Positions 1 to 32,000 of a stretch of 32,000 nucleotides of DNA are shown piece after piece. Made by a program: the position numbers and the translations under genes. The notes below the pieces were generated by a model. That model made no database searches. It saw only the letters and a list, made by a program, of their open reading frames with translations, and was not told the origin of the DNA. Every line of letters begins with the position of its first letter. Positions within the stretch are counted from its first letter, which is position 1. Source of the stretch: Candidatus Babelota bacterium (lineage in GTDB: Bacteria; Babelota; Babeliae; Babelales; Vermiphilaceae); the NCBI GenBank assembly GCA_039809905.1, contig JBDHVY010000001.1, forward strand, positions 540,001 to 572,000, given 5' to 3'.

Positions 1-1
1 A

Positions 2-1234
2 ATGATTAGAAAAGATATGCCAGATCTTATCTTTTTAACTAAAAACGCAAAATATAAAGCCATTGTAGAAGATATCAGAGAACGATATGCAAAAGGTCAA
101 CCCGTTCTTATCGGTACTATTGCAATTGAAACATCAGAATTATTGAGTACCATTTTAACTGCACATGGCATTAAACATGATGTCCTTAACGCAAAACAAC
201 ATGAACGAGAAGCTGAAATTGTTGCTCATGCAGGTGAATCTGGACGAATTACCATCGCAACAAATATGGCTGGTCGTGGTACTGATATTAAACTGACACC
301 AGAATCAATTGCAGCAGGAGGTTTATATATCTTAGGAACAGAACGCCACGAAAGCAGAAGAATTGATAATCAGTTACGTGGACGATCTGGTCGTCAAGGA
401 GACCCTGGCGAATCTCGTTTTTATATTTCATTAGAAGATGATTTAGTACGTATTTTTGCGGGAGAATCGTTAAAAAATAAAATGGTTTTCTTTGGTATGC
501 AAGAAGACGAAATTATAGAATCACGTCTTGTCTCAAAAACTATTGAACGAGCACAAGAACGTGTTGAAAAACACAACTTTGATAATCGTAAGCATTTGCT
601 GGAATATGATGATGTTTTAAATCAGCAACGTATTGTTATTTATGATCATCGTCTTGATGCTCTTGAAGGTGAAAATCGTATTTATGAATTGATCCGAGAT
701 TTTATTACTACCATTATTCAAGATCTAATTGCGTATAATGCACCAACAAGAAATATAACAAACGATCAAGTTGCCAAAATATATGAAGCTTTAGAATACA
801 TAACAGGTCTTAAAGCGAAAGAATTTGAAAATGCAGCTTTAAGCACAGCAAACGTTGAATTATTTGAAAAAGATCTCATTATTTTCTTGCTTGAGCGCTA
901 TGAATTATATCGCAAACAGCACAATGAAGCTATCATGAAAGCTGCCGAAAAATGGCTTGTTTTAGAGACAATTGATAAAGCATGGCGTCAGCATATGCTT
1001 AATCTTGATCATCTGAAAGAAGGAATTGGTTTGCGCGGCTGGGGACAAAAAAATCCGCTTATTGAATACAAACGAGAAGCTTTTGATATGTTCCGTGAAA
1101 TGATGTCTCATATTCGCTTTGATATTGTTCATCATATTTTCCATGCTAATCTTACCCAGATTAATACAGAAGAACTTGAAGAACAACGCGATGAAGAAAT
1201 GGAACGTCTCAATTTTTCCGGAACAGAACAATAA
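2..1234 (+). CDS. secA: Preprotein translocase ATPase SecA, C-terminal ~410 aa (5' end upstream of window)
   Basis: ORF is open to the window edge. SecA hallmarks: ATNMAGRGTDIKL, GTERHESRRIDNQLRGRSGRQGDPG, LLEYDDVLNQQR, GIGLRGWGQKNPLIEYKREAF. Confidence 0.95.
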   Translation: MIRKDMPDLIFLTKNAKYKAIVEDIRERYAKGQPVLIGTIAIETSELLSTILTAHGIKHDVLNAKQHEREAEIVAHAGESGRITIATNMAGRGTDIKLTPESIAAGGLYILGTERHESRRIDNQLRGRSGRQGDPGESRFYISLEDDLVRIFAGESLKNKMVFFGMQEDEIIESRLVSKTIERAQERVEKHNFDNRKHLLEYDDVLNQQRIVIYDHRLDALEGENRIYELIRDFITTIIQDLIAYNAPTRNITNDQVAKIYEALEYITGLKAKEFENAALSTANVELFEKDLIIFLLERYELYRKQHNEAIMKAAEKWLVLETIDKAWRQHMLNLDHLKEGIGLRGWGQKNPLIEYKREAFDMFREMMSHIRFDIVHHIFHANLTQINTEELEEQRDEEMERLNFSGTEQ

Positions 1235-1235
1235 T

Positions 1236-1649
1236 TTAGTCACTATTTTTTTTCTGTACGATTGGCAATTCTTCTACCATAGGAGAATATGGCCTACTTT
1301 GGGTGATGGTAAATAATTGCGTGTCATAGTTACCTTTTTCTATATCAGAAAACTTTAATTGGATATTGCCCTTATCATCACACCCAATTTGTTTACAAGT
1401 ATATGCTCGACTCAAAACACGTTGATTTGACTGTTGCTCATAAATAGCAAAATGTGCTTTTTGATGTTGATTGCCAAATCTACGTTTTTCGTTTTTATGT
1501 ATAGGAATAAGAGTTTTATCTATTTTATTATAAATTATTACTCTACCAGCTTTATCATTGATAAAAGTTGTCAAACAGGCATGTATGTTCATTGTCTGCA
1601 TAATAGTCATCAGTAGAATCACCATCATTGCGTGTTTATATTTTATCAT
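1236..1649 (-). CDS. Hypothetical small exported protein (orphan)
   Basis: ORF 1236..1655. AAGGGTG lies upstream of the ATG at 1649, so the GTG at 1655 is less likely the start. Hydrophobic N-terminus (MMVILLMTIMQTMNIHA). No family recognised. Its stop is 1 nt from the secA stop (convergent). Confidence 0.5.
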   Translation of the reverse strand: MIKYKHAMMVILLMTIMQTMNIHACLTTFINDKAGRVIIYNKIDKTLIPIHKNEKRRFGNQHQKAHFAIYEQQSNQRVLSRAYTCKQIGCDDKGNIQLKFSDIEKGNYDTQLFTITQSRPYSPMVEELPIVQKKNSD

Positions 1650-1875
1650 GAACACCCTTTTTTATTATCCCATCTTTTGTCTTATCTCTTCTTAAATTAC
1701 ATTTTCAAAAATGCAAATAGCAATACTGAAGACTTTTTTAAACATAATTTTATCTAAATAAAAGGATATTTTTGTAATTACCTTCAATCCATTGAATGTG
1801 TCAATAAGAAAAGTGTATCCTTTAGATGTATTTAATAATATGAAGTTACAGATATAAAAAAAAGTAGATACTGTT

Positions 1876-4848
1876 ATGGTAAAAAACATAATTACCCTTA
1901 TTTTAAATATTTTTTTGATTATATTTTTTACTCCTTCATATAGCATGGTACCAAAGCTTATAAGACTTCCATCCACGAAAGCCCCCAAACCATCTCTCTC
2001 TCAGCAACGTCCAACCCGAGCTATACAAGTAGAGTACCTACCACAACGCCCTATAAGTGTGCCTATTGGCGAAAAGGTAGATATACAACCATTAAACCCC
2101 ATAGGAAAACCCCAGGTAGTTGATTTACCTGAAATGATCGGCCAACGAGTACCATCTGGCAATAAACCTTCTCGCTCACGTTTAGAGACTATAAAAAATA
2201 TTCAACCTCAGGGCCAATCACAACAAATTATTGATCTTGCAACTCTTGATAAACTCGAAAATCTCAAAAAAAATCAAAAACCTGGGTCTCGCATTGCTGC
2301 TGCACTCACTGAAAAAAAACCAATAGAAGAAGTACAAAAAATTTTTAATCAAGAAGTACATGCGGCGCAAAAAGATGGATATAATATAATACTTATTAGT
2401 TCAAAAGCACCAAAAACTCGTTTGCTTCTTTCTCGGTTCTTTACAAAAACCTTAAACTCTGCTCCTACTTTAACGACAAAATCGATTAAATTAGACAACA
2501 AGCCTTTTCTTTCCTTTATAAAATTACTTGATCAATCTATCATTCTTATTGAACGAGCTTTTACCCATACTTTTGTGCCTCTTTCTATAGGTGAATCTTC
2601 ACCAGAATCCCTATTTGGAAAATTAGGAAATACTATAAAACAAGTTGATGATACTCATGGTGCAAAGATGTTAGCAGAAACAAAAAAATTAGCTGAAGAA
2701 AAAATAGCTGCTGATAAATTAGCTCAAGCAGAAGCTGAAGCACAAGCTAAAGCCGCTGCTGAATTACAAGAAAAAACAAATAAAGAAACTGAAGAAAATG
2801 CAGAAAAAAAACGGCTTGCTGAAGAAAATGCGGAAAAATTACGAGCTAAAGCCCTAGAAGATGCTGAAAAGGCAAGTAAGGCAAAACAAGATGCTGAAGA
2901 AGCTGCAATTGCCGGAGAAATAGAAACTGCTCAAAAAACCGAACAAGCTTTACGAGATCAAGCGCTGGAAGCTGCCGAAAAATTTTCGGAACAAAAAGAT
3001 CTTGCTCAAGAACAGGCTCTAAGAGAAAAAGAAAAAGCAATTGAAGCTTTGAAAGAACAAGCTCTCAAAGAAGCTGAAGCTGCAAGCAAAGCAAAAGAAG
3101 CTGCTGAAGAAGCTTTAACTCTCAATGATCTGAAAATTGCTGAACAAAGAGCTGCTGAAAAAACTGAACTATTAACTCAAGCTCAGCAAGAAGCTCAACA
3201 ATTGGCAGACAAAAAACCCGCACAAGATATTCAACCTGAACCAAAAAAACCAATCGTAGAACAAAAATCACCACAAAAAATGCCTCAAGAAGATACTGAA
3301 ATAACTACCGAACAAGAAAAAACTCTGCAAGATAAGTTCACTAGAGAACAAGCTGTCCGTGAACAAGAAAAGATTGCTGCTGAAAAAGCTACAGAACAAA
3401 AAAATCTTGCTCAAGAACAAACTGCTATAGAAAAAGAAAAAGCAATTGAATCTTTGAAAGAACAAGCTCTCAAAGAAGCTGAAGCTGCAAGCAAAGCAAA
3501 AGAAGCTGCTGAAGAAGCTGCAACTCTCAGAGATTTAGAAATTGCTGCACAAAAGGCTGCTGAAAAAGCTGAACTATTAACTCAAGCTCAACAAGAAACT
3601 CAACAATCAGCAGGTAAAAAACCCGCACAAGACATTCAACCTGAACCAAAAAAACCAATCGCGCAAGAAGAACCACAAAAAATGCCTCAAGAAGATATTG
3701 AATCGACTACTAAAGAAGAGCAAGCTTTGCAAGAAAAGCTTACGATGGAACGAGCTTTGCGCGAACAAGAAAATATTGCTGCTGAAAAATCTTTGCGTGA
3801 GCAAGAGCAACAAAAAGCTTTGCAAAATTTAACTCAGGCCCAGCAAGACGCTCAAAAACTTGCAGATAAAAACCTTGCACAAGACATTCAACCTGAACCA
3901 AAAAAACCACTTACGGAAAAAGAAGAACCACAAAGATCTTCTCAAGCGGAAGAGCCCGAATTACCTTTGGCTCTTGAACCTGCAAAAGAAGCACAAAAGG
4001 AAGAAGGAAAAATAAAAAGAATAATACCTATTCCAATCACAACATCAACAGATTTGCCAGAGGAACAAGAACCCAAACCCGAAATTCCAAAAAATAATGT
4101 TGAAATTTTACCACCAGAATTATCAACCGAAATTGAAGAACCAATCGCAGAACCTGCAGAAGAAACACCATTAACACCATCAAATAAAGCTGAGAAAGAG
4201 ATTCCTTCTCAATCAACAGCCTATAGAAGAAAGCGACCTCAAACAGCTCCGGCAACTGAACCAAAAAAAGCAGCATCAGCTGCTCAAGAAACACCAGCTC
4301 AAACTGGTACATATTCTGGATCACAAATAACCTTGTTTGGATATCCAAAAAGTGAACCATATCGACCATTTATACCGAATCTTCCACGTGCAACACAGCA
4401 GCCTACATCAACAACTAAAGCTCCTACAGACAGAAGCTCTTCTTCACGGCGGTCTACTCCTAAAACATATACTCAAAAACCATCACCAGAACCGGTAGAA
4501 AAAAAACCTCAACCAATAGAAGTTACAAAAAATAGACGTAGCAAAAAACAAATGGCCGATATTGCTATACTTGAAGCTCAAATAAAAAAATCACAAAATA
4601 AAATTGCTTCTCGTGAAACAGTACGACCATCATTTAAAAATTATTTACGAGGCTTACAACATCTAAAAAAAGCCCATGAAACAAAAAAAACAACTACTAT
4701 AGCTGCACAATCAAAAACAAAAACAACAAAAGAAGCAAGCAGCTCAACATGGTCATTTATTCAAAAAACTGCTACAAAAATCACCACTATTATTACTGAT
4801 CTTGGCAAAGCTATTGGTAACTATTTTAAACATTTTTTTGGCAGCTAA
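1876..4848 (+). CDS. Large signal-anchored coiled-coil / Pro-rich repeat protein (990 aa), unknown function
   Basis: Long ORF in an AT-rich genome. N-terminal hydrophobic segment MVKNIITLILNIFLIIFFTPSYS. A/E/K/Q-rich heptad-like central region (AEEKIAADKLAQAEAEAQAKAAAELQEK). QDIQPEPKKP motifs x3. P/T/S/K-rich distal part and amphipathic C-terminus. No convincing SD, so the start is uncertain. Confidence 0.8.
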   Translation: MVKNIITLILNIFLIIFFTPSYSMVPKLIRLPSTKAPKPSLSQQRPTRAIQVEYLPQRPISVPIGEKVDIQPLNPIGKPQVVDLPEMIGQRVPSGNKPSRSRLETIKNIQPQGQSQQIIDLATLDKLENLKKNQKPGSRIAAALTEKKPIEEVQKIFNQEVHAAQKDGYNIILISSKAPKTRLLLSRFFTKTLNSAPTLTTKSIKLDNKPFLSFIKLLDQSIILIERAFTHTFVPLSIGESSPESLFGKLGNTIKQVDDTHGAKMLAETKKLAEEKIAADKLAQAEAEAQAKAAAELQEKTNKETEENAEKKRLAEENAEKLRAKALEDAEKASKAKQDAEEAAIAGEIETAQKTEQALRDQALEAAEKFSEQKDLAQEQALREKEKAIEALKEQALKEAEAASKAKEAAEEALTLNDLKIAEQRAAEKTELLTQAQQEAQQLADKKPAQDIQPEPKKPIVEQKSPQKMPQEDTEITTEQEKTLQDKFTREQAVREQEKIAAEKATEQKNLAQEQTAIEKEKAIESLKEQALKEAEAASKAKEAAEEAATLRDLEIAAQKAAEKAELLTQAQQETQQSAGKKPAQDIQPEPKKPIAQEEPQKMPQEDIESTTKEEQALQEKLTMERALREQENIAAEKSLREQEQQKALQNLTQAQQDAQKLADKNLAQDIQPEPKKPLTEKEEPQRSSQAEEPELPLALEPAKEAQKEEGKIKRIIPIPITTSTDLPEEQEPKPEIPKNNVEILPPELSTEIEEPIAEPAEETPLTPSNKAEKEIPSQSTAYRRKRPQTAPATEPKKAASAAQETPAQTGTYSGSQITLFGYPKSEPYRPFIPNLPRATQQPTSTTKAPTDRSSSSRRSTPKTYTQKPSPEPVEKKPQPIEVTKNRRSKKQMADIAILEAQIKKSQNKIASRETVRPSFKNYLRGLQHLKKAHETKKTTTIAAQSKTKTTKEASSSTWSFIQKTATKITTIITDLGKAIGNYFKHFFGS
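2941..3912 (+). repeat. In-frame tandem repeat, period 405 bp (135 aa), two near-full copies plus a shortened third
   Basis: Matching strings are offset by exactly 405 nt: gaacaagct at 2941/3346, gaaaaagcaattgaa at 3031/3436, cccgcacaaga(t/c)attcaacctgaaccaaaaaaaccaatcg at 3217/3622. A third, degenerate QDIQPEPKKP unit lies near 3873-3909. Confidence 0.9.
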
Positions 4849-4976
4849 TAAAATAATAGACCTCATACATAATAATAATGAAGTATGAACAACCTAAATC
4901 GTTGCTATTACAAAATTAAATATGTGAAAATAGAGACAGTAATAAATTACCATATCTCTAAAAAAAAGGATTTTTT

Positions 4977-5387
4977 ATGAACATTTCAAAAAATATGCTG
5001 CTTATCGCAGCTCTTTTTACCATGAATGCCCTTGATGCTAAAGGTGGTAAAAAAACTCCTGCTCAACAACAACCTGTACCAGGAAAACAACCCGGTGCTC
5101 AGCAACCTGCAGCAAAAAAAGTAACTTACAAATCAATCAAAGATGAAATACTACAAGCAACCAATGTAATAAGTAACGGTAAATTTACTCAGAATTTCCT
5201 TGATGAAAAAATAATGAACAATCTCGCTCAACTTGGCAATTATCCTGATGATCTTCCAGGATTTTTCTTGCTAATGGCACGAGACAAACATCTTCCATTA
5301 TCTAATAATGATGCAGATAATTTAAAAAAGCTTTCCAGCATTAATCAACAGATTAAAGAGATATTGCAAGCCCACAAAAATCGATAA
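4977..5387 (+). CDS. Paralog 1 of tandem secreted family (signal peptide + P/Q linker + N-domain only)
   Basis: SD aaaaaggat. Signal-like MLLIAALFTMNALDA followed by KGGKK. P/Q-rich linker. Domain VTYKSIKDEI...DKHLPLSNNDADN aligns with genes 2-4. Confidence 0.8.
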   Translation: MNISKNMLLIAALFTMNALDAKGGKKTPAQQQPVPGKQPGAQQPAAKKVTYKSIKDEILQATNVISNGKFTQNFLDEKIMNNLAQLGNYPDDLPGFFLLMARDKHLPLSNNDADNLKKLSSINQQIKEILQAHKNR

Positions 5388-5423
5388 ACATTTTTAGCCT
5401 TATAAAAAGAGGAAAAATTTATA

Positions 5424-6437
5424 ATGAAATTAATAAAAAACAGCATATATATCATAATTCTATTACATAGCAATATTGATGCTAAAGGTGGAAAAGCTGC
5501 TCCAAATAAACCAGCCCCAGGAAACAAACCAGCACCAACAAAGCAACAAGTTCCAGCAAAAAAGGGGACTTATACTTCTATCCTTACACAAATAAGAAAA
5601 AATCCACCAAAAATATTCAATAAACAAGGAATGGTAGAAAATAGCTTTATGCAATACATAAACTCATTTGATATCTCAAATGAAGCAAAAATAGCTCTTT
5701 TTGAAGCCGGCTTAGATCTTCATGCACCTTTTTCTGGAAATATGGACACTGATCCATTGCTTATAGGAAATATATTTAGCTCACTGAATGATTTTGCTGG
5801 CATGATAAATAATCAAAATCAACCAGCTCCAGAACCAGCTCCAAATCAACCAGGGCCTAATCCTCAGCAACAATTTACACCTGAACAACAAGAGGCCAAT
5901 GACTTAGTTCACAGATATAGTAAAGGTCTTGCAAACTTGAAGTCACAGGAAGCAGCAGACATTATATTTGGAATAGCACGAAAGCTAATATCCACATATC
6001 CTTCTATCACTATTGACCATCAAAATGAAATAGTAAGCATTATATTAGATGCAATAACCTATAATCAAAATACAAAATACACTGTTGATCAAGCAACAGA
6101 CGTAATACATGTTATCGGCTTGTATTGGGCTCAATTAACTCAGATACGAAAAGAAGGACTTGAGCAACAAGAGCGAATAGTAGCCAACGAAATAGTAGCC
6201 CTAAGAAGCCAAGAGATAGACAAGATTCTGTATAAATCTATGTATAATGCTGACCAGATGAAGAATGTAGCAATAAGTTTAATTGAAAAATATCCGGGTC
6301 TTAAAACAAAAGGATACCAGCATACATTCGATTTGTTAATTGATTCAATCGAGACGAAGTTTGGAGTAATGGATAATCAAAAAAAACAGCAAGCTTATGC
6401 AACCATCAGAGACAACTGGACTAATATAATACGGTAA
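5424..6437 (+). CDS. Paralog 2 of tandem secreted family (N-domain + two C-modules)
   Basis: SD aaagagga. IYIIILLHSNIDA followed by KGGKAAPNKPAP. GTYTSILTQIRK...LHAPFSG. Second linker QPAPEPAPNQPGPNPQQQ. Two copies of a helical C-module (ANDLV...YWAQL and ANEIV...DNWTNII). Confidence 0.85.
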   Translation: MKLIKNSIYIIILLHSNIDAKGGKAAPNKPAPGNKPAPTKQQVPAKKGTYTSILTQIRKNPPKIFNKQGMVENSFMQYINSFDISNEAKIALFEAGLDLHAPFSGNMDTDPLLIGNIFSSLNDFAGMINNQNQPAPEPAPNQPGPNPQQQFTPEQQEANDLVHRYSKGLANLKSQEAADIIFGIARKLISTYPSITIDHQNEIVSIILDAITYNQNTKYTVDQATDVIHVIGLYWAQLTQIRKEGLEQQERIVANEIVALRSQEIDKILYKSMYNADQMKNVAISLIEKYPGLKTKGYQHTFDLLIDSIETKFGVMDNQKKQQAYATIRDNWTNIIR

Positions 6438-6558
6438 CATATAAGTTATTGCTTTTTTATCATTAATAATTGTTTTCTCAAGATCTTTTACAGTCAGAGT
6501 ATTGCAACCAGCTTACTCTGACTGATTTTATATCTTTTGTATATAAAAAGGAAATTCC
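6438..6558 (+). repeat. Duplicated intergenic module, copy A
   Basis: The 121-nt spacer aligns along its whole length with 7399..7519: catataagtt..ttgct...attaataatt...cttttaca(g/a)tcagagtattgcaac(c/a)agcttactctga(c/t)tgattttatatctttt...aggaaattcc. Confidence 0.9.
6491..6538 (+). terminator. Hairpin + T-rich tract between paralogs 2 and 3 (putative intrinsic terminator/attenuator)
   Basis: CAGTCAGAGTA (6491-6501) and TACTCTGACTG (6514-6524) form a perfect 11-bp stem with a 12-nt loop, followed by attttatatctttt. Confidence 0.5.
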
Positions 6559-7398
6559 ATGAAAATCAAAAATATTTTATATCTCATAATCTTCATGCCA
6601 GTTATTACCATAGAATCAAAAAGTGGAAAAGCTGCTGCAAATAAACCAGCTCCAGTACAACAACAACCAGCGCCAAAACAACCACAACAAAAACCAGCCC
6701 CCCAAAAGAATCAACAACCACAGGCTCAAGAAACATATACTTCTTTATTGTCCTACATTAGAAATGCATCACCACAGATGATATTTAAAGATGGTGATTT
6801 TACTCCAGATTTTCTTAACAACAAAATACAAGGCATTAACGACCCAACAGCAGTAGCAAGTTTATTGCAAGCAGCGCGAAATCTTCATATGCCGCTATCA
6901 GCAAATGATCAGGACAATGCACATTTAATAACACAATCAAATAAAAGAATTAGTGATTTAATGAATGGTTGGTTTGGTGTTCCTGCAGCACAGCAACCTA
7001 AATCACCACAGCAGCAACAACCTAAATCACCACAGCAACAACAACCTAAATCACCACAGCAACAACAACCCGCAAAAGGGAATCAGCCTAAAGCTCCGCA
7101 ACCTAAACCAGTACATGAAGACCCGATAAGCATAACTGCTCGTGAAATAGTAAAAAAGAGAAAAGAAGACCTAAACAAGATATTATATACTCCTAATAAT
7201 ATTTACCAAGAGGGAGGCATTATCGGTGCAGCAATAGACCTAGTAAACAAACATCCAGAAATTACAGAGCGTAGTACATTCGAGATATTAGTATATGAGA
7301 TTGAGGCTGAGTTTGGAAAAGACTTACCTCGTGAAAAAAAAGAGTCTATTCTAAATACCATCGAAAAAAATTGGGATTTTATTATTAGCCAACAATAG
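6559..7398 (+). CDS. Paralog 3 of tandem secreted family (N-domain + one C-module)
   Basis: SD aaaagga. ILYLIIFMPVITIES followed by KSGKAAANKPAP. ETYTSLLSYIRN...ARNLHMPLSANDQDNAHLI. PKSPQQQQ x3 linker. C-module AREIV...EKNWDFII. Confidence 0.85.
   Translation: MKIKNILYLIIFMPVITIESKSGKAAANKPAPVQQQPAPKQPQQKPAPQKNQQPQAQETYTSLLSYIRNASPQMIFKDGDFTPDFLNNKIQGINDPTAVASLLQAARNLHMPLSANDQDNAHLITQSNKRISDLMNGWFGVPAAQQPKSPQQQQPKSPQQQQPKSPQQQQPAKGNQPKAPQPKPVHEDPISITAREIVKKRKEDLNKILYTPNNIYQEGGIIGAAIDLVNKHPEITERSTFEILVYEIEAEFGKDLPREKKESILNTIEKNWDFIISQQ
6997..7068 (+). repeat. 24-bp x3 in-frame tandem repeat (PKSPQQQQ)
   Basis: cctaaatcaccacagca(g/a)caacaa occurs at 6997, 7021 and 7045. Copies 2 and 3 are identical; copy 1 differs at one base. 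Confidence 0.95.
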
Positions 7399-7519
7399 AA
7401 AACATATAAGTTTCTTGCTCTTATTATTAATAATTATTTTTTGAGGTCTTTTACAATCAGAGTATTGCAACAAGCTTACTCTGATTGATTTTATATCTTT
7501 TATCTAAAGAGGAATTCCT
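7399..7519 (+). repeat. Duplicated intergenic module, copy B
   Basis: See copy A. Same length (121 nt) and same order of blocks, including the hairpin and the SD region. Confidence 0.9.
7454..7501 (+). terminator. Hairpin + T-rich tract between paralogs 3 and 4 (putative intrinsic terminator/attenuator)
   Basis: CAATCAGAGTA (7454-7464) and TACTCTGATTG (7477-7487) form a perfect 11-bp stem, followed by attttatatctttt. Relative to copy A, stem pair 3/9 changes from G-C to A-T. Confidence 0.5.
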
Positions 7520-8230
7520 ATGAAACTCAAAAGTATTTTATATCTCATAATTTTTATGCCAATTACTACTATAGAATCAAAAGGTGGAAAAGCTGCTGCA
7601 AACAAACCAGAGCCTAGACCTGCAAGACCAAGACAAGAACAACAAAAACCAGCTCCTGGTCGACAACAGCAAGCACAAGAAACATATACGTCCCTCTTGC
7701 AATACATAAGAAAAGCACCTTCAGGAAATATATTCAAAGATGGTGAATTTACTCCAGATTTTCTTGGCAAAACGCAACGCATTAAACCTACTGATTTGAT
7801 AGCAGTAGAAGCTTTATTGCAAGCAGCCCGAAATCTTCATATGCCATTATCTGGAGATGATGAGGAAAATTCACATTTAATAACCCAAACAAATGCAATG
7901 ATAAGTGATTTAAAGAATAAGTGGTTTCCGGTAAATCTAGAACTATCTCCAGAACAAATAGCTGCTAACGATATAATACTCAAGCATGGGAAAAAGGCAT
8001 TTTTAGCTTATCATGAAGGTACAAAAACATCATTTTTTCACGTGGCAAAACTTCTTGTAGCCAAAATGCCCGAATTAAGAAAAGCAGCTCCTGATCAAGT
8101 ATCACAAATGTTATTAGATGCTATTGAAACACAACTTAACAAAAGATACACCGCTGAGCAAACAGCAAGCCTGAAAGAGCATATCAACAACCATTGGAAT
8201 GATTTACTTGAACAAGTACCAGCACAATAA
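7520..8230 (+). CDS. Paralog 4 of tandem secreted family (N-domain + one C-module)
   Basis: SD aaagagga. ILYLIIFMPITTIES followed by KGGKAAANKPEP. ETYTSLLQYIRK...ARNLHMPLSGDDEENSHLI. C-module ANDII...NNHWNDLL. Confidence 0.85.
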   Translation: MKLKSILYLIIFMPITTIESKGGKAAANKPEPRPARPRQEQQKPAPGRQQQAQETYTSLLQYIRKAPSGNIFKDGEFTPDFLGKTQRIKPTDLIAVEALLQAARNLHMPLSGDDEENSHLITQTNAMISDLKNKWFPVNLELSPEQIAANDIILKHGKKAFLAYHEGTKTSFFHVAKLLVAKMPELRKAAPDQVSQMLLDAIETQLNKRYTAEQTASLKEHINNHWNDLLEQVPAQ

Positions 8231-8285
8231 TCAATAGTATATAGCTACTCAGATCTTTTCAGTTGCTAGAATATTGGTAATAAAT

Positions 8286-8340
8286 AAAAGCACTTGGTAA
8301 TCTTGAAATGTATATTCAAGATTACCAAGTGTTTTTATTT
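8286..8340. terminator. Bidirectional intrinsic terminator between paralog 4 (+) and the OMP gene (-)
   Basis: Perfect 17-bp stem CACTTGGTAATCTTGAA (8291-8307) / TTCAAGATTACCAAGTG (8315-8331) with a 7-nt loop, flanked by aaaag on the left and ttttta on the right. Confidence 0.8.
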
Positions 8341-8355
8341 TATAAATATATCGAA

Positions 8356-9975
8356 TTAAAACGATACTCCCATTTTTGCCCAAATCACCCATCTGCGTGG
8401 AACAGCATCATTATTTTTTGAGAAGGTAAATGAACCACCTACATTACCAAATAATGGATATTCTCTTTCATAAAGATGGAATCCTAATGTACCATACAAC
8501 GTGTTGCTTAATATTGCAGGTGTTGCAGCGGTATTAAGATCAAGATCTGTTACTTGAACAAGAGCTGTTTCATATCGTGCTGATGAAATCGGAATTAAAA
8601 GTACACCTGGTGCCGGAGGAGTGGTAGCTGGTAAATCAATACTGCTTACAACTTGCTCATAGTATGGATTACCATTGATCGTACGAATTGGGTTTGTTTG
8701 GCCCGCACCTAAGAAATGTTTTAATGCTACAACTGGTTTCCATTGACATTCAAGCTCAACTTTTTCAGCCCGTTTTGCAAGGAAGTTATACCCAACTTCT
8801 GCCTGAAACCTTCTGCATGTAAATACAAATGCCGTATTGATATCATGCGTCAAACCAGGAGTTACTTTTACTTCTTGCGTAAATACATTTATACCAGGCG
8901 TTGACATGTTGGCACGATGAGGATCAGTTGCTGGCAATGCAAATGCTTCTGCTGCTTCTTCTTGGCTTGCGTAAACGGGTAAGTAACGGCTCCATGGTCT
9001 ATTTTTTAAATCAAAAGAACGCACTTGATCTTTTTTAAATAAAATTTCAGTATGATTAGCTAATTCATATCGGATGTTTTTATCACCATCGTCACTATTC
9101 CAAATCTCTAGACCTAAACAGCTACCAAACATAATACCAAAGTATTTACCTCGTCCTACAATTGGCTCAAAAACATATTCGCCTTCATTTCTGTTACCCG
9201 TTGGAATAACAAGACCTAAATAGGATTCCATATGCGCTGGCTCATGCTGCAACCATTCATAGCCTACTTTAAATTCAATATCAGCCAATCCTGTTTTTTT
9301 CATAGATGAATTTGCACATATTTTACCATACTTCCAATCTGATTGCGCAAATGCTTCTGTCATATTAGCAACAACTACATCATTTGCTGCTTCATCCGCT
9401 CCGCCACCGTTGTTTACAATAAACTCACAAAAATTCATATCATTTTTAACATGCTGAATTGAAGTAGAAGCACTTAACCAGAAACCTCTTCCAATATTAT
9501 GGTTTTTCCAAAAACTATATCTTCCATGAAGACCTAAACCAATAATGCTTTGTTGTGGTGAAATAGTAATATTACTTTGAAAGTCTTTATTAATCGTAAA
9601 AATATTAAAATCTTGTGCTAAAAGATTTTGCTTACCAAATCCTGCTTGCCCTTCAACGGGTCCAACTTCAGCAACGCTGAGTTTTTCTTGGCCATCAAAG
9701 AAGAAATAACGTGCTAAATCATCTCCATTAGTTGTACGACTACCAAGAAGAACTGCTTGAAATACTCCTCCATGCCCATCCTCCGGAAGAAGATTACGAT
9801 CAGAGCGGCATCCTGAAACAAGCTCAGGCGTTTGTGATACAAAAAGTGGATGTATTGCCAATACTGATTTACCTGTTGCCTCTAACAAAGAACTATCAGT
9901 AACGTTGCAATTACCATACAGATGTGCTCCCATGAAACTTATAAGCAGTAGAGGCAATATATTGCGATGTTTCAT
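8356..9975 (-). CDS. Outer-membrane beta-barrel protein (porin/MOMP-like), 539 aa
   Basis: Strong SD (aaggagaagaATG). Signal peptide MKHRNILPLLLISFMGAHLYG. Alternating hydrophobic/Gly-rich strands. C-terminal beta-signal ...WAKMGVSF ends in Phe. Exact family not determinable by eye. Confidence 0.7.
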   Translation of the reverse strand: MKHRNILPLLLISFMGAHLYGNCNVTDSSLLEATGKSVLAIHPLFVSQTPELVSGCRSDRNLLPEDGHGGVFQAVLLGSRTTNGDDLARYFFFDGQEKLSVAEVGPVEGQAGFGKQNLLAQDFNIFTINKDFQSNITISPQQSIIGLGLHGRYSFWKNHNIGRGFWLSASTSIQHVKNDMNFCEFIVNNGGGADEAANDVVVANMTEAFAQSDWKYGKICANSSMKKTGLADIEFKVGYEWLQHEPAHMESYLGLVIPTGNRNEGEYVFEPIVGRGKYFGIMFGSCLGLEIWNSDDGDKNIRYELANHTEILFKKDQVRSFDLKNRPWSRYLPVYASQEEAAEAFALPATDPHRANMSTPGINVFTQEVKVTPGLTHDINTAFVFTCRRFQAEVGYNFLAKRAEKVELECQWKPVVALKHFLGAGQTNPIRTINGNPYYEQVVSSIDLPATTPPAPGVLLIPISSARYETALVQVTDLDLNTAATPAILSNTLYGTLGFHLYEREYPLFGNVGGSFTFSKNNDAVPRRWVIWAKMGVSF

Positions 9976-10059
9976 TCTTCTCCTTTTTTGTGTTTAATTC
10001 ACCTATTCGGTTTTTTACTCTTGTTGTATTGTGTAACATGGATGGAAGCGGTAAGTCAA

Positions 10060-10194
10060 TAGCAACGCTGTTGCTATGGGGTCCCCGGCGGTTTAAGCTG
10101 GGGGTAGAAGATTAATGCCAAATATAGTTGGGCACCCCACAAAAACAAAGTTTTTGTGCTGATGGCCGAATAAGATTGGGGATTATAATCTTAT
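10060..10194. other. GC-rich multi-hairpin island in the OMP/hisS divergent intergenic region (candidate structured leader or small RNA)
   Basis: Hairpins: TAGCAAC-gct-GTTGCTA (10060-10076); CCCCGGC-ggtttaa-GCTGGGG (10083-10103, one G-T pair); enclosing helix TGGGGT (10077-82) / ACCCCA (10134-39); CACAAAAAC-aaa-GTTTTTGTG (10138-10158); ATAAGATT-ggggattat-AATCTTAT (10170-10194). Visibly more GC-rich than the flanks. Confidence 0.35.
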
Positions 10195-10264
10195 CTGTCC
10201 TTAAAATCAAAAATCGTTTACACTCTTAATAATAAAAATCCACTCTTAAATACAGGATTGCCTA

Positions 10265-11524
10265 ATGATTCCACGCGTCAAAGGAACACAAGATTTTATC
10301 GATTGCACCCTCTTCAACTTTATTATCGATTCAATCAAAAAACATCTCACTTTCTATCACTTCACAGAGATTCAAACACCTATATTAGAATCAGTTGATC
10401 TATTTGTACGATCATTGGGAACACATACTGATGTAGTATCAAAAGAAATGTTTTTGATAGAATCACGGCAAGAAAGCAGTGAAGGTAGAATTTGTTTACG
10501 TCCAGAAGGAACCGCACCAACTGTACGCGCATTTAATGAGCATCATATTCAAACTATACCGTGGAAAGTTTTTGCATGGGGTCCAATGTTTCGGTACGAA
10601 CGTCCCCAAAAAGGAAGATTCCGTCAATTTCATCAAGTTACCATGGAAATTATTGGTTCAGGATCTGTTGCAGAAGATGTGCAATTTATCACCATGCTTG
10701 ATCGTTTTTTTCACGAAAATTTAAAATTACATAACTATGCACTGGTGCTTAATTTCCTCGGTTGTTCAGATGATCGTGAAAAATTTCTTGTTACGTTAAA
10801 AAAATTTTTAGACAAACCTGGTATCGTTGAAAATATCTGTGCTCAGTGCAGAGAACGCAAAGAACACAATATCATGCGTATTTTCGATTGCAAAAATCCA
10901 CAGTGCCAAGAACTTTATAAAACAGCTCCGCACATTGCTGATAATTTGTGTGCGCAATGCTCACAAGAGTGGCAAGATTTACAAAATCAGTTATCGCTTT
11001 TATCTGTTTCTTATGCATACAAGCCAACATTAGTACGTGGTCTTGATTATTACAACAAAACAGTATTTGAATTTGTGAGCAAAGATCTTGGCGCTCAAGA
11101 TACTTTTTGCGGTGGAGGACGCTATAATCAATTAGTTAAAGAACTTGGAAATAAACAAGATCAACCTGCAATTGGAGCAGGTCTTGGTATAGAACGCCTT
11201 ATGCTTTTGCTTGAACCATTGCGTGATCAATTGCATATTGCGCATGCACCAGCACTTCACATGATTATTCCTATGAAATCTTCACAGCATACACTTGCAT
11301 TACTCCTTGCAGATGAATTACGAGCTCACAACATTTGTACCGATATTATTCTGGAAGGTTCTATGAAAAGTATGATGCGTAAAGCAAGCAGTTTTGGTGC
11401 AGCATATGCATTAATCTTAGGCGAAACAGAGCAACAAAATCGCACCGTTATGGTCAAAAATATGGTGACTGGAACTGAAGAATCTGTTGCTCAAGTTGAT
11501 CTGGTAAAATATTTAAAGAAATAA
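10265..11524 (+). CDS. hisS: Histidyl-tRNA synthetase
   Basis: Class II HisRS motifs: RPEGTAPTVRAF, GPMFRYERPQKGRFRQFHQ, GGGRYNQL, AIGAGLGIERL, and a C-terminal anticodon-binding domain. Confidence 0.95.
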   Translation: MIPRVKGTQDFIDCTLFNFIIDSIKKHLTFYHFTEIQTPILESVDLFVRSLGTHTDVVSKEMFLIESRQESSEGRICLRPEGTAPTVRAFNEHHIQTIPWKVFAWGPMFRYERPQKGRFRQFHQVTMEIIGSGSVAEDVQFITMLDRFFHENLKLHNYALVLNFLGCSDDREKFLVTLKKFLDKPGIVENICAQCRERKEHNIMRIFDCKNPQCQELYKTAPHIADNLCAQCSQEWQDLQNQLSLLSVSYAYKPTLVRGLDYYNKTVFEFVSKDLGAQDTFCGGGRYNQLVKELGNKQDQPAIGAGLGIERLMLLLEPLRDQLHIAHAPALHMIIPMKSSQHTLALLLADELRAHNICTDIILEGSMKSMMRKASSFGAAYALILGETEQQNRTVMVKNMVTGTEESVAQVDLVKYLKK

Positions 11525-11544
11525 CTAACATTTCAGAAAATCCT

Positions 11545-11778
11545 ATGCAATCACCAATCAATCACATTCAACCTGGCCAAATATGGCGCCATTATAAAAA
11601 TAAAGATTATCGTATAATCGCTGTTTCATGTTGTACCGAAACTTTACAACGGTATGTTGTGTATGAAGCGCTCTATAAAAATGAAGTGAGCACAATCTGG
11701 CATCGCCCATTAGACATGTTTTTAGAAACAGTGGAATTTGAAGGAATGCACGTGCCACGATTTAAACATATTGAATAA
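11545..11778 (+). CDS. DUF1653-family small protein
   Basis: IWRHYKNKDYRII...VVYEALY...WHRPLDMFLETVEFEGMHVPRFKHI matches my recollection of the DUF1653 consensus (YRHYKG..Y....VVY.ALYG...W.RPL.MF...V...G..VPRF). Lies 20 nt after hisS. Confidence 0.75.
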   Translation: MQSPINHIQPGQIWRHYKNKDYRIIAVSCCTETLQRYVVYEALYKNEVSTIWHRPLDMFLETVEFEGMHVPRFKHIE

Positions 11779-11783
11779 CAAAA

Positions 11784-11812
11784 GAAGCTCCGCTAAAAAC
11801 GGAGCTTTTTTA
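11784..11812. terminator. Bidirectional intrinsic terminator
   Basis: AGCTCCG (11786-92) / CGGAGCT (11800-06) with loop ctaaaaa, followed by TTTTT. An A-run upstream allows function on both strands between the convergent genes. Confidence 0.8.
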
Positions 11813-11821
11813 CTATCCAAA

Positions 11822-12295
11822 TCAATCAAAATCATCCAGATCAATCGATAATTTTGAAAATTCTTTTGATAAATAAACAAAAGAAGCTTGTCTGCGCATT
11901 TCAATTAAACATGGAAAAATTTCATCATTTTCTCGAGGATGAAAAAGAGGATAGAATGGTAAAATTTTTTCTCGCTCATGAGAACTATTACCTAAACGAA
12001 AATGATAATATATGCAATCATTCTCGCTCAATCGGCATCCAATTGTTTTTGTTTTGAAAAATTCTTTTTGTAGCATTATAGTTGGTTTTTTTAAAGCTAT
12101 TAAAAAAAAATTAATCTTATCACTGTTATTTTTATTATTTTTTCCACACAACTGTTTAATTAACCAATATTTAGCTATATCATTTCTATCAATTATCTTT
12201 ACCGTATACTCATTTAAACTTGAATCATGTCCACCAAAAATTATTACATTAGACCACAGTAACGCAAAAAATAGACAAAAATTATATCGTTTCAT
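11822..12295 (-). CDS. Hypothetical exported protein (orphan), 157 aa
   Basis: ATG preceded by an aggat SD. Signal-like MKRYNFCLFFALLWSNVIIFG. No family recognised. Confidence 0.55.
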   Translation of the reverse strand: MKRYNFCLFFALLWSNVIIFGGHDSSLNEYTVKIIDRNDIAKYWLIKQLCGKNNKNNSDKINFFLIALKKPTIMLQKEFFKTKTIGCRLSENDCIYYHFRLGNSSHEREKILPFYPLFHPRENDEIFPCLIEMRRQASFVYLSKEFSKLSIDLDDFD

Positions 12296-12315
12296 GATAA
12301 TCCTAGACTACTATT

Positions 12316-12333
12316 GAGTATCGAAAGATACTC
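12316..12333. other. Short perfect hairpin with GAAA tetraloop in a divergent intergenic region
   Basis: GAGTATC-GAAA-GATACTC, about 40 nt upstream of the pfkB-kinase start. Function unknown. Confidence 0.25.
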
Positions 12334-12371
12334 CATAATATCACAACATTTCTATTGAAATAAGGAATTTA

Positions 12372-13469
12372 ATGAAAAAAATAATAACTATCGGCAGCGC
12401 CATGCAAGATGTTTTTACCGAATATGAAGGTGTTGAAACATTGCATTTGCATACCAAGGAAGAAGATTTATCATATGTGTGCATGCGCGCCGGCAGAAAA
12501 ATAGAAATAAAACAGCTCACCTATTATTGTGGTGGTGGAGCATGCAATAGTGCCGTATCCTTTGCTCGCTTTGGATTTGATGTTTCAATTTTTTGTAAAA
12601 TAGGTCATGATCAGGCAGGTAATTTTATAATACAATCACTCAGTACCGAAAACGTTGCAACTCATCATATTATCACCGCAGAAAATGCCCCAACAGGCAA
12701 TTCTTTTATCGTTCCTGGGCCGCAAGGTAATAGCGCAGTTTTAGTGTATCGTGGGGCAAATATAACAATGTCAGAAAAAGATATTCCAACATCTGCTATT
12801 ATGCAAGCGGACCAATTATATATCACCTCACTGAGCGGCCCTGCTGCGCCATTATTAATTCCTATTGCAAAGCTTGCAAAAGAACACAATAAACGCGTAG
12901 CAATAAATCCTGGAACGAGTCAATTACATGCAGGAGCTGAATATCTCAAAGAAGCATTAGAAAACATTGATATCTTAATTTTAAATAGTTATGAAGCTGA
13001 ATTATTAATGACTTCATTGGTAGTACAATTGCCACCGCTGGAAATTAAAGAATCACCAGATGCAATGTTGCCTGAATTACTTAAAAAACCTCTGGGATCA
13101 ACCACAACAATGTTTACCTTAGAACAATTTTTTACAACAGTGCATGGACATGGACCTCACATAATTGTAGTGACCAATGGAGCAGAAGGTGTTTATGCAT
13201 CAGATACGCATACCATTTATTTTCACCCAAGCATTAAAATAGATATTGTCAGCAGTATAGGTGCAGGCGATGCATTTGGTTCGTGTTTTGTTGCAGAATT
13301 AAATAATAATGCGTCAATTGATGATGCACTGCGTGCGGGAATCATTAATAGTGCATCAGTTATTCAACATCTTGGGACGCAAACAGGGTTGCTCACAGCT
13401 CAAGAGATTATTACAAAACGCGAAAAACTTGATAAAACTCTTCTTAAAAAGTATGACTTCAAAAAGTAG
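12372..13469 (+). CDS. pfkB/ribokinase-family carbohydrate kinase
   Basis: SD aaggaat. pfkB signature 1 region GGGACNSAVSFARFGFDV and signature 2 GAGDAFGSCFVAEL. Substrate not assignable. Confidence 0.85.
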   Translation: MKKIITIGSAMQDVFTEYEGVETLHLHTKEEDLSYVCMRAGRKIEIKQLTYYCGGGACNSAVSFARFGFDVSIFCKIGHDQAGNFIIQSLSTENVATHHIITAENAPTGNSFIVPGPQGNSAVLVYRGANITMSEKDIPTSAIMQADQLYITSLSGPAAPLLIPIAKLAKEHNKRVAINPGTSQLHAGAEYLKEALENIDILILNSYEAELLMTSLVVQLPPLEIKESPDAMLPELLKKPLGSTTTMFTLEQFFTTVHGHGPHIIVVTNGAEGVYASDTHTIYFHPSIKIDIVSSIGAGDAFGSCFVAELNNNASIDDALRAGIINSASVIQHLGTQTGLLTAQEIITKREKLDKTLLKKYDFKK

Positions 13470-13490
13470 TATTAACTCATGGGAGAGAAA

Positions 13491-16202
13491 ATGATAAAAG
13501 CATATCAAACAGATAGTGAAATTATTGCCCAAACACTCGCCGTTGATAGTGAACAAGGCTTATCGCACCAAGAGGTTGCACGCAGACAAAAAACTCACGG
13601 ATATAACACGTTAAAAACAGTAAAACAAAAAAATGTTTTTTCTATTTTCATAAGTCAGTTTCAAAATCCACTTGTATACATTCTTTTTTTTGCTGCACTC
13701 ATTATTTTTATCTTTGGAGAAGATAAACTAGATGCTTTTATTATCAGCGGCGTTCTTTTTTTTAACGCTATTCTTGGCACCGTACAAGAAACACGCACCA
13801 AAAATATTGTTGAAAGTCTTAAGCAGTATATCAAAGCAGAATCTGTCGTGCTGCGCAATGGCAAAAAAACAGTTGTTGAAGACAGAGAACTTGTTGTTGG
13901 CGATATTATTTTTTTGCAAGAAGGCCAACGCGTCCCTGCTGATGCACGCATCATTGTATCAAATAATATGCGTGTAGATGAAGCTGTATTGACAGGTGAA
14001 GCACATGCAACAGAAAAGATTGCTGATACATTACCGCGCGAACTACCTTTGGGCGATCAAAAAAACATGCTCTTTAAAGGTACCTATATTTTAACAGGAT
14101 CAGGCAAAGCAATTGTTACCGGAATTGGAACTGATACTGAAATTGGAAAAATACAGGTTATCACGGAAGAAATAGATACCGATATTCCCTTGCGCAAAGA
14201 ACTTGAACGTCTTTCGCATTGGATTTTAATTTTTATTTTAATTACGTGTCTCTTTTTGTTTGGTATCGGTATTTTTACCGGTAAACCAATCAAAGAATTG
14301 CTTGTGATGCTCACTGCTCTTTTTATTTGTGTTGTACCTGAAGGGCTTCCTGTTGTGCTTACTCTTATTCTTGTTGCTGGTGCATTGCAAATGGCAAAAC
14401 ATTTTGTGTTAGTACGAAATATGCAAGCCGTTGAAGCATTAGGACGTACCAATGTTATTGTTATTGATAAAACAGGAACATTAACACGAAACGAAATGAT
14501 TGTTTCTCGCGTATGTACTGCAGAAGGTATCTGCACTGTTACCGGACAAGGTTATGATATTCAGGGAACTTTATATAAAGATGATCTACCTATTCAAGAA
14601 TTTGCATCTGATAGTAATCTCGTAAAAATGGGAATTGCGGCATCATTATTGAATAATGCCGAAATCATTCATGTACCAAAACTTAATATTTTCAATATTA
14701 AGGGAGATCCAACTGAAGCAGCTTTAGCTATTTTTTCACAAAAAATGGGAACTATTATTCCCCAAGAAGTTGCACACTATACAAAATTATACGAAATTCC
14801 TTTTGATTCTGTTATGCGCTATCATGCAGGCTTTTATAAAAAAAATAATAAATGTATCGCCTTTATCATTGGATCACCAGAAGCAATTATAAAACGATCC
14901 GATTATGATAAAACCAACATAGATCTTCCATTAAACAATTTATTAGAAGAAGGTTTGCGCACGGTTGCTTTTGGCATGAAACAATTACCATTACATGCAT
15001 GCGATCATTTTACTACTATTGAAGAATATCGAGCAGTTCTTGATACAGATATTCAACTGTTAGGATTTGCGGGAATTGAAGATTCCATCAGAAAAGAAGT
15101 AAAAACTGTTATACAAGATGCACGTAATGCTGGTTTATCGATTATCATGGCAACAGGTGATCATCACGTAACCGCATTGAATGTAGCAAAAACAGTTGGT
15201 ATTTTTCGCTCTGGCGATGATACGATTGATGGTTCAGAAATAGACACTATTTCTGATGCCGATTTACTCAAACGCATTACTCATATAACGGTATTTTCTC
15301 GTGTATCGGCACAACATAAAATGCGTATTGTACAACTATTACAACGATCAGGAAAAATTGTTGCAATGACCGGAGATGGCATTAATGATGCACCTTCGTT
15401 GGTAACAGCAGATCTTGGCATAGCTATGGGAAGTTCCACAGAAGTTGCCAAACAAGCTTCTGATTTGGTGCTTCTCAATGATTCTTTTGTAACTATTATT
15501 GATGCAATCGAACAAGGACGTCACATTTTTTACACACTCAAACGAATTGTACTTTATTTTTTTTCTACCAACATGGGAGAAATTTTAATTGTGTTTTTTG
15601 CCCTACTTGCAAGTCTTATTACAAAAACAGATATGCCACTGCCCATAACTGCGGTACAAATTTTATGGCTCAATTTAGTCACTGATGGTTTTTTAGATGT
15701 TGGTCTTTCAATGGAGCCAAAAGAACCACATTTATTACATCAATCGTGGCTTGCAAAAAAACAACGATTAATTGATGGAACCTTATTGCTTAAAATGTTG
15801 TTTATGGCAATTCCTATGGGCATTGGTTCATTGTGTATCTTTCTGTGCTATTATCAAACAGATCTTGTGTACGCTCGCACCATGACGCTTATCACCATGG
15901 CAATGTATCAATGGTTTAATGCATGGAACTGTAGATCTGAAACACGTTCATTATATGACTTGGGATTATTTTCTAATCTTTGGCTTATTGCGGTAATGGC
16001 GCTCGTGCTTTTTCTGCAATCAGCAATTGTATACATTCCTTTTATGCGCCATATTTTTAAAACTGTTCCACTTTCTGCACAAGATTGGATTGTTATTGTT
16101 GCCATTACCGCACCAATTATTGTTATAGAAGAAATCAGAAAATATATTGTACGTAGTTTGACGCATACAACCAAAAATAGTAAAGTAGAGCAAAAGTCAT
16201 AA
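13491..16202 (+). CDS. P-type cation-transporting ATPase (type II, Ca2+/Mg2+-ATPase-like)
   Basis: DKTGTLT phosphorylation site, PEGLPVV (TM4), MATGDHHVTA, TGDGINDAPSL hinge, and about 10 TM segments. The ORF opens at 13479, but GGAG at 13482-85 favours the ATG at 13491. Confidence 0.9.
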   Translation: MIKAYQTDSEIIAQTLAVDSEQGLSHQEVARRQKTHGYNTLKTVKQKNVFSIFISQFQNPLVYILFFAALIIFIFGEDKLDAFIISGVLFFNAILGTVQETRTKNIVESLKQYIKAESVVLRNGKKTVVEDRELVVGDIIFLQEGQRVPADARIIVSNNMRVDEAVLTGEAHATEKIADTLPRELPLGDQKNMLFKGTYILTGSGKAIVTGIGTDTEIGKIQVITEEIDTDIPLRKELERLSHWILIFILITCLFLFGIGIFTGKPIKELLVMLTALFICVVPEGLPVVLTLILVAGALQMAKHFVLVRNMQAVEALGRTNVIVIDKTGTLTRNEMIVSRVCTAEGICTVTGQGYDIQGTLYKDDLPIQEFASDSNLVKMGIAASLLNNAEIIHVPKLNIFNIKGDPTEAALAIFSQKMGTIIPQEVAHYTKLYEIPFDSVMRYHAGFYKKNNKCIAFIIGSPEAIIKRSDYDKTNIDLPLNNLLEEGLRTVAFGMKQLPLHACDHFTTIEEYRAVLDTDIQLLGFAGIEDSIRKEVKTVIQDARNAGLSIIMATGDHHVTALNVAKTVGIFRSGDDTIDGSEIDTISDADLLKRITHITVFSRVSAQHKMRIVQLLQRSGKIVAMTGDGINDAPSLVTADLGIAMGSSTEVAKQASDLVLLNDSFVTIIDAIEQGRHIFYTLKRIVLYFFSTNMGEILIVFFALLASLITKTDMPLPITAVQILWLNLVTDGFLDVGLSMEPKEPHLLHQSWLAKKQRLIDGTLLLKMLFMAIPMGIGSLCIFLCYYQTDLVYARTMTLITMAMYQWFNAWNCRSETRSLYDLGLFSNLWLIAVMALVLFLQSAIVYIPFMRHIFKTVPLSAQDWIVIVAITAPIIVIEEIRKYIVRSLTHTTKNSKVEQKS

Positions 16203-16227
16203 AGAAAAAATGTGAAAAGGAATTTTG

Positions 16228-16947
16228 ATGAACAATCGTATGATTACTGCAACAACTTTGTGTGTAACTTTAATAGCTACTTCTTTTACTCATGCAGAAG
16301 ATAAAGGAGCAACTGTTGTAAAAAAAGATACATCACTTGTAAAAACAGCACCTGTTACTGCAAAAAATCTTTCTGCTGCTGATGTTATGGGAGATAGAAA
16401 TATCACTATTGATGCAACGATTGCTTTTGTTGAATCATTCACTATCATGGGTGAATGCCAAGAAGGCCAACACGCTCGTCAAGAAATTGAACATAAACGT
16501 GATCTAGCAACGCAAGACATCCAAGAAGAATCAAAGAAATTTGAAAAAGCGAAAACAGACTACATGGCAAAAGCAACTATGATGTCTGATGCAGCACGTG
16601 AAAAAGAAGAAAAAAAATTGATGAAACTAGAACGTGAAATCAAAACACTTGTAGCTGAAAAAGAAGAAGAATTAAAGCTTGATATGCAAGCAGCAACTGA
16701 ATTATTAGCGCAAGGATTAGAGGCTGGTGTAGCAAAACTTGCTAAAAATGAAAACTTAGATGTTGTCTTTGACAAAATGACCGGCCGAGCAATTTATGTT
16801 TCAGAAAAATTTGATTACACCACTAAAGCAATTAAAGAAGTAGATAAAAACTACGAAATCAAACTTGCACAAAATAAACAAGCTGAAACTGCTTTGAAAG
16901 TTGCGGACAATAAAACTGCTCCAAAATCAGCTAAAGCTGGTGCATAA
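16228..16947 (+). CDS. OmpH/Skp-like periplasmic chaperone
   Basis: Signal peptide ...ATSFTHA followed by ED. The layout matches Skp: IAFVESFTIM...GQHARQEIEHK, a long K/E coiled arm (MSDAAREKEEKKLMKLEREIK), and AKNENLDVVFDK...IYVSEKFDYTTKAIKEVDKNY. SD aaaagga sits 6 nt before the ATG at 16228; the track uses the TTG at 16225. Confidence 0.7.
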   Translation: MNNRMITATTLCVTLIATSFTHAEDKGATVVKKDTSLVKTAPVTAKNLSAADVMGDRNITIDATIAFVESFTIMGECQEGQHARQEIEHKRDLATQDIQEESKKFEKAKTDYMAKATMMSDAAREKEEKKLMKLEREIKTLVAEKEEELKLDMQAATELLAQGLEAGVAKLAKNENLDVVFDKMTGRAIYVSEKFDYTTKAIKEVDKNYEIKLAQNKQAETALKVADNKTAPKSAKAGA

Positions 16948-16974
16948 CAGACATATCATGATAATGTAAATTGA

Positions 16975-17004
16975 GCGGCTGGTTATTTTCCAGCCGCCTT
17001 TTTA
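16975..17004 (+). terminator. Intrinsic terminator ending the kinase-ATPase-skp co-directional block
   Basis: GCGGCTGG (16975-82) / CCAGCCGC (16990-97) with loop ttatttt, then cttttt. Confidence 0.85.
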
Positions 17005-17020
17005 TTGATAAGGATTTTTT

Positions 17021-17692
17021 ATGAAAAAAATACTCTTAACTTTCACCTTCTTCACTTTTATTACCATTATTTCCAGTGATAATCCTTATACGATTAAACT
17101 TCTTACAAAAGAAGAGATCGAGCCACTTACCCCATTTATAGCACAACTGCGCTTCAACACATTTCAAAAATATCCCTATCTCTACGCTATGAATAAAAAA
17201 GATGAATTAAAAGAAGCCGAAAAATTTACCTCCTATTCTCCAGCTCTAGCTGTTGCGTATCATAATGATGTTCCTATTGGTTTTTTGCGAGGTATAGACT
17301 TTTCTTTATATGCACATGTTGAAGAATTTGAAAATGATATCATCCAAGAATTTAAAAAAGAAGGATTAGATCCAGAAAAATATTATTATTTTACCGACAT
17401 CATTATTATGCCAGAACATAGAGGCAACAAGTTAGCTCCTCAATTATTTGCAACTCTCGAAGCACATGGTCAAAAACTAGGCTATCAATCATTCTGTTTT
17501 CTTACAGAGCATCACCACAATCATCCACTAAAACCAAAAGATCATAAATCACTAGTACCATTGTGGCATAATCTTGGATACACTAAATCATCCATCATAG
17601 GATATGATACCTGTCCAACATATCAAGTTGATGGGACCATAAAACCCGAAAAACATCCATACGCTTTTTGGCTTAAGGATATAACAAAATAA
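17021..17692 (+). CDS. GNAT-like acetyltransferase with N-terminal signal-like segment
   Basis: DIIIMPEHRGNKLAPQLFATLEAHGQKLGYQS resembles GNAT motif A (beta4-alpha3, R-G-x-x-[LIA]). N-terminus MKKILLTFTFFTFITIISS. Assignment is tentative. Confidence 0.5.
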   Translation: MKKILLTFTFFTFITIISSDNPYTIKLLTKEEIEPLTPFIAQLRFNTFQKYPYLYAMNKKDELKEAEKFTSYSPALAVAYHNDVPIGFLRGIDFSLYAHVEEFENDIIQEFKKEGLDPEKYYYFTDIIIMPEHRGNKLAPQLFATLEAHGQKLGYQSFCFLTEHHHNHPLKPKDHKSLVPLWHNLGYTKSSIIGYDTCPTYQVDGTIKPEKHPYAFWLKDITK

Positions 17693-17696
17693 AGAT

Positions 17697-18215
17697 ATGA
17701 AATATTCAATAAAAGCAATAATCGGCCTGGGCAATCCAGGCGCCAAATATCATCATAACAGACACAATATCGGTTTTCTTGTTCTTGATGCTCTGGCAGA
17801 AAAATATAATAGCGGATGGCAAAAAAAAACAGACCAAGAAGTAGCAGAATGTATCATTAATGGACAAAAAATAATACTCATCAAACCACAAACATTTATG
17901 AATAGTTCTGGTAAAATCATTCCTTCATTAGCAAAACAAGGAATAAAAGCAGAAAACATTTTGGTGGTTCATGATGAATTAGAAAAACCATTTGCAAGCC
18001 TTGCAATCAAAACAGGCGGAAGTCACCGTGGACATAATGGATTACGCTCAATTATAGAGGCTTGTGGAGCAGAATTTCATCGTTTACGTTTTGGTATTGG
18101 TCGTCCAGAAAATAAGGAAGATGTACCAGATTATGTATTAAGTAATTTTTCTAAGAATGAGATTATTCAACCAATTATTGATCAAGCTATTGAAATGATT
18201 GAAAAAGCAGTATAA
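17697..18215 (+). CDS. pth: Peptidyl-tRNA hydrolase
   Basis: IIGLGNPGAKYHHNRHNIGF, VVHDELE, GGSHRGHNGLRSI. Starts 4 nt after the preceding gene. Confidence 0.95.
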   Translation: MKYSIKAIIGLGNPGAKYHHNRHNIGFLVLDALAEKYNSGWQKKTDQEVAECIINGQKIILIKPQTFMNSSGKIIPSLAKQGIKAENILVVHDELEKPFASLAIKTGGSHRGHNGLRSIIEACGAEFHRLRFGIGRPENKEDVPDYVLSNFSKNEIIQPIIDQAIEMIEKAV

Positions 18216-18241
18216 AAAAAGGGTTCGGTGCGAACCCTTTA
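18214..18241. terminator. Bidirectional intrinsic terminator
   Basis: aaaaaaa-GGGTTCG-gtg-CGAACCC-ttta between convergent pth (+) and 18249..18545 (-). Confidence 0.75.
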
Positions 18242-18248
18242 TAATAAC

Positions 18249-18545
18249 TTATCTTCCTGTGCCAGGTTTATGTGTTTGCTTAGGAACTTTTTGGTGTTTT
18301 GGGATATTATTGCAATATCGGCCAGTACGAAATGCTTTTGCTTTATCCTCATAAGGATAATTTGTATGGCATCTAGCAAAATGACCTATCATAAGCAACA
18401 AATTCTGCTGCTCAGCAGAAATTACTTGTTGCCTATTTTCAAAGGTAGTAACATTATTTTTTGCTTTCCAGCTATTTTCGAATGAATTTTGATTCATTGC
18501 ATAACTGGAACTAACACACATCATAAGCATTAGTGCTTTTTTCAT
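18249..18545 (-). CDS. Hypothetical small exported protein (orphan), 98 aa
   Basis: Signal-like MKKALMLMMCVSSSYA. Basic C-terminus. No family recognised. Lies just upstream of alaS in transcription order (its stop is 11 nt... its start-proximal neighbour is the alaS stop at 18557). Confidence 0.45.
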   Translation of the reverse strand: MKKALMLMMCVSSSYAMNQNSFENSWKAKNNVTTFENRQQVISAEQQNLLLMIGHFARCHTNYPYEDKAKAFRTGRYCNNIPKHQKVPKQTHKPGTGR

Positions 18546-18556
18546 TATTAATTTCC

Positions 18557-21157
18557 CTATTTATTATTCTTCAGCCACTCTTTAATCATATCACCAAGTT
18601 GTGGATTAAATTTCTCTCCTCCACCTTGAATACTATTTTTTGAACCACCGCCACGAAGGCCTTGTGTTTGCAACCATGAAGCAAATTGTTTCATATCAAC
18701 TGCATGCGCAAACTGAGAAGAAATTGCTGTATAAAACGATACAGGCTCATGAGTTGTGCCATGATTATAAATAAAATATAATCCTGGTTGTTTTTGATCA
18801 AACTGAGCTACAAGCATACGCATGTCTTCTGCAGCCATTCCTGTATTATACACACATAAAAATGGAATATTATTGATCAGTTCAATCTGTTGAAGCATAT
18901 GCGGAATTTGCGCACTCAGTGATTGTTGTTTTAATTGTTTAACTTCTTGCTGCAAACTTTTTAATTGTTCTTTCTGTTTAACAATAGCTTCAAGAACATC
19001 TTCACGCTTAACTTTATAATCTTGGCTTAATGATTTTACTGCATTAAAAGCTTCTTGGAATAAATCAATTGCACGCGGCCCTGTTACTGCAAAGATACGA
19101 CGATGCCCTGCTGAAAGTGCAACACTTTCGGTGATTTTAAATGTACCAATATCACCAGTTGCATGCACATGCGTACCACCACATAATTCAACAGAAAAGT
19201 CATCAACTTGCACCATACGGACATTTTCTGGTTTGTATTTTTCACCAAAAAAGGCTAATGCACCTTTTTGTTGTGCTTCTTTTAAACTGCAATATTCAAT
19301 AACAACGGGAATATTTTGACGTATTTTTTCATTAACTAAATCTTCAACTCGTTTAATATCTTCAGCTGAAAGTTGTTGATGATAGGTAAAATCAAAACGT
19401 AAATAATCAGGATGAACAAGAGAACCAGATTGCTGGATTTGCTTACCAAAGAGCTCAATCAATGCCGCTTGCAATAAATGTGTTCCTGTGTGATTTTTCA
19501 TCGCATTAGTACGCCATGTTTTATCCACACGAGAAATAACTGTATCTCCAACAGAAAGAGAAGTAGGAGCCACAATTTTTGCAGCAATCGCGTTTCCAAT
19601 AAATCGCACTTCTGTTATTGGTGTTTCCACACCATTAAACGTCAACCAACCTTGATCAGGAACTTGGCCACCACCAACGATAAAGAATGGTGATTGTTGT
19701 GCAATTACATATGCAGTTTGCCCAGGAAATACTGTTTCAACTAATTGATTATCAGCAACAAGCGCTGCAATAGTTGATGTTGTTTCTAATTCTTTGTATC
19801 CCGTAAATTCTGATGCTATATTAACTTCTAATTGCGCAAGTTCATCAATAACTTTTTTACCTGATTGATTTTGCTGTTTAACCATCTCTACATCAAAGCC
19901 ATCCATATCAACGGAATAGCCTTTATGACGAGCAACAGCACCAATCAGTTCTATCGGAAAACCATACGTATCATATAACTTGAATGTTTGTTCACCCGTA
20001 ATAATTTTATTATCTTTTGATTCTTCAAGATATTTTTCTAAAACAATATTGCCGCGAATAAGATTTGCTGAGAATTTTTCAATCTCACTTTTTAAGATAG
20101 TGTAAATCAGTTCTTGATTGGTACGTAGCTCAGGATAAATATCTCCAAACTCTTGCACAACAACACGGGATAATTCTGGAAAAATATTTTTATCGGTTAG
20201 CTTTTGTACAAATAAAGCTGCTCGACGAATAATTTTACGAAGCACATATCCGCGACCATCATTAGTTGGTGCACAACCATCTGCAATAATCATTGTTGAA
20301 GAACGAATATGATCAGCTATGACATGAAATGCTGCTTTATGTTCGCCCTGCTGATCTTTATAAACTACGCCAGTAAGTTCTTCTATTTTTGATAAAATAG
20401 AAGCAAAAATATCGGTGTTATAAACTGAATCTTGACCCTGCACAACACTACAAATTCTTTCTAAGCCCATACCAGTATCAACACCAGTTTGCTTAAGAGG
20501 TTTAAATGTGCCATCAAGTTGACGATCAAATTGCATAAATACAAGGTTCCATACTTCTAAAAATCGATCACAGTCACATCCGGGACCACATTCTGCTATA
20601 TCAGCATGACCGTATTGCGCGCCACGATCTACATAAATTTCTGTACAAGGACCACAAGGACCAACATCACCCATCTGCCAAAAGTTATCTTTTGCTCCAA
20701 GGCGATAAATGCGTTGAGCAGGAACTTGTATATCGGTATTCCATATTTGAAAGGCTTCATCATCAGTTTCAAAGATAGAAATGTATAAAGTTTCAGGATT
20801 AAGATTTACTTCTTTTGTTAAAAAATCCCATGCATAGCGTATTGCATCTTTTTTAAAGTAATCACCAAAAGAAAAATTGCCCATCATTTCAAAAAAGGTA
20901 AGATGTCGCTTGGTGAACCCAACATTATCCAAATCATTATGTTTGCCACCAGCACGAACACATTTTTGGATACTAACAGCTCGGTTATAGCTTCGTTTTT
21001 CAAGCCCTAAAAAAAGATCCTTAAATTGATTCATGCCAGCGTTGGCAAAAAGAATTGTAGGATCTTGAGCAGGAATTAGTGAAGAACTTGCAACTGATTC
21101 ATGGCCATTTCTAACAAAAAATTGTATAAATTTATTTCTAATTTCTCGTGAATTCAT
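18557..21157 (-). CDS. alaS: Alanyl-tRNA synthetase
   Basis: FANAGMNQFK, QKCVRAGGKHNDLDNVGFTKRHLTFFEMMGNFSFGDYFK, editing-domain HTGTHLL ... CGGTHV, and a C-terminal DHHA1-like tail. Confidence 0.95.
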   Translation of the reverse strand: MNSREIRNKFIQFFVRNGHESVASSSLIPAQDPTILFANAGMNQFKDLFLGLEKRSYNRAVSIQKCVRAGGKHNDLDNVGFTKRHLTFFEMMGNFSFGDYFKKDAIRYAWDFLTKEVNLNPETLYISIFETDDEAFQIWNTDIQVPAQRIYRLGAKDNFWQMGDVGPCGPCTEIYVDRGAQYGHADIAECGPGCDCDRFLEVWNLVFMQFDRQLDGTFKPLKQTGVDTGMGLERICSVVQGQDSVYNTDIFASILSKIEELTGVVYKDQQGEHKAAFHVIADHIRSSTMIIADGCAPTNDGRGYVLRKIIRRAALFVQKLTDKNIFPELSRVVVQEFGDIYPELRTNQELIYTILKSEIEKFSANLIRGNIVLEKYLEESKDNKIITGEQTFKLYDTYGFPIELIGAVARHKGYSVDMDGFDVEMVKQQNQSGKKVIDELAQLEVNIASEFTGYKELETTSTIAALVADNQLVETVFPGQTAYVIAQQSPFFIVGGGQVPDQGWLTFNGVETPITEVRFIGNAIAAKIVAPTSLSVGDTVISRVDKTWRTNAMKNHTGTHLLQAALIELFGKQIQQSGSLVHPDYLRFDFTYHQQLSAEDIKRVEDLVNEKIRQNIPVVIEYCSLKEAQQKGALAFFGEKYKPENVRMVQVDDFSVELCGGTHVHATGDIGTFKITESVALSAGHRRIFAVTGPRAIDLFQEAFNAVKSLSQDYKVKREDVLEAIVKQKEQLKSLQQEVKQLKQQSLSAQIPHMLQQIELINNIPFLCVYNTGMAAEDMRMLVAQFDQKQPGLYFIYNHGTTHEPVSFYTAISSQFAHAVDMKQFASWLQTQGLRGGGSKNSIQGGGEKFNPQLGDMIKEWLKNNK

Positions 21158-21268
21158 CTTTTTATCCTGATTATAACCCTATTGCCCCCGTATTTTATTA
21201 CATCTCTTAGTATTCCATAAATTAGAATAAGTTAAAAGGGTCGCAGGAAAGCGGGAAAAAAAGAAGAA

Positions 21269-21946
21269 TTAGGTCATAACCTGGCTTTTTCTTAAAGCCT
21301 CATAGATTAAGCTCGGAACACGAGATTTAATCTTTTGGTATCTATCACCACGAAGAGCATAACGGACTATTCTTTTAGTGTCTTTATCTTGCAGTATGCC
21401 AAGCAGTGGATGTTCTTCGGGTTTAACAGTAGTTAAGGCCCCGCGATTTTCCAGCATTTTATCTATAAGTAACCCATTACGAAGCATTCTTGATGGATAA
21501 TAAAAATACGCATAACTTTTATAGTCGAGCGGCGGATTATCATAACTTGCTACTTTGGATATATAACGAACAATACAATTAACCAAAGGAATTATAGTAT
21601 GTTTATGATAAATAATATTAAAATCACGGACAGGTCTACCATCTAAATCAGTCATATTAACGTTTGCACCCCATTGCAAAAACAATGTTGCTAACACAGG
21701 ATTGCTCATTCGCACAGCTTTCATAAGCGGCGTTGTTTTGTACATAGGTGATACATAATTAGGATCAGCTCCCAAAGAAAGCAGTTCTTTTATGCTTTTT
21801 ATATCGTAAGGATTATTAACTATCGCGCAAGAAAGACTAAGATTCGGATCTTTCTTTCTTTTTTTATCAACGCCTTCCACAATATCCATTGTTTGAATAA
21901 TACTAACAATAGATAAGCATGTACTAAGCATTACTCGTTTTATCAT
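21269..21946 (-). CDS. Ankyrin-repeat protein with N-terminal signal-like segment
   Basis: ANK consensus stretches: IKELLSLGADPNY, TPLMKAVRMSNPVLATLFLQWGANVNMTDLDGRP. N-terminus MIKRVMLSTCLSIVSIIQT. Good SD (aaggaag). Confidence 0.75.
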   Translation of the reverse strand: MIKRVMLSTCLSIVSIIQTMDIVEGVDKKRKKDPNLSLSCAIVNNPYDIKSIKELLSLGADPNYVSPMYKTTPLMKAVRMSNPVLATLFLQWGANVNMTDLDGRPVRDFNIIYHKHTIIPLVNCIVRYISKVASYDNPPLDYKSYAYFYYPSRMLRNGLLIDKMLENRGALTTVKPEEHPLLGILQDKDTKRIVRYALRGDRYQKIKSRVPSLIYEALRKSQVMT

Positions 21947-22069
21947 TATATCTTCCTTTTTTTGTATATTTTTTTACTATAAAACGTCGACTCATTAAAA
22001 ACATAGCTTTTTCTCTTTTTTTGCTATGCTATTGGTCTATAGCATTCAATTATAAAAAAAGGAGTTGCA

Positions 22070-22999
22070 ATGATACCAGTATTTTTATTAGCCCTATCTA
22101 TAGTTTCTCTCACCTATCATGCAGAAATTTCACCAAAAGCTATCGGACCATATGTAGATTTTGACACAGCAATGAAAAAAAATGTTTTCCCCGATGTTTA
22201 TCAACTAACAGCCCATATTTTTCAAACAGACAGTTATCGCTTATACGATTTTTTCAAAGATCTTTTTGAAATACAGATCCATCAAGAAATAGGAACAGAA
22301 TTAAAAATACCTAAAATAATTCATCAAATTTGGCTTGGAAGCCCTTTTCCAGAAGAATTTAAAGCTCTGCAACAATCATGGATTGACTATCACTTAGATC
22401 GTGGGTGGGTATACAAATTATGGACAGATGAAGATGTTGCACAACTACAATTGCACAACCAAGAATTTTATGATGCAACTGATAATTATGGCGTAAAATC
22501 GGATATTTTACGCTGGGAACTTCTCTATCATTTCGGAGGAGTTTATATTGATACCGATTATGAATGTTTACGAGCTCTTGATGAATTACACTATACGTAT
22601 GATTTCTATACCGCTCTTCAACCACTTGATACCGCATTTATACAACTTGGGGCAGCTCTCGTTGGTTCACGGCCTGGACATCCTATTTTAGAACATTGTA
22701 TTGTAACAATTAAAGATGATTGGCATCACAAAGGAGCTCCGAAAAAAACGGGACCTGTACATTTCACCAAATCATTTTATGCAATAGCTGGAAAAGATGG
22801 CAATAAAGATATCGCGTTTCCCGCATTCTATTTTTATCCACTTGGCTGCAGAGAAACAAATGACAATAGATGCACATGGATAGAGCAAGGCTCCTTTGCG
22901 GTGCATTGGTGGGCAAAAAGTTGGATGCCACAAAATTATCGCCCTATGCTTTCTAGAAACATAGATAATGCATTATCAGCTCAAAGTTGGAATGATTAA
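22070..22999 (+). CDS. GT32-like glycosyltransferase (DXD sugar-binding region family)
   Basis: IPKIIHQIWLGSPFP ... WVYKLWTDEDV ... KSDILRWELLYHFGGVYIDTDYECL is the Och1/Gly_transf_sug pattern. N-terminal MIPVFLLALSIVSLTYHA. Strong SD aaggag. Confidence 0.7.
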   Translation: MIPVFLLALSIVSLTYHAEISPKAIGPYVDFDTAMKKNVFPDVYQLTAHIFQTDSYRLYDFFKDLFEIQIHQEIGTELKIPKIIHQIWLGSPFPEEFKALQQSWIDYHLDRGWVYKLWTDEDVAQLQLHNQEFYDATDNYGVKSDILRWELLYHFGGVYIDTDYECLRALDELHYTYDFYTALQPLDTAFIQLGAALVGSRPGHPILEHCIVTIKDDWHHKGAPKKTGPVHFTKSFYAIAGKDGNKDIAFPAFYFYPLGCRETNDNRCTWIEQGSFAVHWWAKSWMPQNYRPMLSRNIDNALSAQSWND

Positions 23000-23022
23000 A
23001 ATAATCTCCAAAAATATAATAT

Positions 23023-23067
23023 AAAAAAAGGTTATGAACGTGTTGACTAACATTCATAACCTTTTTA
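23023..23067. terminator. Bidirectional intrinsic terminator between GT32-like (+) and ugd (-)
   Basis: A-run, AGGTTATGAA (23029-38) / TTCATAACCT (23053-62), then tttt. Confidence 0.65.
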
Positions 23068-23102
23068 CTTAAACACTCTTTGCTTTACATGTTTACGTGA
23101 AA

Positions 23103-24602
23103 TTAACTTTCTTTTTTCAATGAAAATCTACTTGATGGCGTACGCTTGCGAAGATAAATAGGAACCAGTTTACGTAAGTATTCATTACGCTTTTTACACA
23201 AATATGATTGACCTATTGCATCACAAGCAAACCCAAGCTGTTTAAGCATTTCAGGATTAACAATATTACGCGCATCAACAATAATTGCATTCTTCATATT
23301 TTTTTTAAGACGTCTAAAATCTATCTGTTTAATCTGATCCCAATCAGTCATGATAATCACTGCGTCAGCATCTACCGTTGCTTCATATGGTGAGTGGCAA
23401 TACAATAAATCAGGAAAAATTTTGCACATATTATCAATAGCAATTGGGTCATATGCTTTAACAATAGCACCTTGTTGTAATAAAAGCTCAATTGTTTTAA
23501 TTGAAGGAGAATAGCGAACATCATCAGTATTTGCTTTAAATGCAAGCCCCAAAACAGCTACTGTTTTACCCGCTATATTTTCGCCCAGTTCTTTAAGCAT
23601 GAGTGTTTGCAATTTTTCAACAGGTTTTCCTTGTTGCGTTGCATTGACATCAAGCGCTGCTTGAACGGTATGAAAGGGTAATTTATGTTGACGAGCAATA
23701 TGAACTATTGCTTGAGAATCTTTTGGAAAGCAAGATCCTCCAAAACCAGGACCTGGATTAAGAAACGCAGGGCTAATTCTATGATCTAACCCCATTGCAT
23801 ATGCAACCGTTTTGACATCTGCATCAGTAGCGTCGCAAAGGTTAGCAATTTCATTAATGTAACTTATTTTTACCGACAAAAATGCGTTAGATGCATATTT
23901 AATCATTTCTGCTGTTTGAACATCAGTAAGTACATGTGGTGTACCGCCAGTAATGAGTGTTTCATATACTTCACATAATGCAATTAACGCACTATCAGAA
24001 TCTGTTCCAATAACAAGTCTATCGGGATACAGAAAATCATTAACCGCAAGGCCTTCACGCAAAAATTCAGGATTAGAAACAATACTAAATAAATGAGGAT
24101 CTATACCATATTTATCCTCTAATTGTGCTCGTATTTTTTTACCTGTACCTATTGGAACAGTACTTTTAGTTACGATAATTTTATATGAAGTAATATTTTC
24201 AGCGATTGTTCTGATAACTCCATCAATGTATGATAAATCAGCACTGCCATCATCGCCCATAGGTGTTCCAACAGCAATAAAAATAATATCTCCCATGATG
24301 ATTGCATCTACAACATTATCAGTAAACATAAGCCGTTCTGCATCAACATTGCGCGCAACCAGTTCTTGCAAACCTATTTCATAAATCGGCATAATTCCGT
24401 TGTGCAACATTTCTATTTTTTTTGTATCAATATCGGCACAAATAACTGAATTGCCAATCTCCGCAAGACATGCTCCAGAAACAAGCCCTACATAGCCTGT
24501 TCCTATTACCGTAATTATTTTATCGCTTTGTGCATTAATAAATAATGGCGGCAACAATAATAATCCAATAAAGAAATGTTTGCGAGCAACTGATGAAAAC
24601 AT
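23103..24602 (-). CDS. ugd: UDP-glucose 6-dehydrogenase with N-terminal hydrophobic and C-terminal basic extensions
   Basis: VIGTGYVGLVSGACLAEIGN (Rossmann), NPEFLREG, GGSCFPKD (catalytic Cys). The ORF opens at 24629, but AAGGAG sits 6 nt before the ATG at 24602 (MFSSVARKHFFIGLLLLPPLFINAQS...). Confidence 0.9.
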   Translation of the reverse strand: MFSSVARKHFFIGLLLLPPLFINAQSDKIITVIGTGYVGLVSGACLAEIGNSVICADIDTKKIEMLHNGIMPIYEIGLQELVARNVDAERLMFTDNVVDAIIMGDIIFIAVGTPMGDDGSADLSYIDGVIRTIAENITSYKIIVTKSTVPIGTGKKIRAQLEDKYGIDPHLFSIVSNPEFLREGLAVNDFLYPDRLVIGTDSDSALIALCEVYETLITGGTPHVLTDVQTAEMIKYASNAFLSVKISYINEIANLCDATDADVKTVAYAMGLDHRISPAFLNPGPGFGGSCFPKDSQAIVHIARQHKLPFHTVQAALDVNATQQGKPVEKLQTLMLKELGENIAGKTVAVLGLAFKANTDDVRYSPSIKTIELLLQQGAIVKAYDPIAIDNMCKIFPDLLYCHSPYEATVDADAVIIMTDWDQIKQIDFRRLKKNMKNAIIVDARNIVNPEMLKQLGFACDAIGQSYLCKKRNEYLRKLVPIYLRKRTPSSRFSLKKES

Positions 24603-24798
24603 ACAAGACTCCTTTTTTATAATCTTCACTACTATCTACCTTGAATTGTAGTGTATAAATTGTTTCTTGTTATCAGCAACCTTTTTATCGATATGTTGCA
24701 TTTATTGAGCACATATATAGTAAAAGTTTTTTGTAGAATTTGTTTCTGTTTTTTTGTAATTTATCTAACAATATCATTACAAAGAAAAGGAAATTATA

Positions 24799-26316
24799 AT
24801 GAAATATATAACTACAATACTGCTATTTTTTTTCGCTATGGGGCATCTCATTAATGGCGAATTTCAACCTGCTGTCATAGCAAATGAGCGTCCCATTGTT
24901 GTAGTTGTATGTTCTTATAATAATGGTCAATGGTCAGAAAATACGCTTAAATCTATTTTTACACAAAATTATTCTAATTTTAGAGTAATCATTGTTGATG
25001 ATTGCTCTACCGATAACAACGTTGAAGTTATTCAAAAATTTATTGATGATTATGATCTTTCTGATCGCGTAACATTTATTAAAAATAGTAAGCGCCAACG
25101 TAAATTATTTAATCTTTATCGTGTTCTTTATGATTGTCATGATGATGAAATAGTGTTTATGGTTGATGGAGATGATTCAATAAATGGTTCTGATGTTTTT
25201 TCATATATCAATAGCATCTATAGCGATGAAGATGTCTGGTTTACCTATGGACAATATCGTAATGTTCCTGCATCTCAAGCAATTGCATGGGGCCATAAAG
25301 AAATGGGCTATTGCAGACCAGTACCCAAACATGTTCAGCGAAAACAAGCATATCGTTACTATAGTTTTATTTATATGCATCCTCGATCGTTTCGTGCATG
25401 GCTTTTTAAGATGGTAAAACTTGAAGATCTCATTGCTGATAAAATTGATTCTTTTGAAGGAGACTTTTACCCAGCAAGTAACGATGTTGCCATGTATTTC
25501 CCTATGGTAGAAATGGCACATACTCATATTAAATTTATTCCTGATATTCTTTATATAAGAAATCTATATTCAGAAATAGTTGGTTTTAAAGTTGATCGCA
25601 GAATCCAAACAGCCTCTGCGCGTGAAATTAGAAAAAAAAATAGTTATTCTGTGTTGTTTCAACCAAAAAAGTATAGACTCGATCATTTCGCAAAAGCATC
25701 TGCTGACGTGTTTATGCTGTGCAGAAATAATCTCACTAATATAGAAAGTATTTTGCAGATGATTGGACAAAAAACAACTAATCTGGGAAATATCTATCTC
25801 TTCTTTCAAAATACAATAGATAACAAAAAAATATGTCGTTTTATTAAAAAACGTTTTCCTCATGTTATTTTTGTTCCTTGCGATTTGAATGGCAACAAGG
25901 GCTTAAAAAGTAGACTTTTGGATTGCCTAAGTATAGCAAAAAATGAACACATATTGTTTGTAACAGATAGATCTTCCATCATAAAAAATATAGATTTTTC
26001 ACATTCTATTTTTTGGCTTGAAAAAACATTTGCGTATCGATTTTATTTCAATCGATACGCAACGCATGAAGGAGTACCAAAATTTATTCCACTCACAGAC
26101 AATGTGTGCGCATGGAAAATTAATAATGGCTCAAGCAAATGGAAAGGCACCACGCTTGATGATGCTTTCTTATGCCGAAAAACCTTTTTTTACCATGAAA
26201 TTAAAAAATTAGACTTCAGCAATGCATATAATTTTTTAAAAGAAATTCATTCATTAACACCTGCAACTTGCGTAGGATTATTCCCATATGATCCAACCAT
26301 TAGCGTTGCTAGTTGA
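24799..26316 (+). CDS. Family-2 glycosyltransferase (N-terminal GT2 domain plus ~240-aa unknown C-terminal domain)
   Basis: VVVCSYNNGQWSENTLKSIFTQNYSNFRVIIVDDCSTDN and MVDGDD. N-terminal MKYITTILLFFFAMGHLING. SD aaaagga. Confidence 0.75.
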   Translation: MKYITTILLFFFAMGHLINGEFQPAVIANERPIVVVVCSYNNGQWSENTLKSIFTQNYSNFRVIIVDDCSTDNNVEVIQKFIDDYDLSDRVTFIKNSKRQRKLFNLYRVLYDCHDDEIVFMVDGDDSINGSDVFSYINSIYSDEDVWFTYGQYRNVPASQAIAWGHKEMGYCRPVPKHVQRKQAYRYYSFIYMHPRSFRAWLFKMVKLEDLIADKIDSFEGDFYPASNDVAMYFPMVEMAHTHIKFIPDILYIRNLYSEIVGFKVDRRIQTASAREIRKKNSYSVLFQPKKYRLDHFAKASADVFMLCRNNLTNIESILQMIGQKTTNLGNIYLFFQNTIDNKKICRFIKKRFPHVIFVPCDLNGNKGLKSRLLDCLSIAKNEHILFVTDRSSIIKNIDFSHSIFWLEKTFAYRFYFNRYATHEGVPKFIPLTDNVCAWKINNGSSKWKGTTLDDAFLCRKTFFYHEIKKLDFSNAYNFLKEIHSLTPATCVGLFPYDPTISVAS

Positions 26317-27065
26317 ACCGTTTTGTTTTGCTTGCGCACTCTTTTACGAACATACTCTAATTGGGCAATTTTGTTTTTGATACCTTTGGTCCAATTAGCA
26401 TGATGCATAACAATGCCTGTGGGTACTGGTAAACTTCTTCCCGGCAGCCACAGGTATCCTGTTTTTCCTGTTAATGTTCCACCACCAAAAAAAATATTGG
26501 GTAAATACTCCCATGTCACATCATAAGGATTTTTTTTACTGTTTTTCTTAATACAACGATTAAAAGAATTTTGATCGCTATTAATTTTATCTTTTTGCAT
26601 AAGCTTCTTCACATCAGTCCATAGACGCAATGTTTTTTCATTGCCTCTGCATGCAAAAAAACCTGTACAAAGATCTCCTGCTGGATTATTTCTTTGCATT
26701 ACAATATCTTTGTCCTGCATAAGCTTAGTTATAATATCTTCAATCGGAGCGAAAAATTGAATATCTACATCTGAAAAGATAAACCATGAATCCCAATTTT
26801 CTTTGATCGCATCGATGATAAGATCAACTTTACGTATTGTTGTATCTGTCCATCCCTGACTCATAAATTGCGCAGATGGGCACGTTTGTTCAGCAAATCT
26901 AAAAATAATCTCAAAATCATCTTGTAATGAAGGCAAAAAATATGAATTTTTTAAAATCTCGTGAGAAGGAGTGTATAGTGCATAAAGCTTGATACGATCA
27001 CGAGCATAATTTTCGGTGGCTTGCATTACAATAAGGCATAGCAAGAATATATACATTCTTTTCAT
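26247..27065 (-). CDS. Putative nucleotide-diphospho-sugar transferase (DXD)
   Basis: WFIFSDVDIQFFAP (DXD), DIVMQRNN...LCTGFFACRGNEKT..LW, DQNSFN. N-terminal MKRMYIFLLCLIVMQA. SD aaggaa. The 3' end overlaps the GT2 gene by 70 nt. Confidence 0.5.
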   Translation of the reverse strand: MKRMYIFLLCLIVMQATENYARDRIKLYALYTPSHEILKNSYFLPSLQDDFEIIFRFAEQTCPSAQFMSQGWTDTTIRKVDLIIDAIKENWDSWFIFSDVDIQFFAPIEDIITKLMQDKDIVMQRNNPAGDLCTGFFACRGNEKTLRLWTDVKKLMQKDKINSDQNSFNRCIKKNSKKNPYDVTWEYLPNIFFGGGTLTGKTGYLWLPGRSLPVPTGIVMHHANWTKGIKNKIAQLEYVRKRVRKQNKTVQLATLMVGSYGNNPTQVAGVNE

Positions 27066-27161
27066 AACAATTTCCTTTTTTTTTATGATTGTGTTTTTTT
27101 ATCATGCTTATTACTTTAGCATTAAGCGTACGAAAAAAAAGATTTCAAAAAAAGGGTGGTC

Positions 27162-28457
27162 ATGAAACATATTTTTTTATTAGAAGTTATCAAAAAATTA
27201 GCTCATTTCTTATTTCAGCTCATTCCTTGCTGCGCTCGCCCTGAACTTGTTGAAGGGTATCCTTACGAGCGCTCGAAGATACCCTTCAACAAGTTCAGGG
27301 CGAGCGGGAGAATAAAATTAAAGACTTTAGATAATTCTGAATACTCAAAAAAAATCCTATTGAGAACATTATTAATCAATATGGTATTATTTAGCTGTGT
27401 TTTTATTAACATCTACGCTGAGGAAACTCCTGCCTATTATAGCGAAAATATCGATACTATTAGCGATGTTATGCAAGAAGTTGGCGATACAAATGTTTCC
27501 GCTCAAGAGAATCCTACACATCATAACGAATCAATTAATACTGGCGACGAGATTGTTGAAGATTTTAGCAATCGAGCAAACCAAAAAATTGGACCCAGTG
27601 CTATCACCTATAAATTAAACGGAGGGCGATTTGGTGATAATTTGGTTTCGTATTGCAAAGCAAAATTGCTTTCTCTATTATTTGATGTTCCATTGCTTTA
27701 TATGCCTTTCCCTTATTCCGATGAATTAATGATTCATCATAATGAAAAAATGTATACGCAAGAACAACACAAGCAATTTTATGCCACCGTACAATTAATT
27801 AAAAAGCCTCCCTACATCCTTTCAAAAAATAACAATACTCTTTATATCTCTCGCTGGAAAACAGAGATTACTATTGATTGGTCTGATCAGAACTTTTTAG
27901 AAGAAATAAAAAAAAATATTGCTCCGATCAACGAGCTTGAAAAAGTTATTATCCCTGAAGATTGTATTTCTGTTGCCGCACACGTACGCAATGGTGGAAG
28001 CTTTGCGGCAGATACTGCGCAAGAAAAAGAACGTTGCCCATTACGCTTTGTCCCCGAAGAATTTTTTATTGATCAAATACAACGAATCACTGAAATGTTT
28101 CCTGAAGGCAACATTTATGTTTATATTTTTACCGATCATGCAAAACCAAAAAAATTAATGAAAAAATTTAAAAATGCTCTTAATAATCCCCGCATTACTT
28201 TTGATTGCAGAATAGAAGGCAATAGTCACAAAGATAATGTTTTGGAAGACTTTTTTTCTATGATGGATTTTGATTGTCTCATTCGTCCTGGATCACATTA
28301 TTCACGTTTTGTGCAAAGACTTGGCAATAACAAAGTAGTGATTTTTCCCGAAAGTGTTAAAGAAATTAACGGGAAAAAAGTAATTGATACCATTAAGATA
28401 AAAACGCGACAAAGTAGCAGTGAAAAATGGAAAACACAAAAGATCATTATTGCATAA
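27162..28457 (+). CDS. Putative glycosyltransferase, fucosyltransferase-like motifs; start uncertain
   Basis: AAHVRNGGSF (cf. the HxRRGDY motif of GT11), YVYIFTDHAKP, EDFFSMMDFDCLIRPGSHYSRF. The long form starts at ATG 27162 (SD aaaggg) and reads through the palindrome. The signal-like segment LLRTLLINMVLFSCVFINIYA lies downstream of it, where the next in-frame ATG is 27381. Confidence 0.45.
   Translation: MKHIFLLEVIKKLAHFLFQLIPCCARPELVEGYPYERSKIPFNKFRASGRIKLKTLDNSEYSKKILLRTLLINMVLFSCVFINIYAEETPAYYSENIDTISDVMQEVGDTNVSAQENPTHHNESINTGDEIVEDFSNRANQKIGPSAITYKLNGGRFGDNLVSYCKAKLLSLLFDVPLLYMPFPYSDELMIHHNEKMYTQEQHKQFYATVQLIKKPPYILSKNNNTLYISRWKTEITIDWSDQNFLEEIKKNIAPINELEKVIIPEDCISVAAHVRNGGSFAADTAQEKERCPLRFVPEEFFIDQIQRITEMFPEGNIYVYIFTDHAKPKKLMKKFKNALNNPRITFDCRIEGNSHKDNVLEDFFSMMDFDCLIRPGSHYSRFVQRLGNNKVVIFPESVKEINGKKVIDTIKIKTRQSSSEKWKTQKIIIA
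27233..27306. repeat. GC-rich perfect palindromic element (MITE/RPE-like), 29-bp arms
   Basis: CGCTCGCCCTGAACTTGTTGAAGGGTATC (27233-61) is the exact reverse complement of GATACCCTTCAACAAGTTCAGGGCGAGCG (27278-306). The 16-nt spacer contains the palindrome CGAGCGCTCG. Confidence 0.9.
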
Positions 28458-28460
28458 ATA

Positions 28461-30593
28461 TCATTGTGGCTTTTTACCTAACCACGCTTTAGCTGTTGCT
28501 ATCCAGCGATTGATAAAATCTGGCAATATCACCGAATCAGAAGCTGGTAGTATATCTAATGGTTCTGATAATGATGGATATTCACCCAAAGATGGTGTAG
28601 GGGGTAACGTTGATGGCAATGACTCATAAGCAAGCGATTCTGATGGTAATGAAGATGACCACAATAGATCAGACAATAATTTTTTGATACTTTCTGGAAA
28701 GAAGTCTAAATTTTGATTTCCTATAGGATTTGCTCCCAAACACATTTGATAGAGAGGCATTAGTAAATTCCAATCGTAATTATTTATCTGTTTCAAGATT
28801 TGATCTTCTTCATCAGTTAATAAAGTCCATAAGGTTAAATTGCATCTCGAATCAGCCAGCCATGATCTGTCAGGAATACTCGTTGTAACCAATTTCTTGC
28901 CGTCATGGCTCCAAGCCACTGAAGTATAGTAAAAATCTTTAGATTCTGGAATTGTATAATGTGTTATATGATCATAATCACTTATATTCCAAAATAGAAT
29001 CCGATTACCATTATTTTCATAGTTTATAGAAACCATTGTACTGCTATCAGGACTGAAAGCTATAGCATTACTATTATATCCAAGTTCTAATTGGAAAATC
29101 TTAGGCAATCTCCAGAAATTTTCTTGCTGCTTTATGAGGTTTTTATGAGTTATGTTATTCCTGTCATCAATATCCCACAAAATAAGACTCCGCTCAGACA
29201 GCGGATTAGTTCCTCTTTCTCCATCATCGCCATGTGAGACAATTTTTGTTGTATCTGGACTAAATTTTACTTCATACACATTCGGCTGAGCAGTAAGGCC
29301 TATTGCCTGCAAAGTAGATACATCCCATATTTTCACATTTTTCTCATCACCCATTCCTCCTGAAACAACCTCCGTCGAATCAGCATTAAATGCCATGCAA
29401 TTAACAAGTCCCTTATAATTTCCTATAAATTTTTTGATTGTTCCTTCACGTCTATCAGTATGTATCTCGGTCATAGTAATATTGTCTCCTTTAGCAAAGG
29501 AACTGACTAATATTTTGGTACCATCTGGACTAACTACCACAGACCGAACTATTGCACCTTCAAGTTTCTTTACTTTCAAATCATCTTTTTTGGATAAATA
29601 GCCTTGGCTTCCAATCATTATTTTCAATTCACCAACAGAATTCAGGTAAATAAGAGATTGGTCATCAGAAGGAATAGTTACCGACACAACAGATTCAGCT
29701 CCCTCAAAAGAAAATAATTTTTTACCTGTTAAATCACATATAGTAAGATATTCGCGAACATTTCTAGGAGTGAATTTATGTCCAAAGATAATCTTAGAAT
29801 CATCTGCACTAAACATTGCGCAGGTAAAATATTCATTGTTTTTCTGCATTTTTTCTGAGACTATTATTTTTTTTCTTTTTTGCGCATACTTTTGAATAAT
29901 CAGGTCTTTTAACCATTGCTTAATTGGTCCAACCACTAATAATTTTTGTACATCAACGTTCAGCTCTGCAAATTTATCATCTCTGATGATGTTATTATTT
30001 TCGTATACTCTTTTTTTTATTTCAGCATACATTGCTTCTTCAATAGTTCGACCACAGCTTAAGAATTTAATACAATCAATAGCATCAATAAGTCGACCTA
30101 ACGAATATTTTTCTATGATGCTTGTTATGTTATTTTTTTGTGACAATGTATCTTGACCCTCAAGATATTGCGTAAAAATAGCATAAATATCTTTAATCAC
30201 TCTATTAGAATAAGAAAGCGGAATTTCAATCTTTTCCGATGAATCAGGACCTTCTATCATGTCTTTTAAAGTATCACTCACCTCAAGTACACGCTGCGAA
30301 AAATAAACTCCCTCAGATGAGAGCTCATTGGGATCACTTGAATACACAAAAATTTCATTGTTTTTAAATTCTGGCTGCACTTGTTTATCAACCGTTTCAA
30401 CGGACGATGCTTCTTTATTAAGTCTTTCAACAAAAGATGCTATCTCTTTCATTTGCCTCAATCGTAGATACTCAGGAAGAAGAGATTGAGGCAAAACTTC
30501 ATCATCTTTATTTTCCATTCCTGCGACATCACAGGAAACACATAACACAATTAAACACAGTAAATAGAACTTTTTATTGCTGAAATAATTCAT
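28461..30593 (-). CDS. WD40-type seven-blade beta-propeller protein with signal-like N-terminus and possible Skp1/BTB-POZ-like segment
   Basis: About 7 repeats of the pattern hxxhxFSPDxxxhh...h.hW (VKFSPDTTKIVSHG...LILWDI, IAFSPDSSTMVS...ILFWNI, VAWSHDGKKLVTTS...LTLWTL, etc.). N-proximal EVSDTLKDMIEGPDSSEKIEIPLSYSNRVIKDIYAIFTQY resembles Skp1/POZ. The GAGGA SD favours the ATG at 30593 (MNYFSNKKFYLLCLIVLCVS) over the TTG at 30605. Confidence 0.75.
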   Translation of the reverse strand: MNYFSNKKFYLLCLIVLCVSCDVAGMENKDDEVLPQSLLPEYLRLRQMKEIASFVERLNKEASSVETVDKQVQPEFKNNEIFVYSSDPNELSSEGVYFSQRVLEVSDTLKDMIEGPDSSEKIEIPLSYSNRVIKDIYAIFTQYLEGQDTLSQKNNITSIIEKYSLGRLIDAIDCIKFLSCGRTIEEAMYAEIKKRVYENNNIIRDDKFAELNVDVQKLLVVGPIKQWLKDLIIQKYAQKRKKIIVSEKMQKNNEYFTCAMFSADDSKIIFGHKFTPRNVREYLTICDLTGKKLFSFEGAESVVSVTIPSDDQSLIYLNSVGELKIMIGSQGYLSKKDDLKVKKLEGAIVRSVVVSPDGTKILVSSFAKGDNITMTEIHTDRREGTIKKFIGNYKGLVNCMAFNADSTEVVSGGMGDEKNVKIWDVSTLQAIGLTAQPNVYEVKFSPDTTKIVSHGDDGERGTNPLSERSLILWDIDDRNNITHKNLIKQQENFWRLPKIFQLELGYNSNAIAFSPDSSTMVSINYENNGNRILFWNISDYDHITHYTIPESKDFYYTSVAWSHDGKKLVTTSIPDRSWLADSRCNLTLWTLLTDEEDQILKQINNYDWNLLMPLYQMCLGANPIGNQNLDFFPESIKKLLSDLLWSSSLPSESLAYESLPSTLPPTPSLGEYPSLSEPLDILPASDSVILPDFINRWIATAKAWLGKKPQ

Positions 30594-30771
30594 ACGATTC
30601 CTCAATTAAACTCATTTAATTATCAAAATCCTATCAAGTATTTATCATAAGATATATTCAAAAAGAAAATCAATAAATCGTTTTTATAGTAAAAAACAGC
30701 TGAAAAGGTACTTGATTTCTTAAACAAAAAGAATATAGAGTTAGATCATATTTTAATCAAAAGGAATGCAT

Positions 30772-31533
30772 ATGCCTTATTATATGATAGAGTTGGCGAC
30801 CATATTGCTTATGTATCTTATAGGAATGGTTACATTGACGTGTTATAAAAAAGACACTAGCATTGGAAATTTCACCTGGGGTGGAGGAGTTTTACTGGTT
30901 TCTTTATATACTTTTTTTCGCATGAGTAGTTTTTTATTGCAACAAATACTCGTTACTGCTTTTATTGGAGCATGGGCAATCCGTCTTATCGCATACATAT
31001 ACATACGGTATACCGGCAATGATCCACGATTTGTTACCTGGAAAAAACAAGGAATTAAAGGACTTATTATAAACATCGTATGGATATTTGGTCAGATTAT
31101 CATGATTGCCATTATGAGTTACCCAATTGTATTAATTAATTTTTACAATAATCCTCATCCTTTTTCTATGTTTGATATGCTTGGACTTGCAATGTGGGTA
31201 TGTGGATACTATTGGGAAGCTGTTAGCGATCAACAATTATTTAATTTTATACGCAATCCACTCAATAAAGGTAAAATTCTTCAATCAGGTTTATGGCATT
31301 ATTCTCGTCACCCAAATTATTTTGGAGAAAGCCTGATGTGGATAGGAATTTATGTTCTTGCACTTTCAGTACCATATGGCTGGACTGCGTGTATTACTCC
31401 TATCACCATAACTTTTTTATTAAGATTTGTAACAGGTGTTCCTTTACTTGAAAATGCAATGAAAGATAATCCTGAATATCAAAAATATAAAGCAAAAACA
31501 AACACGTTTATTCCTTGGTTTGCCAAAGAGTAA
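30772..31533 (+). CDS. DUF1295-family (steroid 5-alpha-reductase/ICMT-like) polytopic membrane protein
   Basis: GLWHYSRHPNYFGESLMWIGIY is the characteristic DUF1295 motif. Multiple TM segments. SD aaagga favours the ATG at 30772 over 30766. Confidence 0.7.
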   Translation: MPYYMIELATILLMYLIGMVTLTCYKKDTSIGNFTWGGGVLLVSLYTFFRMSSFLLQQILVTAFIGAWAIRLIAYIYIRYTGNDPRFVTWKKQGIKGLIINIVWIFGQIIMIAIMSYPIVLINFYNNPHPFSMFDMLGLAMWVCGYYWEAVSDQQLFNFIRNPLNKGKILQSGLWHYSRHPNYFGESLMWIGIYVLALSVPYGWTACITPITITFLLRFVTGVPLLENAMKDNPEYQKYKAKTNTFIPWFAKE

Positions 31534-31570
31534 CAGTGCTTTTTAACCAAATATAAGCCAACAAGATTTA

Positions 31571-32000
31571 TTATTGTGATTTTTTTATCCAAAAGCTTTT
31601 AATTTTAGCTATCCAACGATTGATAAAATCAGGCAATATTATTGAAGAAGTATTTGGTAATAAATCCAATGGTGCATATAATGAATCTGGATCTGTTCGC
31701 TCTGATAGATCATCATCTAGACGTATTGGATCCGATGGCCATAATAAACCAGATAATAATTTTTTCATATTATTTGGCAGAAGGATTAAATCGTCATTTT
31801 TTAGAGGTTTTTCTGCTAAACAAAGTTGGTAGAGTAATCTCAACCAAGCTGGATTATAATTTTTCACATTATCCAAGAGTATTTTTTCTTCCTCGGTCAA
31901 TAACGTATATAATGTTATATTATAGGATAATTGAACTCCAGAAGTATTTGCTGTTATCAATTTTGTATCATCATGGCTCAGTGCTGCTGCTGAATAAAAA
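31571..32000 (-). CDS. WD40-propeller protein paralog, C-terminal part (continues beyond window end)
   Basis: The frame is open to position 32000. FYSAAALSHDDTKLITANTS...ITLYTLLTEEE aligns with YYTSVAWSHDGKKLVTTSIP...LTLWTLLTDEE of 28461..30593. The tail ...PLDLLPNTSSIILPDFINRWIAKIKSFWIKKSQ is shared. Confidence 0.8.
   Translation of the reverse strand, partial: FYSAAALSHDDTKLITANTSGVQLSYNITLYTLLTEEEKILLDNVKNYNPAWLRLLYQLCLAEKPLKNDDLILLPNNMKKLLSGLLWPSDPIRLDDDLSERTDPDSLYAPLDLLPNTSSIILPDFINRWIAKIKSFWIKKSQ

Follow-up and report, generated by a model that had tools for sequence, protein, structure and literature searches.

Four paralogous, predicted Sec-exported proteins with unrecognised helical domains in a variable island of a Dependentiae chromosome

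What are the products of four consecutive, similar genes in Candidatus Babelota bacterium, and where do they act? The genes, g1 to g4, lie in the window, by which we mean the whole stretch of DNA analysed (32,000 nucleotides; GCA_039809905.1, JBDHVY010000001.1:540001-572000), with positions counted from its first letter. The window belongs to a 1.23-Mb Dependentiae (TM6/Babeliales) chromosome, the HisRS of which is 55-84% identical to those of TM6/Babeliales MAGs with conserved gene order. All known Dependentiae live as parasites inside protist cells (PMC4776705, PMC6561590), in keeping with the host-associated bacterium supposed in an earlier, sequence-only reading of this DNA. The genes run in the order secA, a small lipoprotein-like gene, a large repetitive protein, the array, a 540-aa outer-membrane protein (539 aa as listed below) and hisS. 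The features are as follows, where N is the N-domain and A and B are two subtypes of C-module:

1876 to 4848, plus strand: repetitive protein of 990 aa, rich in Ala/Glu/Lys/Gln, with a signal-like N terminus; upstream member of the variable island
4977 to 5387, plus strand: g1, 136 aa, N-domain without C-module (signal peptide 4977-5039; linker 5040-5117; N-domain 5118-5384)
5424 to 6437, plus strand: g2, 337 aa, N-A-B (signal peptide 5424-5483; linker 5484-5561; N-domain 5562-5825; second P/Q linker 5826-5873; C-module subtype A 5874-6158; subtype B 6162-6434)
6491 to 6524, plus strand: hairpin in the g2-g3 spacer, 11-bp stem followed by a T-rich tail, about 35 nt 5' of the g3 start
6559 to 7398, plus strand: g3, 279 aa, N-linker-B (signal peptide 6559-6618; linker 6619-6726; N-domain 6727-6981; 45-aa second P/Q linker 6982-7116; C-module subtype B 7117-7395)
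6986 to 7070, plus strand: 24-bp tandem repeat in g3, 3.6 copies, 93% matches
7454 to 7487, plus strand: hairpin in the g3-g4 spacer, paralogous to that between g2 and g3
7520 to 8230, plus strand: g4, 236 aa, N-A (signal peptide 7520-7579; linker 7580-7675; N-domain 7676-7933; 3-residue junction; C-module subtype A 7943-8227)
8288 to 8334, bidirectional: terminator-like hairpin with a 20-bp stem, closing both the array and the convergent outer-membrane-protein gene
8356 to 9975, minus strand: predicted outer-membrane protein of 539 aa with a signal peptide and C-terminal Phe, without a Pfam match

The sequence-only reading had described four consecutive same-strand paralogues, and the open reading frames and BLASTP comparisons bear this out. 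The N-terminal halves of g3 and g4 are 62-67% identical (E 1e-51 to 1e-58), g2 matches g4 at E 8e-24, and g1 matches the other three at E 1e-8 to 1e-12, well above chance; g1 to g4 are true paralogues. The proposed N-terminal motif [DE]-[AS]-K-[GS]-G-K occurs in all four, as LDAKGGK, IDAKGGK, IESKSGK and IESKGGK in g1 to g4, respectively. The N-domain likewise begins T-Y-[TK]-S-[IL] in each, but it measures ≈85-89 aa instead of the ≈75 aa first estimated, and the LH motif ascribed to it fails in g1, which reads K-H-L-P-L-S where L-H was expected. A second P/Q linker, thought to be common to the array, is real only in g2 (16 aa) and g3 (45 aa); it shrinks to three residues in g4 and is missing from g1. 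The 24-bp repeat encodes (QQQQPKSP)n within the g3 linker, which suggests that this linker is expandable. Logan short-read contigs end at the same repeat.

The numbers of C-modules were read correctly as zero, two, one and one in g1 to g4, and the modules start A-[NR]-[DE]-[IL]-[IV] and end W-x-x-[IL]. They are helical, ≈95 aa each, and fall into the two subtypes. Smith-Waterman z-scores against 500 shuffles are 16.8 (first g2 module with g4) and 20.9 (second g2 module with g3) within subtypes. Of the four pairs across subtypes, three score 5.3-6.4, and only that of the first g2 module with the g3 module is weak (z 2.2). The g2 protein thus carries one A and one B, and a recent internal duplication is not their origin. 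A and B have an old, vertical history of divergence and are not freshly swapped cassettes. By hhalign, the N-domain and C-module are unrelated, so the protein is not made of a single repeated unit.

The spacers between g2 and g3 and between g3 and g4 are 121 bp each and ≈87% identical. Their hairpins differ in one stem pair, G-C to A-T, with both sides altered in a compensatory manner, and the g2-g3 hairpin looks like a terminator or RNA-stability element. Because g2 starts only 36 nt past g1, these two genes are probably cotranscribed. A GGA/GAGG ribosome-binding motif precedes each of the four ATGs, and the signal-peptide DNA of g3 and g4 is 88% identical. Rfam and tRNA scans of the window returned nothing.

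Neither domain had been recognised by eye, and extensive searches leave the family just as nameless. Pfam, NCBIfam, PHROGs and PADLOC gave best E values of 0.0009-0.9 for the four proteins, all far short of the cut-offs, and PDB sequence profiles gave no match. AlphaFold2 predicts residues 53-236 of g4 to be all-helical (pLDDT 91.3), with five helices in the N-domain; both AlphaFold models reach pLDDT 91, and Foldseek of these models against PDB and BFVD found no match. A housekeeping periplasmic family, which would have offered a mundane identity, was looked for by profile and by structure, and none was found. The N-domain and C-module are two confidently predicted helical folds without known relatives. 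Searching 1.84 billion representative proteins with an HMM recovered only 128 relatives (E ≤ 1e-3), each with the N-domain at about residues 45-150; those that carry a label are all called "hypothetical protein," and Pfam domains are lacking throughout. Word-indexed searches of 5.8 billion proteins returned, for g4, only g4 itself, g3 and one metagenomic relative, and, for a 16-sequence N-terminal profile, 20 matches, all without a name; a 14-sequence C-module profile found none there at E ≤ 1e-3. Scanning the genome collection of GTDB representatives with a family-alignment pattern yielded no relative, and a metagenome pattern scan gave no match.

Inspection of the family alignment reveals no catalytic-looking invariant residue kept family-wide, and several subfamilies have a tyrosine in place of the sole conserved histidine. 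Most likely, then, the domains serve for binding and are not enzymes. A loop with the pattern H/Y-x-P-[LF]-[ST]-G, conserved and exposed-looking, lies between helices 4 and 5.

The export signals claimed earlier held up under rule-based analysis of the four window proteins and 137 family members: a Sec/signal peptidase I pattern is present in the window proteins and in 130 of the 137 members. The window n-regions are positively charged (MKLK, MKIK, MKLIK and MNISK), with a net charge of +2 in 94 of the 130. Position -1 is Ala in 104 and position -3 is V/I/A/L in 97 of these members, and the predicted sites in the window read L-D-A|K, I-D-A|K, I-E-S|K and I-E-S|K. Efficiently exported Escherichia coli proteins seldom have Lys or Arg at +1, so the cleavage site or topology of g1 to g4 could differ. 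The linkers that follow have a median length of 33 aa (span 10-78 aa) and are composed of P (16%), A (15%), T (12%), Q (11.5%) and K (10%). None of the four proteins contains Cys and hence none has a lipobox, ruling out signal peptidase II lipoproteins; their n-regions are Lys-only without RR, ruling out Tat substrates.

The same segment could instead be an uncleaved signal anchor in the inner membrane, with the Pro-rich spacer spanning the periplasm in the manner of TonB/TolA and the helical domains held near the outer membrane. Like TonB and TolA, g1 to g4 have an N-terminal hydrophobic segment, flanked on both sides by basic residues and followed at once by Lys-Pro- and Ala-Pro-rich spacer. 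Unlike them, however, they combine an uncharged core of 10-17 residues in nearly all of the 130 members, less than a membrane-spanning helix typically needs, with a family-wide [VIAL]-x-A site of the kind that signal peptidase I cuts. A linker of 10-78 aa is hard to square with a fixed periplasmic span, and no TonB_C, TolA or other Pfam domain was matched. We regard a membrane anchor as highly improbable.

The corresponding site in related MAGs holds divergent arrays of this family. The island between secA and the outer-membrane-protein gene was seen in every recovered context (L004-L008, L012, L014, L015 and a JGI contig) with 0-4 N-domain genes per genome, and homologs occupy the locus in at least nine independent genomes or contigs. 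The family occurs only in a subclade akin to "TM6 bacterium SOIL31" and is absent from the more distant Dependentiae L009-L011, which keep the outer-membrane-protein-hisS pair. The 990-aa repetitive protein has positional counterparts of 600-1140 aa in relatives, and the outer-membrane protein forms a conserved downstream border. Between genomes, family members are 25-33% identical, whereas flanking genes of the same genomes are far better conserved (secA 82-92%, hisS 78-84%, outer-membrane protein 62-74%, pfkB 64-78%). The fast evolution and the gain and loss of modules postulated earlier are thus visible both inside the array and between the syntenic arrays of relatives. The only unsaturated pair, g3/g4, has a dN/dS of 0.17-0.41; for other pairs, dS is near or above 1 and hence uninformative. 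For this pair, a value of 0.41 indicates relaxed purifying selection, not overt positive selection. What had been put forward as an undescribed system is an undescribed gene family in a variable island, not a multicomponent system.

These data effectively refute the notion that g1 to g4 are nonfunctional ORFs, decaying pseudogenes or low-complexity annotation artefacts. It is true that no functional annotation exists anywhere, that the linkers are low in complexity and that spurious antisense ORFs overlap them. Yet the ORFs are intact and preceded by ribosome-binding motifs, dN/dS lies below 1, homologs recur at the same locus and the AlphaFold models are very confident.

Fast divergence at one unchanging place on the chromosome is suggestive of work at the host interface. 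We give about even chances to g1 to g4 being Sec-exported, nonenzymatic binding proteins that diversify within the island and whose probable place of action is the contact between parasite and host. They would be lineage-specific, soluble, all-alpha modular proteins of a Dependentiae parasite of protists. Each precursor would bear a type I signal peptide, cut after [IL]-[DE]-[AS] and just before the conserved Lys, leaving a mature N terminus that is a basic, flexible Pro/Gln/Ala/Lys-rich tail, then the five-helix N-domain and, in g2 to g4, one or two C-modules. The genes would diversify between secA and the outer-membrane-protein gene by tandem duplication, loss or gain of C-modules and expansion of linker repeats; a putative history runs from an N-A-B ancestor through the g3/g4 duplication to reciprocal loss of module A or B. 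Once exported, the proteins would attach to partners of the host or on the cell surface where parasite meets host. In this scheme, we infer signal-peptide cleavage, export past the periplasm, the binding role and the host target.

The same neighborhood also accommodates proteins that are exported by Sec and retained in the periplasm or cell envelope, either as partners of the outer-membrane protein or the large repetitive protein or as envelope protection, for example inhibitors of host phagosomal hydrolases akin to periplasmic lysozyme inhibitors. The array, 3' of secA, always has the gene for a large exported repetitive protein on one side and that for the convergent outer-membrane protein on the other, a conserved arrangement that fits such a role equally well. 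The dN/dS below 1 and the conserved loop between helices 4 and 5 also speak for it. Moreover, no secretion or anchoring motif past the Sec signal is recognisable in the family. However, housekeeping envelope factors are normally conserved and single-copy, whereas this family varies from 0 to 4 copies, diverges far more than the adjacent outer-membrane protein and is missing from distant Dependentiae that retain the neighboring pair. Searches by sequence and fold showed no likeness to Ivy, MliC, PliC, Skp or other periplasmic families, and the fixed position may only mirror stable gene order in small genomes. We therefore treat envelope retention as possible but doubtful.

A further alternative places the weight on the C terminus: trafficking or targeting would be the task of the signal peptide, linker and N-domain, with interchangeable cargo behind them, as in polymorphic toxins or effectors. 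In its favor, the N-terminal part is conserved while BLAST sorts the C-terminal extensions of the 50 long members into at least 13 unrelated clusters. One relative, P0003, is 58-62% identical in its N-terminal part with a different C terminus, and the relatives' island also includes proteins in which this signal peptide and linker precede other mature domains. About two-thirds of family members, however, are N-domain only, the architecture of g1 and the most frequent one, and would have no cargo. The C termini do vary, but no toxin, enzyme or immunity domain was recognised, and A and B look old rather than freshly swapped. Cargo delivery thus seems improbable. An array of immunity proteins was ruled out for want of a toxin partner and of any match in PADLOC or Pfam.

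Returning to exported binding proteins at the host interface, a close parallel is the ORFan secretome of the same phylum. In Chromulinavorax, 44% of CDS have signal peptides, a set enriched in ORFans, and outer-membrane vesicles were observed (PMC6561590); a type II secretion system is reported for Dependentiae (PMC4378268, PMC4776705), although none of its genes lies within the 32-kb window. As in that secretome, g1 to g4 bear Sec signal peptides on proteins that match no recognised domain and cluster as paralogs in a genome island, with delivery presumed via type II secretion or vesicles and a presumed role in host manipulation. The families described in Chromulinavorax destructans and Babela massiliensis (ankyrin-repeat, Ulp1-AAA, beta-propeller and Cys-rich beta-barrel; PMC6561590, PMC4378268) do not include the N-domain/C-module family, and Pfam found no ankyrin, WD40, F-box or other eukaryote-like repeats in g1 to g4.

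Among other bacteria, the Borrelia erp/mlp families, which have upstream homology boxes, and the variable lipoproteins of Mycoplasma share clustered or tandem paralogs, a conserved upstream region and signal peptide, divergent mature parts and repeat-based expandable linkers. Those are lipobox-Cys lipoproteins that undergo antigenic or phase variation in vertebrate hosts, whereas g1 to g4 lack Cys, show no sign of phase-variable switches and belong to a parasite of protists. Bacterial cellulases and chitinases, too, are secreted and modular, their domains joined by linkers rich in Pro/Thr or Pro/Gln; g1 to g4 have in common with them the signal peptide, flexible linkers of variable length and independently folding modules of varying number, but their modules are small and all-helical, with no likeness to catalytic or carbohydrate-binding domains.

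Dependentiae are widespread obligate protist parasites in which nearly half of the proteins carry export signals, most of them uncharacterised, and the g1 to g4 family offers a compact handle on this secretome at a fixed address comparable across genomes. Should the proteins prove to reach the host, they would be candidate effectors and a test case for delivery by a type II-only parasite; should they stay in the envelope, they would point to a fast-evolving envelope function of a new type. Either outcome would be useful, not paradigm-changing. On a bolder and unlikely reading, the island would be a dedicated secretome-diversification locus of one Dependentiae clade, repeatedly re-using a conserved export cassette, made up of the regulatory hairpin, a ribosome-binding site, a signal peptide that hardly varies and the basic Pro-rich tail, before changing mature domains; the N-domain would be a new fold docking on a protist target or the type II machinery, and the C-modules would tune specificity. 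If that were true, the uncultured phylum Dependentiae would have its first defined effector family and delivery signal. Elsewhere in the window, outside g1 to g4, eukaryote-like repeat genes are present.

The sequence-only reading had described four same-strand genes, g1–g4, that share one architecture. Each is an ORF with a GGA/GAGG ribosome-binding motif upstream of its ATG, and BLASTP identifies the four as paralogues at the sequence level.

4977-5387, + strand: g1, ORF of 136 aa; signal peptide 4977-5039, linker 1 5040-5117, N-domain (N-terminal helical domain common to all four) 5118-5384; no linker 2, no C-module
5424-6437, + strand: g2, ORF of 337 aa; signal peptide 5424-5483, linker 1 5484-5561, N-domain 5562-5825, linker 2 5826-5873, C-module (C-terminal helical module) A 5874-6158, C-module B 6162-6434
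6559-7398, + strand: g3, ORF of 279 aa; signal peptide 6559-6618, linker 1 6619-6726, N-domain 6727-6981, linker 2 6982-7116, C-module B 7117-7395
7520-8230, + strand: g4, ORF of 236 aa; signal peptide 7520-7579, linker 1 7580-7675, N-domain 7676-7933, 3-residue junction 7934-7942, C-module A 7943-8227

The identity of g3 with g4 in the N-terminal ~140 residues is 62-67% (E 1e-51 to 1e-58). The alignment of g2 with g4 extends over all of g2 (E 8e-24), and g1 matches the N-halves of g2–g4 with E values of 1e-8 to 1e-12. The architectures are N (g1), N-A-B (g2), N-linker-B (g3), and N-A (g4), which bears out the proposed C-module counts of zero, two, one, and one. All four C-modules (g2C1, g2C2, g3C, and g4C) align end to end yet form two subtypes: Smith–Waterman z scores (500 shuffles) are 16.8 for the subtype A pair g2C1/g4C and 20.9 for the subtype B pair g2C2/g3C but just 2.2-6.4 between subtypes. 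By profile comparison, the N-domain and C-module are unrelated. Some details required correction. The quoted motifs are present, except that g1 has K-H-L-P-L-S instead of L-H; the N-domain measures ~85-89 aa rather than ~75 aa; and the second P/Q linker is real in g2 (16 aa) and g3 (45 aa) but comprises three residues in g4 and is missing from g1. Linker 1 spans 26-35 aa in the four proteins. The short antisense ORFs that overlie the linkers are by-products of low-complexity sequence.

The family diversifies in situ through duplication, module loss and gain, and changes in linker repeats, in line with the tandem duplication, module gain/loss, and expandable linkers named in the sequence-only reading. 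N-domain identity is 67% for g3/g4 and ~34% for g2 versus g3 or g4, and C-module identities are in line with these values (27% for g2C1/g4C and 35% for g2C2/g3C). In the simplest history, an ancestral N-A-B gene would have duplicated once to give g2 and a g3/g4 ancestor; a second duplication would then have been followed by reciprocal loss, of A from g3 and of B from g4. The repeat-containing linker of g3 would now sit where module A was. Alternatively, the 5' halves may have undergone gene conversion. The g3 and g4 121-bp upstream spacers (~87% DNA identity) and signal peptides (88%) are more alike than the N-domains (77%) and C-modules (47%). For g3 and g4, the sole usable pair because all remaining pairs are saturated, the Nei–Gojobori dN/dS ratio ranges by region from 0.17 to 0.41 (signal peptide 0.36, linker 0.17, and N-domain 0.41 with dS 0.54). 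At least nine independent genomes or contigs conserve homologues as intact ORFs, and it is hardly credible that these genes are pseudogenes.

The repeat in g3 linker 2 (24 bp x 3.6, 6986-7070, 93% matches) codes for QQQQPKSP units. The four proteins come from one NCBI contig of 1,228,744 bp. Identical contigs are present in two Logan assemblies (SRR27308757 and SRR27308745), and both Logan contigs begin within the g3 repeat, at g3 residue 162; NCBI is the only recorded source of the exact g3 protein, and g1, g2, and g4 are found in Logan too. Since short-read contigs start inside it, the repeat breaks short-read assemblies, and its copy number may vary. The spacers upstream of g3 and g4 also carry paralogous hairpins.

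6491-6524, g2-g3 spacer: hairpin, 11-bp stem, T-rich tail
7454-7487, g3-g4 spacer: hairpin, 11-bp stem, T-rich tail

The two differ at one stem pair, a compensatory change from G-C to A-T, and lie within the centroid fold of both 121-bp spacers (z -3.7 and -1.8). Neither g1 nor g2 has an equivalent hairpin upstream. These elements could be terminators between genes or regulatory or stability elements.

The signal-like N-termini noted in the sequence-only reading recur across the family. By a rule-based assessment, 130 of 137 full-length members fit the signal-peptide pattern for signal peptidase I: the uncharged core is 10-17 residues long, the n-region has a net charge of +2 in 94 of the 130, and a [VIAL]-x-A site stands immediately ahead of the first Lys/Arg (-1 Ala in 104; -3 V/I/A/L in 97). 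Predicted cleavage follows L-D-A in g1, I-D-A in g2, and I-E-S in g3 and g4, each time before K, so that the [DE]-[AS]-K-[GS]-G-K motif corresponds to the predicted peptidase site plus a basic mature N terminus. A TonB-like topology, in which the signal would remain as an anchor, has a slim chance given the short hydrophobic core and the presence of a peptidase site. The proteins are not lipoproteins, as a lipobox is absent for want of a cysteine, nor Tat substrates, as they have no twin arginine. Family-wide, the linker after the signal peptide has a median length of 33 aa (range 10-78) and is composed of P (16%), A (15%), T (12%), Q (11.5%), and K (10%); mature g1–g4 are basic (pI 8.0-9.7). 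The family is of an exported type, soluble and Cys-free, with two novel helical modules joined by flexible low-complexity linkers.

The family's near-invariant leader, MKF[LS]K..[IL]A[IL][VA]AL.A[IV]..., followed by a Pro-rich linker, also occurs on proteins with unrelated mature domains in the compared contigs L005 (7029-7403 and 7607-7972), L006 (6692-7480 and 7679-8029), and L015 (10001-10480, P0026) and on the database proteins P0022-P0025. Several occupy the same island slot, between secA and the outer-membrane-protein gene beside hisS (e.g., L005 7029 and 7607, L006 7679, and P0026 in L015). Several distinct families of small secreted proteins in the clade seem to have this export leader in common.

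AlphaFold2 modeled g4 residues 53-236 with a pLDDT of 91.3 and the N-domain alone with a pLDDT of 90.9 and pTM of 0.81. The N-domain model has five helices, with a conserved loop, H/Y-x-P-[LF]-[ST]-G-[ND], between helices 4 and 5, and in the C-module model four main helices form a bundle, to which DSSP adds two short helical segments. That neither domain is recognizable was upheld throughout: Pfam-A, NCBIfam, PADLOC, and PHROGs gave no significant match for g1–g4, nor did PDB sequences for the N-domain and C-module profiles (best E 0.067 and 0.088). Foldseek returned nothing significant from the PDB for the two-domain model (best E 0.22, TM <= 0.28) or the N-domain alone (best E 5.2, TM <= 0.37), or from the viral BFVD library (best E 0.56). 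Every named database relative is a "hypothetical protein," and neither the family nor either fold seems to have been described before. Because no polar residue is invariant family-wide and the motif His is replaced by Tyr in several subfamilies, binding is a likelier role for the N-domain and C-modules than enzymatic catalysis.

Among 1.84 billion representative proteins, searched exhaustively by HMM, 128 matched at E<=1e-3, 51 of them at E<=1e-10, with the N-domain always at ~residues 45-150. About two thirds of members are N-domain-only proteins of 120-180 aa, like g1, and the C-terminal extensions of 50 longer members form at least 13 BLAST clusters. Since most members have no cargo, a "delivery module plus cargo" architecture is very unlikely. 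By jackhmmer, about ten other members carry one or two divergent C-modules, and a C-module profile search found none outside the family. The family is restricted to one Dependentiae subclade; its alignment matched no GTDB species representative.

The window itself is assigned to Dependentiae (TM6/Babeliales) from its G+C content of 35% and the HisRS beside the array, which has eight relatives at 55-84% identity, including "candidate division TM6 bacterium SOIL31" and a "Candidatus Babeliales bacterium." Dependentiae are known solely as intracellular parasites of protists (PMC4776705, PMC4378268, PMC6561590).

1236-1655, - strand: small conserved ORF, 42-51% identical in relatives
1876-4848, + strand: repetitive protein, 990 aa, Ala/Glu/Lys/Gln-rich, signal-like N-terminus, hydrophobic C-terminal tail
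8288-8334: putative bidirectional terminator, 20-bp stem, common to g4 and the outer-membrane-protein gene
8356-9975, - strand: outer-membrane protein, 539 aa, signal peptide, C-terminal Phe
21269-21946, - strand: ankyrin-repeat protein
22070-22999, + strand: DXD glycosyltransferase, weak TcdA/TcdB catalytic-domain match
28461-30605, - strand: WD40 protein, 714 aa

Gene order around the array is kept in every recovered context (L004-L008, L012, L014, L015, and one JGI contig): secA, a small minus-strand lipoprotein-like gene, a repetitive exported protein of 600-1140 aa, the array, a convergent ~540-aa outer-membrane protein, and then hisS, pfkB, a P-type ATPase, and ompH, with the array always on the hisS strand. 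The 539-aa protein, presumably an outer-membrane beta-barrel, is found beside hisS at 62-74% identity in all close relatives and at 27-37% in distant ones; conserved and without a Pfam or NCBIfam match, it represents an uncharacterized major outer-membrane protein family of Dependentiae. The 990-aa protein, which contains a 405-bp x 2 tandem repeat (2971-3789, 85% matches), likewise has no Pfam or NCBIfam match. Its counterparts in the slot have similar N-termini (...RLP..KP..), and tblastn detects no similarity to them; it adds a further exported, fast-evolving protein to the island. ORF 1236-1655 has no family match; with …IHAC in the window and …LFGC in L007 and L008, its N terminus looks like a lipoprotein signal.

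Local HMM iteration placed divergent family members at the corresponding slot of relatives. By a strict N-domain HMM, the window island holds four N-domain genes; L005, L006, and L012 three each; L003 at least two; L004, L008, and L014 one each; and L007, L009-L011, and L015 none. Between the same genomes, members are 25-33% identical, versus 82-92% for secA, 78-84% for hisS, 62-74% for the outer-membrane protein, and 64-78% for pfkB. Turnover is thus much quicker in the family than in the genes around it, in keeping with the fast evolution originally proposed. In L004 (MAG OY969561.1), the secA match at 732-1957 is spread across several adjacent frames, which suggests frameshift errors in that assembly, so its ORF lengths and member counts need caution.

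The T2SS is the sole secretion system detected in Dependentiae (PMC4378268, PMC4776705), and their predicted secretome is dominated by signal-peptide-bearing ORFans (PMC6561590), which makes Sec followed by T2SS or vesicle release the most plausible route for this family. The proteins would cross the inner membrane via Sec, be released through the T2SS or in vesicles, and act at the parasite–host interface, a reading with about an even chance of being right. Its main rival, which we consider rather unlikely, is a role inside the envelope, tied to the flanking outer-membrane or repetitive protein or protecting against host hydrolases; the invariant neighborhood favors it, whereas the variable copy number, rapid divergence, and patchy distribution do not. 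The earlier interpretation of exported, modular, fast-evolving proteins held in every test run, with the host-directed role its conjectural part. Lineage-specific, tandemly expanded, signal-peptide-bearing ORFan families in variable islands of obligate intracellular parasites are already recognized in Dependentiae and other intracellular bacteria. It is distinctly unlikely, if conceivable, that the island serves specifically as a locus for secretome diversification and re-uses one export cassette, with the N-domain a new host- or T2SS-docking fold.

The ankyrin, glycosyltransferase, and WD40 genes elsewhere in the window are eukaryote-like or effector-like, typical of Dependentiae. The exhaustive search also recovered P0083, a 606-aa protein with seven tandem ~27-aa repeats (…ATFTPEYVSKLANKANLQGIAKDQLE…) and a hydrophobic C-terminal half. 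Each repeat matches N-domain profile positions 11-51 and could be a repeat-derived relative of N-domain helices 3-4 or a chance resemblance.

Follow-up and report, generated by a model that had tools for sequence, protein, structure and literature searches.

A GIY-YIG nuclease-associated hairpin doublet, probably mobile, lies in frame in the signal-peptide region of a secreted-protein gene of a Babelota bacterium

Palindromic repeats are known from reduced intracellular bacteria as the Rickettsia palindromic elements, which are 100–150 bp long and for which a partner enzyme was not established at first description. A second kind of short hairpin is represented by the REP/REPIN elements, which Nunvar in 2010 and Bertels and Rainey in 2011 are said to have linked to RAYT transposases. 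The closest described system is that of SsnA of Neisseria meningitidis (cd10448), an Ssn nuclease that goes together with the NTS/SRM hairpin repeats (Chenal et al., Nat Commun 2025, PMC11893778); the Ssn protein, of about 95 amino acids, consists of a GIY-YIG domain only, and its gene is bracketed by inverted hairpin repeats of 20–50 nt (PMC11893778). The locus described here, from a 1.23-Mb Babeliales genome, resembles each of these systems in part. Taken as a whole, its likely explanation is that a 74-nt palindrome consists of two inverted copies, a non-coding doublet, of a hairpin repeat of about 40 nt, that a GIY-YIG nuclease of the “GHTD type”, with which the repeat is linked by association, has this repeat as its cognate DNA element, and that the doublet is mobile and was inserted in frame in the gene where it now lies.

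The palindrome occupies positions 27233–27306 of the window, that is, the whole stretch of 32,000 nt that was analysed, between a minus-strand gene for a nucleotide-diphospho-sugar transferase (PF03407; 26247–27065), whose synteny is kept in the genus, and a divergent plus-strand gene (27162–28457) coding for a secreted protein with a GGRFGD motif. The initial annotation had described the element, placed between divergent genes, as two complementary 29-nt arms around a spacer with a 10-bp palindrome of its own, GC-richer than its context and stop-free in the forward frame, and the description holds in every point. The left arm (CGCTCGCCCTGAACTTGTTGAAGGGTATC; 27233–27261, plus strand) and the right arm (27278–27306, plus strand) are exact reverse complements, with 100% complementarity, and the 16-nt spacer (27262–27277) holds CGAGCGCTCG at 27266–27275; the GC content is 55%, against 28% in the 200-nt flanks and 35% in the window. 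Two of the three forward frames cross the element without a stop, and that of the ORF reads CARPELVEGYPYERSKIPFNKFRASG. No arm of comparable length and complementarity appeared in 100 shuffles of the window, and as single-stranded DNA the palindrome region has a folding energy of −39.5 kcal/mol (z = −13.9).

The palindrome can be divided into two unit hairpins. The first (27232–27272, plus strand) runs from GCGCTCG and CCCT through the loop GAACTTGTTGA (27243–27253) to AGGG and a terminal CGAGCGC, and folds as single-stranded DNA with −8.9 kcal/mol; the second (27269–27307, minus strand) has the loop complement at 27286–27296 and shares with the first the central GCGC stem, CGAGCGCTCG being the closing stem common to both. 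The first unit is also present singly elsewhere in the same genome. Both belong to a repeat family with an invariant loop of 11 nt (GAACTTGTTGA at the locus, GAGCTTGTCGA elsewhere; consensus GARCTTGTYGA), whose stem covaries: 88.7% of the cells are paired, a value reached by none of 500 shuffles, and slid controls stay at or below 56%. Hybrid doublets preserve base pairing inside each unit and not arm-to-arm, orientation is set by a conserved 5′ flank (CCGTTCG or GCGCTCG), and the gene-less doublets measure 72–76 nt.

The suspicion that the element is multicopy proved right, as about 19 repeat sites were found in its own genome, in the form of singles, doublets and mosaics and nearly all intergenic, and dozens of copies in genus relatives; eight of the nine congeners gave from 25 to about 150 motif matches, with reversed-pattern controls near zero. 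Between species whose proteins share only 55–70% identity, the repeat copies are 85–93% identical. The initial annotation had further suggested that peptides such as VRPELVEG and PFDKLRANG derive from a widespread palindromic repeat; this repeat exists, and it is the same motif in a GC-rich form (CCTGAGCTTGTCGAAGG, versus CCTGAACTTGTTGAAGG here; GC-type unit CCGTTCGCCCTGAGCTTGTCGAAGGGCGAACGG), found in relatives within the order as well as in at least 10 further phyla. The expected read-throughs occur in protein records as well, as FDKLR, LRQAQ and PSTSSG tails on annotated nuclease homologues. A literature search on the motif and on the derived peptides returned primer coincidences only, and no paper describing the system was found.

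The partner gene lies 558 kb from the palindrome, at positions 1,125,757–1,126,101 of the same genome, where it is the only copy, and codes for a single-domain GIY-YIG nuclease with a core of 98 amino acids, encoded by 1,125,757–1,126,050. Its ORF matches PF01541 (E = 6.5e-19) and no other domain, the catalytic residues Y8, Y18, R28, H32 and E66 fall in invariant alignment columns, and the closest solved structures are the UPF0213 proteins 1ZG2 and 1YWL; the signature ...YY.GHTD...ERQIKGWSRKKKEA... gave the GHTD type its name. Two inverted copies of the repeat, at 1125702 (plus strand) and 1126088 (minus strand), bracket the gene, and the nuclease gene between its two hairpins makes a cassette of about 390 nt. 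Among relatives, every homologue at least 70% identical has a plus-oriented repeat about 45 nt upstream and a minus-oriented one about 20 nt downstream. At 80 loci of homologues, which come from no fewer than 10 phyla, a plus motif was found within 150 nt upstream in 30 and a minus motif within 200 nt downstream in 40, with both in 22; the chance expectation for such proximity at these loci is below 0.1. Among 151 Dependentiae genomes, in a tally made by hand, at least five motif copies are present in 32 of the 50 nuclease-positive genomes and in 12 of the 101 nuclease-negative ones, a co-occurrence that is overstated because kin genomes are not independent. One genome (G005) has 36 motif copies and no GHTD nuclease above threshold, and 18 nuclease-positive genomes have fewer than five copies of this motif variant.

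The system resembles Ssn/NTS. In both cases the partner is a lone-domain GIY-YIG protein (98 amino acids here, about 95 in Ssn) and its gene lies between inverted hairpin copies, here in the genome under study, in its relatives and at the 22 doubly flanked loci of other phyla; in both, the repeat is also dispersed in many copies, chiefly intergenic, has an orientation (5′ flank CCGTTCG or GCGCTCG here, CGTCAT in NTS) and is distributed over many phyla with an enrichment in symbionts. However, the SRM consensus HGTCWYN(0-2)YYVSBRHN(0-5)WNVSBRGN(0-2)RNCYNB has no match in the 1.23-Mb genome, in the cassette or within 200 nt of the 80 homologues, while as a positive control the same pattern does match NTS and SRM-flanked genes elsewhere; the element is therefore not classed as an SRM. 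The loop also differs, being 11 nt long and invariant here, and inverted doublets and in-frame insertions are prominent. In a tree in which the SRM side is represented by SRM-flanked paralogues from the same sphingomonad genomes as GHTD proteins, the nuclease does not group with SRM-associated proteins: its own clade, with 26 rows, stands apart from the one containing all five SRM-flanked proteins, with a support of 99/100 for the separating branch and 25–33% identity. Ssn cleaves single-stranded DNA only, at specific sites beside the hairpin, and an activity of this kind is predicted by analogy for the GHTD nuclease. The two are phylogenetically separate nuclease/hairpin pairs.

With REP/REPIN elements, to which the doublet is analogous, the family shares the short GC-rich hairpins arranged as singles, inverted doublets and mosaics, the multicopy and mostly extragenic distribution, the enzyme gene flanked by its own repeats and, but for one candidate at this locus, the lack of terminal duplications. 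It differs in having no GTAG or CGTC head and in its partner, a GIY-YIG nuclease and not a Y1 HUH transposase; since no Y1_Tnp (PF01797) gene is found in the genome (one contig, 98.6% complete), a RAYT partner was rejected.

The secreted protein in whose gene the palindrome lies gave no Pfam, NCBIfam or PDB sequence match, so that the name of glycosyltransferase which the initial annotation gave to it is at most putative; the neighbouring genes, though, code for glycosyltransferases. Its frame is open through the element, which forms the core of a longer in-frame insert (27187–27366, plus strand) defined by protein alignment with six relatives and by DNA comparison with L178. The length of 74 nt is indeed not a multiple of three, as had been pointed out, but the whole insert, measured against the uninterrupted relative, is 180 nt or 60 codons, with the palindrome at the centre of AT-rich arms that are partly common to copies at 273.7 kb and 1048.6 kb of the same genome. 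Empty sites, which the initial annotation had proposed to look for, were found in L178, in the nine genus orthologues and in the metagenome relatives, all of which are without the insert. The insert follows codon 7 in frame and separates the charged start of the signal peptide from its hydrophobic core; in relatives this signal peptide is uninterrupted (MKNIFLL|RKVII...). The signal-like core RTLLINMVLFSCVFINIYA (27363–27419, plus strand), orthologous to the h-region of those signal peptides, lies downstream of the element, where it had been placed before, and is now 60 codons away from MKHIFLL.

It had been left undecided whether the element contributes an N-terminal extension or sits in the 5′ UTR. 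The start codon at 27162–27164 (plus strand) is positionally orthologous to that of the relatives and is preceded by an AAAGGG ribosome-binding-like motif (27151–27159), and both lie upstream of the element, which is thus in frame in the ancestral coding 5′ end and not just in the 5′ UTR; the intergenic region and the start can be aligned over 10 genus genomes and metagenome contigs. A promoter-like site, by consensus match only (TTCATA-17-TATGAT; 27061–27089, plus strand), is found solely upstream of the element, in the conserved intergenic region, and no such site was found between the element and 27381. Since the 60-codon insert is stop-free, for which the estimated chance is about 0.035, transcription and translation that begin at the conserved signals upstream, namely the promoter-like site, the ribosome-binding site and ATG 27162, most likely run through it, and the product would have an N-terminal extension in front of a hydrophobic export segment that is itself intact. 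Alternatively, translation may begin internally, at TTG 27360 or ATG 27381. The possibility that the insert brought a duplicated ribosome-binding site and start was rejected, the alignment of 27110–27186 with 27309–27400 scoring 18 against a shuffle mean of 16.3.

Presence and absence at orthologous sites, together with the variety of contexts, suggest that the element is mobile. Nuclease cassettes occupy unrelated gene contexts; the gltX-fabD junction, where the cassette lies in the present genome, has just repeats in G004 and is empty in G009; and G010 has two cassette paralogues, 95% identical, at different sites. Insertion in frame is found elsewhere too: tilS of the congener G008 holds an in-frame doublet that is lacking from tilS of the present genome, and there, as in the secreted-protein gene, the coding sequence is intact. 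The likeness to the Rickettsia palindromic elements, a palindromic repeat in a reduced intracellular bacterium with in-frame insertion into genes left intact, is one of analogy only, and the present copies are mostly intergenic, with a palindrome of 74 nt versus 100–150 bp. Target-site duplications, which had also been proposed as a mark of insertion, gave a divided result. A candidate 9-nt repeat flanks or overlaps the insert ends (TATTAGAAG, 27178–27186; TATTGAGAA, 27358–27366) as a single instance, whereas none above chance was found at nine cassettes, where direct repeats are at best as long as those of shuffled sequence, and none was visible at 20 doublets. Of the features of classical MITEs, the deletion derivatives of DDE insertion sequences, inverted ends are present, while a duplication is confined to this one candidate.

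The parallel with Ssn/NTS makes it probable that the hairpin is recognised by the nuclease in single-stranded DNA and that a nick is made beside it; the spread of gene cassettes and of gene-less doublets alike would probably result from this nicking or from the repair that follows, and a dependence of the spread on the nuclease is, likewise, probable by analogy. A reading that is compatible with this explanation, and not exclusive of it, is that the nuclease and its repeats have been domesticated by the host, with the repeats marking DNA for single-strand cleavage, for instance limiting recombination or uptake of incoming DNA, rather than forming an element that is mobile at present; the signal-peptide copy would then be an old neutral relic. 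Such a function is published for SsnA/NTS in Neisseria (PMC11893778), the genome has a single nuclease gene, and the high identity of the repeat copies across species with more divergent proteins implies selection on the sequence. However, the positions of cassettes and doublets differ among all the genomes compared, and near-identical paralogous cassettes occur at different sites in G010. Natural competence, moreover, is not known in these intracellular bacteria. Domestication is considered unlikely as the main account.

Much less probable is that the palindrome is a REP-like RNA element acting in the transcript, as a determinant of mRNA stability, a source of sRNA or a barrier to translation in the 5′ part of the mRNA, and spread with no relation to the GIY-YIG gene. 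The hairpin is strong, the copies in the genome are nearly all outside genes, and the element gives significant matches (47.1 and 42.7 bits; E = 7e-10 and 1e-8) to Rfam RF02901, that is AaHKsRNA41 or Aggregatibacter sRNA 41 (Oogai et al., DNA Res 2018, PMC5909427). In the consensus of this family, GCUGAgCUUGcCGAAGC and its complement stand in the arms of a long hairpin, which is a doublet of the present repeat family, and since these arms are the same motif, a doublet of the family is transcribed in Aggregatibacter. However, the best score is far below the gathering threshold of 97 bits and Rfam membership was rejected; RF02901 itself is described as an sRNA, and neither a repeat nor a nuclease is named in its annotation, and Oogai et al. 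(PMC5909427) do not mention sRNA41, repeats or palindromes. A U-tract is lacking at the locus and no terminator-like site was detected, so that a terminator function was also rejected, and an RNA element would not explain why the motif lies so close to the nuclease gene in at least 10 phyla. That the insert serves the protein as a functional peptide module under selection, a new N-terminal domain of the sort once suggested for the Rickettsia palindromic elements, is hardly credible, as despite the 60 codons of open frame and the in-frame copies in tilS, and possibly at the murG 5′ end, of congeners, the frame differs by site (the second arm gives PFNKFRASG here versus LQQVQGER in tilS of G008), most copies are intergenic and the insert is absent from all nine genus orthologues and the metagenome relatives.

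The explanation preferred here, a nuclease-linked hairpin doublet, bears first on annotation: few sources of spurious ORFs and of odd tails on annotated bacterial proteins are as common as the GC-rich form of the repeat, with read-through peptides such as FDKLRANG, LRQAQGER, PSTSSG, VRPELVEG and LSLSKH, and its tie to a defined nuclease clade explains the origin of such peptides and gives a rule for masking them. The pair would be the second of its kind besides Ssn/NTS, with a hairpin whose 11-nt loop is invariant and whose stem covaries freely, and the GHTD nuclease is attractive as a possible new enzyme that cuts single-stranded DNA with sequence specificity. The locus itself offers a natural experiment, in which 60 codons inserted between the charged and the hydrophobic part of a signal peptide are tolerated. 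It can be proposed, tentatively and as a possibility that we would not yet favour, that a minimal element with hairpin ends is mobilised by the GHTD-type protein, the ~390-nt cassette being its autonomous and the doublets its non-autonomous form, and that this element moves through single-stranded DNA with no target duplication, crosses phyla, settles in frame in genes and is the source of the FDKLRANG, LRQAQGER, PSTSSG and VRPELVEG “junk peptides” that are ubiquitous in protein databases. The present data make the mobilisation of bacterial DNA by a GIY-YIG enzyme a testable question and, if the proposal is true, the GIY-YIG nucleases would represent a new class of bacterial transposase-like enzyme.

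The element at 27233–27306 is a perfect palindrome, as the initial annotation described: its arms (27233–27261 and 27278–27306, both on the forward strand and each of 29 nt) are 100% complementary and are separated by 16 nt, within which lies the shorter palindrome CGAGCGCTCG (27266–27275). The arm sequence occurs once in the window and 0 of 100 shuffles contain a match; in single-stranded form, the DNA of the region adopts one hairpin (-39.5 kcal/mol, z = -13.9). The element is richer in G+C (55%) than its 200-nt flanks (28%) and the window (35%), and it lies between divergent genes, a PF03407 sugar transferase (26247–27065, reverse strand) and the forward ORF that holds it (27156/27162–28457). 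Of the three forward frames, two are stop-free, including that of the ORF, in which the element reads CARPELVEGYPYERSKIPFNKFRASG; all these features agree with the first description.

The organism belongs to Babeliales (Dependentiae), judging by the names on its close protein matches. The whole source genome, a single contig of 1,228,744 bp with 34.3% G+C, was searched for the arm sequence, and the element proved to be multicopy, with about 19 sites: besides the present one, there are five inverted doublets (145.9, 244.1, 273.7, 395.9 and 1048.6 kb), about ten single units, and mosaics of the unit with other GC-rich modules. The lined-up copies define the unit as GCGCTC[G/A]-YYCT-GAACTTGTTGA-AGRR-(0–8 nt)-[C/T]GAGCGC, a hairpin with an 11-nt loop that folds alone at -9 to -10 kcal/mol. 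The present element consists of two units in opposite orientation, at 27232–27272 (+) and 27269–27307 (−), with the central GCGC stem in common. Stem substitutions compensate each other among copies (CCCT/AGGG, TCCT/AGGA, TTCT/AGAA and CCTT/AAGG); in four "hybrid" doublets of relatives, moreover, the unit types differ; pairing is kept in each unit, while a long inter-arm hairpin would mismatch. Selection has therefore acted on the hairpin of the unit rather than on the 29-bp stem. Copies in this genome lie between ORFs, except for the present element and the tail of a nuclease ORF; a mosaic module at 525.6 kb overlaps only a probably spurious 5′ extension of an ORF.

The order of a GT2 gene, the sugar transferase (−) and the present gene (+) is kept across the genus, and the divergent intergenic region (64–96 nt) can be aligned across ten genomes; conserved in this alignment are an AAAGGR ribosome-binding-like motif and the start ATG AAA NAT ATT TTT TTA TT, which places the orthologous ATG at 27162 (+). 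In all nine genus orthologues and in metagenome relatives the start runs directly into the hydrophobic signal core and the motif is absent from the orthologous position. L178, the metagenome contig whose N-terminal region is most similar, has MKNIFLL followed by RKVIIITFTAFNVLFFYTYA, while at the same site the present gene reads MKHIFLL, 60 residues, and then RTLLINMVLFSCVFINIYA. DNA homology to L178 ends at TATT-AGAA (27178–27185) and restarts at TATTGAGAA (27358–27366); the insert is therefore of 180 nt. It comprises a palindromic core of 76 nt and two AT-rich arms of 44–49 nt, which are partly common to the copies at 273.7 and 1048.6 kb.

The frame is open through the whole insert, with an estimated chance of about 0.035 (stop trinucleotides at a frequency of 0.058 across 49 AT-rich codons, multiplied by 2/3 for the core). 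No terminator-like site was found at the locus. Since the only promoter-like site (27061–27089) is upstream of the element, no purine-rich motif precedes TTG 27360 or ATG 27381, and the frame is open, translation most likely proceeds from 27162 through the insert; of the two roles initially considered, an N-terminal extension is thus favored over a hairpin in the 5′ UTR. The protein product would gain 60 residues ahead of KKILLR-TLLINMVLFSCVFINIYA, and export as an internal signal or signal-anchor could proceed, because in this segment positive charges still precede a hydrophobic stretch that is intact; the signal-like segment noticed downstream of the element is indeed the hydrophobic core resuming after the insert. 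A duplicated gene start at the locus was looked for and was not borne out.

In-frame residence is not unique to this gene. A 72-nt in-frame doublet (L088:1503–1590, first contig of the relative G008) lies within the linker of tilS, coding for the tRNA(Ile)-lysidine synthase (...CARPELVEGYPRALKETLQQVQGER...); tilS of the source genome (C1:1001800–1002627, −) can be aligned on either side of the doublet and has a gap precisely at its position. In G006, another relative, the 5′ end of murG is open and carries a doublet (L064:1519–1600, first contig) that is located 13 codons downstream of a possible start, MNIIKLILFISFL, and 12 codons before the conserved MurG N-terminus, with no ATG between the doublet and the latter; it may represent a second N-terminal in-frame insertion. 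As for the gene neighborhood, three adjacent sugar-transferase-type genes with alternating strands, each with a signal-like N-terminus, occupy 24799–28457; the third one (27162–28457), containing a GGRFGD motif, has no sequence match in Pfam, NCBIfam or PDB. The region 28461–30605 (−) codes for a 714-aa protein with a signal-like N-terminus and eukaryote-type WD40 repeats (PF00400, E = 2e-14), a combination typical of protist-associated Dependentiae.

Relatives were scanned for the core CCTGAACTTGTTGAAGG with up to two mismatches, using the reversed pattern as control: nine of the ten genus genomes have 30–112 matches (control, 0–1), and G001, also of the genus, has none. Five congeners have dozens of full doublets (72–76 nt, 83–93% identity), although orthologous proteins of these species share only 55–70% identity; the repeat sequence is therefore either held constant or exchanged. 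In other genera of the family and order, the repeat occurs as the variant CCTGAGCTTGTCGAAGG, whose six-frame reading gives PELVEG, LSLSK, FDKLR, LRQAQ and STSSG. Since its frames spell such peptides, the VRPELVEG/PFDKLRANG repeat named in the initial annotation is real, and the present copy is, as suggested, its A+T-shifted form, with two loop transitions and a changed outer stem. A further core, CCTGAACTTGTTTCAGG, itself palindromic, has about 20–45 copies in G020 and G030, which belong to two other genera; possibly, it is a repeat type that is derived and has a nuclease specificity of its own.

Mosaic GC-rich arrays, located at C1:1176945–1177050 (L007:1485–1590), C1:1007505–1007650, 1014455–1014590 and 273811–273880 of the source contig, contain the unit and then the recurrent module AGCGAGAAATGAACGCAGTGTTTACTGCTGAGCTTGTCGAAGTATCAGGGCGAGCGC; since the GC-type core is part of this module, the two motif variants occur together in BIME-like composites. 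Two other elements, C1:1060654–1060785 and C1:525584–525640, have identical 12-nt termini (CGCTCGCCCTGA...TCAGGGCGAGCG) and unrelated interiors (132 nt and 57 nt), suggesting that the outer stem is an end common to several element types.

At 1,125,702–1,126,088 of the source genome, two inverted units bracket a 114-codon ORF; residues 1–98 are a GIY-YIG domain (PF01541, E = 6.5e-19), and the C-terminal tail, ...SALILQQVQDERGEDS, is the right-hand unit read through. All the homologues of relatives with at least 70% identity, and several with about 50–55%, have a + unit about 45 nt before the start and, in each, a − unit about 20 nt after the domain. These cassettes occur in unrelated gene neighborhoods, between and within genomes; G010 contains two copies, 95% identical, at different places. 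The gltX-fabD junction holds the cassette in the source genome, a 45-nt empty spacer in G009, and repeats without nuclease in G004; overall, presence and absence of the repeat were observed at three orthologous sites. A second, different small GIY-YIG gene (MFYYVYLIQS...TKKDRPWKL...) at C1:772371–772583 (L018:1498–1710) has an in-frame TGA and is not flanked by the present repeat; a truncated copy at C1:508427–508534 (L020:1501–1608) has CGT (Arg) at the TGA position. They may be a pseudogene and a fragment of another GIY-YIG element family.

The association of this nuclease clade with the repeat extends across phyla. The protein search retrieved 3459 nuclease relatives, with homologues of about 60% identity in cyanobacteria, gammaproteobacteria, Binatia and others; read-through peptides do exist in protein databases, as FDKLR-, LRQAQ- and PSTSSG-type tails on annotated products extending past the domain (e.g., ...SFDKLRTNG, ...LRQAQDER, ...HPSTSSG and ...PPFDKLRANG). 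A scan with the domain profile (alignment A1), one genome per species, yielded 80 loci from Desulfobacterota, alpha-, beta- and gammaproteobacteria, Campylobacterota, Cyanobacteria, Nitrospirota, Chloroflexota, Bacteroidota, Fibrobacterota, Myxococcota and Dependentiae. A + motif lies within 150 nt upstream of the nuclease in 30 loci (mostly 21–52 nt), a − motif within 200 nt downstream in 40 (mostly 17–35 nt), and both in 22, against an estimated chance expectation of <0.1 locus. The unit at these loci, CCGTTCG-NNC-T-GAGCYTGTCGA-A-GNN(-GAACGG), has a 5′ flank conserved as sequence, an invariant loop and a covarying stem: over 90 distinct units, 88.7% of cells in the 5-bp inner stem pair (pair 8–26: CG 30, UA 29, GC 14, UG 8), values reached by 0/500 shuffles, with slid controls at ≤56%, only columns 7–9 and 26–27 being selection-free as units were picked by pattern over columns 10–25. 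In a sample of 151 Dependentiae genomes (nuclease called at profile E ≤ 1e-18), at least five motif copies occur in 32 of 50 with the nuclease vs. 12 of 101 without it, a hand-counted odds ratio of about 13 that is descriptive only, because kin genomes are not independent.

The architecture matches that of the Ssn system. SsnA of Neisseria is a 94-aa single-domain GIY-YIG protein (CDD cd10448) that cleaves only single-stranded DNA, beside the hairpin repeat NTS; many bacterial ssnA genes are flanked by NTS-related "SRM" repeats, and NTS-ssnA-NTS was likened to an insertion sequence (Chenal et al., PMC11893778). The present system differs from it in both repeat consensus and protein clade. The published SRM consensus finds no match in the source genome or its cassette, nor within 200 nt of any of the 80 homologues, while the control NTS was matched. 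A maximum-likelihood tree separates 26 GHTD-type proteins, the present clade, from 14 of the SRM-associated type with a branch support of 99/100; identity is 25–33% across the split and 47–76% within the GHTD type. The signatures are ...YY.GHTD...ERQIKGWSRKKKEA...DW and ...GTLY.GVT...REK.K.W.R.WK..LIE..NP.W.DL, respectively, and the closest solved structures to the GHTD nuclease are the UPF0213 proteins 1ZG2 and 1YWL. Five sphingomonad genomes with a GHTD-type homologue also carry other small GIY-YIG genes, five of which have SRM matches on their flanks in the canonical arrangement. SRM-flanked genes (L193, L203, L204, L208 and L212) are found in the sphingomonads G041 and G045, whose GHTD-type genes are flanked by the CTGAGCYTGTCGAAG repeat; thus, two nuclease/repeat pairs exist side by side. 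In our reading, the present system appears to be a sister of Ssn that has both a protein clade and a hairpin of its own.

Rfam has one related entry, RF02901 (Aggregatibacter sRNA 41), whose consensus is a long hairpin with arms carrying GCUGAgCUUGcCGAAGC; against this entry the element scores 47 bits (E = 7e-10), short of the gathering score (97). The source paper of this entry does not mention repeats, and none of the papers searched contains the motif or its derived peptides.

By analogy with SsnA, the nuclease would recognize the single-stranded hairpin and nick beside it, and this activity may underlie the spread of the repeat. A live alternative, compatible with mobility, is that the system has been domesticated and, like Ssn, serves in single-stranded DNA handling. 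As to target-site duplications, a possible one of 8–9 nt frames the present insert, a single instance whose right-hand DNA alignment is not significant alone. Three observations speak against a simple cut-and-paste model: nine cassettes have no flanking duplication above chance; doublets show only a weak palindrome extension, pyrimidine-rich 5′ and purine-rich 3′; and some genomes have repeats but no nuclease (e.g., G005), or the nuclease but few repeats. A RAYT/REPIN system is ruled out, since the source genome has no Y1 transposase.

The initial interpretation is supported, and the element is both Ssn-like and REPIN-like: a doublet without a gene, located in frame in a signal peptide and formed by a hairpin repeat that is widespread and linked to a distinct clade of small GIY-YIG nucleases. 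It accounts for spurious peptides of a very common kind and adds a second nuclease/hairpin pair that can be tested.
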